DNA of 64,000 bases from Candidatus Methylomirabilota bacterium (GTDB lineage: Bacteria > Methylomirabilota > Methylomirabilia > Methylomirabilales > 2-02-FULL-66-22), in NCBI GenBank assembly GCA_016209735.1, contig JACQVN010000014.1:4633-68632 (forward strand), written 5' to 3'. The position numbers and the translations under genes were made by a program. The notes under the pieces are model-generated. The model had not been told where the DNA came from. It ran no database searches and was given only the letters and a program-made list of their open reading frames with translations. Below are positions 1-64,000 of the stretch, piece by piece. How positions within the stretch are numbered: the stretch's first letter is position 1; the number at the start of each line of letters is the position of its first letter.

Positions 1-298
1 CCTTGCCCTTGACCCGCGTGCGATACTCGAAGGGGTTCCCGCGGTTGGTCGTCCCCAGAATTGTCCCGCCCATGGTGAGGATGCCGGCAACGTCGCGCGC
101 GGTCAGCTTCTTGGCCATCCCGGGCCTGAAGAGCCCATCGAAGCCCCGCTGGATGCCGACCACCTCCCAGCCCAGGTTCAGGGCCGATTTCACGGCCGCC
201 CGGATGACGGCATTCAGGCCAGGGGCATCCCCGCCCCCCGTCGAGATCCCAATGCGGCGAATCTTGGGCTTGCCTTCACCTGTCGCGCTCGTCGCCAT
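1..298 (-). CDS. pfkA: 6-phosphofructokinase, N-terminal part (gene runs off left edge)
   Basis: Absent from the ORF track because it is truncated by the window edge. Reverse translation from ATG at 298 gives MATSATGEGKPKIRRIGISTGGGDAPGLNAVIRAAV...GFDGL...GGTILGTTNRGNPF, the PFK-family GGGDxPG/GLNA signature. GGAGG lies just upstream. Confidence 0.8.
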   Translation of the reverse strand, partial: MATSATGEGKPKIRRIGISTGGGDAPGLNAVIRAAVKSALNLGWEVVGIQRGFDGLFRPGMAKKLTARDVAGILTMGGTILGTTNRGNPFEYRTRVKGK

Positions 299-317
299 GA
301 GGCACCTCCCCTGCGGG

Positions 318-414
318 GAATGCAAAATTAGAAACCGAGAAGTAAAAACCGGTCAGTGGCCGGGGACGGCTCCTGTTGGCCGGTTTTCCATTTTGCATTT
401 TCCATTTTGCATTC
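318..414. repeat. word-repeat hairpin, family A (TTTTGCA words, AAAACCGG/CCGGTTTT inner stem)
   Basis: GAATGCAAAAT..AAAACCGGTCAGTGGCCGGGGACGGCTCCTGTTGGCCGGTTTT..ATTTTGCATTTTCCATTTTGCATTC. Outer and inner arms are reverse complements. The core is about 85 percent identical by eye to 13311-13406. Confidence 0.85.
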
Positions 415-430
415 GCGCGGCTCTACATCC

Positions 431-514
431 TGCCGGGCGGCCGCACAGGGCCGCCCCTACGGTGCCGGGCGGCCGCATGGGGGCGGGCGGCCGCATGGGG
501 CCGCCCCTACGCGG
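431..514. repeat. tandem GC-rich mini-hairpins
   Basis: Repeated unit TGCCGGGCGGCCGCA(nn)GGGCCGCCCCTACG. Each unit is itself a GGGCGGCC/GGCCGCCC stem. Confidence 0.75.
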
Positions 515-1502
515 GTTGATGGATCGCCGACAGCCGCCAGGGATTCGGCCCGACGGGGCGAACCCAGGTCCAGTACTCCTCGAATTTCATCGGTTCGGCG
601 ACGCTGCCCGCCACCACCTTCCCCGACACCTCTTCCACCGTGTAGTCGAGGAGATTGGCCAGGAACCGCACCGTTACGTAATCCTGCCCTCGCTCTTGCC
701 AGGCTTCGGTGATCTCCACCGAGCGGACGGTGATGTTCTCCAACCGGTTGACCTGCCCCCGGGCCTGGGCCGCCTCCATCTGCTCCCGGAAAGACGCCGC
801 CATCTCCTCCGTGAGGACCGAACGGAGGCCCTCGATCTCTCGCCGCATCCAGGCCGCCTGGATGCGGAAAAAGGTGTCGGTGCACCACTCCGTGAACGAC
901 GGCTCGTTGAAGCCGGGATCCATCTGCCGGATGTGCCCTATCCCGCGCACCCTGTCCTCAGCGGCGGCCGTCGCCGCCGGCTCCAGGGTGGAAACGGCGG
1001 CCGCTTCGGTCCGGGCATACGGCTCGGCCGCCGCGCCCTCGTAGTAGCCGGAAACCGGGGCCTCTCGGGCCCGATTGCGCCGGAACATCCAAAACACGAG
1101 ATAGGCAATCCCGCCCAGGAGGAGCAGATCCATGAGACCGAACCCCCATCCGCCGCCCGCCCCGAAGCCCCCTGCGTGCCCGAAGCTGCTGAACAGGAGA
1201 CCGCCCAGCATCCCGCCCAGGACGCCGCCGGCCATGGTCCGCCAGAGGCCCCCCATGGGCGAGGGAGCCGGCTGTTGGGTCGGCGTCGGCGTCGCCTGCG
1301 GACCGGAAGGCTGCGGCTTCGGTGCCGTCAAGGGGGAGGGAGCGCTGTAGGTGCGGCTGGGACGCGAGAAAGTCCGGGTGCCGCGGCTCCCAAAGCTCCC
1401 CCCGCCCCCGGCGCGGGCGAGGACATCGTCCGGAATGGTCAGAACGACTACTGTTACCCCCAGAACGACCGCCAGAAAACTCAGGAACCTGTCATGCCTC
1501 AT
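507..1502 (-). CDS. Tim44-like domain membrane protein
   Basis: Real start taken as ATG 1502 (MRHDRFLSFLAVVLG..., AGGAG upstream) inside track ORF 507..2159. Has an N-terminal TM helix, a Gly-rich segment with a second TM, and a C-terminal domain (FFRIQAAWMRREIEGLRSVLTEEM...VTVRF...WTWVR) resembling Tim44-like family proteins. Confidence 0.7.
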   Translation of the reverse strand: MRHDRFLSFLAVVLGVTVVVLTIPDDVLARAGGGGSFGSRGTRTFSRPSRTYSAPSPLTAPKPQPSGPQATPTPTQQPAPSPMGGLWRTMAGGVLGGMLGGLLFSSFGHAGGFGAGGGWGFGLMDLLLLGGIAYLVFWMFRRNRAREAPVSGYYEGAAAEPYARTEAAAVSTLEPAATAAAEDRVRGIGHIRQMDPGFNEPSFTEWCTDTFFRIQAAWMRREIEGLRSVLTEEMAASFREQMEAAQARGQVNRLENITVRSVEITEAWQERGQDYVTVRFLANLLDYTVEEVSGKVVAGSVAEPMKFEEYWTWVRPVGPNPWRLSAIHQPA

Positions 1503-1652
1503 TCGTGGAATCTCCTCTTGTCGGCAAGGCCTATGGGTGAATGTCCGGCCGGCATTATCGGCGAAATGGCACCGGTTGGCAAGGACAACAAGCGGATGCT
1601 CGTGGCGTGTGGCGGTTCCCTCCATCAGCCATGAGCCCAAATAGTGCAGTTG

Positions 1653-1808
1653 CACCACGGAGGCACGGAGAACGCTGAGGAAACCCGGGATATATATTGT
1701 CGCAACGGACATCAGTAGCCGAGACCCCGGGAAACATTTCCTGCCGAGACTGGATTGTGTCAACCCCTTGATCTGGGCCTCCTCCGTGTTCTCCGTGTCT
1801 CCGTGGTG
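1653..1808. repeat. inverted-repeat cassette without intact cargo (ACGGAG words)
   Basis: Left arm CACCACGGAGGCACGGAGAACGCTGAGG (1653-1680). The right arm, at about 1781-1808, is its near reverse complement CCTCCGTGTTCTCCGTGTCTCCGTGGTG. About 100 nt lie between them. The arm style matches the GxxExxY cassette at 54793-55305. Confidence 0.7.
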
Positions 1809-1839
1809 AAATATTCGGGCATGAGCCATGAGCGACGAG

Positions 1840-3288
1840 CTACCCCCGTTCGTTCGCGGCCCGCCGTTCCAGGACCGCGACCGCTTCCAGGTGGAAGGTC
1901 TGGGGGAAGAGGTCGACGGGCTGGATCCGCACACAGCTATACCCGACCCCGGCGAGGAGGCCCAGGTCCCGCGCCAGCGTGCTCGGATCGCAGGAGACAT
2001 AGACGATCCTCGGCACACCGAGCTGTCCGAGCGCTTCCAGAACCCGCCGGCTGGCGCCCTGTCTCGGCGGGTCGAGGACCGCCAGGTCCCACGACTCCCC
2101 CGCCAGGTCCGGCAGAAGCTGCTCGACCTGCGCCTGGAGGATCCGCACATTCCCGGCATCGTTCACTCGCACGTTGTAGAGGGCATCCGCCGAAGCCGAC
2201 GGGTGCGACTCGATGCCCACCACCTCCCCTGCCAGCCTGGCCAGAGGGATGGTGAAGGTCCCGACGCCGCAGTACAGGTCCAGCACCCGCTCTTTCCCTG
2301 TCAGCGCGGCCGCCTCGGCCACCAGGGCGGTCAGGGTCTCGGCCGCCAAACTGCTCACCTGGAAGAAGGCGGTGGCATCCACCCGGAACCGATGCTTGCC
2401 GACCTGCTCCAGGATGGCCCCGTGGCCGTGGCGATCCACGAACCGGGGCTGCTGCCGCGACTCGCCTTCCAGGAGGACCACTCCCTGCAGGCTGGGCACG
2501 GATTCCCGCAGGCGATGGAAGAGGAGGCGAAGGGCCGCCCGCTCCCGCACATGGGCGAAGAGCGCCACCATGGCCTCGCCCGTCCCGGCTCCCACCGCCA
2601 TCCACACCTCACGCAGGCCGGGGAAGAGCTGGGAGAGCATGGGCGCGCGCATGCCGCGCAGCCCGCGTAAGAGCGCATTCAATGTCGGGTGCAAGAGCGG
2701 GCACTCTTCCACATCCACGACCTGGTGGCTCTCCCGCCGGTGAAAGCCAATCCGAAGGGCGGACCCGGATTCCTGCCTGCCGTCAGCTATGGGCCCCCTG
2801 GAGCCCCTGCGGCCGCCTCCGGCTCTCGGATCGGAACCCCCCGAGAGCTTGAGCTGTGCCCTGGCCCGGTATCCCCAAGGCGGAAGCGGATTGAGGGGTG
2901 GCTCAACCGGCACGTCAGAGAGCTTCCCAACGCGCACGAGGAGTTCCCGCAGGATCTCCGCCTTCCAGGCGACTTGCCCCTCATGCGTGAGATGCTGCCA
3001 CTGGCATCCGCCGCACGTCCCGAAGTACCGGCAGGCCGGCTGTGCCCGAATGGGCGAGGCCTCCAGGAGTGCTGCCGCCTCGCCGCGGGCAAAATCCCCC
3101 CGTCCCGGCAGCAAGCGAACTTCCAGGAGGTCCTGGGCCGCGCTCAGGGGGACGAAGACGACGCGGCCGTCCTCCAGCCGCCCCAGGCCGTCTCCCTGAA
3201 AAACAAGGCGCTCAATGCGCACACGGACGCCGGGCCCCTTCTCCCGAGGCGCGCCTGACGTGTCGCTCGATGGGAATTCCGATGCCAT
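1840..3288 (-). CDS. 23S rRNA (uracil-5)-methyltransferase family (TRAM + SAM MTase, RlmD/RumA-like)
   Basis: 482 aa. N-terminal TRAM-like region, Fe-S cysteine cluster CRYFGTCGGCQWQH, and SAM-MTase motifs VLDLYCGVGTFT and DPPRQG. Confidence 0.9.
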   Translation of the reverse strand: MASEFPSSDTSGAPREKGPGVRVRIERLVFQGDGLGRLEDGRVVFVPLSAAQDLLEVRLLPGRGDFARGEAAALLEASPIRAQPACRYFGTCGGCQWQHLTHEGQVAWKAEILRELLVRVGKLSDVPVEPPLNPLPPWGYRARAQLKLSGGSDPRAGGGRRGSRGPIADGRQESGSALRIGFHRRESHQVVDVEECPLLHPTLNALLRGLRGMRAPMLSQLFPGLREVWMAVGAGTGEAMVALFAHVRERAALRLLFHRLRESVPSLQGVVLLEGESRQQPRFVDRHGHGAILEQVGKHRFRVDATAFFQVSSLAAETLTALVAEAAALTGKERVLDLYCGVGTFTIPLARLAGEVVGIESHPSASADALYNVRVNDAGNVRILQAQVEQLLPDLAGESWDLAVLDPPRQGASRRVLEALGQLGVPRIVYVSCDPSTLARDLGLLAGVGYSCVRIQPVDLFPQTFHLEAVAVLERRAANERG

Positions 3289-3306
3289 GGATCCACCACC
3301 CGTTGG

Positions 3307-3364
3307 GAAGTTCGAGGGTTCAACGTTTAACGTTTAACGTTCAACGTTTAATGTTTAACGTTCG
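3307..3364. repeat. tandem AACGTT-word repeat
   Basis: GAAGTTCGAGGGTTCAACGTTTAACGTTTAACGTTCAACGTTTAATGTTTAACGTTCG. It is self-complementary because the word is palindromic. The same words recur at 11128-11146 and 30796. Confidence 0.85.
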
Positions 3365-3448
3365 CCGCGTTCTTCAGTCCGCCAGGAGTATACTACATTA
3401 CCAGAGGGCGCTGGACGTTCGGAGGGAGATTGAAGGAGGTTATCAGAG

Positions 3449-3547
3449 GAATGACCAATGAGCATCCGGTTTCTCATTTGCTCATTGGTCATTGCGTCAT
3501 CGCTTCATTGCTTCATTGGTCATTGAGAGGTCATTGAGAATTGGTCC
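3449..3547. repeat. word-repeat hairpin (CAATGACC / GGTCATTG words)
   Basis: GAATGACCAATGAG-loop-CTCATTGGTCATT followed by tandem CATTG(C/G)T units. Abuts the stop codon of the DUF3106 gene. The same word occurs at 9801 and 36262. Confidence 0.85.
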
Positions 3548-3964
3548 TTACCTGCCGGGACCTCCGCGCTGGCCGGGAAACCGTGGCCGAGGCTGACCGG
3601 GCGCCTGTGGACGCGGACGGTCCTCCTCCCTCCGGTCGCGCTGGCGTCGGAATTCCTCGCGGAGGCGCTGCCGCTCCTGGGGCGGTAGCTTCCGATAGGT
3701 GTCGAGGTTTCGCCGGATGCGCTGCTTTTCCTCGGGGGAGAACTGCTTCCAGCGTTCGTAATTCTCCCGGATGCGCCGCTGCTCCTCGGGGGACAGCCGC
3801 TGCCACCGTTCGAGATTCTCCCGGATCCGCGTCTGCTCTTCGGGGGAGAGAGTCTCCGGGCCCGCCACGGCCCCGGCGGAATGCGCCGGCCGGGAGGGGC
3901 CCGGACCGCCGACAGTCAGCACCACCAGCACGGCGCCCCCCAGGACAAGGAGCGGCCGCCTCAT
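3548..3964 (-). CDS. DUF3106-like periplasmic repeat protein
   Basis: Signal peptide followed by four repeats of SPEE(Q/K)xRIRxNxxRW(Q/K). It follows an ECF sigma/anti-sigma pair, which is usual for this family. Confidence 0.75.
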   Translation of the reverse strand: MRRPLLVLGGAVLVVLTVGGPGPSRPAHSAGAVAGPETLSPEEQTRIRENLERWQRLSPEEQRRIRENYERWKQFSPEEKQRIRRNLDTYRKLPPQERQRLREEFRRQRDRREEDRPRPQAPGQPRPRFPGQRGGPGR

Positions 3965-4197
3965 GGTCTTGCCTGCTCCTGAGACCCCGCCTGGGCCGCC
4001 AGCGGGGGCCGGATCCCTTCGGGCTGGCGAGGGAACTCGAGGTGGCGCAGAACTTCCGGCTCCCTCAACATGTCTCCAGCTCCACTCGAGGCGCGGGCCG
4101 GGGGGCGGCCTCCTGGCGGTCTGGCGTCCCTCCTGCCGACCGCGTGGCCGCCGCCACGCCCGACATGGACATTACCGGGCCCGCCATGGCGCGGTCC

Positions 4198-4761
4198 TCA
4201 CGTATACCTTGTCGATTCTGCACGGCCCAGCCGGACCACCTGCCCCTCTCCCCCCGGCGTGAGGGTGGGAAGCGAATCCAGGACATCGATGTCTTCGAGA
4301 AGGTCGAGGTCGCGCAGCACCTCGAGGTTCATGCCGATTCCCAGGGTGTCCCCAACGGCGATGGGGTCCGCGGACGGCCGCTCCAACGGCTGCGGCATGC
4401 GCGCAAGACCGACGGCCAGGATGACTCCGAGGGCAGCCGCCGCCCCCAGCGCCGGGACCGGCCGCAGGAACTCCATCCCGCGAAGCCACTCGACCATCCG
4501 CAGCCCGAGGGATGGGCGTGGCGGCGGGACAGCGGCAATGCGCCGACGCACACCCTCGGAGAAGGCATCCCAGGACTCTCCAGGCGGCTCCGGCACCGGC
4601 AAGGATTCCAGCAAGCCTCGGGTAACCCGCAGGCTTGCCAGCTCCTGAGCGCAACTCGGGCACTCCGCCAGATGAGCCTCCACCCGCCGGCGCCCTAGGG
4701 CGCTCACCTCCTCTTCGAGGTAGTCCAGCAGCAGGTCGCGCACTTCAATACACCGGATCAT
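4198..4761 (-). CDS. anti-sigma factor (zf-HC2 type)
   Basis: N-terminal C-x..H-x3-C-x2-C motif (HLAECPSC), a central TM helix, and a position immediately downstream of the ECF sigma gene. Confidence 0.85.
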   Translation of the reverse strand: MIRCIEVRDLLLDYLEEEVSALGRRRVEAHLAECPSCAQELASLRVTRGLLESLPVPEPPGESWDAFSEGVRRRIAAVPPPRPSLGLRMVEWLRGMEFLRPVPALGAAAALGVILAVGLARMPQPLERPSADPIAVGDTLGIGMNLEVLRDLDLLEDIDVLDSLPTLTPGGEGQVVRLGRAESTRYT

Positions 4762-4775
4762 GATCGTCCCTACGC

Positions 4776-4811
4776 GGAATTCGAAATTCGAATTCCGAAA
4801 TTCGAGATTCC
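4776..4811. repeat. GAATTCG-word palindrome between sigma and anti-sigma genes
   Basis: GGAATTCGAAATTCGAATTCC (4776-4796) is a perfect 21-nt palindrome, followed by GAAATTCGAGATTCC. It fills the 52-nt gap between the sigma stop and the anti-sigma start. Confidence 0.85.
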
Positions 4812-4813
4812 CC

Positions 4814-5398
4814 TCATACCTGCCGGAAGCTCTGGAGCTTCCGCTGGAGCGTCCGGATGGCGTGAAAGTAGTTGGCCTTGGCCGTCCCCTCGGCGCACCC
4901 CAGGGTCTCGGCGATCTCGCGGTGACTCAGGCCTTGCTGAACCCGGAGGGTGAGCGTGGCGCGCTGCTGGGGGGGCAAGGCGGCGATGGCGGCCTCCAGG
5001 GCCTGGTCTCGCTCCGCCGCCTCCAGGACGGCCAGGGAGTCCTTCCGTTCGTCCCGCAGACGCTCGTCCGGCTCGCCGGAAACCTCCCGGGCGGCCGCCT
5101 TCTGGTGGTTCAGGCAGAGATTCATGGCGATCCGGTACAGCCAGGTCGAGAACCTCGCCTCCTGCCGAAAAGAGCCCAGGCCTCTGTATGCCTGGACGAA
5201 GGCCTCCTGAGCCAAGTCCTTGGCGTCCTCGGCATTCCGGGTCATCCGGTACGTTAGTCGAAAGATCGGCGCCTGATACCTCCCCACCAGGAGGTCGAAG
5301 GCCTCGACCTCCCCCGCTAGGACGCGCCGGATCAGGTCGTGGTCTGCCACGCTCACGGTCGGCTCGAATGCCCCGCCCCCAGGTTCGCAGGCACCCAT
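4814..5398 (-). CDS. ECF (RpoE-like) RNA polymerase sigma-70 family factor
   Basis: Region 2 (DLAQEAFVQAYR...FSTWLYRIAMN) and region 4 (LSHREIAETLGCAEGTAKANYFHA). The start is ambiguous: ATG 5398 is chosen, and the track ORF extends to 5479. Confidence 0.9.
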   Translation of the reverse strand: MGACEPGGGAFEPTVSVADHDLIRRVLAGEVEAFDLLVGRYQAPIFRLTYRMTRNAEDAKDLAQEAFVQAYRGLGSFRQEARFSTWLYRIAMNLCLNHQKAAAREVSGEPDERLRDERKDSLAVLEAAERDQALEAAIAALPPQQRATLTLRVQQGLSHREIAETLGCAEGTAKANYFHAIRTLQRKLQSFRQV

Positions 5399-5734
5399 GG
5401 AAACCGCGAGCGCGGCGCCCGGGAAACCTCCCCGCCGGGGGGTGTGAGGCAGCTCTCCCGGCCGTCCTTTCCCCGCCACACTCGATTAGATCACTTGGGC
5501 GGGAAAAGGTTGTATTGGCCGGGGGTTCACCCGAAGAAAACAGGGCCGGCTCCCCCCACTTCCCCTCAAGGATGAGGAGGAGGGGAGCCAGCCCCGGGCA
5601 TCCATCCGCGGCGATTTACTGCTTCGACTCGCAGCTCCGATAACAATTCATGCGAGACGATCTGCTGAAGAATGCTCGTTCAGCACTTTGCCCTGAGAGA
5701 GGAAATACGTTGGCGTATCTCCGAATCGAAGGAC

Positions 5735-5827
5735 CTAACCGCGGCGCTGATGTCTGGTCTTCTTGAGCAATTTCTTATACTTGTGCTTGCGGATCTTCTT
5801 TCGGCGCTTCTTGACGACGCTGCTCAT
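5735..5827 (-). CDS. 30-aa highly basic protein, AURKAIP1/COX24-domain (ribosomal bS22-like)
   Basis: Below the ORF-track size cutoff. Translation: MSSVVKKRRKKIRKHKYKKLLKKTRHQRRG. Pattern matches remembered mycobacterial bS22 ([30 protein letters not shown]...). Its ATG overlaps the TGA of the upstream regulator as ATGA. Confidence 0.65.
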   Translation of the reverse strand: MSSVVKKRRKKIRKHKYKKLLKKTRHQRRG

Positions 5828-7326
5828 GCCATCCCCCCTTTCCGGACCTCGGGCTCTTGCTCCGTTTGCGGGCCGTCAACCGCCGTCGGCTGCGGCGATC
5901 CCTCGGCCCCCGCATTCTCTCCGCCGCCGTCACGGCGGATGTGATACTTCTCGAGCCGGTATTGGAGCGTGCGGTAGCTCAAGCCCAGGAGCTTGGCCGC
6001 CTTGGCCACCACCCCGCCTGACTGCTGCATGGCCTGTAGGATGAAATCCCGCTCGACCTCCTCCAGATTGATCCCCTGCGGGACGAGGAGATAGCGCGTC
6101 CCTCCGGCGGATGCCGCGGGGGGCGCCTGGGGCTCCTCCTGGGGGAGGGTCGAGAATCGGACCTCGATGGGAAGATCCGCGATGTCGATCCTCTTGCCGT
6201 CCGACAGGAGGGCCGCCCGCTGCAGCACCGCCTCCAACTGTCGGACATTGCCGGGCCAGGGGTATCGGGTGAGGAGGCGCATCGCCTCCGTGGTGATGGG
6301 CAGGGGCGGACGCCCCCCTTCCCTGCAGACCCGGGCGACGAAGTACTCCGCCAACTGCGGGATATCGGTGCTCCGCTCCCGCAGGGGCGGGACAGTGATG
6401 GTCACCACGTTCAACCGGTAGTAGAGATCCTCTCGGAACGCCCCCCGGCGGACCTCGGTCTCCAAGTCTTTGTTGGTGGCCGCCAGGATCCGCACGTCCA
6501 CCTTGATGTCCTCGCGGCCGCCCACTCGGCGGATGGTGCGCTCCTGGAGCGCGCGCAGGACCTTCGCTTGCATGTTGACGGACAGCTCGGCCACCTCGTC
6601 CAGAAACAACGTGCTCCGGTCCGCGCCCTCGAAGAGGCCTTGGTGGCGGCCGATCGCCCCGGTGAACGACCCCCTCTCGTGCCCGAACAGCTCACTCTCG
6701 ATGAGGCTGTCGGGAATCGCCGCGCAGCTCACGGCCACGAAGGGTCGGTCCTTGCGTGGGCTATTCCGATGGATGGCGCGCGCGATCAGCTCCTTCCCGG
6801 TGCCGGTCTCCCCGGTGATCAGCACGGTCGAGGTGCTGTTGGACACCTTGTGAATCTTGGCGAACACCTCCTGGAGGCGGTAGTGGCTGCCCACCAGCCC
6901 TTCCACCCGGAACCGCTCTTCCAGTTGCCGCCGCAGGAGGCGATTCTCCTCGATCAGGCGGATCCGCTCGAAAGCCCGGCTGACCGTGTGAAGCAAGTCC
7001 TCGCGGTTGAGTGGCTTCGTGAGGTAATCGAAGGCGCCCTGGCCCAGGGCCCGCTCCGCCGAGTCCATGGACCCGTACGCCGTCATCAGGATGACGAGGG
7101 TGGGAGGGTCGTCCCGGGTAAGCCGCTGGATGAGCGACATCCCATCCTCGCCCGGCATGCGGAGATCGGTGAGCACCAGGTCGAACCGGGTGGCCTCGCT
7201 CAGGGCCACGGCCTCGGCCACGCTTCCCGCCGACTCCACCCGGTAGCCGTCGGCCCCCAGGATCGTGCGGAGGATCTCCCGCTGCGCGGCCTCGTCATCC
7301 ACCACCAGGATCTGCCCCTTGCTCAT
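5824..7326 (-). CDS. sigma-54-dependent response regulator (REC + AAA+ + Fis-type HTH; NtrC family)
   Basis: DDE...D receiver domain, GETGTGKE Walker [16 protein letters not shown] (GAFTGA-type loop), and C-terminal HTH LLGLSYRTLQYRLEKY. Confidence 0.95.
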   Translation of the reverse strand: MSKGQILVVDDEAAQREILRTILGADGYRVESAGSVAEAVALSEATRFDLVLTDLRMPGEDGMSLIQRLTRDDPPTLVILMTAYGSMDSAERALGQGAFDYLTKPLNREDLLHTVSRAFERIRLIEENRLLRRQLEERFRVEGLVGSHYRLQEVFAKIHKVSNSTSTVLITGETGTGKELIARAIHRNSPRKDRPFVAVSCAAIPDSLIESELFGHERGSFTGAIGRHQGLFEGADRSTLFLDEVAELSVNMQAKVLRALQERTIRRVGGREDIKVDVRILAATNKDLETEVRRGAFREDLYYRLNVVTITVPPLRERSTDIPQLAEYFVARVCREGGRPPLPITTEAMRLLTRYPWPGNVRQLEAVLQRAALLSDGKRIDIADLPIEVRFSTLPQEEPQAPPAASAGGTRYLLVPQGINLEEVERDFILQAMQQSGGVVAKAAKLLGLSYRTLQYRLEKYHIRRDGGGENAGAEGSPQPTAVDGPQTEQEPEVRKGGMA

Positions 7327-8936
7327 TCCCCGGGTACTCCTGCCGGAAGGCGCACGCAGGCCACCGTGCCCTTTCCGGGGGTGCTGGTGAGGGAGATCTC
7401 GCCGCCGTGCTCCTCGATGATCTTCCTGGTCAGGGCCAGGCCCAGGCCGATCCCCACCTCCTTGGTCGTGAAGTACGGCTCGAAGATCTTGCCCAGATTC
7501 TCCTCGGAGATCCCAATCCCGGTGTCGCGCAGCTCCACCTCAACCCAGTCGGTGGATGGCAGAGGTCGGGGGTCGGGGATTGACGAATGACGAATGACGA
7601 ATGACGATTGCAAAGCGTCCCCCGGCCCCCCGGCCCCTGGCCCCTGGCCCCCATCCCTCTCGCCCTGTGCGCCGTGCGCCGTGCGCCGTGCGCTATGCCC
7701 CGTGCCCTGTGCGCTGTGCGCTGTGCCCCGTCGCGTCGCCACCGACAGCTCGCCCCCCTCCGGCATGGCCTGCAGGGCGTTCAACGCAAGGTTCACGAAG
7801 CAGGTCTTCAAGTGTACCGGGTCCGCCCACAGTGGGGGGAGACCCTCCTCGGCGGTCCGGCGCAGCCGGACTCGCTGTGCGGCGGCGCGGGGCGCCGCCG
7901 TCTCCATGACCTCGTCCAAGAGGGTCGACAGGTTGCAGGCGCGGCGCTCCAGCTTGAGGGGCTTGCCGTACTTGAGGAAGGTCTCGATCATCTCGTTCAG
8001 CCGCCCGATCTCACCCATCATCATGGACGTGAGGCGCTGGAACTCCTCGCGGGCCTCCGGCTCGCGGGGTGCATGCTGGGCCGCCAGATGGCCGATGGTC
8101 ATGCTGATGGTGCTCAGCGGGTTCCGGACCTCGTGGGCGATGCCCGAGGCGAGATGGGCAATGGCCGATAGCCGCTCCGCCCTGTGCAGACGCGCCTCCA
8201 GGTCCACTTTCTGCCGCAAACCGTCCACCATCTCGTTGAAGCTCCGATTCAGCTCGCCGATCTCGTCCCGCCGGTTCACCGGCAGCCGCTCTTCGAGATG
8301 CCCCTGGGCGACGCGCTGGGCGGCTTCGACGACGCGGAAGATCGGCTTGTGGTAGGTCCAGGCCAGGACGACGGCGCCACCCATTCCGACGCCGAAGACC
8401 AGGACCGTGGCCACCAGTCGCTTCAGGAAGTTGATCCGGGACAGCTCCGCGAAATCGTCCAGGATCATGCTGATCAGAATGTACCCGCTTCGCTGGTTAT
8501 TCACGACGATCGGCACAATCAGGTTGTAGGTCCGCTGCGGGAAGTCGCGGGTGGGAGTCCCCTCCCCCAACCGGGCCGTGATCAGAAGGTCCTTCCGCCT
8601 GGGGTCCACCCGGACTCCGACCCGCCGGGGGTTGGACGAGGCGATCACCTCCTCCTCGTTGCTCACGATCGAGATCTCCCGGACGCCGCGCCGCTGGAGC
8701 CGCTGCACGTAGTCGTTCAGCCGCGCTTCCGTCGTGCGGCCCCGGGAGGTGAGCTGCTCCACACTGATCTGGATGGCCGTGCTCAGATCGGTCGTATGCC
8801 GCTCGACCTGGGAAATGAGCTGGATCTCGGCTCGCCAGTAGAGCAGAAAGAGGGTTGCCAGGATCAGCATCAGCAACCCGAACATCATGGCGAGCATTTT
8901 CCCTCGGAGTCCGAGGGTGAGCATCCGCGGCCACAT
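7323..8936 (-). CDS. sensor histidine kinase (TM-HAMP-HisKA-HATPase_c) with low-complexity insertion
   Basis: H-box SGIAHEVRNPL, N-box FVNLALNALQA, G-boxes DTGIGI and GIGLGL. ATGA overlap with the downstream response regulator. Start taken at ATG 8936 (MWPRMLTLG...). Confidence 0.9.
   Translation of the reverse strand: MWPRMLTLGLRGKMLAMMFGLLMLILATLFLLYWRAEIQLISQVERHTTDLSTAIQISVEQLTSRGRTTEARLNDYVQRLQRRGVREISIVSNEEEVIASSNPRRVGVRVDPRRKDLLITARLGEGTPTRDFPQRTYNLIVPIVVNNQRSGYILISMILDDFAELSRINFLKRLVATVLVFGVGMGGAVVLAWTYHKPIFRVVEAAQRVAQGHLEERLPVNRRDEIGELNRSFNEMVDGLRQKVDLEARLHRAERLSAIAHLASGIAHEVRNPLSTISMTIGHLAAQHAPREPEAREEFQRLTSMMMGEIGRLNEMIETFLKYGKPLKLERRACNLSTLLDEVMETAAPRAAAQRVRLRRTAEEGLPPLWADPVHLKTCFVNLALNALQAMPEGGELSVATRRGTAHSAQGTGHSARRTAHGAQGERDGGQGPGAGGPGDALQSSFVIRHSSIPDPRPLPSTDWVEVELRDTGIGISEENLGKIFEPYFTTKEVGIGLGLALTRKIIEEHGGEISLTSTPGKGTVACVRLPAGVPGE
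7563..7730. repeat. intragenic word-repeat block inside the kinase ATP-binding domain
   Basis: Serial blocks of GGTCGGGG x2, GACGAAT x3-4, CC(C)CTGGCC x3 and GTGCGC(C/T) x7. Translated in frame as GTAHSAQGTGHSARRTAHGAQGERDGGQGPGAGGPGDALQSSFVIRHSSIPDPRP. The same words occur in intergenic elements at 11055 and 38970. Confidence 0.8.
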
Positions 8937-9309
8937 CTGCCTAGCCTCCAACCCGGGATAGTGTATCCAAGCCTTGGCCCCCCTGTAAAGGCCGAACCCT
9001 CTCCGGAGCGGAAAGCCGACCATTCGACGCCCCGGCGGCGAGGCGCCTCGGCTTGCAGATTTCGAGTATCCTACCCCTCAGGGCGTTGCGGCTCAACCTC
9101 ATTGCGTCGCGGCGGGAAGGTTTTCCCGCTGCCACAGGCGGACGATGGAACGGGGCGGAGGATACTCGGGCAAGCGCCGGTCCGCAAGGCTCACCTGGGT
9201 TGCGCCAACCCGGGCGAAGCTGTTTCTCGCGTTCGGGGGAGATCGGCGGCGTGAAATGGCCGTCAGGTCCGGCCTGACAAGGCGGGGGGGAATGTGTTAG
9301 CATGCGGCC

Positions 9310-9813
9310 ATGTCCGGCGATCATGCCGCCAATCCGGCTGCCGAGCCGCCGCGCTTTCTCGTGGACACCATGCTGGGCCGACTGGCCACCTGGCTGCGGA
9401 TCCTGGGGTGTGACGCGGCATACTTTCGGGGGGAGGATCGCGCCCTCCTCGACCAGGCTTGGCGGGAAGATCGCATCTTGCTGACCCGGGACGCGCGGCT
9501 GCTCAGGCGTCGCCGGCTGCCGCCCCACCTGACCATTACCAGCGACCGCGTGGCGGAGCAATTGCGGCAGGTTGTCCGGGCCTTCGGCCTGCAGCCGTCC
9601 CGCCTGCCCGCCCGGCGCTGCCCGCGCTGTAATCTCCCCCTGACGGAGAGGGACAGGGAGAGCGTGGCGGGACGGGTGCCCGAATTCGTCTGGAGTCACC
9701 ACGAGGCCTTCTGGGCCTGCCCCGGCTGTCAGCGGATCTACTGGGCCGGCAGTCACCGGCGGCGGATGGAGGAATCCCTGCGGCGACTCGCCGCAGGGAT
9801 TAATGACCAATGA
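9310..9813 (+). CDS. Mut7-C RNase domain protein (PIN-like + Zn ribbon)
   Basis: FLVDTMLGRLATWLRILGCD..., LLTRD, and C-terminal CPRCN...CPGC zinc ribbon. The stop codon lies inside the repeat at 9801. Confidence 0.8.
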   Translation: MSGDHAANPAAEPPRFLVDTMLGRLATWLRILGCDAAYFRGEDRALLDQAWREDRILLTRDARLLRRRRLPPHLTITSDRVAEQLRQVVRAFGLQPSRLPARRCPRCNLPLTERDRESVAGRVPEFVWSHHEAFWACPGCQRIYWAGSHRRRMEESLRRLAAGINDQ

Positions 9814-9935
9814 ACCAATGACCAAATCCCAATGGGGCGCCACTGTCTTGGTGAATTAGTCAACAAGTCGATTCATCGATTGGGGGTCTGTAGTCGGATT
9901 TCACTTGTCGGTTGTCGGTTTTCACTTTTTCATTG
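9801..9935. repeat. word-repeat elements (CAATGACC block 9801-9835; TTGTCGG block 9897-9935)
   Basis: TAATGACCAATGAACCAATGACCAAATCCCAATGG and GATTTCACTTGTCGGTTGTCGGTTTTCACTTTTTCATTG. Both words recur at other loci (3449, 36262; 32283). Confidence 0.8.
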
Positions 9936-9945
9936 AGTCCATTCC

Positions 9946-10896
9946 ATGCGACTGGTGTTCATGGGAAGCCCAGCCTTTGCCGTGCCCGCGCTGGAACGGC
10001 TGCTGGCCGACGGGCACAGCCTCCCTCTGGTGGTCACGCAGCCGGATCGGCCGGCGGGCCGGGGGCAGTCCTTCGCCTCCCCGCCGGTGAAGGTGGCGGC
10101 GACGCGCCATGGCCTCCCCCTGCTGCAGCCTCACCGCCTCGCCGATCCGCCCACCCTCGCCACGCTCCGCGCGGCCGCCCCCGAGCTGATCGTCGTGGTC
10201 GCCTTCGGCCAGTTCCTCCCCCGGGCCATCCGGGAGCTCCCGCCCATGGGCGCCGTGAACGTCCACGCGTCCCTGCTGCCGAAGTATCGCGGGGCGGCCC
10301 CCATCAACTGGGCGATCATTCGGGGGGAGCGAGAAACGGGAGTGACCATCATGCGGGTCGAGGCCGGCATGGATTCCGGCGCCGTGTTGCTGCGCCGCGC
10401 CTGCCCCATCCTGCCGGAGGACGAGGCGGGGACGCTCCACGACCGGCTGGCTCTCCTCGGCGCCGACGCCTTGGCGGAGGCCCTCTCGCTCATCGCCCGC
10501 CATGAGGATTCCTGGCGGCCGCAAGACGAGGTCGAAGCGACCTTCGCCCCGAAGATCGGCGATCGGGACTGTCAATTGGATCTGTCGCAGAGCCCCGCCG
10601 ATCTGGTCAACCGGATCCGGGGACTCTCGCCTGCCCCCGGGGCCTACCTCCGCGGGGCGAGCGGGCGGCGCCTCAAGGTGCTGCGGGCGGCGGCGGCGGA
10701 CGGGGCAGGCAAGGCCGGAACAGTCATATGCGTGGACGGCGACGGTCTGGTCATCGGGACCGTCGGCGGACCCGGGGGGATTCCCGCTGCGGGCGCCCTG
10801 GCCCTGCTGGAGGTCCAGCCTGAAGGCAAGCGGCGGATGAGCGGGAGCGAATATGCCCGAGGACGGCGTCTGGTCGAGGGGATGCCTTGCATCTGA
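9946..10896 (+). CDS. fmt: methionyl-tRNA formyltransferase
   Basis: MRLVFMGSPAFAVP...VVTQPDRPAGRG...NVHASLLPKYRGAAPI, the canonical Fmt motifs. Confidence 0.95.
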   Translation: MRLVFMGSPAFAVPALERLLADGHSLPLVVTQPDRPAGRGQSFASPPVKVAATRHGLPLLQPHRLADPPTLATLRAAAPELIVVVAFGQFLPRAIRELPPMGAVNVHASLLPKYRGAAPINWAIIRGERETGVTIMRVEAGMDSGAVLLRRACPILPEDEAGTLHDRLALLGADALAEALSLIARHEDSWRPQDEVEATFAPKIGDRDCQLDLSQSPADLVNRIRGLSPAPGAYLRGASGRRLKVLRAAAADGAGKAGTVICVDGDGLVIGTVGGPGGIPAAGALALLEVQPEGKRRMSGSEYARGRRLVEGMPCI

Positions 10897-10899
10897 GAA

Positions 10900-11147
10900 G
10901 GGGGACGATGGGGAGACGGACTATGGACCATGGACGGTGGACCATAAGAATTGGGACGGGGGAACGGACGATGGGAACACCGACCATGGACGGTGGACCA
11001 TGGTCCACAAGAACTGGGGACCGTCTCACCCGCTCCCCGCCCCCCACGCCATGCGCCGTGCGCTGTGCGCTTTGCTCTGTGCGGTTCTTATCGTCCATGG
11101 TCGATGGTCCATGGTCCGTCTTCCCGCACGTTCAACGTTTAACGCTC
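10900..11147. repeat. composite nested word-repeat element filling the fmt-rsmB spacer
   Basis: GGACCATGG words (10921-11005) face CCATGGTCC words (11093-11118). Between them are GTGCGC words (11050-11085), and AACGTT words sit at 11128-11146. Confidence 0.85.
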
Positions 11148-11161
11148 ACAATGGGATAGCA

Positions 11162-12547
11162 ATGGGGCGCATGGCTGATGGCTCACGGCAGGCGGGACCG
11201 GCGACGGCGCGGGGTATCGCCTTCGAGGTTCTCCGGCGCGTGGAAGCCACAGAGGCCTATGCCAACCTACTGCTGGATGCCCGGTTGGGCCGGGCCCGGC
11301 TGAGCCTGCCGGACCGCGCCTTGGTCACCCACCTCGTTTACGGGGTGCTGCGCTGGCGCGGCAGGCTGGACTGGATTCTGGCTCAAGTTCTCGATCGACC
11401 GCTGGCCGAGGTGGAGCCCCGAGTGCGACACGTCCTCCGCCTCGGTGCCTACCAGCTCTGCTGCCTCGACCGCGTGCCTGCCTTTGCCGCCGTCGATGAG
11501 AGCGTGAGCCTGAGTCGCACCGCCGGCGCCACCCGGAGCGCCGCCTTTGTGAATGCGGTCCTCCGGGCAGTGGCCCGTCGCGCGCCCTTCCCGGAACCCT
11601 CCGCCGCGGAGGATCCGGTCGGCTTCTGGTCCAGCGTGGGCTCGCACCCGCCCTGGCTCGCCGAACGGTGGATCGCACGGTACGGCCCCGGAGAGGCCGG
11701 CCGGTTGATGGCGGCCAACAACGAGATTCCCCCGGTCACCGTGATTGCCAACCCGCAACGCATCGATCCGGAGAGCCTGAGGCGCTCCCTGAGCGGCGCG
11801 GGGCGGGAAATCGCCCCCGGCCGCATGGCCCCCGGGATCTTCCACGTGACCGGAGGGGGCGCTCTGCAAGACCTGCCGGGATACGCCGAGGGGCATTTCG
11901 TCCCCATGGACGAGGCGGGGATTCTTCCCGTGCTGGCCCTCGATCTTGCCCCGGGCCAGCGGGTGCTCGACGCCTGCGCCGGCGGCGGCGGGAAGAGTGC
12001 GCTCATCGCGGCCCGGGTGGGCCGGGAGGGGGTCGTCACGGCGGTGGACGTGAGTCCCCGGGCCATTCGGCGCCTGTCCGTGGCGGCGGCACGGCTGGGC
12101 TTGGAGTTCATCCGGACGGAACTCCAGGACGCCAGGACCTTGGGGAGATCGTTGCCGGGCGAGTTCCCTCGCGTCCTCCTGGACGCTCCCTGCACCGGCC
12201 TGGGGACCTTGCGTCGCCGACCGGAAATCAAGTGGCGCCGCCGCCCCGCCGACGTGACACGTGCCGCCACCCTCCAGGCCGAGCTGTTGGCGGGCGTCGC
12301 CGGCGCGGTGGCGCCGGGCGGACTTCTGGTGTACAGTACCTGCAGCCTTGAGCCGGAGGAAACGGAGGCGGTGATCGCCGGATTCCTGGGTACGCATCGT
12401 GAGTTCCGGCCGGCCGATCCGCCGGCCGCAGAGTCCGGCACGGCCCTGGCAGAGCTGGCCGACCCGACGACGGGCTTCCTGCGGAGCATCCCGCACATCC
12501 ACGGGTCGGACGGCTTCTTCATCGCGCGCCTCACCCGAACATGCTGA
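11162..12547 (+). CDS. rsmB: 16S rRNA (cytosine967-C5)-methyltransferase RsmB/Sun
   Basis: NusB-like N-terminal domain, SAM motif LDACAGGGGKS, catalytic DAPCTG and YSTCS. Start at ATG 11162 inside track ORF 10853..12547, whose first 100 aa are repeat-encoded. Confidence 0.9.
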   Translation: MGRMADGSRQAGPATARGIAFEVLRRVEATEAYANLLLDARLGRARLSLPDRALVTHLVYGVLRWRGRLDWILAQVLDRPLAEVEPRVRHVLRLGAYQLCCLDRVPAFAAVDESVSLSRTAGATRSAAFVNAVLRAVARRAPFPEPSAAEDPVGFWSSVGSHPPWLAERWIARYGPGEAGRLMAANNEIPPVTVIANPQRIDPESLRRSLSGAGREIAPGRMAPGIFHVTGGGALQDLPGYAEGHFVPMDEAGILPVLALDLAPGQRVLDACAGGGGKSALIAARVGREGVVTAVDVSPRAIRRLSVAAARLGLEFIRTELQDARTLGRSLPGEFPRVLLDAPCTGLGTLRRRPEIKWRRRPADVTRAATLQAELLAGVAGAVAPGGLLVYSTCSLEPEETEAVIAGFLGTHREFRPADPPAAESGTALAELADPTTGFLRSIPHIHGSDGFFIARLTRTC

Positions 12548-13293
12548 GATCCCGGTCCGCACGCCCACCGTCTCGCACGAAACAGGCGCTCCGGCGCCTG
12601 CTCAAGGGGACCGCCATTCTCACGGGTCTCCTGGCCCTGGGGGTGCTCTCCGGATACGTGGCCATGCTCCTCTCCGTGGAGCCGGACCTCGTGGGTGTCC
12701 CGCGGGTCATCGGCGTGGAGTCCGTGGCGGCCGGCGAGATCCTCAAAGAGGCGGGCCTCACGCCCCGCATCATCGCCGAGGAGTTCAGCAGCCACCTCCC
12801 CAAGGGCCACGTGACCAGCCAGCGGCCCGCCGGGGGCAGCCGGTTGAAGATCGGGAGCGAGGTGCGTCTCATCCGGAGCCGCGGCAGCGACCAGTTGGCC
12901 GTCCCGGATGTCCGGGGCCAAGAGCTACCCCAGGCGCAGCGCACCCTGATGGAGGCCGGCCTCACGGTGGGCGGCGTCATCCAGATCCACTCCGACGCCC
13001 ATCCCCGGGAGGTGGTCATCGGTCAAGACCCCGCCCCTGGCGCTCCCGCCGTGCGGGGGAATCGCATCGTCCTGTTGGGGAGCATCGGCCCCCTCGACAA
13101 CCTCGTGGTCGTCCCCGATCTGCGGGGCCGGGAAATGGTCACGGCGCTGAACCTCTTGAAGGAGCTCCAGGTGGAAGCCCGCGTGAGCTTCCGGCAGGAG
13201 GCCTCAGCGCAGGGTCACGTGATCGCCCAGGAGCCTGCTCCTGGCGGCAAGGTGCGAGTGGGCGGGCAGGTCGAGCTCACCATCGGCGAGTGA
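12541..13293 (+). CDS. membrane-anchored PASTA-domain protein (three PASTA repeats, no kinase or PBP domain)
   Basis: Short basic N-terminus, a TM helix (AILTGLLALGVLSGYVAML), then three units of about 65 aa of the type VP(D/R)V.G....A...L...GL. Confidence 0.8.
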   Translation: MLRSRSARPPSRTKQALRRLLKGTAILTGLLALGVLSGYVAMLLSVEPDLVGVPRVIGVESVAAGEILKEAGLTPRIIAEEFSSHLPKGHVTSQRPAGGSRLKIGSEVRLIRSRGSDQLAVPDVRGQELPQAQRTLMEAGLTVGGVIQIHSDAHPREVVIGQDPAPGAPAVRGNRIVLLGSIGPLDNLVVVPDLRGREMVTALNLLKELQVEARVSFRQEASAQGHVIAQEPAPGGKVRVGGQVELTIGE

Positions 13294-13310
13294 GACGCCA
13301 GCACACGGGG

Positions 13311-13406
13311 GAACGCAAAATGCAAAACGGACAATGAAGAACCGGTCAGCGGCCGATGGGGCTCCTGTTGACCGGTTTTCAATTTTTCATTTTCCATTTT
13401 GCATTC
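13311..13406. repeat. word-repeat hairpin, family A
   Basis: GAACGCAAAATGCAAAAC..GAACCGGTCAGCGGCCGATGGGGCTCCTGTTGACCGGTTTTC..CATTTTCCATTTTGCATTCC. Homologous to 318-414. Confidence 0.85.
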
Positions 13407-13455
13407 CGCTGCCTTGGCGTCATGGCAGCGGAAGAATCTCGGATTGGGGGGATTT

Positions 13456-14130
13456 ATGTGGGGACAGGGAGGCGAAAAAGTCGTCAAGATCGCTCCGTCG
13501 GTCCTCTCGGCGGACTTCGCCAGTCTGGCGGAAGAGATCGCCAAGGTGGAAACCGCGGCGGACCTCCTGCACGTCGACGTGATGGATGGACACTTCGTAC
13601 CCAACATCACCGTTGGCCCGCTGGTCGTCGAGGCCATGCGGAAGCGCACCCGCCTCCCTCTGGATGTCCACCTGATGATTGAAGCGCCGGAGCGGTACAT
13701 TGCCGCCTTCGCCCGGGCCGGGGCCGCCTCCCTCACCGTGCACGTCGAGACGTGCCCCCACCTCCACCGCACCCTCCAGCAGATCCGCGAGGCAGGCCCC
13801 AAGGTCGGCGTGTCGCTGAATCCCGCCACTCCCTTGGCCGCGCTGGATTACGTGCTCCCCGACGTGGATCTGGTGTTGGTCATGTCGGTGAATCCGGGGT
13901 TCGGCGGGCAGCGATTCATCCCCGCCGCCCTGGGGAAGATCGCAGAGCTGGCGCAACGTGTTCGCGCCCTGCCGTCGCCGCCGGAGCTGGAAGTGGACGG
14001 GGGCATCAAACTGGAGAACTGTCGCGAGGTGGCCGCCGCCGGCGCCACAATCCTGGTGGCCGGATCCGCCATCTTCGGCGCGGCCGATCCCCGGGCAGCG
14101 GTTGAGGAAATGCGGAGGCGAGTGGGATAA
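13456..14130 (+). CDS. rpe: ribulose-phosphate 3-epimerase
   Basis: IAPSVLSADF...HVDVMDGHFVPN...MSVNPGFGGQ..VDGG. Start at ATG 13456 inside the track ORF. Confidence 0.95.
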   Translation: MWGQGGEKVVKIAPSVLSADFASLAEEIAKVETAADLLHVDVMDGHFVPNITVGPLVVEAMRKRTRLPLDVHLMIEAPERYIAAFARAGAASLTVHVETCPHLHRTLQQIREAGPKVGVSLNPATPLAALDYVLPDVDLVLVMSVNPGFGGQRFIPAALGKIAELAQRVRALPSPPELEVDGGIKLENCREVAAAGATILVAGSAIFGAADPRAAVEEMRRRVG

Positions 14131-14134
14131 GAGT

Positions 14135-14170
14135 CCGGCGGTTCGGCAGTACGGCGGTACGGCAGTACGG
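14135..14170. repeat. left arm of cassette bracketing the four-helix-bundle gene (GTACGGC words)
   Basis: CCGGCGGTTCGGCAGTACGGCGGTACGGCAGTACGG. Its reverse complement matches 14630-14656 (CCGTACTGTCGTACTGCCGAACC). Confidence 0.85.
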
Positions 14171-14187
14171 ATGGAAGAGACGAGAAG

Positions 14188-14610
14188 ATGGCGGGAATCA
14201 GACGGTTTGAAGATCTAATATCCTGGCAGGCGGCTCGTACTCTTGCACGTATGGTCTACCAATTGACCAAGGGCGAGGCATTCGAGGCAGACCGCGACCT
14301 TCGCTGGCAGCTCCGAAGCTCCGCCGTTTCGCCAATGTCCAATATCGCTGAAGCCTTCGGGCGGTATTCCTTCGAGGACAAGCGCCGTTTTCTCGACATT
14401 GCCCTCGGATCCTGTAAGGAAGTCCAGAGCCATCTGTATGTGGCCATCGATCAGGGCTACATTACCAGGGGCCAGTTCCGGGAGACTTACGACCAAGCCG
14501 AGACCGTCGGCAAACTGGTCACAGGCAGTCTGGCCAGCCTTGAAAACCAACTCACCAACCGACGGCCCGACCGAAGACGGTCACGCCCGGGCACGAGACA
14601 ATCCGCATGA
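14188..14610 (+). CDS. four-helix-bundle protein (23S rRNA intervening-sequence protein family)
   Basis: FEDLISWQAARTLARMVYQLT...LRWQLRSSAVSPMSNIAEAFGR....D..RFL.IALGSCKEVQSHLYVA...GYI, matching the remembered family pattern. Confidence 0.85.
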   Translation: MAGIRRFEDLISWQAARTLARMVYQLTKGEAFEADRDLRWQLRSSAVSPMSNIAEAFGRYSFEDKRRFLDIALGSCKEVQSHLYVAIDQGYITRGQFRETYDQAETVGKLVTGSLASLENQLTNRRPDRRRSRPGTRQSA

Positions 14611-14626
14611 TAATTACATCCGCTAT

Positions 14627-14730
14627 CGAACCCGCCGTACTGTCGTACTGCCGAACCCACCTCCCGCCGTACTGCCCTGCTTTCGTGCCCTCGTACCGTC
14701 GTACTGTCGTACCGTCGTACCGCCGTACCC
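14627..14730. repeat. right arm of the four-helix-bundle cassette (GCCGTAC words)
   Basis: CGAACCCGCCGTACTGTCGTACTGCCGAACCC...CCGTCGTACTGTCGTACCGTCGTACCGCCGTACCC. Expanded tandem words complementary to the left arm. Confidence 0.85.
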
Positions 14731-14749
14731 TCACGGCAGGAGCCAGGCC

Positions 14750-15328
14750 ATGTCATTTCACATCGATCCCCAGGCGGATGCGCTGATTGTGGTCGACGTC
14801 CAGCGGGACTTCTGCCCGGGAGGCGCGCTGCCCGTGCCGAATGGAGATGCGGTAGTCCCCGGGGCGAACCGGGCCCTGGCCGTGGTCCCCTGGCTGACGG
14901 TGGCCACCCGAGATTGGCACCCGCCGGCCCACTGCTCTTTCATCCCCCAGGGCGGCATCTGGCCCGTCCACTGCGTGGCCGGCACCCCCGGCGCGGCCTT
15001 CCATCCGGACCTGGATGTCGGCCGCATCCGGTGGATCGTGGACAAGGCAACGACCAGGGAGATGGAAGCGTACTCGGGCTTTCAGGGGACTGAACTGGCG
15101 GCCCGGCTCACCGCCGCGGGCATACGCCGGCTGTTCGTCTGCGGCCTGGCCACGGATTACTGCGTCAAGGCCACCGCCCTGGACGGCCGACGGGCTGGCT
15201 TCGAGGTCGTCCTGCTCACGGACGCCATCCGCGCCGTCGAGGTGAAGCCCGGGGATTCCGAGGGGGCGCTCGCCGAGATGCGGGCGGCGGGGGTCAGTCC
15301 GGCCAGGAGCGACGAACTACGCGCCTAG
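14750..15328 (+). CDS. pncA: nicotinamidase/pyrazinamidase (isochorismatase family)
   Basis: ALIVVDVQRDFCPGGALPV...TRDWHP..H.SF...WP.HCV....GA.FH...LFVCGLATDYCV. Start at ATG 14750. Confidence 0.9.
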   Translation: MSFHIDPQADALIVVDVQRDFCPGGALPVPNGDAVVPGANRALAVVPWLTVATRDWHPPAHCSFIPQGGIWPVHCVAGTPGAAFHPDLDVGRIRWIVDKATTREMEAYSGFQGTELAARLTAAGIRRLFVCGLATDYCVKATALDGRRAGFEVVLLTDAIRAVEVKPGDSEGALAEMRAAGVSPARSDELRA

Positions 15329-15436
15329 GACGATCCCGACGCATGCACGCTTCTGTTTCAGCAACTCGGGCGGCCTCATCGAATCCGTCCCGGGCGGGGG
15401 CGATCGGCCGCCGCGCTTCTCGGCTGGACAGACGGC

Positions 15437-15703
15437 TTGCCGTTCGGCAAGGTGCAACCGCTCGGCCTGCCCGAGGGCATCAACCTGGTCAATCCGCTGC
15501 ACGACGTGGTGGAGATGAACACCCGCATCCAGCGTCATCAGGCGAAGTACAACCAGAAGGTGGCCGCCTCCCTCACGTCGACCCTCATCCAGCAGCGGTA
15601 TCTGGAGAAGTGGGACGGCAAGCTCCCGCAGTTCTCCATGGGGACCGGGAGCGGCGGGCCCGGCATCCTGCTCAACCTGCCCCTCCCCGCGCCCGGCAAG
15701 TAG
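15437..15703 (+). pseudogene. internally deleted SPFH/prohibitin-family remnant
   Basis: The N-terminal SPFH strand pattern (G..FGKVQPLGLPEGINLVNPLHDVVEMNTRIQ; in-frame sequence extends upstream to about 15404) is joined directly to a C-terminal pattern (QQRYLEKWDGKLPQ...GILLNLP). The TM helix and core domain are absent. Confidence 0.4.
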
Positions 15704-15747
15704 CCCAAATCATTCGCGAACCCGTTGGCGGATGATTTGGGCTAAGC

Positions 15748-15892
15748 AGGCTGCTGAAAAAGGCATGTTCATGCTTCGATCCTTCGACAAGCTCAGGACT
15801 CAGCATGAAAGGAAACACGTCAATGATTTCAAGCCAACCCCCGCTCGCCCTGAGCCCGTCGAAGGGCGAGCGGAGGGTTTTTCAGCAACCTG
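15748..15892. repeat. MITE-like element with internal hairpin CCGCTCGCCCT/AGGGCGAGCGG
   Basis: Flanking GGCTGCTGAAAAA / TTTTTCAGCAACC inverted ends. The core CTTCGATCCTTCGACAAGCTCAGGACTC...GCCCTGAGCCCGTCGAAGGGCGAGCGG has a reverse-orientation copy at 47589-47693. Confidence 0.75.
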
Positions 15893-15916
15893 TTAGAGGA
15901 GGAGGGTTCTTACCGC

Positions 15917-17266
15917 ATGAAACCAATGGGTCACTGCACGGCCACGGAGGCGGAGGGGGCAATTCGCCGCGGAGAACTGACGTCCGAGGCCTACACTGCG
16001 GCCTGCCTCGCGCGGATCGCGGCCATCGAGGGGACGGTCGGGGCGTGGGCGTTCCTCGATCCGGAGCGGGCTCTCGACGAGGCCAGGGCCGCCGACGCGG
16101 CGCGAGGTGCGGGGAAGCCCCTCGGTCCGCTGCACGGACTGCCCGTCGGGGTGAAGGACATCATCGACACCGCCGACATGCCCACCGAGAACGGCACCCC
16201 GCTGCACGCCGGACGACGACCGACCGAGGATGCGGCCGTGGTGGCATCCCTCCGGCGGGCCGGGGCCGTTATCCTGGGCAAGACGGTCACCACCGAACTT
16301 GCCGTCTACTCCCCTGGCAAGACCCGGAACCCCCGCAATCCCGGCCACTCGCCGGGCGGCTCATCCAGCGGCTCCGCCGCAGCCGTGGCTGCCGGCATGG
16401 CGCCGCTGGCGGTCGGCAGCCAGACCAACGGGTCGGTCATCCGCCCGGCGGCCTACTGCGGCGTGGTGGGCTACAAGCCGACATACGGCTGCATCTCGCG
16501 GCACGGAATGCTCCGGCAGTCTCCTCCCCTGGACCAAGTCGGGCTGTTCGCAGACACGCTCGAAGACGCGGCCCTCCTGGCCGAGCCCTTGATGGCCTTC
16601 GACCCGCGGGATCCCGCGATGCGGCCGGGTGGCCGCCGAGAACTCCTGGAGGCGCTCCGCCAGGATCTCCCGACCCGGCCCCGCCTCGGTTTCGTGAGGT
16701 CGCCCTACTGGGAGCAGGCCGCACCCGATGCGCAGTCTGCGTTGGCGGCCCTGGCGGGGCGCCTGGGAGGAGCCGTGGAGGAGGTGCAACTGCCGCCCCC
16801 CTTCAGCGAGGCCGCATCCATCCACCGCACGATCATGGAGGCGGATTTTGCCGTCAGTTTCGCCGCGGAGTATGCCCGGGGCGCCGACCGGCTCAGCCCC
16901 ATGCTCCGGACGATGATCGAGGGGGGTCAGAAGACGACCGCGGCGGACTACCGGCAGGCCCTCAGCCGATCCGCCGGGCTCAAGGCCAACCTGGACGCCC
17001 TCCTCGCCCCCTTCGACGGCTGGATCACTCCCGCCACGACCGGCGAGGCTCCCGCCGGGCTGGCATCGACCGGAAGCCCGATCTTCTGCACGACCTGGAC
17101 GCTCTGTGGCGTCCCGGCCGTGACCGTGCCGCTCCTCACCGGTGCGACCGGCCTGCCCATCGGCGTGCAGGTGGTCGGGCGCGCCGGGCAGGACAGCCGC
17201 CTGCTTCGCGTGGCCCGCTGGCTGGAAGAGACCCTCGGCCGCCCCGACTGCCCCCTGGCCGTGTGA
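15917..17266 (+). CDS. amidase (amidase-signature family, GatA-like)
   Basis: GLPVGVKDIIDTADMPT, GGSSSGSAAAVAAGMAPLAVGSQTNGSVIRPAAYCGVVGYKPTYG (AS signature with the Ser-cisSer-Lys context). Confidence 0.9.
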   Translation: MKPMGHCTATEAEGAIRRGELTSEAYTAACLARIAAIEGTVGAWAFLDPERALDEARAADAARGAGKPLGPLHGLPVGVKDIIDTADMPTENGTPLHAGRRPTEDAAVVASLRRAGAVILGKTVTTELAVYSPGKTRNPRNPGHSPGGSSSGSAAAVAAGMAPLAVGSQTNGSVIRPAAYCGVVGYKPTYGCISRHGMLRQSPPLDQVGLFADTLEDAALLAEPLMAFDPRDPAMRPGGRRELLEALRQDLPTRPRLGFVRSPYWEQAAPDAQSALAALAGRLGGAVEEVQLPPPFSEAASIHRTIMEADFAVSFAAEYARGADRLSPMLRTMIEGGQKTTAADYRQALSRSAGLKANLDALLAPFDGWITPATTGEAPAGLASTGSPIFCTTWTLCGVPAVTVPLLTGATGLPIGVQVVGRAGQDSRLLRVARWLEETLGRPDCPLAV

Positions 17267-17272
17267 AAATGA

Positions 17273-17382
17273 CCTGGTTTTTGCGCTGAGCGCGCAAAAA
17301 CCAAAACTGAAAGGCATCGGAACCCCTATGGGATTGGTTCGGAGTAAACAACGACCAAGCCGAAAGGCGGCAACCCCGATGG
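17273..17382 (+). repeat. about 110-nt repeat family D, copy 1 (hairpin GGTTTTTGCGC/GCGCAAAAACC plus conserved tail)
   Basis: CCTGGTTTTTGCGCTGAGCGCGCAAAAACCAAAACTGAAAGG...GGGATTGGTTCGGAG...GACCAAGCCGAAAGG..AACCCCGATGG. Aligns along its full length with 25970-26081 and partly with 21704-21795. Confidence 0.8.
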
Positions 17383-17385
17383 TCC

Positions 17386-18141
17386 CTATTCTCGGGTCAG
17401 GGTTTCTTTCTTGAGCAACGAGGCCGAGGCGGCGTCCAGGAAGAGGTGGCAGCGCGGGTGGGTGCGGAGGACCGAGGCCGGGAAGAGAGGGCTGATCTGG
17501 CCTTCCAGGCAAGCCTGGACCGCTTTGGCCTTGCGTTGATCCGGGACCGTGCCGACGATGTGGGCCGCCTTCAGGATCTGTCTGATGCTCATGGAGACGG
17601 CCAGGCGCGGGACGTGGTCCAGGGTCTTGAACCAGCCTTCGCCCATCTGCTGCCGCCGGCAGGCCTCGTCCAGCGGCACCACGATGAAGGGCATCTCGGT
17701 GGCGAAGTCGGCGGGGGGATCGTTGAAGGCCAGGTGGCCGTTCTCCCCGATCCCCACGAAGGCGGCATCCACCGGCGTCGCGGCGATGATGGCATTCAGC
17801 CGTCGGATCTCCGCGGCCAGGTCGGGCGCATCGCCCGTAATGAAGTGGACCGTCCCGATGGGCACCTTGCCGGTCAACCGCTCGCGGAGGTAGCGGCGGA
17901 AGCTGGCCGGGTGGCTCGCCGGCATGTCGATGTACTCGTCCAGGTGGAACATGGTGATCCGCTCCCAGGGGATGCCCTGCGCCGCGGTGAGATGCTCCAA
18001 GAAAGCGAACTGGGACGCCCCCGTGGCGGCGACGAAGGCGGCCCGGCCCTTCTCGCGGATGGCGGTTCGCAGGATCTCCGCCGCGCTCTCGGCGGCGGTG
18101 CGGGACATCTCCGCGGCGCTTGGAAACACCGCGATCTTCAT
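17386..18141 (-). CDS. nagB: glucosamine-6-phosphate deaminase family protein
   Basis: Start at ATG 18141 (MKIAVFPSAAEM...). ATGASQ..., MFHLDEY, GIGENGHLAFNDP. Confidence 0.85.
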   Translation of the reverse strand: MKIAVFPSAAEMSRTAAESAAEILRTAIREKGRAAFVAATGASQFAFLEHLTAAQGIPWERITMFHLDEYIDMPASHPASFRRYLRERLTGKVPIGTVHFITGDAPDLAAEIRRLNAIIAATPVDAAFVGIGENGHLAFNDPPADFATEMPFIVVPLDEACRRQQMGEGWFKTLDHVPRLAVSMSIRQILKAAHIVGTVPDQRKAKAVQACLEGQISPLFPASVLRTHPRCHLFLDAASASLLKKETLTRE

Positions 18142-18158
18142 CTGGCCCCCGGGCGGAA

Positions 18159-18253
18159 CTTGCCATTTGCGATTGCAGATTGAAGGCTTGCCTGATTCAA
18201 TCGCATCCCGAAATCTGAAATCGCACATCGCAAATCGAAAATCTGAAATCAGG
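18159..18253. repeat. word-repeat hairpin (GCGATT/AATCGC, CAGATT/AATCTG words)
   Basis: CTTGCCATTTGCGATTGCAGATTGAAGG..TGATTCAATCGCATCCCGAAATCTGAAATCGCACATCGCAAATCGAAAATCTGAAATCAGG. Lies between the smpB stop and the nagB start. Confidence 0.8.
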
Positions 18254-18755
18254 CCTCGTACCGGTCGGCGCGTCCCCGCGAGGCCCGCGCCACCTCTCGC
18301 TCGGCTTCCCGGGCCTTGATATCCTCCCGGCGGTCGTATGCCTTCTTCCCGCGCGCCAGCCCCAGCGACACCTTCACGTAGGGCCCCTTCAGGTACAAGC
18401 TCAGCGGCACGAGGGTCAGACCCTTCTCCTCCACCTTGCCGATGAGGCGCCGGAGCTGCTCTCGGCGCATCAGGAGCTTCCGCGGCCTGAGCGGATCGGC
18501 GTGGAATCTCCCGGCCTGCTCGTACGGGCTGACGTGGCAGTTCCGCAGAAACAATTCCCCGCGCTCGAAGGCGGCATACCCATCGCGCAGGTTGGCCCGC
18601 CCCTGCCGGATGGACTTGACCTCGTTTCCCTGGAGGACGATGCCGGCCTCGAAAGTCTCCTCGATATGGTAGTCGTGGCGGGCCTTGCGGTTGCCGGCCA
18701 GGAACTTCACGCCTTCGGCGCCGGTCGTGGCGGATTTCCGCTGGACATGGGCCAT
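18249..18755 (-). CDS. smpB: SsrA-binding protein
   Basis: Start at ATG 18755. NRKARHDYHIEETFEAGIVLQGNEVKS.R.G.ANL.D.Y......E.FL.N.H.SPY...........R.RKLL..R.E...L. Confidence 0.92.
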   Translation of the reverse strand: MAHVQRKSATTGAEGVKFLAGNRKARHDYHIEETFEAGIVLQGNEVKSIRQGRANLRDGYAAFERGELFLRNCHVSPYEQAGRFHADPLRPRKLLMRREQLRRLIGKVEEKGLTLVPLSLYLKGPYVKVSLGLARGKKAYDRREDIKAREAEREVARASRGRADRYEA

Positions 18756-18789
18756 GGCGGACCGCGTTATCTGCCCGGCCGAAAGAGTC

Positions 18790-19254
18790 TCACGCCCGTT
18801 CCGGCCCGAGGATGTCGCCGAGGGAGTCGAGGCACACCTGGGAAAGCTCCTCGACCCAGCGAAGACCGTATATGGCCCGGTCCGAAGATTCTCCGGGCAG
18901 AAGCGATGTCCACACCACTTCGGCCGCCAACCGGGACGCGATCGTCGCGCCGGGGAGCCAAATCTGTAGCCGCGTGCGCGGGGGGAGAGAGACGCCCCGG
19001 AGCCTGAGCGCCGCCCCACTACGGCTCACATTGAGCAGGGATCCGGCGAAGGCACGGCCGAAGGAAACCTGCCAGGCATGGATGAGGGCGGCGCGAACGG
19101 GAATCACCGCCCTGCGCCGGGGGAACCGGCGGGGAACCTGCGCACTCTCGGATGGTGGCGCCTTCTGACGCTGGAGACCAGACTCACTCACCTCCCCCTC
19201 CTGGGGGGACGCACGGCCCGCTGGTTCTTCTTGCCCGTCACGCGTATTGACCAT
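18790..19254 (-). CDS. PilZ domain protein
   Basis: RRFPRR...V.V... and LLNVSRSGAALRL, which fit the PilZ RxxxR / (D/N)xSxxG motifs. The N-terminal 40 aa are low complexity. Confidence 0.6.
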   Translation of the reverse strand: MVNTRDGQEEPAGRASPQEGEVSESGLQRQKAPPSESAQVPRRFPRRRAVIPVRAALIHAWQVSFGRAFAGSLLNVSRSGAALRLRGVSLPPRTRLQIWLPGATIASRLAAEVVWTSLLPGESSDRAIYGLRWVEELSQVCLDSLGDILGPERA

Positions 19255-19320
19255 AGCACGTCAACTCCTTTTCCCGCCACCTCTTTGTCGCAGAGCTTCC
19301 CCGAGGCGATTCCCGGCGGG

Positions 19321-20853
19321 CTAACGGCGAGGGCCGCGGTCCAGCGAGCGGTACTGGATGGCTTCGGCCACTTGCTCGGCCTGGATGCCCTCCACCCCCG
19401 CCAGGTCGGCGATCGTCCGCCCCACCTTGAGGATCCGGTCGTAGGCGCGGGCCGAGAGGCCCAGGCGGTCCATGGCCCGCTCCAGGAGGCTCCTGGCCTC
19501 GCCGTCCACCTGGCAGAATCGTCGGATCTGCCTGGTGCTCATGTGGGCATTGCAGTAGATCTTGCTGCGGCGGAATCGCTCCTGCTGGAGCTGGCGGGCA
19601 CAGCGCACCCGCTCCCGAATGGCTGCCGAGGGCTCGCCCGACGGCTCGCCGGTCAGCTCCCGCTGCTTGACCGGCGGCACGTCGATGTGGATGTCGATTC
19701 GGTCCAAGAGCGGCCCAGAGATGCGGGCCAGGTATCGCTGGATCTGAAGCGGCGTGCAGGAGCACTCCTTGGTGGGATCGGTGGCGTAGCCGCATGGGCA
19801 CGGGTTCATGGCCGCCGCGAGCATGAACCGAGCCGGGTAGGTGAGCGAGGAGAGGGCGCGCGCGATGGTCACCTGCCCGTCCTCCAGGGGCTGCCGCAGC
19901 ACCTCCAGCACATGCCGCTTGAATTCGGGCAGCTCGTCCAGGAAGAGAACCCCGTGGTGGGCCAGGCTCACCTCCCCCGGCCGGGGGATGTTCCCGCCCC
20001 CGATGAGGCCGGCGTCCGAGATGGTGTGGTGCGGCGCCCGGAATGGCCGCGTGGCCAGGAGGGCCTGCCGGGGCGGGAGCAGGCCGCAAATCGAGTGGAC
20101 CTTGGTGGTGGAGATGGCCTCCTCCAGCGACAGGTTCGGGAGGATGGTGGGCAGGCGGCGTGCCAGCATGGTTTTCCCCGAGCCGGGGGGGCCGATGAGC
20201 AGAATGTTGTGCCCCCCGGCCGCCGCCACCTCCAGGGCCCGCTTGGCGTGCTCCTGGCCCTTGACGTCGGAAAAGTCCACCTGGTAGTCCGCCGATTGGG
20301 CGAAGGCAGCCTCCAGGTCGATGCGGGTCGGCGCGAGCGGCTGCTCATCGTTGAGCAGGGCCAGGGTCTGCAGCAGGCTCGCCACGCCGAGGACCGGCAT
20401 CCCCTCCACCACCGCGGCCTCGGCGGCATTTTCGGCCGGGACGATGATCCCGTCCAGGCCGGCCTCCTTGGCGGCCACGGCCATGCACAGGGTGCCCCGG
20501 ATCGGCCGCACCGAGCCGTCCAGGGAGAGCTCGCCCAGGATGGCGAGGCGGGGCAGCCGGTCGGGCCGGATCATCTCCTGCGCCGCCAGGATGCCCACGG
20601 CCGTGGGCAGGTCGAAGGCCGCGCCCTCTTTCTTGATGTCCGCGGGGGCGAGGTTGACCGTGATCCGCTTGGCGGGAAAGTCGAAGCCGGAGTTCTTGAT
20701 GGCGGCCTTCACCCGGTCCCGGCTCTCCTTCACGGCCATGTCGGGCAGGCCGACCGTGTTGAAGGTGGGGAGGCCGAGGGCGATGTCCACCTCGACCGCC
20801 ACCAGGTAGGCATCCACGCCGAGGACCGCGCTGGACCAGACCTTGGCGAGCAT
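19321..20853 (-). CDS. comM: YifB/ComM family Mg-chelatase-like AAA+ ATPase
   Basis: [23 protein letters not shown]..., Walker [26 protein letters not shown]-terminal [21 protein letters not shown]. Confidence 0.95.
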
Positions 20854-21311
20854 CGGGCGCCTCCCGTCTGGGGGGGGAACGGAGGCCAGGCATTGCCGGA
20901 GCGTCTGTTAGCACGAACGACGGGCAGGCGTCAATGGAAAAGCTCCGTCTCGATGCCCCTTGCCCTTCCGAGCAAATCGTGGTATCAGCTTTTTGGCGAG
21001 TCATCCGCCGGCAAGAGGAGACGCCATGGAGAGTCGCGGTGTATTTCCCCCTTGCGCGGGATGCACTCCGCCTGTGGCCGCGGCACCACCTTGCCCACCT
21101 GTCGGGTCCATCGGTCCCTGGTACCCTCGGATCTATTCCATGCTCCGCCGGAGGTGACCCGAACCGTCGCGAACCTCGAAGTTCCGGAGGTGGTTCAACC
21201 CGAACCCATCGCTGGATCACGGCCCCGGCGATGGGCGTTTAAGGCGACACGGGCTTTTTTCAGTGAAATGGGTAGCAAAGAGCGCTACCCCCAAGAGAGG
21301 AGGGCAGACAC

Positions 21312-21701
21312 ATGGCGAAGGTTACCCATCTCGTCCTGAACCTGCAGAGCAAGCCTGGCGTGCTGGCAAACGTGGCGGGAATCCTGGGCAAAGCGGGGGT
21401 CAACATCGAGGGCATCTGCGCCGTAGAGACGGCCGGCCGCGGAAAGATCCGCCTCCTTGTCTCTGACCCGGCCAAAGCGGAGGCGGCGTTGAAGGAGGCC
21501 AAGATCCGCTGCGGACACGAGGATGCGGTCGCCGTGTCCCTGGAGAATCGACCGGGCGCGCTGGCCGAGGCGGCGGGAAAACTGGCCCGAGCCAAGGTGA
21601 ACATCAAGGGGGTGTACGCCTCCGCCATCGCCACGGGACCGGCGGCGGTTGTCCTGACGGTCTCCAACGTCCCGAAGGCCCTGGCGGCCCTGGGCGGCTA
21701 G
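21312..21701 (+). CDS. ACT domain-containing protein (two ACT repeats)
   Basis: Two repeats of the type L.N.PG.LA.....L..A.VNI.G. Strong GAGAGGAGGG Shine-Dalgarno. Confidence 0.75.
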   Translation: MAKVTHLVLNLQSKPGVLANVAGILGKAGVNIEGICAVETAGRGKIRLLVSDPAKAEAALKEAKIRCGHEDAVAVSLENRPGALAEAAGKLARAKVNIKGVYASAIATGPAAVVLTVSNVPKALAALGG

Positions 21702-21703
21702 TG

Positions 21704-21795
21704 CCTGGTTTTTGCGCCGCGTGCGCACGAACCAATTCCTTGCACCACCTGGTGGGATAGATCGAACGGCGGTGCACAATGCAGGCAATACCCGG
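21704..21795 (+). repeat. repeat family D, divergent copy 3
   Basis: CCTGGTTTTTGCGCCGCGTGCGCACGAACCAAT...GGTGGGAT..., starting 2 nt after the ACT gene stop. The hairpin is partly degraded. Confidence 0.55.
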
Positions 21796-21937
21796 CCTAC
21801 CCTGACGGAGGGCGGGGCGGCAGGGCAGCGGGGCGCTGCCCTGCCGCTTTCACCGTTCGAGCGGTTCCCGGACGGGCCCTCCGCCCATCGTCCGATCACT
21901 GCTTCCTCTCCGGACCACGAACCGGTCGGTCCTGGGT

Positions 21938-22147
21938 GCCCCGCGCAGTATCTCCCAGCGGGCGGGGCTGGCCGCCCTGGCGATGATGCAGTACCTCTAC
22001 GCGCGGGGGCTGGCCGTCCGGCCCGGCACCGAGTTCGGCGCCCGGGGGGAGAGGCACATCCGATTCTCCTTCGCCCCCGCGGTCGGCGTGATCGAGGCCG
22101 GCGTGGCCCTCTTCCGGGCGGCGCTGGCGGAGTTGCAGGCGGGGTGA
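21938..22147 (+). pseudogene. C-terminal remnant of a class I/II aminotransferase
   Basis: In-frame translation APRSISQRAGLAALAMMQYLYARGLAVRPGTEFGARGERHIRFSFAPAVGVIEAGVALFRAALAELQAG-stop matches the aminotransferase tail pattern (G.av.PG..FG..g..h.R.sfa). No upstream body or start codon. Confidence 0.5.
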
Positions 22148-22494
22148 GGCGCGAGGCGGCCGGCCCAAAACGGGTTCCCGGTGAAACGATGAAGGGTGGA
22201 CTCGGATGGCTGTTCACACGCCGAGGGTGAGGTCCGACCGCACGAGCGTGAGCGCCCAGTCCAGCTCCGCCGTGTCCTGTTTGTCCAGTCGGGCGGCGGC
22301 CTTTCCAGAATTGCAGCGGGCGGACAATGGACATATAATCCCCTCCTCCGACGACAAACGCGTCGAGCGGACCGCCCTGCACCTCACTCCCGCTTCACCG
22401 ATCCAGGTCTGGGCTCGGCGCGAAGCATGCGACCCGGCAACGGCCGGCGCGAAGGGGCGCCGGATGGTCTTCGGCCCCTCACCGTGGAGGCAGA

Positions 22495-24576
22495 ATGGAC
22501 GTTGGACTCGCCGATCTCCTGGCGTCTTTGACCGCGATCGGGCACTCGCTGCAGGAGGCCTTCGATCCCCAGCGGTTCCTGGCGGAGTTCTCCGCGCCCG
22601 TGGAGCGGCTGGTACCGCACGACCGGCTCATGATCTCCCACCTCGAGGAGGGCGGGCGGCTCTCCGTTTTTGCCGAGTATGCCCGGCGCGGCCCCCTGGT
22701 CCATGTGGGGCACTACACCATCGACTTCGACGCGGCGGGTCACTACGACCCTGGCGAGCAGCTCTTGAGCTCCGTGCTGGCGGACGAGCCCATGCTCGTC
22801 GCCGACATCCAGAATGATGCCCGGTTCGGCCGGGCGGGCGGCGTGCTGTCGAAGGTGCTTCAGTCCGGGCTCCGCTCGCGGTTGGCGGTTCCCATGACGA
22901 GTCGTGGCCGAATCATGGGAACCCTCTCCGCGACGAGTTATGAGCCGGGCCGCTACACCGAGGATCACCTCCGAACCCTCCAGCAAGTAGCGGACCTGAT
23001 CGCGCCCTTCATCGAGAACGTCGTCCTTCTCCACCGCGAACGGCGCCGCCGGCGTCGGCTGGCCGCCCTCTCGGACCTTGCCCGCGTCTTCGGCGCCAGC
23101 CTGGACATCAAGGAGCGCTTCGACCAACTGGCGGAGGCCGTGCGGCCGCACCTGGATTTCGACGTCATGGGGGCCAGGGTCCTCGGGGCGAGCGGGCGGG
23201 ACCTGGAGATCGTGCGCCAGGTGAACGACGCCTACGGGGTGCCCTTCCCGGACCGGATCCCCCTGGACCACCTGTCCTTCTTCCCCCGCCTCGAGGCGGG
23301 GGAGCCGGTGCTGATTCGCGACACGCTGGCGGAGCTCGACCGCGGGCGCCCCGGGGATCGCGGCATCATGGAGGGTGGGAGCCGCTCGAACCTCCTCGTC
23401 CCCCTCCGGACTTTCGAGCAGGTGATCGGGTACCTGTTCTTCGGCAAGCGGCAGCCCAACTGGTTCAACACGACAGACGTGGAGATCGCCAGCGCCATAG
23501 CGGCGCAGGTCGTGGTGGCGCTCCAGCACCAACGGCTCGCCGAGGAGCGAGAGGGGCGCGCCCGTGTGGAGGGGCGCGCCCGCCAACTGGAGGAGCGGCT
23601 CGTCACGCTCCGGCAGAAACTGGACGAGCGGTACGGCTTCGACCGGATCCTCGGGACGGCGGCGGTCTTCCGGGAGGCCCTGGAGCGCGCGGCCAAGGTG
23701 GCGCCCACCGAGACGACGGTCCTGCTCACCGGGGAGAGCGGGACCGGGAAGGAGCTGGTCGCCCGGGCCATTCACCATGGCAGCCCGCGCGCCGAGGGCC
23801 CCTATGTGGCCCTCAACTGCGCGGCGCTTTCCGAGACGCTGGTGGAGTCGGAGCTGTTCGGCCACGAGCGCGGCGCCTTCACCGGCGCCGACCGGCAGAA
23901 ACCCGGCCGCTTCGAGCTGGCCGCCGGGGGAACGCTCTTCCTGGACGAGGTGGCCGAGCTGCCGCCCAGCGTCCAGGCCAAGCTCCTCCGCGTCCTCCAG
24001 GAGCACGAATTCCAACGCGTCGGAGGGACCGCGACCCTCCGGGCCGACGTCCGCCTCATCGCCGCCACGAACCGCGATCTGCCGCGGGCCGTGTCAGACG
24101 GCACGTTTCGCGAGGACCTGTTCTACCGCCTCAACGTCTTCAGCGTCCATCTGCCACCGCTGCGGGAGCGGGGCGACGACGTGCTCTTGCTGGCGCGCCA
24201 CTTCGTGTGGGAGATCGGCGAGCGCCTGGGGAAGAGCGAGTCGAGGCTCAGCCCCGAAGCGCAGGACGCGCTGCTGGCCTACCGATGGCCCGGCAACACC
24301 CGGGAACTCGAGAACGCCATCGAGCGCGCCCTCATCCTCGCGGAAGGGGGCGTCCTCACGCCGGCCTATTTGGGTCTGGGCGGGGTGGGGGAGCAGCGGC
24401 CAAGCGACGGGGGTTCCGAGAGCAAGGCCGAACCGCAATCCCTCGCCGAGTTGGAGCGGCACGCCATCCTCGCCGCCCTGGACAACACCCACGGCAACAA
24501 GACGCGTGCTGCGGCCCTCCTCGGGATCACCCGGACGCAGCTCCACACCCGCCTGAAACGCTTCGGAATCCCGTAG
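22495..24576 (+). CDS. sigma-54-dependent transcriptional activator with two N-terminal GAF domains
   Basis: Two GAF-like regions, GESGTGKE Walker [16 protein letters not shown], and C-terminal [24 protein letters not shown]. Confidence 0.93.
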
Positions 24577-24612
24577 ACGTCGGCCGTCCAATTCTACACA
24601 CCACTGTCCACC

Positions 24613-24634
24613 GTTACGCAGTCCATTGCGTAAC
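24613..24634 (+). promoter_or_regulatory. candidate enhancer (UAS) inverted repeat
   Basis: GTTACGCA-N6-TGCGTAAC, perfect 8-bp arms. Lies about 75-95 nt upstream of the sigma-54 promoter, with AT-rich sequence between the two. Confidence 0.4.
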
Positions 24635-24705
24635 CATACACGCCTCGTTCGATCTCATTTCTATAGAATTGCGTGTTTTAAATAAGTTATGTTGCTTCCC
24701 GCAAG

Positions 24706-24721
24706 TGGCACATGCGCTGCA
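24706..24721 (+). promoter_or_regulatory. sigma-54 (-24/-12) promoter
   Basis: TGGCAC-ATGCG-CTGCA. GG and GC are spaced exactly as in the TGGCAC-N5-TTGCA consensus. Lies between the activator gene and the next + strand gene. Confidence 0.6.
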
Positions 24722-24968
24722 TGTTCTTCATTCTGGTAACAGTTCGGCGAGTGGAGAGTGGTGCCGGACGGCGACCCGCGACACGACGATACGGATGAGT
24801 TGCTGGCGTGCCCAACCGGTGGCCTCGTGAGGTACAGGAGATCAAGGGAGAGCGCAGGGGTCGCAGCAACGGCACAGTGGCTTGTCGAGAGTGCGACGGC
24901 AATGGGCAGCCACTGGGTACGCCCCTACGGTGAATTGAATGGGAGACAGCAGGGAAGGAGGCATCTTC

Positions 24969-25559
24969 ATGAGGAAAAAGAGGTGGTGCTGGTGGCAACC
25001 CGTGATTCTTTTTCTGGGATTGGTTCCCGCCCTGGTGCGTGCACAAGCACAAAGGGTGAACCCGCCCTCGACTCCGCTCCTGGCGCTGCCGGCCGCAGAC
25101 GTGTCGACCCGGATTCCCGGGGAGCCCGGGGGCCTGGCGATCCTGCTCTTCATCGTCGTGACAACGCTGGTCCTCGCGGCCATCATCACGGCGAACGAGG
25201 TCCGGAGAAAGCGAGAGGAGGAGACGGTCGCCCTCGAAACGCGAATCAGCGGCGCGTTGCTGGAGACCCCGGGTCTGGTCAGCTCCTCGGCCACGCCGAC
25301 CGTTCACATTCCGTTCTGGAGGGGCGCCCCGGTCAGGATCGAAATGACGGGGAAGGTTCCGACGCCTTCCCTGGAGCAATCGGCTCTGCGGGTGGCGGCG
25401 CAGGTGGCCTCCAGGTTCCGGCCCGACTCCTCCGTGGAGAACCGACTGGCGGTTGCCCCGCCAAATGGCGCACGCGCCACCGAACGGTTTCGCCCGAGCA
25501 CGCAGATGCCGGCGCGAAAAGAGAACAACACCTGGTTGGCCGCCTCACAACACTCATAG
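24969..25559 (+). CDS. secreted/membrane protein with C-terminal BON-like domain
   Basis: Start at ATG 24969 (GGAAGGAGG upstream). Signal peptide ...LVRAQAQ, a TM helix, then VRIEMTGKVPTPSLEQSALRVAAQVASRF....SVENRLAV, which resembles a BON domain. Confidence 0.5.
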   Translation: MRKKRWCWWQPVILFLGLVPALVRAQAQRVNPPSTPLLALPAADVSTRIPGEPGGLAILLFIVVTTLVLAAIITANEVRRKREEETVALETRISGALLETPGLVSSSATPTVHIPFWRGAPVRIEMTGKVPTPSLEQSALRVAAQVASRFRPDSSVENRLAVAPPNGARATERFRPSTQMPARKENNTWLAASQHS

Positions 25560-25663
25560 CACGCAAGTCCCTGGCGGCGAACGCGGCCAGGGTCGCCCTG
25601 CGCAAGTTCGTGTTCCTGCCAGAGCACCTGGCCCATTAGGCCCAATATTGGCAGCGTTCGAGC

Positions 25664-25709
25664 AAATCCCCCCCTCCCCCCTTTACCAAAGGGGGGCGAG
25701 GGGGGATTT
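25664..25709. repeat. C/G-tract hairpin
   Basis: AAATCCCCCCTCCCCCC-TTTACCAA-AGGGGGGCGAGGGGGGATTT, just 3-prime of the 80-aa gene. Confidence 0.8.
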
Positions 25710-25716
25710 CGCCCGG

Positions 25717-25959
25717 CTAGCTCTTCGTCTTCAGGCGGCCTTCGTTCTCGGCGATGAAGGCCTTGATCTCCTCCGCCATGCCCAGGAGCTTCAGCCACTG
25801 CTCCTTGTAGAGCGTGACGGGGAAACGGCCCAAGCCGTAGATCGAGACCGCTCCCTTCTCGCTCACCCGGATCGACGTGCCCCGACTCGTTCGCGCCTTG
25901 AGCGCCGCGTTCTCCGCCTTCAGACGTTCCAGCTCCGCCCTCAGATCCTCTTCCGGCAT
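25717..25959 (-). CDS. conserved hypothetical 80-aa protein (coiled coil + VSEKGAVSIYGLGRFPVTLYKEQW motif)
   Basis: GGAGG Shine-Dalgarno and protein-like composition. Both ends are flanked by repeats (25664 and 25970). Confidence 0.65.
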   Translation of the reverse strand: MPEEDLRAELERLKAENAALKARTSRGTSIRVSEKGAVSIYGLGRFPVTLYKEQWLKLLGMAEEIKAFIAENEGRLKTKS

Positions 25960-25969
25960 GGTTCACCTC

Positions 25970-26081
25970 CCTGGTTTTTGCGCTGAGCGCGCAAAAACCA
26001 ATAGTGAAAGACCTGGGGGAACCTCGGTGGGATTGGTCGGGAGCAAGCACCGGCCAACCCGGGAGCAGGTAACCCCGACGG
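25970..26081 (+). repeat. repeat family D, copy 2
   Basis: CCTGGTTTTTGCGCTGAGCGCGCAAAAACCAATAGTGAAAGACC...GGGATTGGTCGGGAG...CCGGCCAACCCGGGAGC..AACCCCGACGG. Confidence 0.8.
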
Positions 26082-26201
26082 TTATGCGCGACCGTGATTT
26101 GGTCTACTTTCTATACCATCTTGTTTCTTGGCGTCAATCGGAATCCGGATCGAGAATCCGCGTGCCCGCCCCGGCTTCCCCTCCCATAGCGCGCATGCGG
26201 G

Positions 26202-26231
26202 TTGACCCTCGGCCCGGCAGCGTGGTAGCGT
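26202..26231 (+). promoter_or_regulatory. candidate sigma-70-type promoter of rnc
   Basis: TTGACC-N18-TAGCGT, ending 10 nt before the rnc ATG, so the transcript would be nearly leaderless. Confidence 0.35.
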
Positions 26232-26240
26232 CCACCACAT

Positions 26241-26966
26241 ATGGAGACACCCGGAACACCCCCGTCCGATCTCGACGCGGTCCGAGAGACAGTTCAGCTC
26301 AGCCTGGGCTATCGCTTCCGCGACCCTGCGCTCCTCGACGGCGCTCTCCGCATCCTGTTCCCCCCCCTCACGCCGGAGGCTGCCGCCAAGAGGCAGCGTC
26401 TGGAGTTTCTGGGCGACGCGGCCTGGGACTGCGCGGCGGCCTGGGTGGCCTGCACCCTATGGCCGGAGGCTTCCGCCGGGGATTTGACCCGCTTCCGCTC
26501 GTCCTGGACCAGTGCCGAGGGTCTCGCCCGACTGGCCAGGGTTCTCGGACTGCCGGGGCCTGACAACCCAAGTCCGAACGGCCCCAGCGAACGGGCGCTG
26601 GCCGAGATGCTGGAGGCCATCCTCGGCGCCATGATGCTCGACGGCGGGTTCGAGACCATTCGGGATCTCGCCGGCCGGGTCATCGTCGCCGACGGCTCCC
26701 CGCAGAAGCCCCCACCCCTGGATGCCAAGTCTCACCTCCAGATGCTGGCCCAGGCGAGCCGCGTCCGGCTCCCTTCCTATCGACTCCTGGAGCGCTGGGG
26801 GGCCCCCCACCAGCCGATGTTCCGGGTGGAAGCCACCTTCTACGCCCCCTCGGGCGAGATCCGCGCATCGGCTGAGCGTCCCAACCGGCAAGCCGCGGAA
26901 CAGGAGGCAGCGCGCCTGATCCTCGCCGAACTGGAAGCCGCCTCCGACTCCACGGGAACCGATTAA
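26241..26966 (+). CDS. rnc: ribonuclease III (divergent)
   Basis: QRLEFLGDAAW signature, LAEMLEAILGA, C-terminal dsRBD (KSHLQMLAQ...P.Y.......PH...F.V). In a by-eye alignment to E. coli, E38 aligns to Q and E65 to A. Confidence 0.85.
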   Translation: METPGTPPSDLDAVRETVQLSLGYRFRDPALLDGALRILFPPLTPEAAAKRQRLEFLGDAAWDCAAAWVACTLWPEASAGDLTRFRSSWTSAEGLARLARVLGLPGPDNPSPNGPSERALAEMLEAILGAMMLDGGFETIRDLAGRVIVADGSPQKPPPLDAKSHLQMLAQASRVRLPSYRLLERWGAPHQPMFRVEATFYAPSGEIRASAERPNRQAAEQEAARLILAELEAASDSTGTD

Positions 26967-27077
26967 CCGTGAATCCCGCCACAGGCGGGACTCCGACCTC
27001 GAACCGCAGTACCCCCTCCCAGCCACAATATATCGTGGGGAAATGCCTGCATTAACCCCACGCGTAGTATTTCCGGC

Positions 27078-27107
27078 TTGACAGGCCATTCTGTTGCGTG
27101 ATAGCGT
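27078..27107 (+). promoter_or_regulatory. candidate sigma-70-type promoter of smc
   Basis: TTGACA-N18-TAGCGT, the same architecture as upstream of rnc. Confidence 0.4.
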
Positions 27108-27178
27108 GCACGAAATCGAATTGGATTCATCGGTGGCGGCTCGTCTCTTCAACGATTACCTCGGAGCGTACCGTACCC

Positions 27179-30100
27179 ATGCACCTCGCAAAAATCGCCC
27201 TTTTTGGTTTTAAATCTTTCGCCGACAAGGTCGAGCTGGAGTTCCGGCCGGGGATCACGGCCATCGTCGGGCCCAACGGCTGCGGCAAAAGCAACGTCTC
27301 GGATGGCATCCGCTGGGCCTTGGGGGAGCAAAGCGCCAAGCTGCTCCGCGGCGATCGGATGGACGACTTCATCTTTGCCGGAAACTCCAGGCGAAAGCCG
27401 CTGGGGTTGGCCGAGGTTGCCCTGACTTTTACCCGGAATAACGGCGCACTTCCCACCGAGTACGAGGAAGTGAACGTCACCCGCCGCCTCTACCGGTCGG
27501 GCGAGAGCGAGTACCTGCTGAACAAGGTGCCCTGCCGTCTGCGCGATATCACCGACATATTCATCGATACCGGCCTGGCTGGGGAGCCGTACGCCCTGAT
27601 CGAGCAGGGAAGCATCGGCGGCGTCGTCAATGCCCGGCCCGTGGAACGCCGCGTCCTGATCGAGGAGGCGGCGGGCATCATGAAGTACAAGAGCAAGAAG
27701 CGGGCGGCGACCGCCAAGCTGGATGCCACAGAGCAGAATCTGCTGCGGATCCGCGACGTGATTGCCGAGGTCGAGCGGCAGCGCAATTCCTTGAAGCGCC
27801 AGGCCAACAAGGCCGAGCGCTACAAGGCGCTCGACCAGCGCTCCACCGAGCTGAAGCTGTACCTGAAGTTCCGCGAGCATGAGACGCTGTGGGCGAATCT
27901 CCAAGCCGCCCTGGCACGGCTCGGCCCCTTGCAGGAACGGCTGCAGAGGGTGCGGGCGGAGCTTGGCGCGGCGGAGGCGGCGCTGGAGGCGGAGCGCCTG
28001 GCGGCGCTCTCCGGCGAGCAGGCGGTGAGCGCGGCCCAGGAGGCCCTGTTCACCCTGCGCTCGCAGATCGACCGCGACGAGGCCGAACTGCGGCGCCTGC
28101 TGCAACACGCGGAAGACACCCGCCGCCGCCAGGCCGAGCACGAGGCGTCCCTGGCCGGTCTGGGGGAGACGACCCGCGCTTTTGTCGGCGACCTCGAGGT
28201 CGCCGGCTGTCGCATCGTCACCCAAGAGGAAGAGGTTGCCCGCCTGGCCTCCCTGCTCGAAGCGGAGGGCAAGACCCTGCGCGAGGTGGAGGCCGCGCTG
28301 ACCGCCGCCGCCGCGGAGCACGGGGAGATGCGCCAGCAGGCGGCTCACCGGGGAGGGCAGCTTGCCCTCAAGCGGAGCGAACTGGCCACCCTGCTGGAGC
28401 GCAGCCGCCAGATGACGGCGCAAGCGGACCGGCTGCGCCAGCGCCACGCGGAGGCCACCACGCAGCGGGCCGGCGCCGAGGCCTCCTCCACGGCCGACGA
28501 GGCGCGGCGGGCCGATGTCCACCAGCGGCTGCTGGACGGTCGCGCGGCGCGGGAGGCGGCGCAGATGGATGCCGCCCGAGCCCGCGAGGCTCGGCGCCAC
28601 CTGGAAGCGGAGATCGCCGGCCTCAGCGCCGACGTGGAGCGGCAGCGCGGCCGCCTCGGCTCCCTGCGCGAGCTGAAGCTGCAATTCGCCGACTTCTCCG
28701 AGGGGAACAAGCTGCTGCTCCAGGCTGGACGGGACCGGCGCCTGCTCGGCGTGGCGGGCCCCCTGGCGGAGATCCTGGAGCCCTCGCCGCGCCACGAGAA
28801 GGCCCTGGAGGCTATCCTGGACAGGTACCTGCAAGGGGTGCGGATGGAGACGTGGGCCGAGGCGCAGGAGGCCCTGGCCCACCTCTTCCGAACCGGCCAG
28901 GGCCGGGCCACGCTCCTCGGGCCGATGCCGCAGGGCGAGGGAACCTGGTCCGAGTCCGCCCGGGCGGATCTGGCCGCCCAAGTCGACCACCTGCCCAAGG
29001 AGCTCCAGGCCCATCTCGAGGGCATGGTCCTCGACCTCATCCGCTCCCCCGAGGGAACGGCCCCCTGGCTCTTGCCCCTCCTGGCGGACGCGATCATCGT
29101 GAGCGACCTGGACGCCGCCCTGGCCATCGCGCGGGAGTTGACCGGCTCCTTCACCCTGGCCACGTTGGCGGGGGAAGTCCTCACCCACCGGGGCGCGCTC
29201 ACCGGCGGGACGCCCGCCCCCCAGGGATTGCTCGGCCAGCGCCGGGAGCTCAAGCAGCTGGAGGAGGCCCTGGTCATCAGCGAGACGGGGCTGGCCGGCC
29301 TGCGCGAGGCGCTGGGTATCGTGACGGACGAGCTGGCCGGCGCCGAGCGGGCGGCGGAGGCCGCCGGGCTGGCCGAGCGCCAAACCGAGCTGGACCTCTT
29401 GTCCATCGAGAAGGACCTGGCCGCCCGCCGGGCCGAGGAGCAGCGCCTGAGCCAGCAGCTCGAGCTGTTCGGGATCGAGTTGCAGACGGTCGAGGCCGAC
29501 CTGGCGCGGATCACCCTGGAGGTGGAAGGGCTGCGCGGGGCCATTGCCGAGGAGGAGGCTGCCGTGGCCGCCCTGGGCCACCGGCTCGGGCTCTTCGAGG
29601 CGGAGGTCGCGCGGCTTCGGGAGCGGCGGGAGACGGTGGGAAGCGGCGTGGGCGAGACGCGCGTTGCCCTGGCCTCCGCCATCGCGCACCGCGACGAGAC
29701 GTCCCGCAACATCGAACGCATGCGCCACGATCTGACGGCCGCCACGGAGCAGATCGCCCGGCTGGAGCAGGAGACCGCCGACTCCGCCTCTCAACTGCAG
29801 GCGACGGCGGCTGCCGAGGGCCGGCTGCGCCAGGAGCTCGGCGCCCTCAAGGAGGATGAGGGAGAGCGACAGGGGACGCTGGTGCGCGCCCAGGAGGCCC
29901 GCGCCGCGACCCAGGCCGGCATTCAGCGGCAGGAGGAGCTCCTGCGCACACAGCGGCAGGAAGAGGCCCGCACCTTCGAGGAGATCGCCGGTCTGGAGAC
30001 CCAGCGGGCGGAGCTGAAGACGGCCCTCACCCACCTGGAGCACGACCTCACCCAGGAGCACGCCGTGGGACTGCCCGAGCTTCGCGACCGGTTCGCCGAG

Positions 30101-30781
30101 ACGCCGCTGGAGGTGGAGGCGGCCCAGACCGAGCTGGAGGAGCTGCGCCAGAAGCTCTCCGATCTGGGGCCGGCCAACCTCGGCGCCCTGGAGGAGTACG
30201 AGGCCCTCTGCCAGCGGTACGAGTTCCTCACCTCGCAGGCGGAGGATCTGACCAAGTCCGTGGCCTCGCTCCGCCAGGCCATCAGCGAGGTCAACCGCAC
30301 CATCCAGACCATGTTCGCCTCCACCCTGGCGGCGGTCAACGAGCAGTTCGACCACTACTGGAAACGGCTGATCGGTGGCGGCAACGCCGAGCTGCGCCTG
30401 ATCGACCCGCCGGAAGAGGAGACGGAGACGGAACCGGGTGTGGAGATGATGATCCGCATTCCGGGAAAGCGCTCGACGGTCCTCTCGCTGCTCTCCGGGG
30501 GCGAACGCGCCCTGGCGGCCCTGGCCCTCCTGCTGGCTCTCTTCGCGGTCCGGCCCAGCCCCTTCTGCGTCCTCGACGAGGTGGATGCGCCGCTGGACGA
30601 TGCCAACGTGGAGCGGCTGGTCGTTCTCCTGCGCGAGATGTCCGCGCAGTCGCAATTCATCGTCATCACCCACAACAAGCGAACCATGGAGGCGGCCGAC
30701 ATCCTGTACGGGATCACCATGGAGGAAGAAGGGGTCTCCAAGATGATCTCCGTCCGCATGCATGAGGAGGCCGCAGTCTAG
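27179..30781 (+). CDS. smc: chromosome segregation protein SMC
   Basis: Start at ATG 27179. FKSFADKVELEF.PGITAIVGPNGCGKSNVSD, long coiled coils and a hinge, C-terminal LSGGERALAALALLLALF...PFCVLDEVDAPLD. Confidence 0.95.
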   Translation: MHLAKIALFGFKSFADKVELEFRPGITAIVGPNGCGKSNVSDGIRWALGEQSAKLLRGDRMDDFIFAGNSRRKPLGLAEVALTFTRNNGALPTEYEEVNVTRRLYRSGESEYLLNKVPCRLRDITDIFIDTGLAGEPYALIEQGSIGGVVNARPVERRVLIEEAAGIMKYKSKKRAATAKLDATEQNLLRIRDVIAEVERQRNSLKRQANKAERYKALDQRSTELKLYLKFREHETLWANLQAALARLGPLQERLQRVRAELGAAEAALEAERLAALSGEQAVSAAQEALFTLRSQIDRDEAELRRLLQHAEDTRRRQAEHEASLAGLGETTRAFVGDLEVAGCRIVTQEEEVARLASLLEAEGKTLREVEAALTAAAAEHGEMRQQAAHRGGQLALKRSELATLLERSRQMTAQADRLRQRHAEATTQRAGAEASSTADEARRADVHQRLLDGRAAREAAQMDAARAREARRHLEAEIAGLSADVERQRGRLGSLRELKLQFADFSEGNKLLLQAGRDRRLLGVAGPLAEILEPSPRHEKALEAILDRYLQGVRMETWAEAQEALAHLFRTGQGRATLLGPMPQGEGTWSESARADLAAQVDHLPKELQAHLEGMVLDLIRSPEGTAPWLLPLLADAIIVSDLDAALAIARELTGSFTLATLAGEVLTHRGALTGGTPAPQGLLGQRRELKQLEEALVISETGLAGLREALGIVTDELAGAERAAEAAGLAERQTELDLLSIEKDLAARRAEEQRLSQQLELFGIELQTVEADLARITLEVEGLRGAIAEEEAAVAALGHRLGLFEAEVARLRERRETVGSGVGETRVALASAIAHRDETSRNIERMRHDLTAATEQIARLEQETADSASQLQATAAAEGRLRQELGALKEDEGERQGTLVRAQEARAATQAGIQRQEELLRTQRQEEARTFEEIAGLETQRAELKTALTHLEHDLTQEHAVGLPELRDRFAETPLEVEAAQTELEELRQKLSDLGPANLGALEEYEALCQRYEFLTSQAEDLTKSVASLRQAISEVNRTIQTMFASTLAAVNEQFDHYWKRLIGGGNAELRLIDPPEEETETEPGVEMMIRIPGKRSTVLSLLSGGERALAALALLLALFAVRPSPFCVLDEVDAPLDDANVERLVVLLREMSAQSQFIVITHNKRTMEAADILYGITMEEEGVSKMISVRMHEEAAV

Positions 30782-30783
30782 GA

Positions 30784-30888
30784 CGGGTGTGCGGAAGTTC
30801 GAGGGTTCGGGGGTTCGGGGTGCGAGTATTCGAGTGTGCGGCGGTTCTGGGTGTCGTCGCTTCCCGAACCGTCGAACCGCGGAACCGG
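30784..30888. repeat. word-repeat hairpin (GGTTCGG / CCGAACC words)
   Basis: GGGTGTGCGGAAGTTCGAGGGTTCGGGGGTTCGGGGTGCGAG...TTCCCGAACCGTCGAACCGCGGAACCGG. Occupies most of the 117-nt smc-Roadblock spacer, beginning 3 nt after the smc stop. Confidence 0.8.
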
Positions 30889-30898
30889 AGGCTTTCCC

Positions 30899-31264
30899 AT
30901 GTCTCACTTTGAGGCAACGGAGGCCCTCACCGATCTGCTCGGCCGGGTGGCCGGAGTTCGCTCGGCCCTGCTGCTCGACGCAAACGGATCGCTCGTTGCC
31001 CAGGCGGATCGCGAGGGCCTGGCCGATGCTCCGCTGTTCGCCATCTCCTGCCACCGCGTGGCCCGCGAAACCCTGGCAGCGGCCGAGCGCCTGGGACAAG
31101 GCCCGGTCGGCCAGATCCTGCTGGAGGCCGAACGCGGCGCTTTAGCCATCCTGCCTTGGCAGGATGGCCGCGTGCTCTGCCTGGTCCTCTCCCCGCTGAG
31201 TATTCCGGGACAGGTCTTCTTCGAGGCTCGTCGCCTCATGGCGGCCCTCTCCCCCGCACCCTGA
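30899..31264 (+). CDS. Roadblock/LC7 (MglB-like) domain protein
   Basis: Start at ATG 30899 (GGAGG upstream). GVRSALLLDANGSLVA...ILLEAERGALAILP....VLCLVLSP....G.VFFEARRL matches the Roadblock pattern. Its stop overlaps the ftsY ATG (TGATG). Confidence 0.75.
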   Translation: MSHFEATEALTDLLGRVAGVRSALLLDANGSLVAQADREGLADAPLFAISCHRVARETLAAAERLGQGPVGQILLEAERGALAILPWQDGRVLCLVLSPLSIPGQVFFEARRLMAALSPAP

Positions 31265-32178
31265 TGGCGCTGTCCGGATTCTTCTCCCGCCTCCAGGAAG
31301 GTCTCAAGAAGACCCGCGATACCCTCCGGACGAAGCTGGACGTCCTCTGGGGCTCCGCCCCCATCGACCCGGCCCGCCTGGAGGAACTCGAGGAGGCGCT
31401 GCTGGCGGCCGATCTGGGCCCGGCGACGGTGGAGGCCGTTCTCGAGCCCGCCCGCAGGCTCTTCCGCCAGGAGGGGGCGACCACGGCCGAGGCCATGCGG
31501 CGGCTCCTGGCCGAGCGCATCGCCGACCTCTTGACGGTCCCGTCCCCGAAGCGCCCGGAGACGGCGGCACCCCACGTCACCCTGTTCGTGGGAACCAACG
31601 GCTCCGGAAAAACCACCACCATCGCCAAGCTGGCCAAGCGCTACCGGGACGGCGGCGAGGAGGTCCTCCACGCCGCCGCCGACACGTTCCGGGCCGCGGC
31701 CATCGAGCAGCTCCAGATCTGGGGGCAGCGGATCGGATCGGACGTGATCGCCCACCGGCCGGGAGCGGACCCGGCGGCGGTGGTCTTCGATGCCTGCAAA
31801 GCGGCGACCGCCCGCGGCGCCCCGCACCTCCTCATCGACACCGCCGGCCGGCTGCACACCAAGCATAATCTGATGGAGGAGCTGAAGAAGATCCACCGGG
31901 TCATCGCCCGCGAGATTCCCGGGGCCCCCCACGAGACCTTCCTGGTTCTGGACGCCACCACCGGCCTGAACGCCTTGGCCCAGGCCCGGGAATTCCATCG
32001 GGCGGTCTCCCTCACCGGCCTCATCGTCGCCAAGCTGGACGGGACCGCCAAGGGCGGGGCCGTCATCGCCATCGCGTCCGACCTCGCGCTCCCGGTCCGC
32101 TACGTGGGCGTGGGCGAGTCCGCCGAAGACCTCCAGCCCTTCGACCCTCACGAGTTCGCCCTGGCCCTCTTCTCGTGA
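31264..32178 (+). CDS. ftsY: signal recognition particle receptor FtsY (NG domain only)
   Basis: GTNGSGKTTTIAKLA, AADTFRAAAIEQL, DTAGRLH, AKLDGTAKGG. 304 aa with no acidic A domain. Confidence 0.95.
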   Translation: MALSGFFSRLQEGLKKTRDTLRTKLDVLWGSAPIDPARLEELEEALLAADLGPATVEAVLEPARRLFRQEGATTAEAMRRLLAERIADLLTVPSPKRPETAAPHVTLFVGTNGSGKTTTIAKLAKRYRDGGEEVLHAAADTFRAAAIEQLQIWGQRIGSDVIAHRPGADPAAVVFDACKAATARGAPHLLIDTAGRLHTKHNLMEELKKIHRVIAREIPGAPHETFLVLDATTGLNALAQAREFHRAVSLTGLIVAKLDGTAKGGAVIAIASDLALPVRYVGVGESAEDLQPFDPHEFALALFS

Positions 32179-32185
32179 ATCGAAT

Positions 32186-32353
32186 CAATGCAAAATCGAC
32201 AATGAAAAACTGAAAACCGATCAATGAAGTCCTTGACCGGTTTTGAATTGTCGGTTTTCAATTTTGCATTGGCTCTCGTCGATTGTCGGTTTTAACTTGT
32301 CGGTTGTCGGTTGTCGGTTTTGCATTCTCCACGAGCCATCAGCCATCAACCAC
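32186..32353. repeat. word-repeat element (family A hairpin 32186-32271 plus TTGTCGG and GCCATCA tandem words)
   Basis: CAATGCAAAATCGACAATGAAAAACTGAAAACCGATCAA..TTGACCGGTTTTGAATTGTCGGTTTTCAATTTTGCATTG, then CGATTGTCGGTTTTAACTTGTCGGTTGTCGGTTGTCGGTTTTGCATT, then GCCATCAGCCATCAACC. Confidence 0.85.
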
Positions 32354-32877
32354 ACCCGAGGCAGCCGCTCTCGGCACATTGTCCCGTGATTCGGATGGGT
32401 ACGACGAAGGCTTTGAGCAAACCGCTCGAAGCGCGGCGAGTCCCTGAAGTAGAACAGGTGGCCCGGGCAGCGGCAGTCGGAGGCCCCGAAGCCGCGGAGG
32501 GGGATGTCGCATCCTGGCAGCCCAGAGAGTATGGCGGCCCAGTCGTGCTCCCGCGGGACGGGATCGGACGTGGCCCAGACCTCGACAGGCTGCGCGGCCG
32601 CCCGGAGATAGTCCACGTGCCAGCGGGGGCGGCCGTCGCCACGAAGATGGCGGGAGACCCGCGCCTGCAGGCCGCCGGGGCCGAAGGCGCTGCCCACGTA
32701 GAGGTACCAGCCCGGCCGCAGCGCCAGCCGGCCGAGCCGGCCGACCGTGATGGACCGCTCGGTGAGGACCCGGAAGACCACCGCGTAGGTTCCGGGCCGC
32801 GCCGGCAGACGTTGCGCAGTGGTAGCCCGGATGGAAAAGCAGCGGGCCGCGTCCGATTCCGACGCGGTTCGTTTCAT
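32221..32877 (-). CDS. GIY-YIG nuclease superfamily protein (DUF123/Uri-like), C-terminus encoded by repeat
   Basis: Start at ATG 32877 (GGGGGAGG upstream). GTYAVVF......GWYLYVGSA.G.GGL..R..RH......RWHVDYL, then ..C.CPGHLFYF. The last 45 aa or so (MADGSWRMQNRQPTTDKLKPTIDESQCKIENRQFKTGQGLH) lie within the repeat at 32186-32353. Confidence 0.75.
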   Translation of the reverse strand: MKRTASESDAARCFSIRATTAQRLPARPGTYAVVFRVLTERSITVGRLGRLALRPGWYLYVGSAFGPGGLQARVSRHLRGDGRPRWHVDYLRAAAQPVEVWATSDPVPREHDWAAILSGLPGCDIPLRGFGASDCRCPGHLFYFRDSPRFERFAQSLRRTHPNHGTMCRERLPRVWLMADGSWRMQNRQPTTDKLKPTIDESQCKIENRQFKTGQGLH

Positions 32878-33083
32878 CTCGGATACCTCCCCCATTCGTT
32901 CCCCAGTGCTGGCGACAGATTCCCGTCGAGGCACTTCATGGAGAGCCAACCGGTCACAACCTGACCCACGTGCCAACATTTGACTTGGACATACCGACCA
33001 ACAAGTTAAATGAGTAAACTACGTCCCCCTCATGAGTGCAATTGACATCCGTCGGCGCCGTGGCTGGATCGAGGCTGGGAGGG

Positions 33084-33677
33084 TTACTCGCGGGGGAGGC
33101 CTTCGAAGATCTCGGCGACGGTCACCGTGAGGCCGGGGACGACGTGACTTCGCAAGATGTCCCCGGGTTTTGCGATGGCGTGGGTGCGCCAGGCTCCGGC
33201 CTCCAGGAGGCGCTGTTCGAACTCGTGCCGGGTCAGGTTCACCAACCACAGTTCAGGAACCTTCAGGGCCGCGTAGGTATCCGCTTTCGTCTGTCGGTCG
33301 TACAATTCCGTGCGCTGGGAGAAGGCTTCCACAACCAGATCCGCGCAGCGAAGCTCGCCGAGCCCGGTGACGGAGGGCAGGCGCTCCCTGCTCACGAACA
33401 TCAGGTCCGGCGCCAAGTACGTGTTCTCCGGTGTCCAGATGGCAGCCCGGGGGACGTACAGTTCGCCGAGACCGGGGTGCCGGTCCAGGAAGCCGGCAAT
33501 CCGTCGGTTGAGCCGGGCGACTACCAGGTTATGCAGCTCTGAAGGGGGAGGGACCATGTAGAGCACTCCGGCGATAAGTTCATGGTGACCACCCTGAGGG
33601 GGAGCAGGGAGGTCCCAGAACTCCCTGAGAGTGTACTGTCGTACCAGGGGGGACGTTGTGACGATTCCTGAAGTCAT
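33084..33677 (-). CDS. Uma2 family endonuclease (DUF820, PD-(D/E)XK)
   Basis: ELI.GVLYMVPPP...H......L...........G.......A........PDLMFV.......CADLVVEAFS......D...K...YA...VPELWLV. Confidence 0.88.
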   Translation of the reverse strand: MTSGIVTTSPLVRQYTLREFWDLPAPPQGGHHELIAGVLYMVPPPSELHNLVVARLNRRIAGFLDRHPGLGELYVPRAAIWTPENTYLAPDLMFVSRERLPSVTGLGELRCADLVVEAFSQRTELYDRQTKADTYAALKVPELWLVNLTRHEFEQRLLEAGAWRTHAIAKPGDILRSHVVPGLTVTVAEIFEGLPRE

Positions 33678-33903
33678 CGGCGCTGGCCTACTGACAAAAG
33701 GAGTTGATTAATTGATTGGCCGGTACGAATTTGCCTTTCGGCTGCCGGGCGCAACACCCACCGCCGCGCCCGCCGGCCCCCAAGGGACTCAGCCGCAAAT
33801 GACGATGGCCGGATTCGTGCGCTGTGTCAAGGAAAAATGCCTGCGATCTGCAAGCGCGGCGAGACCGCTTCGCACGATGGGGGACGCAGGGGAGGAAACG
33901 CGG

Positions 33904-35007
33904 CCGTAACAGGGGACGCCCATGAAATTATGATATTCTCAGCTCGCGAAACGAGACGCCTGTCGTCACCCCGTAGCGCTCGCCGCGGCACACCGCCCGG
34001 CTGACCGCCGACTGCGTGATTCCCAGCGCGGCTGCCACAGCCGTCCCGGGCAGCCCCAATTCGCGCACGGCCCAGTAGCAGACAAGGCTCCGGGCCTGGG
34101 TGCGCCGGGGTTGCTTACTAGGGACTCGCAGTTCCTCGGGCGTGAGCGCGAAGCGCGCAGCCACGCGCCGGAGGAGCGACTCCAGATCCACCCCGCGTGC
34201 CCGAAGTTGGTCTCGCCGCTCTCGCTGTTCCTCTGCCGCCCGCAGGGCGCTCTCGACAAACTCGCCGTCTCCGAGGATTCGCTCGTCTCCTTTCACCCGC
34301 TCGGTCCGCCGCTGCGCTGTGAGAGCCCGCCAGCCGCCTGCACTCCGGACCAGGCCTCCCCCGGTCAACTCAGAACGGCGGCCGAGCGGGATCCCCTCCG
34401 CCACGAAGGCCCAATACCGCCTTCTGGCGGTCGCGACCCGGCGCCCGAACTGGGCCAGCACTGCGTCCGTGTCCTGCCACGGACTCTCCGCTTTCCCCAT
34501 CAGGCGACTGTGGCCACCATAGGCGTACCGATCCAGGGCCGGCAGGGCGTCCACCAGCTTGGCACGGAGCGGGTTCAGGTGGAGGTAGCGGACAAGTTCG
34601 AGAAAGTACGATTCCTCCTGGCATAGGATGGACTTGTACCGGTTCTGGAAGAGGTAGCCGTGTCGTCGGTGGCGCCGGTTGTAGCTCGCGGCATACCCGG
34701 TGAGGATGCGGCTCATGACAGTCGGCAGAGGGACCGTTCCTGTTCGGAGGAGGAGGTGCACATGGTTCGGTAGGAGGGACCACGCATAGCAGGAGGTTCT
34801 CGTGCTGGTCAGTATATTTCCGAGGCGGGCCACAAAGTCGTCCCTGTCCGCATCGTCGCGGAACACAGGCTGCCGCTCGATGCCGCGGCAAATGACGTGG
34901 TGGAGCGCCCCGGGCGCATCCAGGTGAGCTCGGCGAGGCATAGAAAGTTTATAGCACAACCCTCACGAAGAAGAAACTCATGATTTCATGGCCGTCCCCT
35001 ATTAACC
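33904..35007 (-). mobile_element. RAYT-type (IS200/IS605-like Y1) transposase unit with imperfect terminal inverted repeats
   Basis: Left end CCGTAACAGGGGACGCCCATGAAATTATGA (33904-33933, overlapping the CDS stop). The reverse complement of the right end (34978-35007) is GGTTAATAGGGGACGGCCATGAAATCATGA. About 24 of 30 positions match. Confidence 0.7.
33928..34941 (-). CDS. REP-associated tyrosine transposase (Y1 HUH) with C-terminal DnaA-C-like HTH
   Basis: Start at ATG 34941. HHVICRGIERQPVF, HUH motif LLPNHVHLLL, YLFQNRYKS, catalytic-Tyr context VRYLHLNPLRA, C-terminal LPGTAVAAALGITQSAVSRAV. Confidence 0.85.
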   Translation of the reverse strand: MPRRAHLDAPGALHHVICRGIERQPVFRDDADRDDFVARLGNILTSTRTSCYAWSLLPNHVHLLLRTGTVPLPTVMSRILTGYAASYNRRHRRHGYLFQNRYKSILCQEESYFLELVRYLHLNPLRAKLVDALPALDRYAYGGHSRLMGKAESPWQDTDAVLAQFGRRVATARRRYWAFVAEGIPLGRRSELTGGGLVRSAGGWRALTAQRRTERVKGDERILGDGEFVESALRAAEEQRERRDQLRARGVDLESLLRRVAARFALTPEELRVPSKQPRRTQARSLVCYWAVRELGLPGTAVAAALGITQSAVSRAVCRGERYGVTTGVSFRELRIS

Positions 35008-35126
35008 CGTGGGATTCGCGGTGGATCTTGCACACCGTTCTTGACCTTAGGCATTCGCGGCACTACACTTCAGCCGAATCGTTGCGTTTGAACCGCAAGG
35101 CGGCGCAGGGCCTGGGTATCGGGATC

Positions 35127-36257
35127 ATGACCAGTGAGCAGAACATCATCGATCGGTCCTACATGCGGCGGGCCCTGGAACTGGCGGTGAGCGCCCGGGG
35201 CCGGACGAGTCCGAATCCCATGGTGGGCGCCGTCCTGGTCAAGGACGGCAGGGTGGTGGGCGAAGGTTTCCACGCCTTTGCCGGATCCGATCACGCCGAG
35301 TGCGTGGCCGTCCGGGATGCGCAGGGGCAGGCCCGGGGCGCCACGCTCTACGTGAACCTGGAGCCCTGCTGCCACTACGGCAAGACGCCGCCCTGCGTCG
35401 AGCTGATCATCGGCGCGGGGGTCTCTCGGGTGGTGGCCGCCTGCCAGGATCCCAATCCAGCCGTAAACGGCAAGGGCATCGAGGCTCTGCAGGCGGCGGG
35501 TATCGGCGTGGAGGTCGGCTGCCTGGCGGACGAGGCGGCCCGGCTCAACGAGGCGTTTTTCACCCACATGCAGTTGGGACGCCCCTTCGTGCTCATGAAG
35601 GTCGCCTCCAGCCTGGACGGCAAGATCGCCACTCGGACCGGGGAGTCTCGCTGGATCACCGGGGAGAGCGCCCGCCAGCACGTCCACCGGCTGCGCAACA
35701 TGGTGGATGGGGTGCTGGTGGGCATCGGCACGATACTCCGCGACGACCCCATGCTCACCACGCGGCTCGGGATCGAGGACCAGCGGGACCCCGCGCGCAT
35801 CATCGTGGACAACCTGGCCCGGCTGCCGCTCCGGGCCAAGGTGATCAATCGGGCCTCCACGGCCCCGACGTACATTGCCGTGTCGGCCATGGCGCCCCCG
35901 GCCCGGCTCGAGGCCCTGGAGCGAGAGCAGGTGCAGATTATTCGCGTGGAGGACAGCCCGCGACGCGTCTCCCTCGCCCGCCTGCTCCAAACGCTGGCGA
36001 AGATGGGGCTCCTCTCGGTGATGATCGAAGGGGGCGCGGAGATTTACGCCTCGGCCCTGAAGGAGGGGGTCGTGGACAAGGTGCTCATGTTCCTGGCGCC
36101 CATACTCGTCGGCGGGAAGTCCTCGGCCTCGGCAGTGGCCGGCGAGGGGATCGACACGTTCTCCCAGGCCGTCCGGCTCGCCGACGTCCGCATTGAGCGC
36201 TTCGACAGCGACATCCTGGTGGAGGGATATATCCGTGGCCAGCAACAGGCCCCGTAA
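35127..36257 (+). CDS. ribD: bifunctional diaminohydroxyphosphoribosylaminopyrimidine deaminase / 5-amino-6-(5-phosphoribosylamino)uracil reductase
   Basis: Start at ATG 35127. NPMVGAVLV, HAECVA, LEPCCHYGKTPPC (CDA zinc motif), and the reductase half ..KVASSLDGKIAT. Confidence 0.93.
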   Translation: MTSEQNIIDRSYMRRALELAVSARGRTSPNPMVGAVLVKDGRVVGEGFHAFAGSDHAECVAVRDAQGQARGATLYVNLEPCCHYGKTPPCVELIIGAGVSRVVAACQDPNPAVNGKGIEALQAAGIGVEVGCLADEAARLNEAFFTHMQLGRPFVLMKVASSLDGKIATRTGESRWITGESARQHVHRLRNMVDGVLVGIGTILRDDPMLTTRLGIEDQRDPARIIVDNLARLPLRAKVINRASTAPTYIAVSAMAPPARLEALEREQVQIIRVEDSPRRVSLARLLQTLAKMGLLSVMIEGGAEIYASALKEGVVDKVLMFLAPILVGGKSSASAVAGEGIDTFSQAVRLADVRIERFDSDILVEGYIRGQQQAP

Positions 36258-36378
36258 ATGAAATGGCCAATGACCAATTCGCAAATCCCAATGGCGTCGG
36301 ACTCCTCTTGCGCGATGGTGTGCGCCGCCACTGGAAACGGGGTCCCGTTTGGCTATCGCGAATTGGGATCTGGCCAAT
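36256..36378. repeat. word-repeat hairpin (CCAAT/ATTGG words) in the ribD-ribE spacer
   Basis: AAATGAAATGGCCAATGACCAATTCGCAAATCCCAATGG ... about 55-nt loop ... ATCGCGAATTGGGATCTGGCCAAT. Begins inside the ribD stop codon. Confidence 0.75.
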
Positions 36379-36416
36379 AAGCCCGGGTGCGTAGCAGCCG
36401 GGCTGACGGGTGGGAC

Positions 36417-37067
36417 ATGTTCACCGGGATCATCGAAGGCATCGGCACGGTGACGGCCTACATGCGGCAGGGCGCGGAGGGCCGTGTGGAGATCGATGGT
36501 GGCCCTCTGGCGGCGGGCCTGCGCCTGGGGGACAGCATCGCCGTGGACGGCGCCTGCCTGACCGTGAGCGTCCTGGCCGGCGAGCGCTTCACCGCCGATC
36601 TCTCCGTCGAGACCCTCCAGCGCACGACTCTGGGGAGGCTGCGGGCCGGGTCCCGGGTGAATCTGGAGCGGCCACTCCGACTGGAGGACCGGCTGGGCGG
36701 CCACCTGGTCACCGGGCACATCGACGCCGTCGGACGGATCGCCGCTCGCACTCCCGAGGGGGCGGGGGAGCGCCTGCGCGTCCGGTATCCCCAGGCCCTG
36801 GCTCGGCTGCTGGCACCGAAAGGCTCCGTGGCCGTGGACGGGATCAGCCTCACAGTGGCGGCGCTCACCACGACGATGATGGACTTCGCCCTGATTCCTT
36901 ATACCATCCGGCAAACCACCCTGGCCGAGAAACGACCGGGCGCCCCCGTCAACCTGGAGGCGGATCTCGTCGGCAAGTACGTGGCCCGCCTGGCCGGAGG
37001 GTCGTCGCAGGCGGACCGCCCGGAAGGAGTGACCATGGCGAAGCTCCGGGAGTACGGATTCGCATGA
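36417..37067 (+). CDS. ribE: riboflavin synthase alpha chain
   Basis: Start at ATG 36417. [12 protein letters not shown]..., [13 protein letters not shown], and the second repeat [12 protein letters not shown]. Confidence 0.93.
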
Positions 37068-38452
37068 CCGCTCGCACGAAGAGCGCAGCGCGAAGCGCCG
37101 CGGCCAGCGCCGGCTCGACCGGCTCCGGCCGGCACCCCGCCAACCCCGGGCAGGCCCGGCTCCGTCCGCCGCCGGGGAAAGGCTTCGCCCGGATCGAGGA
37201 CGCCATCCGGGCCATCCGGGCCGGCAAGCTGGTCATCGTGGTGGACGACGAGGACCGGGAGAACGAGGGTGACCTCACCATGGCCGCGGAGAAGGTGACC
37301 CCCGCTGCCATCAATTTCATGGCGACCCACGGACGCGGCCTGATTTGCCTCCCCATCGTCGGCGAACGGCTGGACCAATTGAAGATCCCGGCCATGGTGA
37401 GCGAGAACACCTCCCCCTTCGAGACCGCCTTCGCCGTCTCGGTGGAAGCCAAGCGGAACGTCAGCACGGGGATTTCCGCCTTTGACCGGGCGGCGACTGT
37501 CAAGACCATCCTCGACCCCAGGACCCGGCCCGACGACCTCAGCCGCCCGGGCCACATGTTCCCGCTGCGGGCTCGGGAGGGGGGGGTCCTGGCGCGGGCG
37601 GGACAGACCGAGGCGGCGGTGGACCTGGCGCGCCTGGCCGGCCTCTACCCGGCCGGGGTGATCTGCGAGATCATGAATCCCGACGGCTCCATGGCCCGCG
37701 TGCCGGAGCTGCTCCGCTTCGCCCGCAAACACGGGCTCCCGCTCATCACCATCAAGGACCTCATCGATTACCGGATGCGGCGGGAGAAGCTGGTGAGCCG
37801 CGTGGCCACCACCTCCCTGCCGACTCGGCACGGCAGCTTCCGCGCCCTGCTCTACCACAGCCAGGTGGATAACAAACACCACCTGGCGCTGGTGCGGGGC
37901 GAGGTGGCGACGGCGGAGCCGGTCCTGGTCCGCGTCCACTCCGAGTGCCTCACAGGCGACGCCCTGGGATCGCTGCGCTGCGACTGCGGAGCCCAGTTGG
38001 ACCGGGCCCTGGCCATGATCGCGGCGGAGGGGCGGGGCGTGCTCCTGTACATCCGGCAGGAGGGGCGGGGCATCGGCCTGGCCAACAAGATCCGGGCCTA
38101 CGAGCTGCAGGACCAGGGGTTCGACACCGTGGAGGCCAACGAGCGGCTCGGCTTCAAGCCCGACCTGCGCGATTATGGCGTGGGCGCCCAGATCTTGGTG
38201 GATCTGGGAATCGCCAACCTGCGCCTGATGACCAACAACCCCCGAAAGATCGTCGGGCTGGAGGGCTACGGCCTCCGGGTGGTGGAGCGGGTTCCCCTGG
38301 TCATCCAGGCCTCGGCCGCGAACCGGGAATACCTGGCCACCAAGCGGAAAAAGCTGGGCCACCTCATCCAGCCGCCGGATCCCCGGCCACGCGGGTCCCG
38401 GCGGGCAGCGCCGGCGCCGGTCCGAGCCGGGGCCGGCCGGGCCGAGGAATGA
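37064..38452 (+). CDS. ribBA: bifunctional 3,4-dihydroxy-2-butanone-4-phosphate synthase / GTP cyclohydrolase II
   Basis: ATGA overlap with rib[57 protein letters not shown]. Has an Ala/Ser/Arg-rich N-terminal leader of about 37 aa. Confidence 0.93.
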
Positions 38453-38487
38453 GAGGGGTCTCCCCGACGGGAGAAAGGAGCCACGCG

Positions 38488-38955
38488 ATGGCGCAGACCT
38501 GGGAAGGGAACCTGTTGGCGTCGGGCCTCCGCTTTGCCCTCGTGGTCAGCCGGTTCAACGACTTCATCACGGCTCGCCTCCTGGACGGGGCGCTGGATGC
38601 CTTACGGCGCCACGGCGCGGAGGAGGAGCGGCTGACCGTGGTCCGGGTCCCCGGATCTTACGAGATCCCCCTAACCGCCAAACGGCTTTCCGCGTCGGGT
38701 CGGTACGATGCGGTAATCTGCCTCGGCACGGTCATTCGCGGCGCCACCCCGCACTTCGACTACGTCGCCAGCGAGGTGGCCAAGGGGGTGGCCGCCGCGG
38801 CGCTGGAGACCGGTGTCCCCATCACCTTCGGGGTTCTTACCACCGAGACCCTGGAACAGGCAATCGAGCGAGCCGGCTCCAAGGCGGGGAACAAGGGCTT
38901 CGACGCCGCCTGCTCGGCCATCGAGATGGCAAATCTCTTCAAGCAGATGAAATAG
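38488..38955 (+). CDS. ribH: 6,7-dimethyl-8-ribityllumazine synthase
   Basis: Start at ATG 38488 (AAAGGAG upstream). [40 protein letters not shown]. Confidence 0.95.
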
Positions 38956-39058
38956 CAGGGATCAGGGATCGGGGGCCGAGAGCCGGGGGTTGGGGGTTGG
39001 AGCTGATCAGCCGCCCGCTCCCGTCCCCTAACCCCCGACCCCCGGCTCCTGATCCCTG
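38956..39058. repeat. word-repeat hairpin (GGGATCA / GGGGGTT words) in the ribH-nusB spacer
   Basis: CAGGGATCAGGGATCGGGGGCCGAGAGCCGGGGGTTGGGGGTTGG ..loop.. CCTAACCCCCGACCCCCGGCTCCTGATCCCTG. Starts 1 nt after the ribH stop. Confidence 0.85.
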
Positions 39059-39071
39059 CCGAAAGCTGATC

Positions 39072-39497
39072 ATGGGCAAACGACATCGGGCGCGCGAACT
39101 CGCCTTGATGATCCTCTACGAACTGGAGTTTCGACCGGGGGATGTCCGGGACCTCCTCGCCGATTTCTGGAAGGAGCGCCCGGCCCTGCCGGAGGTTCGG
39201 GAGTTCGCCGACAGTCTCGTCGGGGGAGTCACCGCGCACCTTTCCGCCATCGACGAGACCATCGCCAAGAACGCGGCCCACTGGAGCCTGGCGCGGATCG
39301 CCCCCGTGGAGCGCAACATCCTCCGCCTGGCCACCTACGAACTGCTCCAGCGCTACGACATTCCCGAGCGGGTGGTCATCAACGAAGCCATCGAGCTGGC
39401 CAAGATGTACGGCAGCGAGGAGTCGGGCGCCTTCGTGAACGGCATCCTCGATCACATCCGCATCCACCTTCACCTTCCACAGCGCTCCCACGCCTGA
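39072..39497 (+). CDS. nusB: transcription antitermination factor NusB
   Basis: Start at ATG 39072. RARELALMILYELEF..., W.L.R....ERNILRLATYEL, INEAIELAK.YG......FVNGILD. Confidence 0.93.
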   Translation: MGKRHRARELALMILYELEFRPGDVRDLLADFWKERPALPEVREFADSLVGGVTAHLSAIDETIAKNAAHWSLARIAPVERNILRLATYELLQRYDIPERVVINEAIELAKMYGSEESGAFVNGILDHIRIHLHLPQRSHA

Positions 39498-39498
39498 G

Positions 39499-40026
39499 AT
39501 GCAGCTCCAGAACACCACCGCCCCCCTGGAAGACATTCCGGCCGACGTGCTGATCCTCTTTCACCTGGCCGACGAGCCGGCGCCCCGCGGCCGCCTCGGG
39601 CACGTAGACTGGATCCTGCTGAGCGCGCTCTCGCGCCTCACGGTCCGCGGGAAGTTTGCCGCCGAGCGCGGCGTGTCGGTCCTGCTCTCCTCCGGCGGGA
39701 AGCTTCACGCCGACTGGGTCTTGGTGATGGGACTGGGGCGGCGGGCGGACCTCACCATGACCGCGCTCTACCGTCTGTCCTATCTGGCGGCGGAGACGAT
39801 CCTGAAGCTGCGGCGGACTCGGATCGTCCTGGAGCTTCCGCTGCGCGGCTTCCCGACGGAGCCGCCGGACCGGATCCGGCACGCCTTTCTGGAGGGGTTC
39901 CTGGCGGAACTCACGCGGGGACGGCCCGAGGCTTCCTTCACCGTGTCGCTACTGCCTCCGGAAGAGGGGAGAGGCTGGGCCGAGGCAGAGATGCCGAGGC
40001 CGGCCAGACCGGGTCGGCACCAGTGA
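39499..40026 (+). CDS. hypothetical protein (conserved-looking, follows nusB)
   Basis: Starts 1 nt after the nusB stop and has coding-like composition. I recognise no family signature with confidence. Confidence 0.5.
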   Translation: MQLQNTTAPLEDIPADVLILFHLADEPAPRGRLGHVDWILLSALSRLTVRGKFAAERGVSVLLSSGGKLHADWVLVMGLGRRADLTMTALYRLSYLAAETILKLRRTRIVLELPLRGFPTEPPDRIRHAFLEGFLAELTRGRPEASFTVSLLPPEEGRGWAEAEMPRPARPGRHQ

Positions 40027-40075
40027 ACCCACCCGTTTCAGTCTGGGCTGTGGTCGGCGGCCCCGGTCGCGCCGC

Positions 40076-40648
40076 TTATAGCCGGAAGGCCTTGAGGGCG
40101 GCCTCGATGCCGGCGAGGTGAGCTTCCAGCTCCCGGAGGCGTGCGGCAGCCTCCGCCGAGGTCGGTGCGGCCTGGACCGCCTGGAGGTGCGTGCGGGCCT
40201 GCCCGGTCTGTTCCCGGATCTCCAGGACCGCTCCGCGGAAGGTGCCCACGACCGCATCCAGATCCGCAGCAATCTCGTGCAGGTCGTCCCCTTCGCGGAT
40301 GCGGACGGCCTCGGGCAGCTCCCCCGCCGCCAGCCGCTTTCCGATTCGCTCCAACCGCACCAGCGGCCCGGCCACGGTGTGGGTCGCCAGGACGCTCAAG
40401 CCCGCCACCAGGAGCATGCTCAGAAAAATCGCCGGCCACAGCCGCCGGCCGACCAGGCCGAGGCAGCTCGAGGCCACCACGGCGTCGAAGTCCGCCGGAT
40501 TGTTGAGGACCAGGAGATTCAGCGGCAGGAACGCCAGGAAGAACATGGCAACGCTGCAGAGGATCAGGGGGATGAGCGACAGGGCCAGATACTTGCGCTG
40601 GATGGGATGAACGTAGAACCGCCGGCGCCACAGCGGAGGTCTGCTCAC
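40076..40648 (-). CDS. HAMP domain-containing membrane protein
   Basis: GTG start at 40648 (GGGAGGGAG upstream) is chosen because the track ORF otherwise overlaps fabF. Two TM helices, then THTVAGPLVRLERIGKRLAAGELPE..IREGDDLHEIAADLD (HAMP) and a C-terminal coiled coil. Confidence 0.6.
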   Translation of the reverse strand: MSRPPLWRRRFYVHPIQRKYLALSLIPLILCSVAMFFLAFLPLNLLVLNNPADFDAVVASSCLGLVGRRLWPAIFLSMLLVAGLSVLATHTVAGPLVRLERIGKRLAAGELPEAVRIREGDDLHEIAADLDAVVGTFRGAVLEIREQTGQARTHLQAVQAAPTSAEAAARLRELEAHLAGIEAALKAFRL

Positions 40649-40722
40649 GGCTCCCTCCCCACCCCTGGCCCGGCCTCCCGGCCCGACCGGGGGATTCTGA
40701 CTGTCCGACCGCCGGCGCGGCG

Positions 40723-41955
40723 CTAGGCCTCGTATCTTCGGAAGGCCAGGGTGGCGTTGGTGCCCCCGAACCCGAACGAGTTCGTCATCGCCACCCGCAC
40801 AGGTTTCGGGCGCGCCGCATTCGGCACGTAGTCCAGATCGCACTCCGGGTCGGGCGTCTCGTAGTTGATGGTGGGCGGCAGGAGGCCCCGACCAATGGTG
40901 AGGACCGTCACCACCGACTCGACCCCCCCGGCCGCCCCCAGGAGGTGACCCGTCATGGACTTGGTGGAGCTGACGGCCAGCTTTCGCGCATGCTCGCCGA
41001 ATACCTCTTTCAACGCCTGAGTCTCGTTGATGTCTCCCGCCGGCGTGGAGGTCCCGTGGGCGTTCACGTAGTCCACCTCGTGCGGGGACAGCCCGCCGTC
41101 CTTCAGGCAGAGTCGCATGGATCTGACGGCACCGTCGAGAGCCGGCAGCGTGATATGGTAGGCGTCCGCCGACATCCCGTAGCCCACTATTTCTGCATGG
41201 ATCCGGCCTCCCCGCGCCCGGGCATGCTCCAGGGCCTCCAGGACCATGATGCCCGACCCCTCGCCCATGACGAAGCCGTCCCGCCCCTTGTCGAAGGGGC
41301 GGCTAGCCCGGGTGGGCTCGTCGTTTCGGGTGGAGAGGGCCTTCATGGAGGCGAAGCCGCCGATGGTCAGGGGCGTGATGACGGCCTCGCTTCCCCCGGC
41401 GAACATGACGTCTGCCTCCCCCCGCTGGATGATGCGGAAGGCGTCTCCCAGGGCGTGATTCCCCGTGGCGCAGGCGGTGCACACGCAGGAGTTGGGGCCT
41501 TTGACCCCGAAACGCATGGAGATCTGTCCCGACCCCAGGTTGGTGATGATGGAGGGGATGAAAAAGGCGCTGATGCGCCCCGGGCCCCGCTCCAGGAGCA
41601 CACGGTGCGATTCCTCCAGGGCGGGGATGCCCCCCATGCCGGTCCCCACGAAGACGCCGATGCGCTCCCGGTTCTCCTCGGTGACCTTGAGGCCCGCGTC
41701 GTCATAGGCCATCTGCGCGGCCGCGATGGCGTACTGGATAAAGAGGTCCATCTTGCGGACCTCTTTCTTTTCGATCCATTGGAGCGGATCGAAGTTCTTG
41801 ACCTCCGCCGCGATCCTCGCATCGTGCCTGCTAGCGTCGAACCGGGTGATCGTGTCCACCCCAGACACCCCGTTGGTCAGGTTCTGCCAGAACGGCTCGA
41901 CCCCTATCCCATTGGGGGCCACCACCCCCAGTCCGGTGACAACCACGCGCCTCAT
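40723..41955 (-). CDS. fabF: beta-ketoacyl-ACP synthase II
   Basis: MRRVVVTGLGVVAPNG..., active-site CTACATG, NAHGTSTP, SFGFGGTNA. Confidence 0.97.
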   Translation of the reverse strand: MRRVVVTGLGVVAPNGIGVEPFWQNLTNGVSGVDTITRFDASRHDARIAAEVKNFDPLQWIEKKEVRKMDLFIQYAIAAAQMAYDDAGLKVTEENRERIGVFVGTGMGGIPALEESHRVLLERGPGRISAFFIPSIITNLGSGQISMRFGVKGPNSCVCTACATGNHALGDAFRIIQRGEADVMFAGGSEAVITPLTIGGFASMKALSTRNDEPTRASRPFDKGRDGFVMGEGSGIMVLEALEHARARGGRIHAEIVGYGMSADAYHITLPALDGAVRSMRLCLKDGGLSPHEVDYVNAHGTSTPAGDINETQALKEVFGEHARKLAVSSTKSMTGHLLGAAGGVESVVTVLTIGRGLLPPTINYETPDPECDLDYVPNAARPKPVRVAMTNSFGFGGTNATLAFRRYEA

Positions 41956-42041
41956 TATTGTTCCTCTGTCTTTCTCTGCCGCGGCTTTGCCGGCGAATCC
42001 GGCAGGCCGCGGAGCCGCCGGCCCGGCCGGGCCCTGGCGTC

Positions 42042-42278
42042 CTACTTTTTGTGCCCCTCGATGTAATCGATGGCATGTTTCACGGTGACGATCTTCTCGG
42101 CCTCCTCATCCGGTATCTCGATCCCGAACTCCTCCTCCAGCGCCATGACCAGCTCGACCGTATCCAGGGAGTCCGCACCCAGATCCTCGATGAACTTGGC
42201 TTCCGGGGTCACGGAGGACTCTTCCACGTCCAATTGCTCGACGACGATCTTCTTGACCTTCGCCTCGATCTCGCTCAC
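42042..42278 (-). CDS. acpP: acyl carrier protein
   Basis: GTG start at 42278 (AAGGAGG upstream). [20 protein letters not shown] phosphopantetheine attachment site. Confidence 0.95.
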
Positions 42279-42309
42279 GCTCGCCTCCTTTTCCGACCGG
42301 ATGATCGGA

Positions 42310-43056
42310 TCACGCAAACCATAAGCCGCCATTGACGTGAATGACCTGTCCGGTGATGTACGCCGCCGCCCCGGAAGCCAGGAAGGTCACGAGGGCGGCC
42401 ACCTCCTCCGGCCTGCCGAATCGGCCCAAGGGAATCTGCCCGCGGAAAGTCTCTTTCACGGTATCGGACAGGCCAGCCGTCATGTCGGTCTCGATGAACC
42501 CGGGGGCGATACAGTTGACGGTGATTCCGCGAGGGGCCACCTCTCGCGCCAGCGCCTTGGTGAGGCCGGTCAGTCCTGCTTTGGCCGCGACATAATTGGC
42601 CTGGCCCGCGTTTCCCATGCTCCCGACCACAGAGCCGATGTTGATGATGCGGCCCCCCTGCTTCTGCTTGAGCATGGGTTTGAGCGCGGCCCGGGCGCAA
42701 TGGAAAGCTCCGCTCAGGTTCACGGCCAAGACGGCGTCCCAGTCCTCGTCCTTCATCCGGAGGATCAGGCCATCCCGGGCAATCCCGGCGTTGTTGACCA
42801 GGATGTCCAGCCGGCCGAAGCGTTCCAGGCAGCGCTCGACCACCCTGCCCGCATCCTCCGACCGGCCGATGTCGGCCGCCACAGCCAGCGCTTGCCCGCC
42901 GCGCACCGTCACGCCCTTCGCCACCTGCTCGGCCGCCTCCAGGTTCCGCGCGCAGAGCGTCACGGCGGCCCCGGCGTTGGCCAGGGTCTGGACGATGGCT
43001 TGGCCGATTCCCCGAGAGCCGCCGGTCACCATGGCCACCTTCCCGGAAAGGCTCAT
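42310..43056 (-). CDS. fabG: 3-oxoacyl-ACP reductase
   Basis: Start at ATG 43056 (ATGA overlap with the fabD stop). [20 protein letters not shown] (YxxxK), [15 protein letters not shown]. Confidence 0.96.
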
Positions 43057-43973
43057 CCCAGGGCCTCCAGGCTGGCCGCCAGGGAGGCGCGGTCCTCCAC
43101 GTTGAGGATCCGGACCCCGGGCGCGATCCGCTTGATGAGGCCCGAGAGGACCTTCCCCGGCCCGATTTCGACGAAGGTGGACGCCCCCTCCTTCACCAAC
43201 CGGCGCACGACCTCTTCCCAGCGCACGGGGGAGGTCACCTGCCGCACCAGCGTGTCCCGCAGCCGGCTCCCCTCCGTGATGGGTTCGGCATCCACGTTCG
43301 TCACCAGCGGCACGGCCAGATCGCGAAACGGGAGCGGCGTTAGCACGGCTTCCAGCCGACGGGCCGCCGGCGCCAGCAGGGCGGAATGGAACGGCGCACT
43401 GACCGGCAAGAGGACCGCTCGCTTGGCGCCCCTGGCCCTGCACAGCTCCGCCGTCCGCTTCACGGCCGCCGTGGTCCCCGCGATCACCGTCTGGTCGGGA
43501 GCGTTGAGATTGGCCACCTGCACCTGGCCGCTGTCCGCGGCCTCCAGACAGGCCTCGGCGATCTTGGTCCGGTCCAAGCCCATGACGGCCGCCATGGCCC
43601 CCTCGCCGGGCGGGACGGCCTCCTGCATGAACTGACCGCGGGCACGGACCGTCCGGACGGCGTCGGCAAAGGTCATGGCCCCGGCCGCGACCAGGGCCGA
43701 ATACTCGCCCAGGGAGTGCCCGGCCACGAAGCCGCACCGCACCCCGGCCGCCGTGAGGGCGTCCAAGGCGATGATGCTCACCGTGAGGATCGCGGGCTGC
43801 GTGTTGGCCGTGAGCAGAAGCTCCGCCTCGGGTCCCTCGAAGCAGAGGCGCCGAAGGTCGAAGCCCAGAGCCGCGCTGGCATCCGCCCAGCGGGGCGACT
43901 CTTCGCCCAGCTCCCGCCCCATGCCGACTGCCTGCGATCCCTGCCCCGGAAAAACGAATGCGATCGAACTCAT
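43053..43973 (-). CDS. fabD: malonyl CoA-ACP transacylase
   Basis: Start at ATG 43973. FVFPGQGSQ, active-site GHSLGEYSALV, PFHS. Confidence 0.95.
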   Translation of the reverse strand: MSSIAFVFPGQGSQAVGMGRELGEESPRWADASAALGFDLRRLCFEGPEAELLLTANTQPAILTVSIIALDALTAAGVRCGFVAGHSLGEYSALVAAGAMTFADAVRTVRARGQFMQEAVPPGEGAMAAVMGLDRTKIAEACLEAADSGQVQVANLNAPDQTVIAGTTAAVKRTAELCRARGAKRAVLLPVSAPFHSALLAPAARRLEAVLTPLPFRDLAVPLVTNVDAEPITEGSRLRDTLVRQVTSPVRWEEVVRRLVKEGASTFVEIGPGKVLSGLIKRIAPGVRILNVEDRASLAASLEALG

Positions 43974-43983
43974 GGCGCCTCGC

Positions 43984-44973
43984 TCAGAAACGGACCAGGG
44001 CGGCGCCCCAGGTGAGCCCCCCCCCGAACGCCGCAAAGAGCAGGAGGTCCCCCTCTTTCACCCGGCCCGCGCGCACCGCCTCATCCAATGCCAGGGGGAT
44101 GGAAGCCGCCGACGTATTCCCCACGCGCTGGATATTGTGGTAGATCTTTTCCTCGGGTAGCCCGAGCCGCTGGCCGAGGGCACCGATGATCCGGAGATTG
44201 GCCTGGTGCGTGATGACCAGGCCGACGTCCTTGATATCCACACCGGCCTGCTTGAGGACCGTCAGGGAAGCCTCCTCCATGGCGCGGACCGCCAGCTTGA
44301 AGACCTCGTTGCCGCCGGCCATCTGGATGGTGTTCATCTTGGCATCCAGCACCGCCTGGGAGTTGGGATGCCGCGAGCCGCCCCCGGGCAGCATGAGGAT
44401 CGGCCCCTTCGATCCATCCGAACGAAGGCTGGTGGCGAGGATCCCGCGCTCCCCCTCGGAGGCGCGCAAGACCAGCGCCCCGGCGCCGTCGCCGAAGAGG
44501 ACGCAGGTGTTCCGATCCTGCCAGTTCACGATGCGGGACAGCGTCTCGGCCCCGAGCAGGAGGAGCGTCCGGATGGTGCCCGTGCGCAGCAAGCCGTCGG
44601 CCACCGCCAGCCCGTACACGAACCCCGAACAGGCCGCCGCGATGTCCAGCGCCCCCGCCCGCTTGGCCCCCAGCCCTTCTTGCACGAAACAGGCCGCGGA
44701 AGGGAAGATCATATCCGGCGTGATGGTGGCCACCACGATCATGTCCAGCTCGGCAGGATCGAGCTGGGCCATCTCCAGCGCCTGGCGGGCGGCCCGCATG
44801 GCGAGATCCGATGTCGCCTCCTGCTCCGCGGCGATGTACCGCTCCTGGATGCCGGTGCGCGTCCGGATCCACTCGTCGCTGGTTTCAACCATCTTCTCCA
44901 GTTCGGCGTTGGTCAGCACCCGGCTGGGCACGTACGAGCCGGTGCCGACTAAGCGTGCAACGGGCATACTCAC
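43984..44973 (-). CDS. fabH: beta-ketoacyl-ACP synthase III
   Basis: GTGSYVP..V.TN.ELE..V.TSDEWI..RTGI..R, AACSGF (active-site Cys), HQAN, GNTSAASIP. Confidence 0.96.
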   Translation of the reverse strand: MSMPVARLVGTGSYVPSRVLTNAELEKMVETSDEWIRTRTGIQERYIAAEQEATSDLAMRAARQALEMAQLDPAELDMIVVATITPDMIFPSAACFVQEGLGAKRAGALDIAAACSGFVYGLAVADGLLRTGTIRTLLLLGAETLSRIVNWQDRNTCVLFGDGAGALVLRASEGERGILATSLRSDGSKGPILMLPGGGSRHPNSQAVLDAKMNTIQMAGGNEVFKLAVRAMEEASLTVLKQAGVDIKDVGLVITHQANLRIIGALGQRLGLPEEKIYHNIQRVGNTSAASIPLALDEAVRAGRVKEGDLLLFAAFGGGLTWGAALVRF

Positions 44974-45004
44974 CCCCGCGTTATTCCGCGGCGCGAAATC
45001 TCGG

Positions 45005-46027
45005 CTAGCTCAGCCCGCCCGCCACCGCGATCCCCTCCCGGATGTGGGCGATGACGTGATTGCCCGCACAGCCGGCGGCCGCCCGGATCGCATTCTTGAT
45101 GGCCTTGGCCGTGGATCGGCCGTGGCTGATGACGCAGACCCCGTCCACCCCGAGGAGGGGCGCCCCGCCCCACTCGGAGTAGTCCACCCGGCGCCGGAAG
45201 CGGCGGAAGGCCGGAAGCAACAGCACCGATCCGGCCCGTGCCACCACATCCCGCTGCAACTCCTCCTTCAGGAGGTGAAACATGGCATCGGCCAGCCCCT
45301 CAGAGATCTTGAGGGCCACGTTGCCCGTGAAGCCGTCGCAGACGACCACATCCGCGGTGCCGCCGAAGACATCCCGGCCTTCCACGTTGCCCAGGAAATT
45401 CAACCCCGCCTCGTCCTCCAGCTCCTTGAACGTCTCCCGGGTGAGCTCATTCCCCTTGGACTCCTCTTCGCCGATGCTGAGGAGCCCGATTCGCGGGGCG
45501 GAGAGACCGAGGGTGTCCCGGGCATACACATGGCCCATGATGGCGAACTGGAGGAGGTGGCGGGCCTTGCAATCCACATTGGCCCCCACATCCAGCATCA
45601 CCACCCGCCCGGTCAGGGTGGGCATCACCACGGCGATGGCCGGTCGCTCCACCCCCGGCAGCGCGCCCAGGACCATCAGGGCCGTGGCCATGACGGCGCC
45701 GGTATTGCCGGCGCTGACGAAACCGTCCGCCTCCCCCTGGCGGACCAGCTCCAGCCCGATCCGGATGGAGGAGCGCTTCTTCCTGCGCAGCGCCACCACC
45801 GGGCTCTCCCCCATCCCCACCACCTCGGGGGCGTGGCGGACGGCAATCGGAAGCCCCGCGGTGTTGTGCCGCCGCAGCTCGCCCTGCAGTGCCTCCCCGT
45901 TCCCGACCAGGATCACGGCCGTCCCTGCCTCACGGGCGGCCGCGACGGCACCCTCCACGTTCACTTCGGGTCCGCGGTCTCCCCCCATGGCATCCAGGGC
46001 AATCCGGATTGGGCCTTCCGGCGACAT
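45005..46027 (-). CDS. plsX: phosphate acyltransferase PlsX
   Basis: IALDAMGGD.GP, VSAGNTGA, VVCDGFTGNV.LK, ISHG.S. Confidence 0.95.
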   Translation of the reverse strand: MSPEGPIRIALDAMGGDRGPEVNVEGAVAAAREAGTAVILVGNGEALQGELRRHNTAGLPIAVRHAPEVVGMGESPVVALRRKKRSSIRIGLELVRQGEADGFVSAGNTGAVMATALMVLGALPGVERPAIAVVMPTLTGRVVMLDVGANVDCKARHLLQFAIMGHVYARDTLGLSAPRIGLLSIGEEESKGNELTRETFKELEDEAGLNFLGNVEGRDVFGGTADVVVCDGFTGNVALKISEGLADAMFHLLKEELQRDVVARAGSVLLLPAFRRFRRRVDYSEWGGAPLLGVDGVCVISHGRSTAKAIKNAIRAAAGCAGNHVIAHIREGIAVAGGLS

Positions 46028-46045
46028 GGGCTGGCCTAGGGCGGG

Positions 46046-46228
46046 CTACTCTTCGGATTTCCTGACCACCTCGCGCCCGCGGTAGTAGCCGCAGCTCCGA
46101 CAGGCGCGATGTGGCGGGGTCAAGGCCTGGCAGCGGGGGCAGCGGGACACGCCCGCCGGCCGAAGCGCATCGTGCGCTCGTCGCGTGGCGGTTCGCTGTT
46201 TGCTGTGCCGTCGCTTGGGAAGCGGCAT
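46046..46228 (-). CDS. rpmF: 50S ribosomal protein L32
   Basis: MPLPKRRHSKQRTATRRAH... with a CPRC...CRSCG zinc ribbon. Confidence 0.95.
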   Translation of the reverse strand: MPLPKRRHSKQRTATRRAHDALRPAGVSRCPRCQALTPPHRACRSCGYYRGREVVRKSEE

Positions 46229-46297
46229 CGATCCATCCTCACTTTCACGCGTCCATTCGGTGTGGGGGTGAGCCCGCCACGGGCGATCCCCGGAGGA

Positions 46298-46810
46298 CTA
46301 GCGCAGTTTCCGCAACGCCTGGAACCGCAGATCTCCTTGGGGCGGCGCGCAGCTACAGGCCTCGTGGTTCAGGTTGGCGCCGCAACGCGGGCAGAGACCC
46401 CGGCAGTCCTCGCGGCATAAGGGCTGCACCGGCAAACTCAGCAGGACGCTCTCGCGGAGGAGCCGATCGGTATCGATCCGACCCTCCTCCAAATACGTCA
46501 CATCCAGGTCGTCGGGGCTCAGCTCGATTTCCTGCTTGGACTGGCCCGTACCGGCCGTCTCGCAGTACAGGGCCAATCGCTCCTCGCTGCGAAAGGGGAA
46601 CCGCTCAAGGCAGCGGCTGCAGAGCAAGGCGATCTGGCCTACCATCTCGCCGCTGATCAAGAGGCCGCGTCCCGACCGGCCGATGTGCATCGTGGCCCGA
46701 ACGGTCGCGGCTCCCTCCCAGACCTGGGCGGAGCTCCCAATATCCAGCTCTTCCTCCGGGAGGTCTACATCCACTCCCTCCGGAGGAATCTGCAAAACAT
46801 CGATCAGCAT
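46298..46810 (-). CDS. yceD: YceD family (DUF177) protein
   Basis: Canonical position upstream of rpmF. C-terminal CREDCRGLCPRCGANLN...C.C. Confidence 0.9.
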   Translation of the reverse strand: MLIDVLQIPPEGVDVDLPEEELDIGSSAQVWEGAATVRATMHIGRSGRGLLISGEMVGQIALLCSRCLERFPFRSEERLALYCETAGTGQSKQEIELSPDDLDVTYLEEGRIDTDRLLRESVLLSLPVQPLCREDCRGLCPRCGANLNHEACSCAPPQGDLRFQALRKLR

Positions 46811-46839
46811 TGATCAAAGTCCGGGCAAAAAGCTCGCGT

Positions 46840-46868
46840 AGTATACTGATGGCCCCGGGGGGTGTCAA
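46840..46868 (-). promoter_or_regulatory. sigma-70 promoter of the yceD-rpmF-plsX-fab operon
   Basis: The minus strand reads TTGACA-17 nt-TATACT. The -10 element ends about 30 nt upstream of the yceD ATG. Confidence 0.6.
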
Positions 46869-47023
46869 GGAAAAAGCCCGCCGCAGCCCGTCCCGAAAAA
46901 TCTTGAAAATGCCAACAGTATCGCGGAGTTGCGCTGGCAATCGAGCACCGCATTCCGGCCCCCCTCCCCGCACCCCGATGCGGGCGACGGCAGGGAAAAG
47001 CCTCCCCCCGCAAAGCGTCCCGC

Positions 47024-47458
47024 TCAGGCGGTGCGGTCATCTCCGAACTGCTCCAGCGCGGAGAAGAAATAGGGAATCTCGTACGCCGCCGACGTGAGGG
47101 AATCCGAGCCGTGGACAGCGTTCTGCTCCACGTTCCGGGCGAATTCCTTGCGGAGGGTTCCCGGGTCCGCCTTGGCGGGATCCGTTGCCCCCATGAGCTG
47201 ACGGACCTTGGCGATGGCCCCCTCCCCCTCCAGGACCATGGTCACCGTCGGACCCGAGGACATGAACTGGGTGAGACTGGGGAAGAACGGTCGCTCGCGG
47301 TGAACCTGGTAGAATCCCTCCGCCTCGCGCCGGTCCATGCAGACCAACTTCAGGGCGCGGATGGCCAGCCCGGCCCCCTCAAATCGCCGGATGATGCTCC
47401 CCACATGCCCGCCCCGAACCGCATCGGGCTTGATCATGACCAGGGTTCGCTCAACCAT
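47024..47458 (-). CDS. ndk: nucleoside-diphosphate kinase
   Basis: [25 protein letters not shown] (active-site His). Confidence 0.95.
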
Positions 47459-47491
47459 CGTCGTCCTTTCGGGGGGTGAATCTGGTTAGCA

Positions 47492-47531
47492 CAAATGGCA
47501 ACTGGACAACCTGGCAACTGGGCGATTGGGC
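47492..47531. repeat. left arm of cassette (GGCAACTGG words)
   Basis: CAAATGGCAACTGGACAACCTGGCAACTGGGCGATTGGGC. Its reverse complement matches the words of 47961-48028. Confidence 0.8.
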
Positions 47532-47588
47532 TCACAGGCCTCCTCGAACAATGTCTCATAAGTTCGGCGACGTATCTTGCGACAATGA

Positions 47589-47693
47589 GCCCGCCCTGCT
47601 TCCCGCTCACCCTTCGACGGGCTCAGGGTGAGCGGGAGGGACGACATACCTGGATCCGCGCACCCCGAGTCCTGAGCTTGTCCCAGGATCGAA
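47589..47693. repeat. reverse-orientation copy of the 15.8-kb MITE-like core
   Basis: The reverse complement reads CTTCGATCCTGGGACAAGCTCAGGACTC...CGCTCACCCTGAGCCCGTCGAAGGGTGAGCGG, aligning with 15774-15875. Confidence 0.75.
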
Positions 47694-47960
47694 GTGGGAG
47701 CGGGTCTAGTTGCGTCGCCGGAATCTCGGCCGCTAGTGCCCAGCCTCTGGCACTCCCCATCGCTAAGTCCTGCCGTTCGCAATTACGCTCACATGAGTCG
47801 GATATCCGTTCGCCCTGCGTAGGGGCGAAGCATGCTTCGCCCCTACATGTCGAAGGGCGACGCGACGTTCGTGGTTCGACGGGCTTCGTCGCGAGCTCAG
47901 CCGAGCGGCTCACCACGAGCGGGCGGAATACGTTAGCGTAATAACGACCGAGAGCACTAA

Positions 47961-48028
47961 GTCGCCCAGTTGCCCGATTGCCGTTCTTCCGTTCCCAGTT
48001 GCCCAGTCGCCTGGTTGCCGGATTGCCG
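47961..48028. repeat. right arm of cassette (CCAGTTGCC words)
   Basis: GTCGCCCAGTTGCCCGATTGCCG...CCCAGTTGCCCAGTCGCCTGGTTGCCGGATTGCCG. Ends 3 nt before the sucD stop codon. Confidence 0.8.
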
Positions 48029-48031
48029 TAT

Positions 48032-49084
48032 CTACCGCCGCTTGCCCCGCCTCGTGCCGGCGGCCTTCCGTGCGGAGCGCACCGGCTTCCCGCGAGACCT
48101 GCCGGCGCGCGTCGCCGCTTCCGCCGCCTTCACGGAAGGGCGGGGCTTGGTCGCCTGTCTCTTCGGGGAGAACGGCCGGGGAGCGGGCCTGGCCTTTGTC
48201 GCGGGGGCGGCCCCCGCCGCCAGGACCCGGGCGATCGCCGCCCCCATGTCCGCAGGGCTGGTCACCACCGCGATCCCGGCCGCTCGCATGGCCGCCATCT
48301 TCTCGGCGGCTGTCCCCGTCCCGCCCGAGATGATGGCCCCGGCATGTCCCATGCGCCGGCCGGGCGGGGCGGTCTGCCCGCAGATGAAACCGACCACCGG
48401 CTTCGTCACGTGGGCCTTGACGAAGGCCGCCGCGTCCTCCTCGGCCGTCCCCCCGATCTCGCCGATCATCAGGACGGCATCCGTCTCCGGATCGTCTTGG
48501 AACAGGCGCAGGACCTCCACAAAGGCGGTCCCGATGATGGGGTCGCCTCCGATTCCCACGCAGGTGGATTGCCCGATGCCCCGCGCCGTCAACTGGCCGA
48601 CTGCCTCATAGGTGAGCGTGCCACTCCGGGAGATGACGCCGACCCGGCCCGGCAGGTGGATGCGGGCCGGCATGATGCCGACCTTGGCCTTGCCCGGCGA
48701 GATGGCGCCGGGGCAGTTCGGCCCGATGAGCCGGACCTCCCGCCCCGCCAGCGCGCGGGCCACCCGCACCATGTCCAGGGCCGGGATCCCCTCGGTCACG
48801 CACACGATGACCCGGATCCCGGCATCCGCCGCTTCCAGGATGGCCTCGCCGGCGAAAGCGGGCGGGACGAAGATGAGCGACGCGTTCGCGCCCTCCTTGG
48901 CCACCGCCTCGGCCACGGTGTTGAGCACCGGGATGCCCTCGTGCAGGATCCCACCCTTGCCGGGGGTCACCCCGGCGACAACCTTGGTGCCGTACTCCCG
49001 GCAGGCCAGCGCGTGGAAGGTCCCCTCCTTGCCCGTGAGCCCCTGCACCACGACCCGGCTGTTCTCGTCAACAAGGATACTCAT
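48032..49084 (-). CDS. sucD: succinyl-CoA synthetase alpha subunit with basic C-terminal tail of about 55 aa
   Basis: [34 protein letters not shown]. It then continues ...[62 protein letters not shown]. Confidence 0.93.
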
Positions 49085-49111
49085 GTCGATCCCGTCCTGT
49101 GCCGGGGCGGG

Positions 49112-50275
49112 TCACGCCGCTTGGGCGGCCCGCACCGCCTTCTGAGCGGCGTCCTTCATCCCCCGCGCCGCGAGGAAGTTGAGCCCGGACTCGGCCAGCA
49201 TGCGCTGGCCGAGCTCCACGTTCGTGCCCTCCATCCGGATGACCATGGGCAGCCTGACGTCGAGGGTGCGCACGGCCTTGATGACCCCCTCCGCCAGCCG
49301 GTCGCACCGGAGGATGCCACCGAAGATGTTGATGAGGACCGCCTTGACATGGGGGTCCGAGATCAGGATGCGGAAGGCGTTTTCGATCTGCTCCGCGGAG
49401 GCCCCACCGCCCACGTCCAGGAAGTTGGCGGGCTCCCCGCCGGCCTGCTTGATGATGTCCATGGTGGCCATGGCCAGCCCGGCGCCGTTTACCATGCAGC
49501 CGACGCTGCCGTCCAGCTTGATGTAGCTCAGGTTGTAGCGCAAGGCCTCCACCTCCAGCGGCGACTCCTCGTCCAGATCCCGCAGGGCGAGGAGTTCGGG
49601 GTGGCGGAAGAGGGCGTTGTCGTCGAAGTTCAGCTTGGCGTCCAGGGCCAGGAGCCGCCCCTCCGTCGTGATCACCAGGGGATTGATCTCCGCCAGGGAG
49701 CAGTCCTCGGCGTCGAAAGCCCGGAAGAGGGCGGCCACGAACTCGCCGAAGGCTTCCTGGGCCTCGCCGGCAAGCCCCAGCCCGAAGGCCAGCTTCCGGA
49801 TGTGGAAGCCCCGCACCCCCGTGGCAGGATCCACGTGGACCTTGACGATGGCTCCGGGCCGCGTCCGGGCCACCTCCTCGATCTCCATGCCGCCCGCCCC
49901 GGAGACCATGATGACCGGCAGCCCCATCCGCCGATCCAGCACGATGCCCAGGTAGAGCTCCTGGCGGATGGCCATGCCCTCCTCCACCAGGACCCGCTGC
50001 ACGCGCTGGCCCAGCGGGCCCGTCTGGTGGGTCTTCAGCATCATCCCCAGGATCTCTGCGGCGGCCCGCTCCGCCTCCTCGGGGGAGGCGGCCAGCTTGA
50101 CCCCGCCCCCCTTGCCGCGCCCCCCGGCGTGGATCTGGGCCTTGACCACCACGGTCCCGCCCAGCTCCGCCGCGATGGCCCCCGCTTCGCGGACCGTCGC
50201 GGCGACCCTGCCGCGCGGCACGGGAACGCCGAATTCCGCCAGGATCCCCTTGGCCTGGTACTCGTGGATCTTCAT
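49112..50275 (-). CDS. sucC: succinyl-CoA synthetase beta subunit
   Basis: MKIHEYQAK.ILAEFGVPVP, VVKAQIHAGGRGKGGGVK, NIFGGI.RCD. Confidence 0.96.
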   Translation of the reverse strand: MKIHEYQAKGILAEFGVPVPRGRVAATVREAGAIAAELGGTVVVKAQIHAGGRGKGGGVKLAASPEEAERAAAEILGMMLKTHQTGPLGQRVQRVLVEEGMAIRQELYLGIVLDRRMGLPVIMVSGAGGMEIEEVARTRPGAIVKVHVDPATGVRGFHIRKLAFGLGLAGEAQEAFGEFVAALFRAFDAEDCSLAEINPLVITTEGRLLALDAKLNFDDNALFRHPELLALRDLDEESPLEVEALRYNLSYIKLDGSVGCMVNGAGLAMATMDIIKQAGGEPANFLDVGGGASAEQIENAFRILISDPHVKAVLINIFGGILRCDRLAEGVIKAVRTLDVRLPMVIRMEGTNVELGQRMLAESGLNFLAARGMKDAAQKAVRAAQAA

Positions 50276-50285
50276 CGGTTCTCCC

Positions 50286-50405
50286 TAGCCCGCAGTCTTC
50301 GCGAACACGACTCGCGAATCCTGCGGGCTTAGCAAAATGCCTCGTGCTCAGCGACCAAGTAGCCCGGATTCTTCGCGCTCCCTTTGCGAAGAATCCGGGC
50401 TACTT
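50286..50405. repeat. two stacked hairpins (TTCGCGAA words); the second has a perfect 19-20 bp stem
   Basis: H1, 50286-50331: TAGCCCGCAG..TTCGCGAACACGACTCGCGAA..CTGCGGGCTTA. H2, 50357-50405: (A)AGTAGCCCGGATTCTTCGC-9 nt-GCGAAGAATCCGGGCTACT(T), overlapping the stop codon of the lipoprotein gene. Confidence 0.85.
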
Positions 50406-50696
50406 CCGCGGCTTGAGCGGCGGCTTGGTGCCCGGCTTGACTGCGGCCCTGGCCTCGATCAGCTTGATCTTCTCCTCCAGTTCCTGCTTTTCCTGGGTGA
50501 GGGTCCCGACCCGCTTCTTCGTGGCATCCAGGTCGCCCTTGAGGCTCGCCACCTGCCCCTTCAGCTCCTGATTCTCCTTCTGCATGGTGCTGACCTGCGT
50601 CCTGAGCTGCTCGTTCTCCCGCGCGATCTCCCGCCCACAGCCGGCGAGGAGCACGGCCGCGGCCAGCACGAGCGCGGCGCACAGACCTACTCGCAT
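50400..50696 (-). CDS. coiled-coil lipoprotein
   Basis: Lipobox LLAGC after a signal peptide, heptad-rich body, and a Lys/Pro tail. Confidence 0.7.
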   Translation of the reverse strand: MRVGLCAALVLAAAVLLAGCGREIARENEQLRTQVSTMQKENQELKGQVASLKGDLDATKKRVGTLTQEKQELEEKIKLIEARAAVKPGTKPPLKPRK

Positions 50697-50727
50697 CCGA
50701 GTCGACCCTCCCGCGAAGACTACCGGC

Positions 50728-50802
50728 GCTCAGCCATCAGCGGTCAGCCATCAGCAACCCTGAGCGGCCGGCGTGCCGGGCTGACCGCTGATTGCTGATT
50801 GC
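50728..50802. repeat. word-repeat hairpin (CAGCCATCAG words)
   Basis: GCTCAGCCATCAGCGGTCAGCCATCAGCAACC..loop..GGCTGACCGCTGATTGCTGATTGC. Lies between the mdh stop and the lipoprotein start. Confidence 0.85.
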
Positions 50803-50806
50803 TCTC

Positions 50807-53036
<2,230 letters not shown>

Positions 53037-53154
53037 TGCGTGATTGGAAGAATGGAATGCGGGCGCGATGCCCCGTCGCGGAGGGTACGCGAATCGCCGC
53101 GCAGTTAGATGGCCCGGATCCCGCAGCGTCGGGTCCGGACCTGAATATGCGATT

Positions 53155-53184
53155 CTGCTAACACAGGACCTTGGGAGGTGTCAA
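53155..53184 (-). promoter_or_regulatory. candidate promoter of icd
   Basis: The minus strand reads TTGACA-N18-TAGCAG, the same TTGAC-N18-TAGC layout seen upstream of rnc and smc. Confidence 0.3.
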
Positions 53185-53237
53185 GCACAACTCCGAACCT
53201 GATGGATGCAAGAGACAACTGACAAGCCCGCCGCCCC

Positions 53238-54734
53238 TCACGGGGTCTCCAGGATGAGGTCCGCCACTGCCGTGGCCCCCTCCACCACGTCCGAGACCAG
53301 CCGCCCCGGGTGCGTCCAGGCCCCGGCCCACAGCATGCCGGTCCAGCCCAGCCGATGGCCAAATCCGCGCCGACCGAGGTATTCGGGAAGCGTTCGGGCG
53401 TAGCGGAGCACCGCCCGGGGGCGGCCCCAGAGTCCCTCCAGGGTTGCCGGCCCGAACGTCTGGGAAGCGGTGCGGAGCCGGGAGACCCCCGGCAGCACCT
53501 GATCGAGGGCCTCAAGCAGGCTGGCCTCCATGACACCCTCGTCCTGGGGGGACCCGCTCGGGGTGAAGCGGCAAACCGTGAGGGTCCGGCCGTCCGGAGT
53601 GCCGGCGATCCCCCCGGCTTCCTGGCCGGCGTGTATGGCGGCGAAGTTCCCGTCGCGGACGGGTCGTTCGGCGGACGGAACGACCAGGCACCGCCCTGAA
53701 AGCTCCGCGGGAAAATAGCGCTCGGGGACGCGAACGGCCGCCGTGGCGGCGGAACACTCTGCGAGCCATGGGCCGGCCACCGGCGCCGTGCGCCTCAGCC
53801 AGCCCCGCCGGGAAGGCAGCAGTCGCCCGGCCAGGACCTCGGGCGGGGTCGTGCTAATCACCCACCGGGCGCGGATCGATTCGCCGGCGGCGGTGATGAC
53901 CCCGGCCACCCTCCGGCGCTCGGCCAGGCAGCCGGCCACCTCCGTCTCCAAACGCACCTGTCCTCCCGCCTCCCGGAAGCGTTCCTGCAGCGCCTCAACC
54001 AGCGCCGGCATGCCCCCTGAGACGGTCACGCTCCCTTCCCGCAAAGCATGCAGCGCCATGGCGGCTTCCAGGGTCGAGCATTCGTCGGCGTCCCGCAGCG
54101 AGAGATACCACAGGAGGGCGTCGATCATCTGCTGGCCGGCGGCACCCAGCCCGTGGCGGACCAGCGCGGCTCGCGCGGGAATGTTTCCGGCTTCCGTGAC
54201 CATCCGCACCGCCTGCTTCCGCTGTCCAGAGATTCTCCCCAGCCACAGGACCCGCCAGGCTGCGAGGCGGCTCCGCCAGCCGTCCGGCGGGTGAAGGGGA
54301 AGGACCGCGGCCAGGTTGCGCTGCTCCCGGGCCAGGAGATCCATCTCGAAGAGGAAGGCCCGCCACCCTGCCTCCTCCGCGGGGAACTCCCGTCGCACCT
54401 CGCGCCACAGCCGGGCGGGGTCGGCGAAGAAGCTCAGCCGGTGTCGCTGCGTCGCCACCTGGACGATCGGCTCGCACGGATGGGTGGTCAGGCGAATGCC
54501 GAGGCGATCGCAGAGATGGCCCACCGAGCCGTCGGGCCCGAATCCGGTGAGCATGGCGGCACCCAGTTCGACCCGGCCCGCGGCCGAGTCCACCGCCCGG
54601 CACACGCCCCCGACCTCCGCCCCGCGCTCGAGCAAGAGCACCGAGCGGCCCGCGCGCGCCAGGAGCGCGGCCGCGGCCAGCCCGGCGATCCCGGCGCCGA
54701 CCACGATCACGTCAAAGTCCGGGTTGCTGCTCAC
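53238..54734 (-). CDS. FAD-dependent oxidoreductase (phytoene desaturase/amine oxidase-like)
   Basis: GTG start at 54734. FDVIVVGAGIAGLAAAALLARAGRSVLLLERGAEVGG dinucleotide-binding motif. The track ORF extends further upstream into the repeat cassette. Confidence 0.8.
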   Translation of the reverse strand: MSSNPDFDVIVVGAGIAGLAAAALLARAGRSVLLLERGAEVGGVCRAVDSAAGRVELGAAMLTGFGPDGSVGHLCDRLGIRLTTHPCEPIVQVATQRHRLSFFADPARLWREVRREFPAEEAGWRAFLFEMDLLAREQRNLAAVLPLHPPDGWRSRLAAWRVLWLGRISGQRKQAVRMVTEAGNIPARAALVRHGLGAAGQQMIDALLWYLSLRDADECSTLEAAMALHALREGSVTVSGGMPALVEALQERFREAGGQVRLETEVAGCLAERRRVAGVITAAGESIRARWVISTTPPEVLAGRLLPSRRGWLRRTAPVAGPWLAECSAATAAVRVPERYFPAELSGRCLVVPSAERPVRDGNFAAIHAGQEAGGIAGTPDGRTLTVCRFTPSGSPQDEGVMEASLLEALDQVLPGVSRLRTASQTFGPATLEGLWGRPRAVLRYARTLPEYLGRRGFGHRLGWTGMLWAGAWTHPGRLVSDVVEGATAVADLILETP

Positions 54735-54792
54735 GCCATGCCCTCGTTTGATTGAGCAAGATACAATTTCATAACCGTAACCTCGCCCCGCT

Positions 54793-54832
54793 CTTACCGC
54801 GAAGGCGCAGAGGACGCCGAGGACGTCTGAGG
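54793..54832. repeat. left arm of GxxExxY cassette (GCAGAGG words)
   Basis: CTTACCGCGAAGGCGCAGAGGACGCCGAGGACGTCTGAGG. Complementary to 55273-55305. Confidence 0.85.
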
Positions 54833-54861
54833 TGAGGGCCGTATCGGCCTGGATAGCCCGC

Positions 54862-55272
54862 CTAGCCGGGATCTGCAGAGGCGGTTGAAGCATCTTTGAA
54901 ATTATGCACGAACCGCCTGATGCCTCGGCGAAGTGCCGGAACATTGAAGTTGATGAGCAATCCCCCAGACCAGCCGCCCAATTTCAGATAAGTAAGCATC
55001 TGCACCTCATGAATCGGCAGCAGGGTCTCGACCGCCTTCAACTCCACTACGACAGACCGCTCGACCAAGAAATCCAACCGATAGCCGCAGTCCAGCTGGA
55101 CATCCTTGTACGCGACGGGAAGCGGACGCTGGCGTTCGAAGGCGATCCCTCGGAGTTTCAGTTCGTGTGCGAGGCACTCCTCGTAGACCGCCTCAAGCAG
55201 GCCAGGCCCCAGAGCCTTGTGGACCTCGATCGCCGCCCCGATGATGTTTTCCGTCAGTTCGTTGATTCCCAT
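54862..55272 (-). CDS. GxxExxY protein (PD-(D/E)XK-like)
   Basis: Start at ATG 55272. IIGAAIEVHKALGPGLLEAVYEECLAHEL..RGI.......P..Y......G.RLDFLVE..VVVELKAV. Confidence 0.88.
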   Translation of the reverse strand: MGINELTENIIGAAIEVHKALGPGLLEAVYEECLAHELKLRGIAFERQRPLPVAYKDVQLDCGYRLDFLVERSVVVELKAVETLLPIHEVQMLTYLKLGGWSGGLLINFNVPALRRGIRRFVHNFKDASTASADPG

Positions 55273-55305
55273 GCCTCTGCGTCCTCTGCGCCTCTGCGGT
55301 GAAAG
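55273..55305. repeat. right arm of GxxExxY cassette (CCTCTGC words)
   Basis: GCCTCTGCGTCCTCTGCGCCTCTGCGGTGAAAG. Abuts the GxxExxY start codon and ends 11 nt from the der stop. Confidence 0.85.
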
Positions 55306-55316
55306 AACCCCGGACC

Positions 55317-56630
55317 TCACTTCCTCCCGCGCACCGACAGGCGAATCGGCGTCCCGCGGAAATCGAAGGCATCCCGCAGGCAGTTCTCCAGATAGCGGCG
55401 ATAGGAGAAGTGTAGCCCCTTGGATGCCGTCGCGAAGCAGAGAAACGTGGGTGGCTTGACCGCCACCTGCGTCGCGTAGCGTATGCGAACCGGCCGCCCC
55501 TGCTCCGCCGGCGGGGGGCGCCGCTCCACGGCCCGCAGCATCACATCATTCAATTCGGGCGTCGGAATGCGCCGCGCGCGCGCGGCGGCGACCTCGTTGA
55601 TGAGCCGGAAGAGCGACTTCACGCGAAAGCCCGTCAACGCCGACACGAACGCGACGGGCGCATAGTCGAGGAACTTGAAGTTCTCCTGCAAGGTCTCCTG
55701 GGTCCGCTCTTCCGCGTCCGCCTCCCCCTTGTGGCAGTCCCACTTGTTGACCACGAGGATGCTGGCGCACCCCGCCTCGTGGGCCTCGCCACCGACCCGG
55801 GTGTCCGGGGCGGTCACCCCCTCCACGCCATCCAGGAGAATCAGGGCCACATCCGCCCGGCGGACCGCGGCCAGCGCCCGAGAGACGCTGTACCGCTCCA
55901 CCGTATGCCCGGTGCGGCCCTTGCTTCGGATGCCGGCCGTGTCCACCAGGATGTACTCGCATCCCTGGAAGCTGAACGGGGTGTCGATCGCATCGCGGGT
56001 CGTCCCCGGCTCGGCGCTCACCACCACGCGCTCGGTTCCCAGGATCCGGTTAACCAGGGACGACTTCCCGACGTTGGGGCGCCCCACCACCGCCACGGTG
56101 ATGGCGCTCGTCTGTGCCTCGGCCTCCCCACCCTCCCCCGCCAGGGCGTACACCGCGTCCAGGAGCTCGCCGATCCCCCTCCCTTGCTCGGCCGAGATCG
56201 GGTAGATCGGATCGAAGCCGAGCCGGGCGAAGTCGGCGGCCAGGGACTCCTGCCCGACGCCGTCCACCTTGTTGGCGACCAAGAGTATCGGCTGATGCGT
56301 CCCCCGCCGCAGGAGGCGGGCCACCTCGGCATCGGCCGGAGTCAGCCCCTCCTTCGCGTCCGCCAGGAGGAGGATGACGTCCGCCTCGGCCACCGCCTGC
56401 TGGGCCTGCACCCGCACGGCCGCCATGATCCCGGTGCCGGCCGGTTCGAGTCCTCCGGTGTCCGCCAGGACGAAGCGGCGGCCGCGCCACTCCGTCTCGC
56501 CGTAGAGACGATCCCGCGTAACGCCCGGCATGTCATCGACAATCGCGCGTCGTCCGCCGATCAGGCGGTTGAACAGCGTGGACTTGCCCACGTTGGGCCG
56601 GCCGACGATGGCTACGATAGGTGTGCTCAT
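55317..56630 (-). CDS. der: ribosome biogenesis GTPase Der (EngA)
   Basis: Two GTPase domains (GRPNVGKST twice, DTGG / DTAG, NKVD / NKWD) and a C-terminal KH-like domain. Confidence 0.96.
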   Translation of the reverse strand: MSTPIVAIVGRPNVGKSTLFNRLIGGRRAIVDDMPGVTRDRLYGETEWRGRRFVLADTGGLEPAGTGIMAAVRVQAQQAVAEADVILLLADAKEGLTPADAEVARLLRRGTHQPILLVANKVDGVGQESLAADFARLGFDPIYPISAEQGRGIGELLDAVYALAGEGGEAEAQTSAITVAVVGRPNVGKSSLVNRILGTERVVVSAEPGTTRDAIDTPFSFQGCEYILVDTAGIRSKGRTGHTVERYSVSRALAAVRRADVALILLDGVEGVTAPDTRVGGEAHEAGCASILVVNKWDCHKGEADAEERTQETLQENFKFLDYAPVAFVSALTGFRVKSLFRLINEVAAARARRIPTPELNDVMLRAVERRPPPAEQGRPVRIRYATQVAVKPPTFLCFATASKGLHFSYRRYLENCLRDAFDFRGTPIRLSVRGRK

Positions 56631-56695
56631 TCCGTTTCTCCAGAAGCAGAACTTGTATCACACGAAGGCTGATATCACCAACCCCGGAAACGTTT

Positions 56696-56720
56696 CGCCC
56701 CCGGGCGTCACCCGAGGGCG
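56696..56720 (-). terminator. GC hairpin 3-prime of the DUF499 gene
   Basis: CGCCCCCGGG-CGTCA-CCCGAGGGCG, a 10-bp stem with one mismatch. There is no U tract, so function is uncertain. Confidence 0.3.
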
Positions 56721-56747
56721 GTACGAAATAGGAAGGGGAATCTTCTA

Positions 56748-59564
56748 TCAGTCGATGTCCACCTCCAGACGATCGGCCAGACCGAGGTCGCTCACGATCT
56801 GCTCGAGATCTTTCCGTAAAGGCTCGGCAGCAGTACCATCCACAGTCGAAGTCGCATTAAGATTGAGTCGAAGGTCTCCCCCGGACTTCAGCTTCGGAAT
56901 CAGTCGCGTGCCGAGACGATTCCATACCTCGGGAGGAATGCTCCCGCTGACCCGTACGGTCCGTTTGGCCGGAACGACAGGCGGGCGAACACCCTCGCCT
57001 CCTTTGGGGGCCGCTTCCGATTCGTCGGCTCCTGTCAGAATCGTCGTTTCGGGGGCCACAGGTCCTGCGGAGACACCCTCGGCTCCGAGAGGCGCCTTGA
57101 GGGCTCTCGCACGAACCTTGGTGAGGAGGAAAACGTCGCCCTCGAACGTAACCTCATCGTGGGGTACCAACTCACCCCACCACACGCGCGTAAAGCTGCC
57201 GTCCGGTAACTGCCCTGAGGCAAGACCCATCTCGCCCTTCATGACGAACTCCGGAATCTTCCCTCGCAGCACAAGATCTGGATCGACGAGTCGGGTAAGG
57301 GCGCCGTTGAGGAAGCTCTGGCGCAGCCCGGACAGAGGCCAGGCGCCAGCCTCCTTCAAGGCAGGCGGCCAGTTCCGCTCAATGTAGCCCGCACCGACCG
57401 ACTCATTCAGGAGGCCTTGAGACTTCAGTGCCGCGAGAATCCGGCCGGAGAGCGATTCCACCGCACTGGCGTGGCCCGCTCCGAGATCGATCATCTTGAG
57501 CCCACTGGCCGTCTTCTGCTCTGCCAGCACAACGAAGCGATAGGAGGCCCAGACCTCGTCCGTGACATTCTCATCGGCGTCGCGGACCTTGCCGGCCACC
57601 TCCGCCTTCTCGCCCTTCTCGAATTCGCCGCCCAGCACTCCCGTGGCGATCTCGCGCTCGTCCCGCCGCCAGGCCAGCCATGTTTCGACGGCCTCCTGGA
57701 GATCGCGATCGGGCTTCCGTATGAACCATACGAGGGCAGCAGGATACAGTCGTTTGGATTTCCCTCGCTGAACGGTCCAATCGGCAATCCATCCCCGGGC
57801 ACTTTCTGCTCCGCTCCAGGCCGCCTCTGGGTTTGCTACAACAATTGTCAGGCGGGGGGAATCGGCGATAGCCTCGGCATCCTCCGGGAAGAAGACGAGC
57901 GGCGTAGCGGCCTTGGTCTCAAACACTTTGCGGACCGCCGCTTGCGTGGTTTTCTTGATTTCGATTTCGTCCAGGGAAGCCCGGCGGTCGTTCACCACCT
58001 TGGCGAGCTTGGGGTGGAAGCCGAAACGGTAGCCGTCGGTGCCGGCCTTCCGGATATAGAAGCCGGCCTTCTCCAAGGCAATGGCCGCACTGTCAACCGA
58101 GGTGGTGTCTATCTCCGGCTCGCCCGGGGCGAAGCGGAGTTCGGGCAAGTGGGCATACTTGTCCACCATACCGCCGGAAGACTCAAAGAGGATCGTGGCC
58201 CCCACCCCACGATGAATCTCTTTCAACGCCCCCTTGGCGTCCGCATCCAGGGCTTTGGTGCGGGCCAAGTCGCCGGCAATGTCCGAGGTGATCGCCGACT
58301 CCAGCCGTGTTTCCCCGAGCTGTCCGAGGATGGTCGCCCGGAAATCGGCCGCCTCCAGGGGGGCCGACCCCAACGTGATCAGTGGCTCGCGCCGGGCGCG
58401 CTTGTAGCCGTCCCGGTACGCCCACGAGATCCATTGCGCTAGCATCGCCAGGGTGCCTCGAGTTTGCTGGTACTGTTGAAGCGATGTCCACTTCCGCTGA
58501 AAGACGGATACCGTGGAGGGGTGAAAGGGATAGCAGGCCTCGAAGCGGCCCTGGAGAAACTCACGCGCCGTGGTCCCTGCCTGCGCCGCGTTCCGCGACG
58601 CGGCAGGCAGGTCGGTGGCCGCGGAATCAACCGCTGTCCACTGCGGGGGGAGCTGTGCTCGTCGCCCGAAACACCAGTCCGCGTAAGCCTTGCCCACCGC
58701 CTTTCGGGCCTTCTCCGACCCAAGGCCCTCGAACAAGCGTCGCCGGATGACCTCGCTGATTTCAGCCTCGTCGGTGGCGATGAGGTCCTTCGCCACACGC
58801 TTGACGACCTTGGTGATCTTCTCCTGCCATTCCAGGTCATGAGATGACATCTCGACCTGGCTCCGGGGCAGGCTGATCATGGCCGCGCCGTGACTCGTCC
58901 CGGTCATGGCCACCGTCAGGTTCTGGGCAAAGGCATAGAAGCCATCCGCCAGGTCCCGATGCCGATTGATGAAGTTGAGCACCTCGTCGCAGAGGATCAG
59001 GACGCGGTCCCCCGCGGCCGTGAAGAGTCGGCACAGCGTCTCGGTCCCCGGGGCCGCCGTCTTGGCTTTCGGCCCCAGGATCGCCACGCCCGCATCGCCG
59101 GCAAGCTGACGGGCAACGTCAATCCAAGGGGTCTCTCGACCCTCTCGGGGATCCCAGGCATTCCCAACGAAAACCGCTACCCTGGCGGGCGGGATCTCGC
59201 TGAGGCCCGCGTTCTTGAGCATTCTGGCAACGCCCACTTCGTCAGCAACCTTCTTGCCGACGTTGACCAGATGGTAAAGGGCGGTCAGCGTGTGCGTCTT
59301 CCCGCCGCCGAACTGCGTGATCAGGGTGAGGACCGGCGCAGTCCGCTCGGTGAGGCCGGCTAGGCGCCGCAGGACCATTCCCGCATGCTCGCTGAGCGCT
59401 CGTGTGAAATACGTCCGGGAGAAGAACTTTACCGGATCGCTGTAATCCTCCGGCGCCGTCCCCCAGACCACCTGTTCCAGCGCGATGGCAAATTCATCCG
59501 GGTTAAACGATCGCCCTTCGCGAACCTCCGCCCGCGGTGTGGCGACCTTGTACCAAGGGTCCAT
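56748..59564 (-). CDS. DUF499-family P-loop ATPase (BrxC/PglY-like)
   Basis: N-terminus DPWYKVATPRAEVREGRSFNPDEFAIALEQVV...FFSRTYFT, Walker A ITQFGGGKTHT, Walker B VLILCDEVLNF, YPFHPSTVSVFQRKWTSLQQYQQTRGTLAMLA. 938 aa. GAGGAG Shine-Dalgarno. Confidence 0.85.
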   Translation of the reverse strand: MDPWYKVATPRAEVREGRSFNPDEFAIALEQVVWGTAPEDYSDPVKFFSRTYFTRALSEHAGMVLRRLAGLTERTAPVLTLITQFGGGKTHTLTALYHLVNVGKKVADEVGVARMLKNAGLSEIPPARVAVFVGNAWDPREGRETPWIDVARQLAGDAGVAILGPKAKTAAPGTETLCRLFTAAGDRVLILCDEVLNFINRHRDLADGFYAFAQNLTVAMTGTSHGAAMISLPRSQVEMSSHDLEWQEKITKVVKRVAKDLIATDEAEISEVIRRRLFEGLGSEKARKAVGKAYADWCFGRRAQLPPQWTAVDSAATDLPAASRNAAQAGTTAREFLQGRFEACYPFHPSTVSVFQRKWTSLQQYQQTRGTLAMLAQWISWAYRDGYKRARREPLITLGSAPLEAADFRATILGQLGETRLESAITSDIAGDLARTKALDADAKGALKEIHRGVGATILFESSGGMVDKYAHLPELRFAPGEPEIDTTSVDSAAIALEKAGFYIRKAGTDGYRFGFHPKLAKVVNDRRASLDEIEIKKTTQAAVRKVFETKAATPLVFFPEDAEAIADSPRLTIVVANPEAAWSGAESARGWIADWTVQRGKSKRLYPAALVWFIRKPDRDLQEAVETWLAWRRDEREIATGVLGGEFEKGEKAEVAGKVRDADENVTDEVWASYRFVVLAEQKTASGLKMIDLGAGHASAVESLSGRILAALKSQGLLNESVGAGYIERNWPPALKEAGAWPLSGLRQSFLNGALTRLVDPDLVLRGKIPEFVMKGEMGLASGQLPDGSFTRVWWGELVPHDEVTFEGDVFLLTKVRARALKAPLGAEGVSAGPVAPETTILTGADESEAAPKGGEGVRPPVVPAKRTVRVSGSIPPEVWNRLGTRLIPKLKSGGDLRLNLNATSTVDGTAAEPLRKDLEQIVSDLGLADRLEVDID

Positions 59565-59648
59565 TGCCAGCTCCTCAGGCGCGATGTTCGCTGACGATCG
59601 TCAGGCCAGGAAGGAAACGATATTCGTGTCGAGTAGAGCGCTCTCCAC

Positions 59649-60284
59649 TCAAACCCCCGCAGCGTTGGAAGACTCAGTTGCGACCAGGAATGCGCTAAAG
59701 TCGTCGGACTCCCATAGGTCAGCCCCCTTGCCGAATACGTCCTCCAACCGTCGGATGGGCTGAACCGCCTGCTCCCCCGCAAGCTCCTCAAGAGTCTTGT
59801 CCTGCCAGAACTTTTCCGCATCCATGATGTCGAAAGCCTCACCCTCCATGCGAGCCAGCTCGATGTCGCGTATGTTCACGCTAATCAGCCTTCCGGTCAA
59901 GGGATCCTCTTGCGCCTTTCCCGTGATCCGCACGTAGCTCCGCAGATACTCGTATACTCGCTCGGCCAGCGACTCGTCGAAGCGGCACGGGACGGGATCT
60001 CCCACCGGCGGGTGGAGGCGGCATCGCTCGCCAGCGCATCCGAAATCAGCCATGAGAAGGCGGCCCTCCAGCGTCCGCTGATTCGAAACCGGGCTTCGGA
60101 TCAGCCGCACAACCCGCTCACGGACCACCGGCGTCACCGCAGTCCTCCGGCTGAGCCTCTGTGTTCGCCATTCGATCTCAATTGCCCCGATCCCGTAATC
60201 GAGGATTCCCCCAATGTCCCGCAGACTGTGCAGGACACCGACATCGTAGCCCGCCGGCAATCCCTTCCCGTCGTGGGCAATCAC
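59649..60284 (-). CDS. hypothetical 211-aa protein of the island
   Basis: GTG start with AAGGGG upstream. I recognise no catalytic motif. The C-terminal tail TLEELAGEQAVQPIRRLEDVFGKGADLWESDDFSAFL resembles tails I associate with small antitoxin-like proteins. Same strand and short gaps to its neighbours. Confidence 0.55.
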   Translation of the reverse strand: MIAHDGKGLPAGYDVGVLHSLRDIGGILDYGIGAIEIEWRTQRLSRRTAVTPVVRERVVRLIRSPVSNQRTLEGRLLMADFGCAGERCRLHPPVGDPVPCRFDESLAERVYEYLRSYVRITGKAQEDPLTGRLISVNIRDIELARMEGEAFDIMDAEKFWQDKTLEELAGEQAVQPIRRLEDVFGKGADLWESDDFSAFLVATESSNAAGV

Positions 60285-60340
60285 TTCAACCCCTTGGAGG
60301 AAATGCTCTACCGCCTACGAAGGAGCCGTAGGTACACTCA

Positions 60341-60940
60341 CTAATGCGATTTCACTTGAACACTCAAGTCATCTATGAGGTGCTTGAGGCTCTTCTCGAC
60401 TTTTCCCGCTCGGTACAGGTCCATCGCTTCGACAAGCTCCCGCGCAAACTCAATTCCTCCCAGGGTGGAAGCATGGCCCGCACTCGCCACAGCCTTCGAT
60501 AGAATCCGCTTGTAGAGTTCTCTTCCGCACTTCCTTTTTCCCATCTTTGGTGCAATACCGACCACCTGAGTGAAGGATTCCGGATCAGCGAGGTACCACC
60601 GCTCTACATGGGGATCAGGACAGGCAACGACCGTCCGATCTCTGAAGGGAACCTCGATCTCTCCCTCAATCGCTTTCTTTGCCTCATTGAATCTCGTGCA
60701 ATTAGCATCAATCACAACCACAAGCAGGTCTGGAACCGACATGCCCCCGACACCGGTGAGGACCGCTTTCTGGTAGAGCGCAAGCTCTGAGATAGCGCGC
60801 CCGTGCCCCCCACGAGCAGAGCGGGCTCGAAGACTCACCGTCCTCTTCTCCATGCGCGCAAGGCGTTCAACCATTGCCGATAGGAATGCCTCGTGCGCAT
60901 AATCCTCAGCAAACAGGTCTACGGCAAGAGGCTTACTCAT
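60341..60940 (-). CDS. DUF4276-like (Toprim-like) protein, partner of the upstream ATPase
   Basis: AVDLFAEDYAHEAFL (acidic first strand), LLVVVIDANC (DxD-like position), ACPDPHVERWYLAD (E.W motif). 8-nt overlap with the ATPase gene. Confidence 0.55.
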   Translation of the reverse strand: MSKPLAVDLFAEDYAHEAFLSAMVERLARMEKRTVSLRARSARGGHGRAISELALYQKAVLTGVGGMSVPDLLVVVIDANCTRFNEAKKAIEGEIEVPFRDRTVVACPDPHVERWYLADPESFTQVVGIAPKMGKRKCGRELYKRILSKAVASAGHASTLGGIEFARELVEAMDLYRAGKVEKSLKHLIDDLSVQVKSH

Positions 60941-62171
60941 CGAGCATTCCCCGCAAAATCAGGCTTTCAAATAAACCATCCTCTGTGCCTGCTGTCAGCG
61001 CTCGAGCGATTTCCTCGTTCTTGAAAAGTGGTCCAGTCACCTGAAACGGCTTGACCTCGGTTCCATTCAAGCCACGCCGGACATTCAGTAGGGCAATCTC
61101 GCCCTCGCGCGACCGCGCCTGTCGCAAGACGGCATCACAGAAAAGCGGCGAATGTGTGGTGACAATGAGCTGCCTACCCTGCTCGGTGGAGAGAGACGTG
61201 AGGAGCTGAGCGATGAGCTCTAGCCGCCTCGGGTGAACCCCGTTCTCGGGCTCCTCGAAAGCTAAGAGTGCACCGGCCCAAGGGTTAACCGCAATGGCGC
61301 AAAGTGCAAGAACCCGAAGCGTTCCCTCCGACACAATTCTCGATGAGAAATCTATTCCATCCTGGCGAATCTGAATGTCCAGCGTCCCGCGACGCTTGTC
61401 GAGATCTACGGTCAAGTCCTCTACGCTTGGAATGAGCGACCGCAACGTACGCCGGACAGCATCGAACCGTTTGGACCCTTCCCCCGACCGCATTCGGTAC
61501 AGGAATGGAGCGATATCTTCCCCAAGTACACCGATATCTCGTACGTCGGCAGGTGGCCTGGCCGATCGCATCGCAACTCGCGGATCAAGGTAGTAAGTGC
61601 GCCAGCCGGATAGCTCGCCGCGACACCGATCGATCGCTCGATATTCGACGCCGCCAAGTCTCGGGTCCGACAGGGCAGAGTAATTTTGTCCAAGTAATTC
61701 GTACCGCGGCTTCCCGGGATGACTCTTCCGACGAATTCGGAGTTTCTCGTTGACGACCTCGATGGCCGGTGAACCTTTGGGATCACCTTTTTGGCTGAGG
61801 GTTGACAAGTACTCATCACGTACCGATAGACTGCCGGACTGAGGCTGGATCTCGACTGCTATTCGGTAACGCCCAATCTCCCTCGCTATCTGCAGATCCG
61901 CCTCAAGCGAAAAGCGGGCAGAACGTTCTCCAAGAAGGGCCGCAAGCCCACCGGCCGGGAAGGCAAATGCCTCAGCTGGATACCCACGGATTGGCTCGGA
62001 AAGCGCATCCGACAGAGTTCGACTTGTCCCGATTCGCGATAGAGCCTGGACAGCGTCTAGGAGGTTGCTCTTCCCGGCCGCGTTGGGACCAAAGAGGACT
62101 GTCATGCGGGGGAAGGCAACCTCGACGTTGCCGAGGGATTTGAAACCTTCAACCTTCAACCTTCTGAGCAC
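60933..62171 (-). CDS. ABC/SMC-type AAA ATPase (AAA_21/AAA_15-like, OLD/PARIS/AbiL-class)
   Basis: GTG start with GGGGGAGGAGG upstream. LKVEGFKSL..V....R.TVLFGPNAAGKSNLLDA (Walker A), LLAFEEPENGVHP (Walker B/D-loop), LIVTTHSPLF (H-loop). Confidence 0.88.
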   Translation of the reverse strand: MLRRLKVEGFKSLGNVEVAFPRMTVLFGPNAAGKSNLLDAVQALSRIGTSRTLSDALSEPIRGYPAEAFAFPAGGLAALLGERSARFSLEADLQIAREIGRYRIAVEIQPQSGSLSVRDEYLSTLSQKGDPKGSPAIEVVNEKLRIRRKSHPGKPRYELLGQNYSALSDPRLGGVEYRAIDRCRGELSGWRTYYLDPRVAMRSARPPADVRDIGVLGEDIAPFLYRMRSGEGSKRFDAVRRTLRSLIPSVEDLTVDLDKRRGTLDIQIRQDGIDFSSRIVSEGTLRVLALCAIAVNPWAGALLAFEEPENGVHPRRLELIAQLLTSLSTEQGRQLIVTTHSPLFCDAVLRQARSREGEIALLNVRRGLNGTEVKPFQVTGPLFKNEEIARALTAGTEDGLFESLILRGMLDE

Positions 62172-62793
62172 CGGAACCTCCTCCCCCTATTTTCGTGGTA
62201 CTGCCAAGAGCATGGCGTCGAGCAGGCGCTTTTCTTCGCTCTCTTTAGGGTACAACGCGGATAGGGCATTGGCCAAGCGGAGAAAGTCGGCGCTGCGCTG
62301 GATCTCGGCCTCCAGGAGCGCCCGGAGGGCGTTGGTCCGGCCGCCGGCTTGGAGGAGCATGGCGGCGTGGACGTGATCCAGCGTCGTCGCCCCTGCCTGC
62401 GCCGCGTGTCGCGCCGCGGCAGGCAGGTCCCGCCGAGTCCTCAAGGCCTTGTCCGAGATCGCAGCCCCCCTTCGGGCACGGCCGCGAACCCGGACCGGCT
62501 GCGGTTCCGTTTCCATCCTCGGAAATAGTGTCAACTGCGCCGCACTCTTGGGACTCTGTTCCAATTGGTCCGCGACGACCTCCGCCCCATCCTCGCCGAA
62601 GAGCTGCTTGGCTCGCTGCGAAACCGGCAGCAGGCGCACGATGCCCTTTTCGGTCTCGATGATCCGGCTTTCCCAATCCGGCAGATGGATGCCGAGCGGC
62701 TGGGCGAATCGACGCGCGACATCAAAGGCGAGACTGAAACCCTTGGCCCTCTTTCGCGACGTAGCCTCCTCACTGTCGTCGCCCATCTCGTCC

Positions 62794-62838
62794 CCCTCAC
62801 CCTCCCCCTCTCCCAGTGGGAGAGGGCCGGGGTGAGGG
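62794..62838. repeat. 45-nt palindromic element inserted in frame in the methylase gene
   Basis: CCCTCACCCTCCCCCTCTCCCA-G-TGGGAGAGGGCCGGGGTGAGGG, 22-nt arms with a 4-nt internal mismatch. Translated as PHPGPLPLGEGEGEG. Confidence 0.85.
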
Positions 62839-63227
62839 TCGCCGTTGTCGCCATTCGTGCTCTCGAGTGTCCAAAGGAACAAGGCGGTCAACCGCGCGTC
62901 TTCTTCCAGTGCCCCAGCAGCGCCATTGCGTGCCTTGGCCTCGGCCGTGCCCAGGACCTGCTCTAGCGCCATACGACCGACGACTTCCCAGACATAGGCC
63001 AGATACCCTCGCTTATGGGGCTCCTTCGCTTCGGGATCGCCGCCCAGCGGAATTCCCGCTCCTCGGCGTCCACAACCTTGGCGTACCGGCTGTAAATCTC
63101 CAGCGCCGGACGGATGCAGGCAAACACCAGGTCCGCCCCTCGGACGCCTTCAGATTGGAGCCGCTCCATCCAGTCGCCGACACGGATGGGCAGCTCCCGA
63201 AAGACTTCCACCCAGTCACCCACTCCT

Positions 63228-63276
63228 CCCTCACCCTCGGTCCCTCTCCCACTGGGAGAGGGACCGAGGGTGAGGG
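63228..63276. repeat. 49-nt perfect palindromic element at the first frame break of the methylase gene
   Basis: CCCTCACCCTCGGTCCCTCTCCCA-C-TGGGAGAGGGACCGAGGGTGAGGG, perfect 24-nt arms. Same family as 62794-62838. Confidence 0.9.
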
Positions 63277-64000
63277 GCGGGGGCGGCAGACCAGATGGAT
63301 ACTCGTCGCGAGCGCGGCTGAATCGCGAGCCCGTAGCCGGGTCCCGCTCTCGGTGGCAATCGGCCACGAACCGGTGATTATCCAGCCTCCTCGGATCATC
63401 CCCGAGAGCAGCGCTTCCCATCCCTCCGTTGTCGTGTGGGCAAAGACGACGGAGCCTATTCCTTCATCGCGCAGGACCCGTCGGCCCTCCGCAAATGCCG
63501 CGGCCATTGTTTCTTCAAAGAAACGGCGGTCCTTTGGAGATCCATTGAAATTCTTGGTTTCATCCTGAACGGCTTCGCGCGCCTTCGGAGTCAGATCGTT
63601 TTGTGCGTCGTATGGATCCCTGAGAAGAGGATGGCCTGGCAACACGCGCTTCAACCAGACGAAGAAAAAGTCCGAGAGGTCGGAATACGGGATCGCATCG
63701 TAGTAGGGAGGATCTGTGAACCAGATTCCTGCCGCCTCGTCAGGCAAGGGAGACTCACGGGCATCAGCCAATTGCAGTTGGCCAGACCTACCCTTCGGCA
63801 GCACATCGATCACCCTTGCCATCGTGCCGAGGGTAACAGAATAGTCTCCTGCCTGGTCGCCGAAGCGCGAGGGTTCGGCAAAATCCCACAGGATCGGAAG
63901 TGCTTGACGAGTAAAGAGGTGCCGAACCTGGGTCTTGGTGTTCTCCCACTGGCAAAGGGCATTGCCAATGTCCGCGAACCGGCTCAAGGCCAGGCCTGCG

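Follow-up and report, generated by a model that had tools for sequence, protein, structure and literature searches.

Within the ATP-binding domain of a sensor histidine kinase of an uncultured NC10 (Methylomirabilota) bacterium lies a translated tract of 24 consecutive 7-nt units with one +1 slip (7563 to 7731, minus strand); judged by alignment, this tract is an insertion relative to related kinases. It is probably a passenger, an intergenic-type element of the long-SSR or REP-like kind, gained by copying into a permissive turn and reshaped there by slippage. The turn itself is a tolerated, fast-changing landing site, not a designed part of the enzyme. Coordinates refer to the window, that is, the whole stretch of 64,000 nt that was analysed.

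The repeat tract and its place in the kinase

The kinase gene (7323 to 8936, minus strand) was placed from the ORF list, profile matches and an identical public protein: the longest ORF spans 7323 to 9023, and protein P0001 (537 aa, 100% identical) begins at the Met at 8936. In a Pfam profile search HAMP, HisKA and HATPase_c each scored above the cut-offs, and the protein retains conserved N, G1, F and G2 boxes (NALQAM, DTGIGI, FEPYFTTK, GIGLGLA), of which F and G2 lie intact downstream of DTGIGI. The HATPase_c match is limited to positions 35-109, because the insert splits the domain. An NtrC-type sigma-54 response regulator (5824 to 7326, minus strand; an ORF with Pfam matches to Response_reg, Sigma54_activat and HTH_8) adjoins the kinase. 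Its start shares 4 nt with the kinase stop, so a frameshift in the tract would affect coupled translation too. The HAMP-HisKA-HATPase_c order and the adjacent activator are those of ZraS/AtoS-type kinases, and AtoS and ZraS were the top NCBIfam similarities; however, both scores fall under the cut-offs, far below the equivalog thresholds.

The variable turn is anchored upstream by the N-box codons (7764 to 7781) and downstream by the G1-box codons (7509 to 7526), both on the minus strand and placed by motif alignment with orthologues. It is the solvent-exposed turn of the beta-hairpin that joins the N-box and G1-box strands in the ATP-binding (Bergerat-fold) domain. In the alignment with the best solved relative, ZraS (9jfj), query residue 402 corresponds to chain residue 162 and query residue 464 to 167, which gives a turn of 4 residues in ZraS against 61 here. 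AlphaFold2 returned pLDDT values below 50 at residues 410-458 and confident flanking strands (395-404 and 464-471); the loop is modelled as disordered, in line with the surface loop proposed in an earlier note on this DNA.

The tract covers about 168 bases and encodes about 56 residues of the 61-residue turn. Tandem Repeats Finder resolved four adjoining period-7 arrays: GGTCGGG x2.1 (7564-7578), TGACGAA x3.9 (7581-7607), CCCCCGG x4.7 (7619-7652) and GTGCGCC x9.3 (7667-7731). When the coding strand was laid out in rows of 7 nt, all 24 units shared one register, the sole +1 slip being at GGGGGGCC. Self-identity at lag 7 was 0.73 over 168 nt, compared with a window mean of 0.275 (sd 0.048), and the window-wide maximum (0.739) starts at 7564; within the 64 kb, lag-7 periodicity is nowhere stronger, and the head-to-tail 7-nt copies stand well above chance. 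Lag-3 identity was 0.25, hence there is no codon periodicity. The minus-strand frame translates to RGTAHSAQGTGHSARRTAHGAQGERDGGQGPGAGGPGDALQSSFVIRHSSIPDPRP, free of stops, within the ORF 7323 to 9023, which bears out the earlier description of about 165 nt of serial word blocks with the frame preserved in an intact gene. A protein-word search with the 60-residue insert peptide gave zero candidates. Tryptic peptides within the insert include TAHGAQGER and DGGQGPGAGGPGDALQSSFVIR.

On the coding (minus) strand, four blocks can be distinguished. Block 1 (7667 to 7729) consists of nine RGCGCAC / RGGGCAY units (GTGCGCY on the plus strand) and has no complementary partner in the tract. Block 2 (7618 to 7652), the G-arm in the 7-nt row layout, reads GGGGGCC AGGGGCC AGGGGCC GGGGGGCC GGGGGA; it holds five sense-strand G-runs of 4 or more and is homologous to the loop G-arms of the orthologous loci L001, L014 and L002. 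Block 3 (7581 to 7607; Tandem Repeats Finder and translation) is a (TCGTCAT)x4 array nested at the apex between G-arm and C-arm, and it is open for translation in its present orientation alone, because its complement TGACGAA contains TGA. Block 4 (7564 to 7580) is the C-arm, ATCCCCGACCCCCGACC, homologous to the (CCCCCNN)n arm of L043 and L044. Neighbouring blocks grade into one another, for example from RGCGCAC through AGGGCAC to AGGGGCC.

In the predicted fold, the GGGGSCN block pairs with the CCCCGAC block in an inner stem around the TCGTCAT array; Block 2 pairs with 7564-7580 in the minimum-free-energy structures. A hairpin across the full length was rejected, since the whole tract as sense RNA folds no better than shuffles (z +1.1 and +0.2 in two runs) and only the local stem is left. 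The complement of the tract gave z -2.6. The earlier statement that there is no complementary arm holds for the nine-unit RGCGCAC block, which is unpaired; the term 'half-element' overlooks the stem between the inner G-arm and C-arm.

Unit numbers in the tract could be slightly mis-assembled, because the window gene is known from one assembly only. It is, on the other hand, extremely improbable that the tract is an artefact or a chimera of a metagenome-assembled contig. The source assembly is single, assemblies do break at such arrays, and one truncated homologue, P0118, ends inside one; yet frame and both flanks are intact here, and dozens of independent assemblies (NCBI, JGI, ENA, Logan) have arrays at matching codon positions.

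The same turn in orthologues and paralogues

Across 110 NC10 orthologues the N-box-to-G1 spacing is 25-83 residues, with 79 in the window kinase. In high-GC NC10 orthologues the turn is filled by 7- or 8-nt arrays of differing units, often with both hairpin arms: (GGGGNCN)n..(CCCCCAN)5 in L001 and L014, arrays of this type with a nested (AACGTTSA)5 in L002, (GGCAATCC)4..(GATTGCCN)4 in L008, L009 and L025, and GCCGAGA in L007. The (AACGTTSA)5 array sits at the hairpin apex when L002 is set beside L001, an arrangement comparable to the apex nesting of Block 3. Units and loop peptides are unrelated between lineages. Four paralogous kinases and an unrelated kinase (L113) have arrays in the same turn.

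Short, array-free turns were found in the orthologues of the M. oxyfera clade (GC 0.60-0.63) and in deltaproteobacterial homologues; P0045 and P0006, which are basal in the window kinase's own clade, also have short turns. The length is 4-14 residues in P0045/P0006, the M. oxyfera clade and ZraS. Repeat-free orthologues thus carry no homologous segment, and the earlier view of the segment as an insertion stands. Such arrays are almost absent from low-GC NC10 and deltaproteobacterial loci. That view was nonetheless too narrow in taking the case for a single tolerated insertion: in orthologues and paralogues the turn is recurrently hit and turns over rapidly.

In L042, the closest orthologue, the loop holds a complete hairpin, GGCGCACAGGGCACAGGG..CCCTGTGCCCTGTGCGC (fold z -2.9), in which 2-3 RGCGCAC units are accompanied by a complementary arm, compared with nine units in the window kinase. 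In the window lineage, the RGCGCAC arm would have expanded to nine units and its partner arm would have been lost, while (TCGTCAT)4 would have arisen, or been inserted, at the apex of the inner G/C stem.

Loop content turns over fast. Loops were unrelated in 33% of pairs at 95-98% backbone amino-acid identity and in 6% of pairs at 98% or more, and unrelated loop cassettes occur even in operons whose DNA is about 98.5-99% identical. Unit number differs among close relatives, as expected from slippage, between the window and L042 and between L166 and L043; the latter two genes are near-identical, and an array of about ten (CAGGGRC) units is present in L166 only. In L167 and L168 the flanks differ by 0-2 mismatches per 60 nt and the 8-mer hairpin cassettes are entirely different, being unrelated in sequence, equal in length and of common architecture. 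We considered whether unrelated loops might be one DNA read in another frame or inverted, and rejected this, as the DNA itself differs in near-identical genes. The near-identity of L167 and L168 right up to the loop is not easily explained by simple slippage or by an ordinary recombination tract.

Phase-variable contingency loci of Neisseria, Haemophilus and Helicobacter have SSRs in their reading frames. As there, the unit in the kinase is not a multiple of 3 and lies within an ORF, and a change of one unit would shift the frame, truncate the kinase before G1/G2 and uncouple the regulator, which would amount to a heritable ON/OFF switch of the two-component system. Perfect runs of (TCGTCAT)x3.9 and (GGCGCAC)x3.5 occur in the tract, simulated gain or loss of one unit moved the stop from residue 566 to 496 or 528, with loss of the ATP-binding motifs, and close relatives do differ in unit number. 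Such a switch is nevertheless very unlikely, given that the arrays are short, imperfect (84-88% matches) and late in the gene, that the host is a free-living environmental bacterium, and that every full-length orthologue was seen in frame, with no frameshifted alleles. Two truncated proteins, P0118 and P0119, were rejected as frameshift alleles: neither ends at a frameshift, P0119 stopping at a contig end and P0118 in a 'EERRVGKECRSR' tail, which we take to be an assembly artefact.

Several orthologue loops fold better than shuffles (z -3.2 for L005, -3.1 for L025, -2.9 for L042, -2.85 for L013 and -2.6 for L009). Retention of the hairpin in many orthologues, with z of about -2 to -3 in these five, could reflect a selected structure; the window copy has no significant fold. 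Selection at this turn might act on hairpin- or G-quadruplex-prone DNA or mRNA, or on the disordered peptide: translation could pause between the two halves of the ATP-binding domain, the stability or processing of the mRNA could be controlled here, or the loop could serve for docking or as a spacer. Most high-GC orthologues have a hairpin-forming array at exactly this turn, several of them folding significantly, the L167 and L168 cassettes share architecture and length while being unrelated, and the G-runs of Block 2 may be set beside G-rich heptamer repeats reported to form G4 (PMC4692102). We regard a selected function as unlikely all the same: as mRNA the window tract shows no folding beyond that of shuffles, turns of 4-14 residues suffice in P0045, P0006, the M. 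oxyfera clade and ZraS, close relatives have unrelated loop peptides, and the same arrays are found between genes and in the linkers of unrelated proteins. The encoded peptide, rich in Gly, Ala, His, Ser and Pro, most likely has no function of its own.

Relatives of the tract outside the kinase gene

The earlier note had taken words of the tract for intergenic-type words. This is well founded for GTGCGCNGTGCGC, which with at most one mismatch has 9 matches in the window against 1.09 expected, a count that none of 100 shuffles attained; two of the nine share its strand and lie at 11051-11070. It is weaker for GGTCGGGGGTCGGGG, with 2-mismatch relatives at 39026-39047 on the opposite strand and 4 matches against 1.5 expected, a number reached by 9 of 100 shuffles. 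No second array of GACGAAT or CCCTGGCC was found within the 64-kb window.

Between fmt and rsmB lies an intergenic hairpin island of 7-nt arrays (10900 to 11150; fold z -6.4), in which a GTGCGCN array at 11051-11083 is unpaired, as is its counterpart in the kinase. Pfam homology to RsmB begins only at residue 118 of the long ORF, past a Met at about 11163, which places the arrays at 10918-11117 between genes. The kinase had been called a second example, after the methylase, of repeats entering coding sequence; with these arrays intergenic and no 7/8-nt array seen in the other methyltransferase gene (1840-3288), that count is not supported. A second intergenic hairpin of 7-nt arrays (38950 to 39065; fold z -6.2), immediately upstream of nusB, has CCCCGACCCCC on the plus strand, the complement of the GGTCGGGG word. 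Further hairpin islands occur at 30785-30895 and 50715-50810. Rfam and tRNA scans of the window gave no matches.

Sharing between loops and dispersed elements extends to other genomes. The L009 loop and an intergenic element at L009 9280-9350 have a common unit and a common architecture, and the L013 loop has units and the spacer 'GCCGCGA..GGGCTGCCTACTGC' in common with intergenic elements of L001 and L002. In other proteins, (GTGCGCN)3-4 arrays are located at linkers or near termini, for example in an E2 acyltransferase linker (twice), the interdomain region of NadE and the lid-HTH linker of a sigma-54 activator. The occurrence of (GTGCGCN)n in these and other proteins weakens the idea of kinase-specific targeting. 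These arrays are under-represented in ORFs, with 21 deep in ORFs compared with 41 intergenic, on contigs assumed to be about 80-85% coding. A stop-codon filter only weakly explains why so few arrays lie in genes, as 72 of the 77 arrays outside loops can be read without a stop in every frame of at least one orientation. Such a filter does account for the orientation of the TCGTCAT block.

The passenger is best read as a member of the family of 7/8-nt tandem-array repeats, often able to form hairpins, that are strewn between the genes of high-GC NC10 bacteria. It would have arrived in the turn by copying from another locus, through ectopic recombination, gene conversion or a transposition route; we infer this copying from the shared families only. 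Slipped-strand gain and loss of units, together with nested arrays arising at the hairpin apex, would then have remodelled it, with selection acting solely on what the protein tolerates, namely a length that is a multiple of 3, a stop-free frame and an undisturbed fold.

An ordinary variable loop that built up its 7-nt motifs locally by slippage, without any contribution from other loci, would fit the 24 units in one register with a single slip and the way in which adjacent blocks grade together; heptamer slippage has also been proposed as a general trait of bacterial replication, in passages of PMC4679880 and PMC4692102 that cite Mrazek 2007. Such a purely local origin is quite unlikely, however, in view of the specific 7/8-mers, whole architectures and spacer common to loops and unlinked intergenic elements, and of the whole-cassette replacement seen in near-identical genes.

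Known repeat systems and significance

In-frame palindromic repeats within genes are already known (PMC10969869, PMC3733652). Rickettsia palindromic elements (RPE; Ogata et al. 2000, 2002) and intragenic GTAG/CGTC REPs (Di Nocera et al. 2013, PMC3733652; reviewed in PMC10969869) are inserted in frame and add 20-50 surface residues to genes that stay functional, and different REPs occur at about the same site in orthologous genes, as in recB of Xanthomonas (PMC3733652). Like RPE and GTAG/CGTC REPs, the tract is a short intergenic-type repeat in frame in a functional gene, at a surface turn that is modelled as disordered, and it has intergenic relatives; the window copy is only partly palindromic. 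Unlike them, its arms are 7- or 8-nt tandem arrays with lineage-specific units, no fixed consensus and no GTAG or CGTC tag, copy number changes between near-identical genes, and one histidine kinase turn is struck repeatedly. Nor is there a conserved sequence or peptide of the RPE kind, units and peptides being unrelated between lineages.

By inspection, the GTAG/CGTC tag is absent from the ends of the tract and of the hairpin islands at 30785-30895, 38950-39065 and 50715-50810; just one palindrome with a GTAG tag was seen (47819-47846), and the window holds no second copy of it. Inverted arms in many copies recall MITEs, but units differ between copies and there is no duplication: no target-site duplication accompanies the nested insertion (L002 vs L001) or the cassette replacement (L167 vs L168), both of which resemble substitutions. 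For the element, neither a mobilising enzyme nor a target-site duplication nor a conserved terminal tag came to light. The window does encode a RAYT-like Y1_Tnp protein of 343 aa (33928-34959; Pfam 34.2 bits, cut-off 23; NCBIfam REP_Tyr_transpos 63 bits, under the cut-off of 80), and no 7/8-nt arrays were seen flanking its gene; a link between it and the arrays is a lead only.

Heptameric SSRs are over-represented, intergenic and variable among relatives (PMC4692102, PMC4679880); examples are the cyanobacterial STRR and GGGNATC of Xanthomonas and Nostoc (PMC4692102), and TAACTGA of Beggiatoaceae (PMC4679880). The heptamer excess was noted by Mrazek et al. 2007, according to the accounts in PMC4679880 and PMC4692102. 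The arrays described here share with these long SSRs the 7-nt unit, the mostly intergenic location near gene ends, some inverted stem-loop pairs, length and sequence variation among close relatives, and under-representation in coding regions. They differ in that several units are strung in one island, that 7- and 8-nt families coexist, and that the island is translated within a conserved enzyme domain, whereas the cited studies deem coding cases rare exceptions. A search of a limited literature collection for repeats in NC10 / Methylomirabilis found nothing relevant.

For these genomes, annotation should expect split HATPase_c matches and over-extended ORFs, and assembly should expect contig breaks at arrays. 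Few cases are known in which intergenic palindromic repeats enter genes, and here it is 7/8-nt tandem arrays that do so, singling out one precise turn in a very widespread enzyme domain as a permissive site used again and again. It is rather improbable that the N-box/G1 hairpin of sensor kinases is a true cassette site in high-GC Methylomirabilota, where a dedicated or hairpin-templated process exchanges or rewrites hairpin-array elements from strain to strain and the resulting changes of length or frame tune or switch two-component signalling; if it were, environmental bacteria would possess a hypervariable or phase-variable module here, beyond tolerated junk. As near-identical operons with different cassettes, these loci constitute a natural time series for the origin, nesting, expansion and replacement of such elements, and for the birth of disordered protein segments.

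A translated heptanucleotide tract in the kinase turn

The sensor kinase ORF (7323..9023, minus strand; HAMP-HisKA-HATPase_c) is directly followed, with a 4-nt overlap, by the gene of an NtrC-type sigma-54 response regulator (5824..7326, minus strand). The kinase is 100% identical to P0001, a public protein of a candidate division NC10 MAG, which places its start at the Met at 8936; its N, G1, F and G2 motifs are all intact. Within this gene, Tandem Repeats Finder run on the window detected four adjoining period-7 arrays at 7563-7731 (minus strand). On the coding strand, 24 successive 7-nt units make up this tract; they keep to one register apart from one +1 slip and run in the order nine RGCGCAC/RGGGCAY units, two transitional units, five GGGGSCN units, a short spacer, four TCGTCAT units and two CCCCGAC units. 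Its lag-7 self-identity, 0.73, is the highest anywhere in the 64 kb (0.275 +/- 0.048 for all 168-nt stretches), with no rise at lag 3. The frame in use is open across the tract, while the opposite strand has stops in all three frames, because TGACGAA carries TGA. This confirms 7-nt word repeats translated in frame within the kinase, as the earlier note had claimed. Another tandem repeat (3713-3849; 2.5 copies, 81% matches), within a DUF3106 gene (3548-3964, minus strand), differs in kind from the 7/8-nt arrays, since its 54-nt period is a multiple of 3.

Against ZraS (9jfj), the best solved relative, the alignment breaks off after query residue 402 and picks up again at 464, a stretch spanned by just four ZraS residues. 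In an AlphaFold2 model built from 118 aligned orthologues, residues 410-458 have a pLDDT below 50 and are flanked by confident strands at 395-404 and 464-471; in the Bergerat fold, these two strands make up the hairpin linking the N box to the G1 box. The tract is inserted into a surface turn; alignment to relatives thus bore out the insertion proposed earlier, and the structure prediction suggested at the same time agrees with a disordered loop.

Variation of the turn among orthologues

The spacing from N box to G1 ranges from 25 to 83 residues among 110 orthologues, and is 79 in the window. For high-GC NC10 genomes (GC 0.64-0.73), the turn is made of 7- or 8-nt arrays whose units depend on the lineage: (GGGGNCN)n..(CCCCCAN)5 at loci L001, L014 and L002, the last having an (AACGTTSA)5 array nested in the apex of its hairpin; (GGCAATCC)4..(GATTGCCN)4 at L008, L009 and L025; GCCGAGA units at L007; and (CCCCCNN)6 at L043. 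Many of these loops form genuine hairpins, both arms of which are translated (fold z of -2 to -3). The closest orthologue (L042, 83% identity) has the loop GGCGCACAGGGCACAGGG..CCCTGTGCCCTGTGCGC, that is, the RGCGCAC arm of the window plus the complement of that arm. When the five closest loops were aligned, the start of the RGCGCAC arm was common to them, as was a C-rich arm; this alignment suggests that, in the window lineage, one arm would have expanded, its partner been lost, and a TCGTCAT array gained at the apex of an inner G/C stem.

Turns are short and devoid of arrays in the M. oxyfera clade (GC 0.60-0.63) and in deltaproteobacterial homologues, and at both sets of kinase loci 7/8-nt arrays are almost absent altogether. 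Two proteins basal in the window's own clade on a neighbour-joining tree (P0045 and P0006) also have short turns. These observations bear on a possible function under selection at the turn, exerted by a hairpin, a G4 or the peptide. Hairpins do recur at this position of the kinase; however, the window tract itself folds poorly, relatives with short turns exist and the loop peptides are unrelated, so that we hold such a function to be unlikely. A contingency switch operated by changes in unit number is a still weaker candidate: loss or gain of one unit would lead to stops at residue 496 or 528, but no such frameshifted alleles were seen among the orthologues.

Arrays recur at this turn, which changes fast; loop turnover is very rapid. 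Inside single 90%-identity protein clusters, loops change among unrelated types; at 95-98% backbone identity, 33% of pairs have unrelated loops, and at 98% or above, 6% do. Loci L043 and L166 are near-identical in DNA, with an array of about 10 (CAGGGRC) units in L166 alone. The kinase operons L167 and L168 are about 98.5% identical outside the loop, with 0-2 mismatches per 60 nt right to its edge, and yet their 8-mer hairpin cassettes, though equal in length, are entirely different (3700-3800, (GGCAATCC)4.., versus 3255-3350, (GGTCAAnn)4..). Such changes may proceed by allelic exchange via the conserved flanks, by ectopic conversion from intergenic copies, or by collapse of an array followed by its renewed expansion under hairpin-templated correction. 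One orthologue in the databases (P0118) stops within the loop array with the tail 'EERRVGKECRSR', presumably an artefact of assembly or from an adapter; in that case, loop arrays are points at which assemblies tend to break. That the window tract is itself an assembly artefact is extremely improbable.

Dispersed arrays and possible mobilisers

Nearly all 7/8-nt arrays of the window are intergenic, and several fold into strong hairpins, at 10900-11150 (z -6.4), 38950-39065 (z -6.2), 50715-50810 (z -5.4) and 30785-30895 (z -3.3). Of the words that the earlier note had matched to intergenic elements, the GTGCGCN array does occur again at 11051-11083; the complement of GGTCGGGG lies in the 39.03-kb hairpin, with weaker statistics. 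Kinase-loop units were found again in intergenic elements unlinked to the loop, whether in that genome or in a related one: the loop of L009 shares its (GGCAAYNN)4-spacer-complement architecture with an intergenic region 2 kb off, and the L013 loop agrees in its second half, spacer included, with intergenic elements of L001 and L002. In a (GTGCGCN)3 scan of metagenome contigs, many of the matches listed were array hairpins directly past stop codons. The arrays are members of dispersed families. Purely local slippage would fit the single 7-nt register of the tract; set against the sharing of array families across loci and the replacement of whole cassettes, it appears rather improbable.

The longest RsmB ORF (10853-11163 region) crosses the 250-nt array island at 10900-11150. 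Since its Pfam homology does not begin until residue 118, and there is a Met at about 11163, these arrays are intergenic, between fmt and rsmB; gene callers may over-extend the RsmB start through the island. A GAAATCG array (18210-18250) lies directly past the stop of the SmpB ORF (18249-19019, minus strand), whose start codon may be mis-set, because about 107 residues precede the SmpB domain (108-247).

No description of these repeats in NC10 was found in the literature searched. In the way it works, the tract resembles Rickettsia palindromic elements and intragenic REPs (PMC10969869, PMC3733652); in its build, it resembles heptanucleotide long SSRs (PMC4692102, PMC4679880). It has no REP tag, no MITE-type target duplication and no conserved element consensus. 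A possible mobiliser of hairpin repeats is the RAYT-like Y1 transposase encoded at 33928-34959 (minus strand; 343 aa), whose N-terminal IS200-like Y1 domain scores 34 bits in Pfam (cut-off 23), and which reaches 63 bits against the NCBIfam 'REP-associated tyrosine transposase', under the cut-off of 80. No 7/8-nt arrays were seen in its flanks, and nothing ties the gene to the arrays.

Two pairs of complementary 8-mer arrays were also observed. One flanks a 23S rRNA-intervening-sequence protein gene (about 14187-14600, plus strand; PF05635, E 6e-29), with AGTACGGC-type units at 14124-14170, CCGTACTG-type units at 14632-14729 and about 465 nt between the arms; the whole, 14124-14729, looks like a stem-flanked IVS-type cassette. 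Between the arms of the other (47497-47525 and 47961-48019) lie 436-471 nt that gave neither a convincing ORF nor an Rfam match; they include a perfect 28-nt GTAG-tagged palindrome (47819-47846), single-copy in the window.

Origin of the tract and arrays in other proteins

The tract is probably a passenger: an intergenic-type array element would have been copied into a permissive kinase turn and then remodelled by slippage and nesting, and the disordered peptide translated from it would itself have no role.

At the related NC10 loci, the remaining 7/8-nt arrays within genes also occupy the N-box/G1 turn of HATPase_c, in four paralogous PAS/GAF histidine kinases (L005, 2162-2182; L006, 2187-2216 and 4541-4569; L002, 4222-4251), and an unrelated metagenome kinase (L113) has (GTGCGCN)3 there. 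On this and four other metagenome contigs (L049, L156, L068, L076), (GTGCGCN)3-4 is translated as PRTAHGA-like heptapeptides. Among the metagenome matches listed, (GTGCGCN)n within ORFs fell twice in the linker of an E2 acyltransferase, and also between the domains of NadE, in the linker joining lid and HTH of a sigma-54 activator and in N-terminal regions of further proteins. Because linkers and termini of non-kinase proteins are concerned too, the simplest rule is that only flexible, exposed segments let arrays persist, the kinase turn being one of them.

Follow-up and report, generated by a model that had tools for sequence, protein, structure and literature searches.

A TIRtron from Methylomirabilota and the probable recognition of its inverted ends by a DnaA-like HTH domain

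The transposase unit that lies between ftsY and ribD in the 64-kb stretch of DNA analysed here (the window) is, as judged from its architecture and that of its homologues, a TIRtron with its TIRYT transposase, a little-studied class that was described and named in 2013 (Di Nocera, De Gregorio & Rocco 2013, PMC3733652) and that is equivalent to TnpA_REP subclass 2.1, subgroup 2.1.2 (Quentin, Siguier, Chandler & Fichant 2018, PMC6006769). Published TIRtrons are RAYT-like genes with long TIRs that carry GGGGWSAS and lie at a fixed distance, a 3′ TIR that overlaps the CDS, and a Bac_DnaA_C or HTH C terminus (PMC3733652; PMC6006769). Across homologous loci, the variable bases of the ends (here called arms) covary only with the recognition helix of the HTH, which therefore probably reads the arms. 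This covariation answers a question left open in the published work, whether the DnaA-like C terminus recognizes the TIR (Quentin 2018, PMC6006769). The features of the element are as follows.

33928–34941, minus strand: TIRYT gene, a 337-aa ORF whose start, MPR, is invariant in the family
TIRYT N terminus: Y1/HUH domain (H60, H62, Y119)
TIRYT residues about 191–229: conserved Gly-rich linker, predicted disordered
TIRYT C terminus, residues about 254–325: DnaA-domain-IV-like HTH
34972–35004, minus strand (gene-strand reading): upstream (5′) arm, TAATAGGGGACGGCCATGAAATCATGAGTTTCT
34993–34999, minus strand: end motif GGGGACG of the upstream arm, invariant in the family
34975–34990, minus strand: paired 8-bp direct repeats in the upstream arm, CATGAAAT CATGAGTT, proposed HTH sites, the second abutting the −35 region
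34971–34976, minus strand: weak −35-like TTTCTT at the inner edge of the upstream arm
34948–34956, minus strand: extended −10 TGCTATAAA, 6 nt before the ATG
33907–33939, plus strand (read inward): downstream (3′) arm, TAACAGGGGACGCCCATGAAATTATGATATTCT, overlapping the stop codon TAA (33928–33930)
33912–33918, plus strand: end motif GGGGACG of the downstream arm, invariant in the family, CGTCCCC on the gene strand
33921–33936, plus strand: paired 8-bp direct repeats in the downstream arm, CATGAAAT TATGATAT
33880–33886, plus strand: extra GGGGACG copy with the orientation of the downstream arm, 26 nt outside it

The initial annotation had placed the protein among Y1/HUH transposases of the RAYT lineage, and this assignment holds. 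Both NHVHLLL and RYLHLNPLRA are present in the 337-aa ORF, the protein scores 34.2 bits against Pfam Y1_Tnp (cut-off 23), and the N-terminal domain of its AF2 model (pLDDT 78.7) matches TnpA_REP (4er8) in Foldseek with E = 1.4e-5, as well as the TnpA of ISDra2 and IS608. A sequence-profile search of the PDB with the TIRYT family did not find TnpA_REP, which was found by fold comparison alone. The DnaA-C-like HTH, also proposed earlier, was confirmed by the fold match of the C-terminal domain to the DnaA DBD (3pvp and 1j1v; TM 0.69–0.73); the family profile matched DnaA 2z4r in the PDB at E = 0.06, and the window protein scores 19 bits against Bac_DnaA_C (under the cut-off of 31.5) and 14.7 bits, also under cut-off, against HTH_23. 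The C-terminal extension types published for the subclass are Bac_DnaA_C, HTH_23 or HTH_28 (PMC3733652; PMC6006769).

H60, H62 and Y119 are invariant or nearly so in the family alignment, and the mean column identity between phyla, 70%, is unusually high for a transposase. The dN/dS ratios of four TIRYT pairs (0.07–0.20) indicate a functional protein under strong purifying selection. The family comprises about 4,100 clusters (50% identity, E ≤ 1e-30), and relatives are annotated as RayT by their sources.

That the inverted ends belong to the unit, as the initial annotation had it, is borne out. The repeat finder returned arms of 33 nt, 1032 nt apart and complementary at 28/33 positions (85%; 5 of the 33 differ), the next-best inverted repeat in the region being 22 nt, and the arms recur in most of about 70 loci (below). 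The end consensus that had been read from the sequence, TAA(C/T)AGGGGACG(C/G)CCATGAAAT(T/C)ATGA, is correct, and it spans 27 nt, of which 24 are identical. With up to 3 mismatches, the 18-nt core of the arm, AGGGGACGSCCATGAAAT, has exactly 2 occurrences in the 64 kb, for 0.13 expected by chance. At the G-rich motif the window arms read GGGGACGG and GGGGACGC, each matching GGGGWSAS at 7/8 positions, with G for the expected A at position 7.

The label ‘RAYT-type’ stands for the lineage and fails for RAYTs in the strict sense. The protein reaches 63.2 bits against NCBIfam REP_Tyr_transpos (NF047646; cut-off 80), GTAG is absent from both window arms, and a REP-type hairpin within each arm is ruled out by single-strand folding of the arms alone (−5.0 and −1.3 kcal/mol; z-scores −0.41 and +1.02). 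An Rfam scan of the whole window returned no family at or above threshold.

We compared about 70 homologous loci from other genomes. An upstream arm was detected in 64/70 loci and a downstream arm in 61/73, and their placement is tightly constrained: GGGACG starts at −56 to −58 (57 ± 1 nt) from the ATG in 56 of 64 loci, and CGTCCC ends 15–33 nt past the stop codon in 55 of 61, with 15 nt the commonest spacing (15/61, window included). Ungapped arm scores are typically 15–30 in most of the roughly 70 loci and 6.5–8 in the few that lack arms. This family-wide conservation of the arm pair and its distances excludes, on comparative grounds, a chance origin of the inverted repeat. Within a locus the two arms are 90% identical, whereas between loci only GGGGACG and a few other positions are common; the sampled subfamily as a whole has GGGGACG. 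The autocorrelation of the arms at lag 8 is 0.44–0.48, against a background of about 0.27, and points to a locus-specific pair of 8-bp direct repeats. Read from this alignment, each arm combines a short tail with the invariant GGGGACG, a pair of 8-bp direct repeats specific to the locus, and the promoter −35. Additional copies of GGGGACG occur within 80 nt outside the arm in 15/60 loci upstream and 14/60 downstream (control windows, 1.7%). Most genomes have one or a few diverged TIRYT copies, and every copy has its own arm type.

The promoter consensus of the same alignment is TGnTAt (−15 to −10) with TT(G/t)ac (−35 to −30); only 5 of 70 loci have an SD-like motif. The TIRYT mRNA thus appears to be leaderless, with its −35 at the inner edge of the arm. 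This claim is based on the family alignment and not on the window itself, where a simple consensus scan passed over the promoter on account of its weak −35.

Arm distance correlates with the distance between recognition helices (residues 296–322) in a Mantel test (0.50, p = 5e-4), and the partial correlation that controls for the N-domain is 0.495. Although shared ancestry inflates covariation among related sequences, the N-terminal and middle domains, which serve as the control, do not covary with the arms (0.135 for the N-domain alone and 0.056 for the middle region). The strongest covariation joins residue 315 to arm positions 12 and 20, and residue 310 to positions 10 and 18, each pair being 8 nt apart. 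Arg at residue 315 goes with G in 72/80 cases and Ile with A in 30/34; at residue 310, Gln goes with A in 160 of 182 cases, and Thr, Val or Leu with T in all 40. The covarying residues align with the base-contact positions H439, H434 and T435 of DnaA. These associations suggest that the HTH probably reads the 8-bp repeats, which vary, rather than the G-rich motif.

The genomic surroundings of the window copy were compared with those of RibD relatives (78–84% identity), with the following results.

32179–35040: non-syntenic insert of 2.9 kb between ftsY (end at 32178) and the conserved ribD promoter (from 35041), containing a word-repeat palindrome, DUF123, Uma2 and the TIRtron
32221–32979, minus strand: DUF123
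33084–33677, minus strand: Uma2
Relatives L086 and L087/L088: ftsY–ribD gap of 135–175 bp
Relative L084: DUF123 and unrelated DNA at the locus, TIRYT absent

The adjacency of ftsY and ribD is, by this comparison, ancestral. The exact insertion junctions are not readable from the RibD relatives compared because their intergenic DNA is too diverged. The non-syntenic insert suggests, indirectly, that the window copy was itself mobile, and its closest homologues (76%) sit in other gene contexts.

For the family, the arm-to-arm unit can be seen to move, because related copies in unrelated flanks are homologous only from about GGGACG to CGTCCC. Two copies in one genome (L045) share 98.2% identity across a 1111-bp stretch that runs from AAAAGGGACG to CGTCCC, and their flanks are unrelated; for two copies in different genomes (L064 and L079) the identity is 85% across 1087 bp, with GGGACG and CGTCCC as the exact limits, and the flanks differ; the unit is likewise found in unrelated flanks between the genomes of L074 and L077. 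Homology begins at GGGACG or up to about 12 nt earlier, and in the two cleanest pairs it stops exactly after CGTCCC; no target-site duplication was seen at the ends compared. Internally deleted derivatives and pseudogene fragments occur in the family, as they do for ordinary IS elements. Among PLSDB plasmids we found no close full-length relative, only distant N-terminal matches (29–42% identity), and in the literature we found no experimental report of TIRYT-catalysed transposition.

The arms also occur without a gene in metagenomes. Contigs that carry the window arm type also have it as hairpin mini-elements of 59–141 bp and as solo arms; of 65 contexts, about 8 bear the gene (full or internally deleted), 11 are mini-element instances and 27 are solo arms. 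One mini-element family of roughly 70 bp was found in 5 different flanks. The mini-elements fold into perfect hairpins (z-scores −6 to −13), and the full-length partner arms are 1086–1091 bp apart, as in the window. No second copy of the element and no mini-element lies within the 64-kb window.

This distribution divides the earlier proposal that the transposase mobilizes hairpin elements: for the family it is supported elsewhere, by the metagenomic mini-elements and solo arms, and for the window it is unsupported, as no local hairpin family has the arm. The earlier remark that the ends do not resemble the local word repeats and palindromes was right, none of these families having more than the 7-mer of the arm, and the suggested check for a hairpin family with a GGGGACG core gave nothing in the window beyond the 7-mer itself. 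GGGGACG occurs 34 times in the window (29.7 ± 5.2 expected) and is not enriched; nothing there connects the TIRtron to the other repeats of the window.

We think it probable that the intact TIRtron is an IS-like unit of roughly 1.09 kb, one gene between two inverted arms, that works as follows. TIRYT would bind either arm through its HTH, one HTH for each 8-bp repeat, so that at least two protomers would occupy each arm. Binding would set the Y1/HUH domain at the boundary formed by the invariant GGGGACG, where Tyr119 would nick one strand and rejoin it, by analogy with the transposases of IS200/IS605 and REP elements; this would allow excision and reinsertion of the unit, or of mini-elements that lack the gene but bear the same arms. 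We infer cleavage at GGGGACG, the choice of strand and the transposition pathway from those enzymes. TIRYT on the upstream arm would also cover the −35 of the leaderless promoter, and the gene would be autorepressed. Insertion beside existing end motifs could give rise to duplicated ends and clusters of arms, and the window element would be a single copy in DNA acquired between ftsY and ribD.

Domestication has been proposed for RAYTs, and TIRYT could instead be a domesticated host gene that is no longer self-mobile, sits at a fixed place, uses its arms as operators for autoregulation and acts in trans on solo arms and mini-elements or in another host DNA transaction. The very high conservation across phyla, the low dN/dS (0.07–0.20), the one or few diverged copies per genome with their own arm types, the excess of gene-less over gene-linked arms of the window type in metagenome contigs (about 8 of 65 bear the gene) and the lack of a full-length relative on PLSDB plasmids are all points in its favour. 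Another is the single context of one member, P0056, on all 7 contigs that carry it; we dropped this member as a test of mobility because the 7 contigs are one locus in several samples and are uninformative. We nevertheless regard domestication as unlikely, given that arm-to-arm units are found in unrelated flanks both within a genome (L045) and between genomes (L064/L079 and L074/L077), that the window copy lies in a non-syntenic insert with its nearest homologues in different contexts, and that internally deleted derivatives and pseudogene fragments are known.

Two further readings concern what the arms do. The inverted repeat might work by base pairing, either as a 5′–3′ stem in the mRNA or as a single-stranded DNA ‘panhandle’ that is the sole form recognized, or it might be a chance repeat. 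The arms are indeed complementary over 28/33 nt, the mini-elements with the same arms are perfect hairpins (z −6 to −13), and single-stranded hairpins are known substrates of Y1 enzymes. However, the mismatches between arms are mostly transversions (90/125, of which 62 are A↔T) with no bias towards wobble pairs (21 versus 14), the family promoter puts the transcription start at the ATG and thus the upstream arm outside the mRNA, and chance is countered by the conservation across the family. The RNA reading was rejected on the start at the ATG in a conserved promoter and the missing wobble bias, and base pairing or chance as a whole is very improbable. A stem of the two arms in single-stranded DNA may still be the substrate for cleavage, and such a stem would restore the HTH sites in duplex form as well. 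That the protein is a classical RAYT mobilizing the hairpin families of the window (word repeats and palindromes) is largely refuted for the window and is scarcely credible: the fold is closest to TnpA_REP, relatives are annotated as RayT and the genome is rich in hairpin repeats, but the NCBIfam score is under cut-off, neither arm folds as a hairpin, the window has just two occurrences of the arm and no enrichment of the 7-mer, and the local repeats share the 7-mer at most.

Beyond the mechanism of the single unit, we tentatively entertain, as a possibility we rate somewhat below an even chance, that TIRtrons are mechanistically distinct HUH/Y1 transposons. In these, a DnaA-IV-like HTH would read two 8-bp duplex repeats per end by a simple, evolvable code (Arg for G and Ile or Lys for A at residue 315; Gln for A and Thr, Val or Leu for T at residue 310) and the catalytic domain would act at GGGGACG, with thousands of lineages each having its own end specificity and possibly driving its own hairpin mini-elements. 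If so, the ends could be re-targeted by one or two substitutions, and TIRtrons would form a link between classical TIR transposons and transposons that use single-strand hairpins. The class to which the locus belongs has had its name since 2013 and the locus is ordinary within it, so that knowledge of the hairpin repeats of this genome is unchanged. Its value is the access it gives to a transposase family that is very large and has had no experimental study, and the predictions (residue–base pairs, ends of the unit and transcription start) are cheap to test. Should these predictions be confirmed, the family would offer naturally diversified, programmable protein–DNA recognition of ends, joined to an HUH nuclease.

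Several known systems share parts of this arrangement. In IS elements generally, the same bounded unit occurs in different contexts, which was found for this family (L045, L064/L079 and L074/L077). With IS200/IS605 elements (IS608 and ISDra2 TnpA), TIRYT has in common the HUH motif and single catalytic Tyr, no target-site duplication (as seen at the ends compared), and a tendency of ends to adjoin each other; those elements have no TIRs, carry two subterminal hairpins on one strand and encode a single-domain TnpA of about 130–150 aa with no HTH, whereas TIRYT has 337 aa in three regions and inverted-repeat ends without hairpins of their own, and we do not assign it to that family. With domain IV of DnaA (1J1V and 3PVP), the C-terminal fold is common and the residues that covary with the arms align with H434, T435 and H439, but the target is not the DnaA box (TTATNCACA): its specificity depends on the locus and it consists of two direct sites 8 bp apart.

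RAYT/REPIN systems (E. coli TnpA_REP, 4ER8; Nunvar 2010; Bertels & Rainey 2011) are similar in the Y1/HUH fold, for which 4ER8 is the best structural match, in a gene bracketed by inverted copies of its presumed substrate, in gene-less inverted pairs that form long hairpins, and in each paralogue having its own cognate repeat type. They differ in that TIRYT arms are neither palindromic REPs nor GTAG-bearing, that TIRYT has roughly 200 extra aa including the HTH, and that its gene-bearing unit turns up in new contexts, whereas typical RAYTs are single-copy and vertically inherited. The likeness is to published TIRtrons: long non-REP TIRs at a fixed distance from the CDS, a 3′ arm over the stop codon, a C-terminal HTH fold, a protein much longer than RAYTs, a G-rich motif common to the TIRs, and gene-less TIR copies that are single, dimeric or clustered. 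The window element departs from these in its motif, GGGGACG(G/C), which has 7 of the 8 positions of the published GGGGWSAS, and in its host phylum, NC10/Methylomirabilota, which is not among the published examples consulted.

The window TIRtron consists of a gene for a RAYT-like Y1/HUH transposase with a DnaA-domain-IV-like helix–turn–helix (HTH), hereafter TIRYT, between two inverted arms containing GGGGACG. The initial annotation had correctly noted these inverted ends around the gene.

33928–34941, minus strand: TIRYT open reading frame, 337 aa, beginning MPRRAHL..., with NHVHLLL and RYLHLNPLRA
33907–33939 (3′, downstream) and 34972–35004 (5′, upstream): inverted arms (repeat finder: 33 nt, 85% complementary, 1032 nt apart)
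33880–33886: extra end motif

The 3′ arm covers the stop codon, and the two arms are the sole occurrences in the window of the 18-nt arm core at up to three mismatches. The protein has a 100% identical counterpart in an NCBI MAG, where it is annotated 'transposase [candidate division NC10 bacterium]'. Pfam Y1_Tnp matches it significantly (34.2 bits; cut-off, 23); Bac_DnaA_C and several other Pfam HTH models match residues 255–322, all below cut-off, and it reaches 63.2 with the NCBIfam RAYT equivalog, whose cut-off is 80. Its AlphaFold model (pLDDT 78.7) has low confidence at residues 191–229 (window ~34255–34371; GGGLVRSAGGW...DERILGD), a segment that is near-invariant in the family yet predicted to be disordered (pLDDT <50). 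A consensus scan also placed a promoter-like site inside the 3′ arm (33906–33934, plus strand, GTAACA-17-TATGAT), antisense into the gene, and a terminator-like hairpin (33839–33855, minus strand) ~70 nt beyond the stop codon, outside the TIRtron.

We compared three loci found by exact-protein look-up and 80 from species-representative genomes, mostly Desulfobacterota MAGs (53–67% identity). The upstream arm is present in 64 of 70 loci and the downstream arm in 61 of 73. In 56/64 loci the first base of GGGACG falls at −56 to −58 relative to the ATG, and the downstream CGTCCC ends 15–33 nt past the stop codon in 55/61, most commonly at 15 nt (15/61). Within a locus the arms are ~90% identical over 24 nt; between loci they have only GGGGACG and a few other positions in common. 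The variable part comprises two direct repeats with a period of 8 nt (lag-8 autocorrelation 0.44–0.48, against a background of ~0.27), which in the window are CATGAAAT/CATGAGTT. A −35-like element, TTGACA in many loci, sits at the upstream arm's inner edge; the family alignment has TGnTAt at −15 to −10, with 6–7 nt from the −10 element to the ATG, and Shine–Dalgarno-like motifs are limited to 5 of 70 loci. Given this promoter position, the short gap and the rarity of Shine–Dalgarno motifs, TIRYT mRNA therefore appears to be leaderless, with the upstream arm left untranscribed from the family promoter.

The N-terminal domain of the predicted model best matches TnpA_REP with its REP hairpin (4er8; E = 1.4e-5), followed by ISDra2/IS608 TnpA, and the C-terminal domain matches the DnaA DNA-binding domains 3pvp and 1j1v (TM 0.69–0.73). 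Across 63 loci, we compared arm distances over 20 variable nucleotides with protein distances. Arm distance correlated with recognition-helix distance (Spearman 0.50, Mantel p = 5e-4; 0.495 with the N-terminal domain controlled), much more weakly with the catalytic domain (0.135; 0.08 and not significant when helix-controlled) and not with the middle protein region (0.056). Among residue–base pairs, the strongest covariation joins residue 315 to arm positions 12 and 20 and residue 310 to positions 10 and 18, so that either residue follows two bases spaced by 8 nt. Arg at residue 315 is paired with G in 72/80 cases, and Ile and Lys are paired with A (30/34 and 41/56); at residue 310, Gln is paired with A (160/182) and Thr, Val or Leu with T (40/40). 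Aligned by profile to domain IV of E. coli DnaA, residues 310, 311 and 315 correspond to H434, T435 and H439. Of these, H439, like P423, reportedly contacts bases, as Fujikawa and colleagues are said to have found in 2003. H434 and T435 contact bases in the E. coli structure cited in PMC13451751. We conclude that, in each arm, the HTH probably recognises the pair of 8-bp repeats in duplex form, which would leave the invariant GGGGACG to the conserved catalytic part. The cross-locus comparison provides a testable model of end recognition by TIRYTs.

Action of the inverted arms through base pairing is disfavoured, because arm–arm mismatches are mainly A↔T transversions without wobble bias and the family promoter does not transcribe the upstream arm; a two-arm stem in single-stranded DNA is nevertheless a possible cleavage substrate. 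A less likely reading is a domesticated, immobile gene, which would fit the strong conservation, a low copy number and the single location of one family member, P0056, on all seven contigs that carry it.

As regards mobility of the arm-to-arm unit, one homologue locus, L045, holds two copies 5 kb apart that are 98.2% identical over 1111 bp; homology runs from AAAAGGGACG to CGTCCC, the flanks are unrelated and this copy pair has no target duplication. L064 and L079 come from different genomes and share 85% identity across 1087 bp, bounded exactly by GGGACG and CGTCCC. In the pair L074/L077 homology starts on the left at AAATAGGGGACG, and on the right the common stretch reaches 97 nt beyond the stop codon, across duplicated end copies; L027/L042 have only the left boundary in common with that pair. 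Values of dN/dS of 0.07–0.20 in four TIRYT pairs indicate that the proteins are under selection, and fragments and internally deleted copies occur. Beyond the arms, no further out than 80 nt, 25% of loci have an extra end-motif copy on the upstream side and 23% on the downstream side, compared with 1.7% of control windows. Short tandem duplications of the motif plus 5–15 flanking nucleotides account for many of these (for example, upstream in L006, L051, L053 and L055; downstream in L004, L017, L032 and L049); repeated nicking and rejoining, or insertion beside an end, may have left them as footprints. Complete additional arms occur 0.5–6 kb away in 14 loci, and three loci have a second upstream-type arm in direct orientation ~1–1.3 kb before the TIRtron:

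L031, 5013–5943: inter-arm DNA with a MazE-antitoxin/PIN-toxin pair
L048, 4990–5943: inter-arm DNA with a ParE-toxin pair
L064, 4702–5943: inter-arm DNA with an unknown 248-aa ORF

Arms may be insertion hot spots or bounds of cargo-carrying composite units.

SMC, Robl, FtsY (ending at 32178 in the window) and ribD (from 35127) are adjacent in the NC10 relatives L086 and L087/L088, where ftsY and ribD are 135–175 bp apart. In the window, 2.9 kb separate ftsY from ribD, made up of the TIRtron, DUF123, Uma2 and a word-repeat palindrome. L084, the closest relative, carries DUF123 and unrelated DNA but lacks a TIRYT. Homologues 76% identical (L001 and L134) lie in different gene contexts. Together, the non-syntenic insert and these other contexts argue that the window TIRtron is acquired DNA, the compared relatives being too diverged to place its junctions. 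Within the insert, at 32179–33906, the DUF123 gene is GIY-YIG-like and the Uma2 gene encodes a nuclease of that family; arrays of 7-nt 'word' repeats adjoin DUF123 both in the window (32186–32330) and in L084 (~1240–1370). This suggests that word-repeat hairpins may travel with DUF123, not with TIRYT. No Rfam family reached gathering score over window positions 1–64000, and no FMN riboswitch was detected by Rfam before the ribD–ribE–ribBA operon.

The TIRYT had been proposed as mobiliser of the window's hairpin repeats, a link that our searches do not support: within the window the arm is unique to the locus, and no window repeat family matches it beyond the 7-mer GGGGACG. The accompanying caveat, that the ends do not resemble the window repeats, holds. 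GGGGACG is not enriched in the window (34 against 29.7 ± 5.2). In metagenome contigs, the window arm type (GGGGACGNCCATGAAATNATGA) occurs at 77 loci, or 65 distinct contexts: seven arm instances belong to full units (partner arm at 1086–1091 bp), 11 to mini-elements of 59–141 bp, including a ~70-bp family with five different flanks, and one to a deleted copy of 473 bp; 27, on contigs long enough, lack a partner within 1.5 kb, and for most of these none turned up within as much as 8 kb; 19 are on contigs too short to tell. Taken singly, the window's two arms do not fold; the mini-elements fold into near-perfect hairpins (z-scores −6 to −13). A RAYT/REPIN-like relationship therefore exists in the TIRYT family, as already reported for other TIR types (PMC3733652), and does not involve the window's repeats. 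In L165 (194–1344, minus-strand reading), a metagenome arm context, the 59-bp mini-element is accompanied at ~0.9 kb by a further palindromic pair of arms whose specificity type differs (GGGGACGTTGATGAATTCATCA); clusters of arms of mixed type are also found in L096, L131, L140 and L157.

A first search returned >7,700 clusters at 90% identity, and a profile built from 24 members gave a family of 4,137 clusters at 50% identity (E ≤ 1e-30), the best mostly 320–345 aa. Members with 53–60% identity (L073, L033 and L066) are on contigs binned as Promethearchaeota (Asgard) archaeon and Bacteroidota, explicable by wide horizontal spread or by an error in binning; L073 is without a recognisable downstream arm. 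Our literature search found no TIRYT experiments and met the name only in PMC3733652 and PMC6006769. In the classification of Quentin et al. [quoted passage not shown] The names TIRtron, for the unit, and TIRYT, for the protein, come from Di Nocera et al. 2013 (PMC3733652), who reported RAYT-like genes with long flanking terminal inverted repeats (TIRs); many TIRs have GGGGWSAS in common and keep the same distance to the gene, overlap with its 3′ end is possible, and some TIRs are also moderately abundant repeats without a gene. The window locus is a member of this already named class.

Follow-up and report, generated by a model that had tools for sequence, protein, structure and literature searches.

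How does a DNA methylase gene come to be spread over three reading frames while the ATPase genes beside it stay intact? The question arises in a metagenome-assembled genome from candidate division NC10, in a stretch of 64,000 nucleotides (the window) at whose end a minus-strand gene for a DUF1156/HmaB adenine methylase occupies three frames over its C-terminal ~600 codons. The first-pass annotation had described this arrangement, held that live effectors alongside a dead methylase should make the system toxic, and offered four ways out: the system is decaying, its effectors do not depend on methylation, the breaks are assembly errors, or expression uses frameshifting or split subunits. Decay fits best. 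The methylase is most likely a recent pseudogene, and we consider it probable that two independent, real mutations have recently inactivated the gene in the course of ordinary decay. Of more interest is the nature of the first lesion: a triplex-motif (TM) palindrome of a kind so far reported as intergenic and proteobacterial lies inside the coding sequence of an NC10 bacterium.

Judged by homology, the locus belongs to the BREX-related type 1 (Hma) systems, which centre on DUF499, and has an AAA_21/DUF4276 pair embedded in it. Downstream of the methylase, all on the minus strand, lie an AAA_21/ABC-type ATPase gene (60933–62171; MAD3-like, PADLOC HEC-01A, E=7.3e-56), its partner (60341–60940), whose weak DUF4276 match (E=1.5e-4) falls below the Pfam cut-off, a 211-aa open reading frame (59649–60284; GenBank hypothetical protein HY712_02330) that has no Pfam family even at E<=1, and the gene for the DUF499 AAA+ ATPase (56748–59564), a HmaC or BrxC-like scaffold identified by PADLOC HmaC (E=5.1e-83), Pfam DUF499 (E=6.9e-12), NCBIfam NF042962 (E=2.2e-22) and orthologue alignment. 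Single full-length matches to the orthologous locus L123 (AAA_21, 1–412/414; DUF4276, 3–189/198; DUF499, 6–928/930) bear out the earlier statement that the ATPase genes are intact. With Hma (BR type 1) systems the window shares a predicted DUF1156-type N6-adenine methylase, recognised by its core and DPPY motif, whose closest orthologue PADLOC scores as HmaB (E=6.8e-94), the DUF499 AAA+ ATPase, and the gene order seen in L123 (SNF2/NOV_C helicase – DUF1156 – AAA_21 – DUF4276 – DUF499). Unlike them, it has a methylase interrupted twice, an extra gene before DUF499 (the 211-aa frame, absent at this position in L123) and no visible helicase-nuclease: no match to HmaA (NOV_C/PD-(D/E)XK) was found within the window, and the equivalent of the position that this gene takes upstream of the methylase in L122–L124 would lie beyond 64000, outside the window.

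The AAA_21/DUF4276 pair, with AAA_21 as its first gene, is embedded between the methylase and DUF499 genes and sits at the same position in L123, as expected of the Hma-embedded candidate HEC-01; in Halomonas, an AAA_21 two-gene insertion between hmaB and hmaC has been described (PMC11232893). The pair is an independent candidate system and a methylation-independent module. The suggestion that the effectors do not depend on methylation is partly right.

The methylase gene runs off the window at 64000, which leaves ~390 N-terminal codons outside. Segment 1 (63277–64000, minus strand) holds the catalytic core, ends in ...SIHLVCRPR and is 72–86% identical to orthologues P0001–P0008; it matches NCBIfam NF042963 (DUF1156_antiphage, E=2.8e-21, profile positions 495–704) and contains the motif IV DPPY at 63703–63714. 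Both breaks lie downstream of this motif, so that, as had been proposed, the core is cut off from the C-terminal part, which continues in two further frames. Segment 2 (63053–63226, minus strand; GVGDW...YAKVVDAEERE) opens the C-terminal helical domain, in the second frame, and segment 3 (62187–63052, minus strand; IPLGGDPEAK...LLAVPRK, then a stop) is the remaining C-terminal region in the third; a sub-ORF of the latter (62187–62972) is the GenBank hypothetical protein HY712_02345 (MBI4536779.1). Six-frame translation reproduces every peptide quoted at first pass, and the segments are colinear parts of one protein: eight intact orthologues each give three colinear tblastn matches in three frames (E 1e-148 to 1e-29), and an alignment of 52 orthologues agrees, with colinearity to about 50 intact ones at up to 79% identity. 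The homology is well beyond what chance would give: concatenated, the repaired methylase matches P0001 with E=0, 79% identity and 100% coverage, and has 7591 homologues at E<=1e-10; its full-length orthologues carry PF06634. A self-trained periodic Markov coding model was discarded, as it confused the strands in this 67% GC sequence.

Aligning intact DUF1156 orthologues, a check suggested at first pass, places both lesions exactly, as a 41-nt insertion and a 1-nt deletion. At break 1, the closest orthologue at the DNA level (L122) shows a 41-nt gap opposite TM1, the perfect 49-nt palindrome that had already been seen between frames 1 and 2 (63228–63276; arms 24+24, 100% complementary). TM1 is laid out as CCCTCACCC-TCGGT-CCCTCTCCC-A(C/G)T-GGGAGAGGG-ACCGA-GGGTGAGGG and as folded RNA reaches -59.5 kcal/mol (z = -7). 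Because the net insertion is 41 nt, the frame is lost at this point, in the linker between domains that follows the last core strand (HLVCRPR); as assembled, the frame of segment 1 runs on for 86 out-of-frame codons to a stop at 63013–63015. Break 2 falls 175 nt downstream. The shift that had been located near 63045–63060 is the loss of one base at about 63050–63058 (minus strand), where the orthologue reads GAGCGCGAGATTCCG (CGN-GAR-ATT) and the window GAGCGGGAATTCCG, the alignment with L122 leaving a 1-nt gap in the window (GAGCG-GGAATTCCG versus GAGCGCGAGATTCCG); the loss creates a GAATTC site. Both breaks shift the frame in the same direction, without compensation, and among the 52 aligned orthologues none has the TM1 insertion and none has the deletion. 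An AlphaFold model of P0002 (40 close orthologues; mean pLDDT 60, pTM 0.42), of low confidence and read for coarse domain boundaries only, puts break 2 in a loop inside a helical domain of about residues 681–801, so that it appears to lie inside the folded first helical domain of the C-terminal region. A PDB sequence search with P0002 gave no match.

In the course of events that we favour, a GC-rich BoxC/TM_ECO palindrome would have inserted into the short linker that joins the methylase core to the C-terminal domain, and, independently, one base would have been lost further downstream, apparently in the helical domain with which the C-terminal region begins. The cell would be left with at most the methylase core plus an 86-residue nonsense tail, and a 261-residue C-terminal fragment, while the first C-terminal domain would no longer be made intact. 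The absence of internal stops from all three segments, together with their roughly 76–86% identity to the closest orthologues, suggests that the decay is recent. That such insertions really occur here is indicated by three further palindromic insertions in the same island, all in frame (by chance, 1/3 of random insertions would be): TM2 (62794–62838) and a 36-nt palindrome of a different family (62392–62427; CCTGCCTGC...GCAGGCAGG, peptide DLPAAARHAAQAG) in the methylase, the latter missing from nearly all orthologues, and a 36-nt palindrome inside the DUF499 gene (58576–58611). Frameshifts were found in the methylase only, with two in 1.8 kb versus none in roughly 19 kb of other genes covered by a partial census (domain completeness on about 20 ORFs, plus orthologue alignments), in which the three neighbouring genes are full-length and no domain is cut short in Der or in about seven housekeeping genes with several domains each.

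Could the gene be intact, with the indels introduced by an assembler at a hairpin or repeat, or by a homopolymer miscount? We regard this as unlikely, yet it survives best among the alternatives. Each break needs only one added nucleotide: one more G where TM1 ends on the right, and one more A to give GAAATT, would bring the gene back into a single frame, a one-base pattern that would be the signature of homopolymer error if the data were long reads. Genomes with the HY7xx locus-tag prefix, however, presumably derive from Illumina groundwater data, in which consensus indels are rare. TM1 is both a member of a repeat family and a perfect 49-nt hairpin, a class of sequence known to trouble assemblers, and an independent k=31 assembly (Logan, run SRR12113390) ends inside the sister copy TM2, as is expected for a repeat, its contig spanning neither break 1 nor break 2. 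Up to that point the two assemblies are the same over the adjacent 3.5 kb (3535/3535 identical over 59301–62835), the AAA_21 gene included (Logan contig L001). Other DUF1156 fragments in the databases also carry scattered frameshifts, some of them error-like with multiple shifts (P0265). What tips the balance towards real lesions is that break 1 is an insertion of 41 nt of a recognisable repeat, whose body is unambiguous and whose exact length alone could err, and that an error-prone assembly is at odds with both the in-frame state of the island's three other palindromic insertions and the absence of further frameshifts from about 19 kb of checked genes. Searches for independent sequence across the breaks returned nothing: the out-of-frame tails have no identical fragments in the protein collection, and an exact-pattern scan of JGI metagenomes with either break 2 allele gave 0 matches.

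It is improbable, in our view, that the lesions are real and the protein nonetheless works, with the core (DUF1156, methyltransferase and target recognition domains) still methylating as a truncated enzyme, with or without the C-terminal fragment as a separate subunit. The position of break 1 would suit such a split, as it lies at an inter-domain linker past the last core strand, and in the related MANTIS system the flexible C-terminal domain of MtsC is not seen in the complex with DNA; there, however, motif VIII sits at the very junction of methyltransferase and C-terminal domain. Break 2 is harder to accommodate, since it parts the most conserved C-terminal stretch (GDWMERLQ.EGVRGADLVFACIGPALEIYSRY) from the remainder of the domain, and type 1 and type 2 BR methylases all keep a C-terminal HTH-like triad (PMC12839542). 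The C-terminal frame (ORF-C) does have an ATG and a gene annotation, but the orthologue alignment shows no conserved start at this ATG, and about 50 full-length orthologues all run unsplit through this region.

Very improbable is a phase-variable switch, in which an unstable triplex-motif palindrome would turn the gene on and off within the population. Across E. coli strains, TM motifs have been tied to locally unstable DNA, to deletions and to rearrangements (PMC4666352), and phase variation is frequent in defence genes; still, TM1 has no evident flanking direct repeat for precise excision, the A2/A3 run at the second lesion is not long enough for slippage switching, and both independent lesions would need to revert. 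The first-pass option of frameshifted expression, taken here as programmed ribosomal frameshifting or bypassing that would restore a full-length methylase, has next to nothing in its favour beyond the very stable hairpin at break 1 and the open frames across the junctions. Neither junction has a slippery heptamer, a structure placed downstream or a conserved shift; the hairpin lies upstream of the point at which the ribosome would have to shift; two such events, at separate sites, would be required; every orthologue encodes the protein in one frame; and the frameshifted fragments in other assemblies break elsewhere.

If the methylase is dead, should its effectors not harm the cell? The expectation of toxicity does not hold for the closest studied relative, MANTIS (Gao_RL, BR type 2), which shares with the type 1 systems a DUF499 ATPase, a group-alpha adenine methylase and a helicase-nuclease. 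It differs by a standalone small protein, given as DUF3780 in PMC12839542 and as DUF3870 in a preprint (10.64898/2026.09.23.753747), and by a PLD nuclease; no standalone DUF3780 gene was found in the window, where the 211-aa frame is the only unassigned small one. Knockout of mtsC is non-toxic and abolishes restriction, because the MANTIS methylase is not only the self-marker but also the targeting subunit for the nuclease (preprint 10.64898/2026.09.23.753747). HmaA alone, tested in E. coli, is non-toxic too, and 15% of hmaA loci lack hmaB. By analogy, loss of the methylase need not be toxic here either, as the methylase of this relative aims the nuclease. Should these results transfer, a null allele would disarm restriction rather than unleash it, and loss of the methylase would be tolerated; read as BREX-related, the system no longer presents the seeming paradox of supposedly live effectors beside a dead methylase.

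What kind of element, then, broke the gene? By their sequence pattern, TM1 and TM2 belong to the BoxC/PIT/TM_ECO family of intrastrand triplex motif repeats, identified in Holder et al. 2015 (PMC4666352). The imperfect copy TM2 (arms 22+22, 86% complementary) fits the TM_ECO pattern CCCTCNCCC-N3-6-GGGNGAGGG-N3-GGGNGAGGG on both strands, and TM1 fits it only if the second loop is allowed 1–6 nt (its own has 5 nt). All 23 copies in E. coli K-12 are reported to be intergenic, and the family was reported from proteobacteria only (PMC4666352), whereas both copies in the window lie within the methylase; intergenic location is, however, no structural requirement of the family but the setting described for its E. 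coli copies. Exact matches to the palindrome are present in many phyla, and none of 120 palindrome loci held a DUF1156 gene. Rfam matched the hairpins to eukaryotic miRNA models, sub-threshold and spuriously.

The palindrome recurs in frame in orthologous methylases. TM2 itself is read through (DPHPGPLPLGEGEGEG) within an acidic linker that is probably disordered; in-frame equivalents are found in orthologues P0039, P0092, P0040 and P0104, and orthologues from other metagenomes have the motif in frame at the corresponding linkers. Rickettsia palindromic elements (RPE) and MITE-like repeats are likewise short palindromes inside open reading frames, and RPE and similar repeats are tolerated in frame in surface or linker regions. 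RPE differ from the TM copies in sequence, size (100–150 bp) and taxon, and we know of no enzyme that mobilises them.

Beyond the methylase, TM palindromes flank DUF559 endonuclease modules, and they occur in frame in restriction-modification (R-M) genes, type I R-M genes among them, of several phyla. DUF559 domains are bracketed by CCCTCACCC-CCCTCTCCC-GGGAGAGGG at one end and CCCTCTCCC-GGGAGAGGG-GGGTGAGGG at the other in 12 of 13 cases, and the same HsdR sites are occupied by either a whole DUF559 module or a solo palindrome. Across 80 DUF559 loci chosen on protein similarity alone, strict TM hairpins are 11 times denser at up to 200 nt from DUF559 than farther away. The E. coli DUF559 gene ycjD, which 3378 of 5426 E. 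coli genomes carry at >=80% coverage, has a TM-like 3′ end and TM_ECO no. 9 at 168 nt downstream. To our knowledge, the origin of the BoxC/TM_ECO palindromes has been without explanation since the 1990s. We tentatively put forward, as a reading that may well prove wrong, that they are the terminal hairpins of a small DUF559 (Vsr-like endonuclease) module which colonises R-M-type defence genes in frame in several phyla, with solo copies as its footprints or MITE-like derivatives. If the two hairpin cores, which are direct repeats of each other, recombined, the product would be precisely the solo palindrome that TM1 and TM2 represent. On this reading, the window methylase would be a gene that took up a solo copy out of frame, with the loss of a BREX-related system as the result. 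In this methylase family no full DUF559 module is documented, and the DUF559 motif was found in 0 of 361 retrieved DUF1156 homologues. A possible analogy is offered by REP elements, short hairpin repeats present in many scattered solo copies, and the single-gene RAYT transposase, which is bordered by the same hairpins. DUF559, though, is a Vsr-like PD-(D/E)XK nuclease of putative mobilising activity, and RAYT a Y1 transposase.

Taken by itself, the three-frame methylase is one more decaying defence gene, and a caution for the annotation of defence islands, where the C-terminal fragment of such a gene can pass in GenBank as a "hypothetical protein". The coupling of TM hairpins to DUF559, if it reflects mobilisation, would reach further: it would explain an old orphan repeat family, and would reveal a source of mutation that falls on R-M-type defence genes above all.

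Is the defence-island methylase gene at the edge of the window broken? Three-frame translation of 64000→62187 recovered every peptide quoted in the first-pass annotation, which had described the gene as split over three reading frames beside intact ATPase genes. On the minus strand, segment 1 enters at the window edge (64000), carries DPPY at 63703-63714 and ends at 63277 with ...SIHLVCRPR; segment 2 (63226→63053; GVGDW...VVDAEERE) lies in a second frame and segment 3 (63052→62187; IPLGGDPEAK...LLAVPRK*) in a third. Joined and repaired, they retrieved 7591 homologues at E≤1e-10 in a protein search, mostly of ~1005 residues and with the Pfam domain DUF1156, the top match (P0001) covering 100% of the query at 79% identity. 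Tblastn of eight intact orthologues against the window aligned three colinear stretches, one per frame (-2, -1 and -3). The split into colinear parts of one protein thus stands far beyond chance.

Alignment to intact DUF1156 orthologues, a check advised at first pass, placed both lesions exactly: a 41-nt insertion and a 1-nt deletion. Among 52 aligned orthologues, the core ends in ...HL(V/I)CRPR, followed by a linker of 4-5 residues (TEDK, PEDAP etc.) and (V/I)GDW. At break 1, the window replaces this linker with 53 nt from the last R codon to the V codon, seen in the DNA alignment with the closest orthologue (locus L122) as one 41-nt gap on the orthologue side. The insert, at 63228-63276, is a perfect palindrome (24+1+24; -59.5 kcal/mol as RNA, z = -7). 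Break 2, 175 nt downstream, is a single 1-nt gap in the window (GAGCG-GGAATTCCG versus GAGCGCGAGATTCCG, i.e. EEREIPLGG). Since 41 = 3n+2, both lesions shift the frame the same way and do not cancel. As assembled, the segment 1 frame runs through 86 nonsense codons past break 1 to a stop at 63013, and a 261-codon ORF (62187-62972, minus strand) covers most of segment 3. This C-terminal fragment is annotated in GenBank as "hypothetical protein HY712_02345" (MBI4536779), and the frameshifted version is therefore the sequence as deposited; Der (MBI4536774), DUF499 (MBI4536775), a 211-aa ORF (MBI4536776), DUF4276 (MBI4536777) and AAA_21 (MBI4536778) are deposited proteins as well.

We consider it probable that the methylase of a BREX-related (BR) type 1, or Hma, system has undergone a real and recent inactivation, by insertion of a TM repeat and loss of one nucleotide. 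A literature search with the palindrome's two 9-mers led to the "TM_ECO" intrastrand triplex motif, formerly BoxC or PIT (Holder et al. 2015, PMC4666352), with the pattern CCCTCNCCC-N3-6-GGGNGAGGG-N3-GGGNGAGGG. That study counted 3610 copies across 262 proteobacterial genomes, found those of E. coli K-12 to be intergenic without exception, and noted an association with local instability; it found no function or mobilising gene. The 64-kb window holds exactly two copies, both within the methylase gene: TM1 at break 1 (63228-63276), with a second loop of 5 nt where the published pattern has 3 nt, and TM2 (62794-62838), which fits that pattern on both strands and is read in frame (DPHPGPLPLGEGEGEG) as part of an acidic linker. 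In the same linker, TM-derived peptides are also read in frame in orthologues P0039, P0092, P0040 and P0104, whose DNA confirms CCCTCACCC..CCCTCTCCC..GGGAGAGGG; P0104 has an additional copy near its C-terminus. A second palindrome family of 36 nt (CCTGCCTGC...GCAGGCAGG; peptide DLPAA(A/S)R(H/N)AAQAG) is inserted in frame in both the methylase (62392-62427) and the DUF499 ATPase (58576-58611); none of the compared orthologues has it except P0007, where a related insert of lesser length occupies the site in the methylase. Of the island's four small palindromic insertions, then, three keep the frame and one breaks it, a pattern that matches the expectation for random insertion filtered by selection.

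The same four insertions argue that TM1 is genuine, and against an assembly error. Such an error at either or both breaks is unlikely in our estimate, although formally a single base is missing at either break. In an independent Logan assembly of run SRR12113390, a 3535-nt contig is identical to window 59301-62835; it ends inside TM2, short of both breaks. Separately, six DUF1156 proteins from ENA assemblies (P0249, P0250, P0265, P0316, P0325 and P0294) are themselves frameshifted fragments, whose tails translate the conserved C-terminal region in a wrong frame and whose break positions vary; damaged copies of this methylase gene, or misassembled ones, appear to be frequent. The window also holds three copies of another palindrome, CCTGGTTTTTGCGC...GCGCAAAAACCA (17273-17320, 21704-21751 and 25970-26017), ~4.3-4.4 kb apart and two of them identical over 29 nt, which could be a family of regulator binding sites or terminators.

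Might the truncated core still be active? We regard this as improbable. The most conserved C-terminal motif in the orthologue alignment, GDWMERLQ.EGVRGADLVFACIGPALEIYSRY, sits in segment 2 and is severed from both partner segments; orthologues do not conserve the ATG of the 261-aa ORF as a start codon, and no orthologue was found split at the window's break positions. AlphaFold modelled orthologue P0002 poorly overall (mean pLDDT 60); in this model, break 2 maps to a loop (~732-748) within a predicted helical domain (~residues 681-801, pLDDT 57-83), while break 1, TM2 and the 36-mer map to low-confidence stretches, probably disordered linkers. Phase switching of the gene is a minor alternative, and so is recoding, for which we found no support: it would take two events, neither break has a slippery sequence, the hairpin lies on the wrong side of the needed shift, and the frameshifted DUF1156 fragments of other assemblies break elsewhere.

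To what kind of system does the broken gene belong? The methylase matches PADLOC HmaB via its orthologue, as well as NCBIfam "anti-phage-associated DUF1156"; a 938-aa gene (56748-59564) matches HmaC/DUF499, a 412-aa gene (60933-62171) matches HEC-01A ("Hma-embedded candidate") and AAA_21, and the gene after the latter gives a weak DUF4276 match. In the orthologous locus L123, the order is SNF2/NOV_C helicase, DUF1156 methylase, AAA_21, DUF4276, DUF499, and a helicase lies upstream of the methylase in L122 and L124 too. By these gene orders, the window holds the downstream two-thirds of an Hma system, whose helicase-nuclease should lie just past 64000. BR type 1 comprises ATPase, methylase and helicase-nuclease, with DUF3780 in addition in type 2 (PMC12839542); no DUF3780 gene was found at the window locus, which makes this system type 1. 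An inserted AAA_21 gene pair between hmaB and hmaC is already known from the literature (PMC11232893). The island, with a G+C of 0.56-0.65, lies below the ~0.66-0.72 of the housekeeping genes on its flanks, consistent with horizontal acquisition. The AAA_21/DUF4276 pair (60000-62200) has a G+C of 0.56-0.58 versus 0.60-0.66 in the remaining island, which suggests a separate, more recent acquisition. Between DUF4276 and DUF499, the 211-aa ORF (59649-60284, minus strand) lacks a Pfam or PADLOC match and has no counterpart there in L123; possibly it is a further embedded gene related to defence.

The neighbours of the methylase are intact. AAA_21 (aligned 1-412 of 414), DUF499 (6-928 of 930) and DUF4276 (3-189 of 198) each gave a single match to the L123 protein in a single frame, which bears out the reported integrity of the ATPase genes; Der matched its model at full length, and no domain is missing from seven multi-domain genes in other parts of the window. 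Two frame lesions in 1.8 kb of methylase thus compare with none in ~19 kb of other checked sequence. The first-pass annotation had expected a dead methylase with live effectors to be toxic, a premise that is not supported for this family. In MANTIS, a BR type 2 system, knockout of the methylase gene mtsC abolished restriction without toxicity, and nuclease-dependent autoimmunity arose only with catalytically dead, DNA-binding MtsC; its authors conclude that the methylase supplies the nuclease's target recognition (preprint 10.64898/2026.09.23.753747). Moreover, ~15% of hmaA loci have no hmaB (PMC11232893), and the AAA_21/DUF4276 pair is a separate module. On the favoured reading, inactivation would be tolerated because loss of the methylase disarms targeting too, and the broken gene would be an unremarkable pseudogene within a system of a known kind.

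As a TM repeat explains break 1, we examined this family more widely. Scanning one genome per GTDB species for CCCTCTCCCA-S-TGGGAGAGGG-N2-6-GGGTGAGGG gave at least 120 matching stretches, those listed including Planctomycetota, Verrucomicrobiota, Chloroflexota, Nitrospirota, Acidobacteriota, Myxococcota, many Proteobacteria, Bifidobacteriaceae, a CPR bacterium and others, a range far wider than previously reported. Among these listed matches, TM sites are rarer in long open frames than random positions (40% versus 72%), and nine of the ten longest ORFs with an in-frame TM are R-M genes (HsdR x5, HsdM x2, HsdS and an N6_N4 methylase), and in five of these nine a DUF559/MTES_1575 endonuclease domain is present in frame as well. 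DUF559 or type I R-M genes occur in 23 of the 120 listed loci. TM 9-mers flank 12 of 13 DUF559 domains within ~100 nt on both sides, in the layout [CCCTCACCC-CCCTCTCCC-GGGAGAGGG]-DUF559-[CCCTCTCCC-GGGAGAGGG-GGGTGAGGG], and in an HsdR alignment the same insertion sites are filled by TM-half-bracketed DUF559 or a solo TM, always in frame. The hairpins bracket these Vsr-like endonuclease modules as inverted terminal repeats, and in several phyla modules and solo palindromes lie in frame in the type I R-M genes HsdR/M/S and in further DNA methylases. Solo palindromic TMs also occur in ORFs of non-defence proteins (MalT-like regulators, an FAD oxidase, a glycosyltransferase); the association with defence genes amounts to enrichment and is no rule.

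In the reverse test, 80 DUF559 loci from JGI metagenomes were chosen by protein pattern alone, blind to the palindrome; 36 lie in or adjoin type I R-M genes. Strict hairpins occurred within 200 nt upstream in 27/74, downstream in 35/76 and on both sides in 19/70, at stereotyped offsets and at 2.05 per kb in the 200-nt flanks versus 0.18 per kb beyond (11 times). In E. coli K-12 (stretch 1349500-1352500), ycjD encodes a DUF559 protein and has TM_ECO no. 9 on its downstream side, 168 nt away; the 3' end of the gene is itself TM-like. Of 5426 complete E. coli genomes, just 3378 carry the ycjD locus at ≥80% coverage, and in many of the rest the match is to the TM part of the query alone. Our literature search found no paper on a DUF559-TM link, although absence there is not proof of none. 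The coupling suggests a REP/RAYT-like relationship and, for the palindromic TMs, a "solo footprint" origin: should the two hairpin cores, which are direct repeats, recombine with each other, DUF559 would be lost and the solo palindrome as seen at TM1 and TM2 would be precisely what stays behind.
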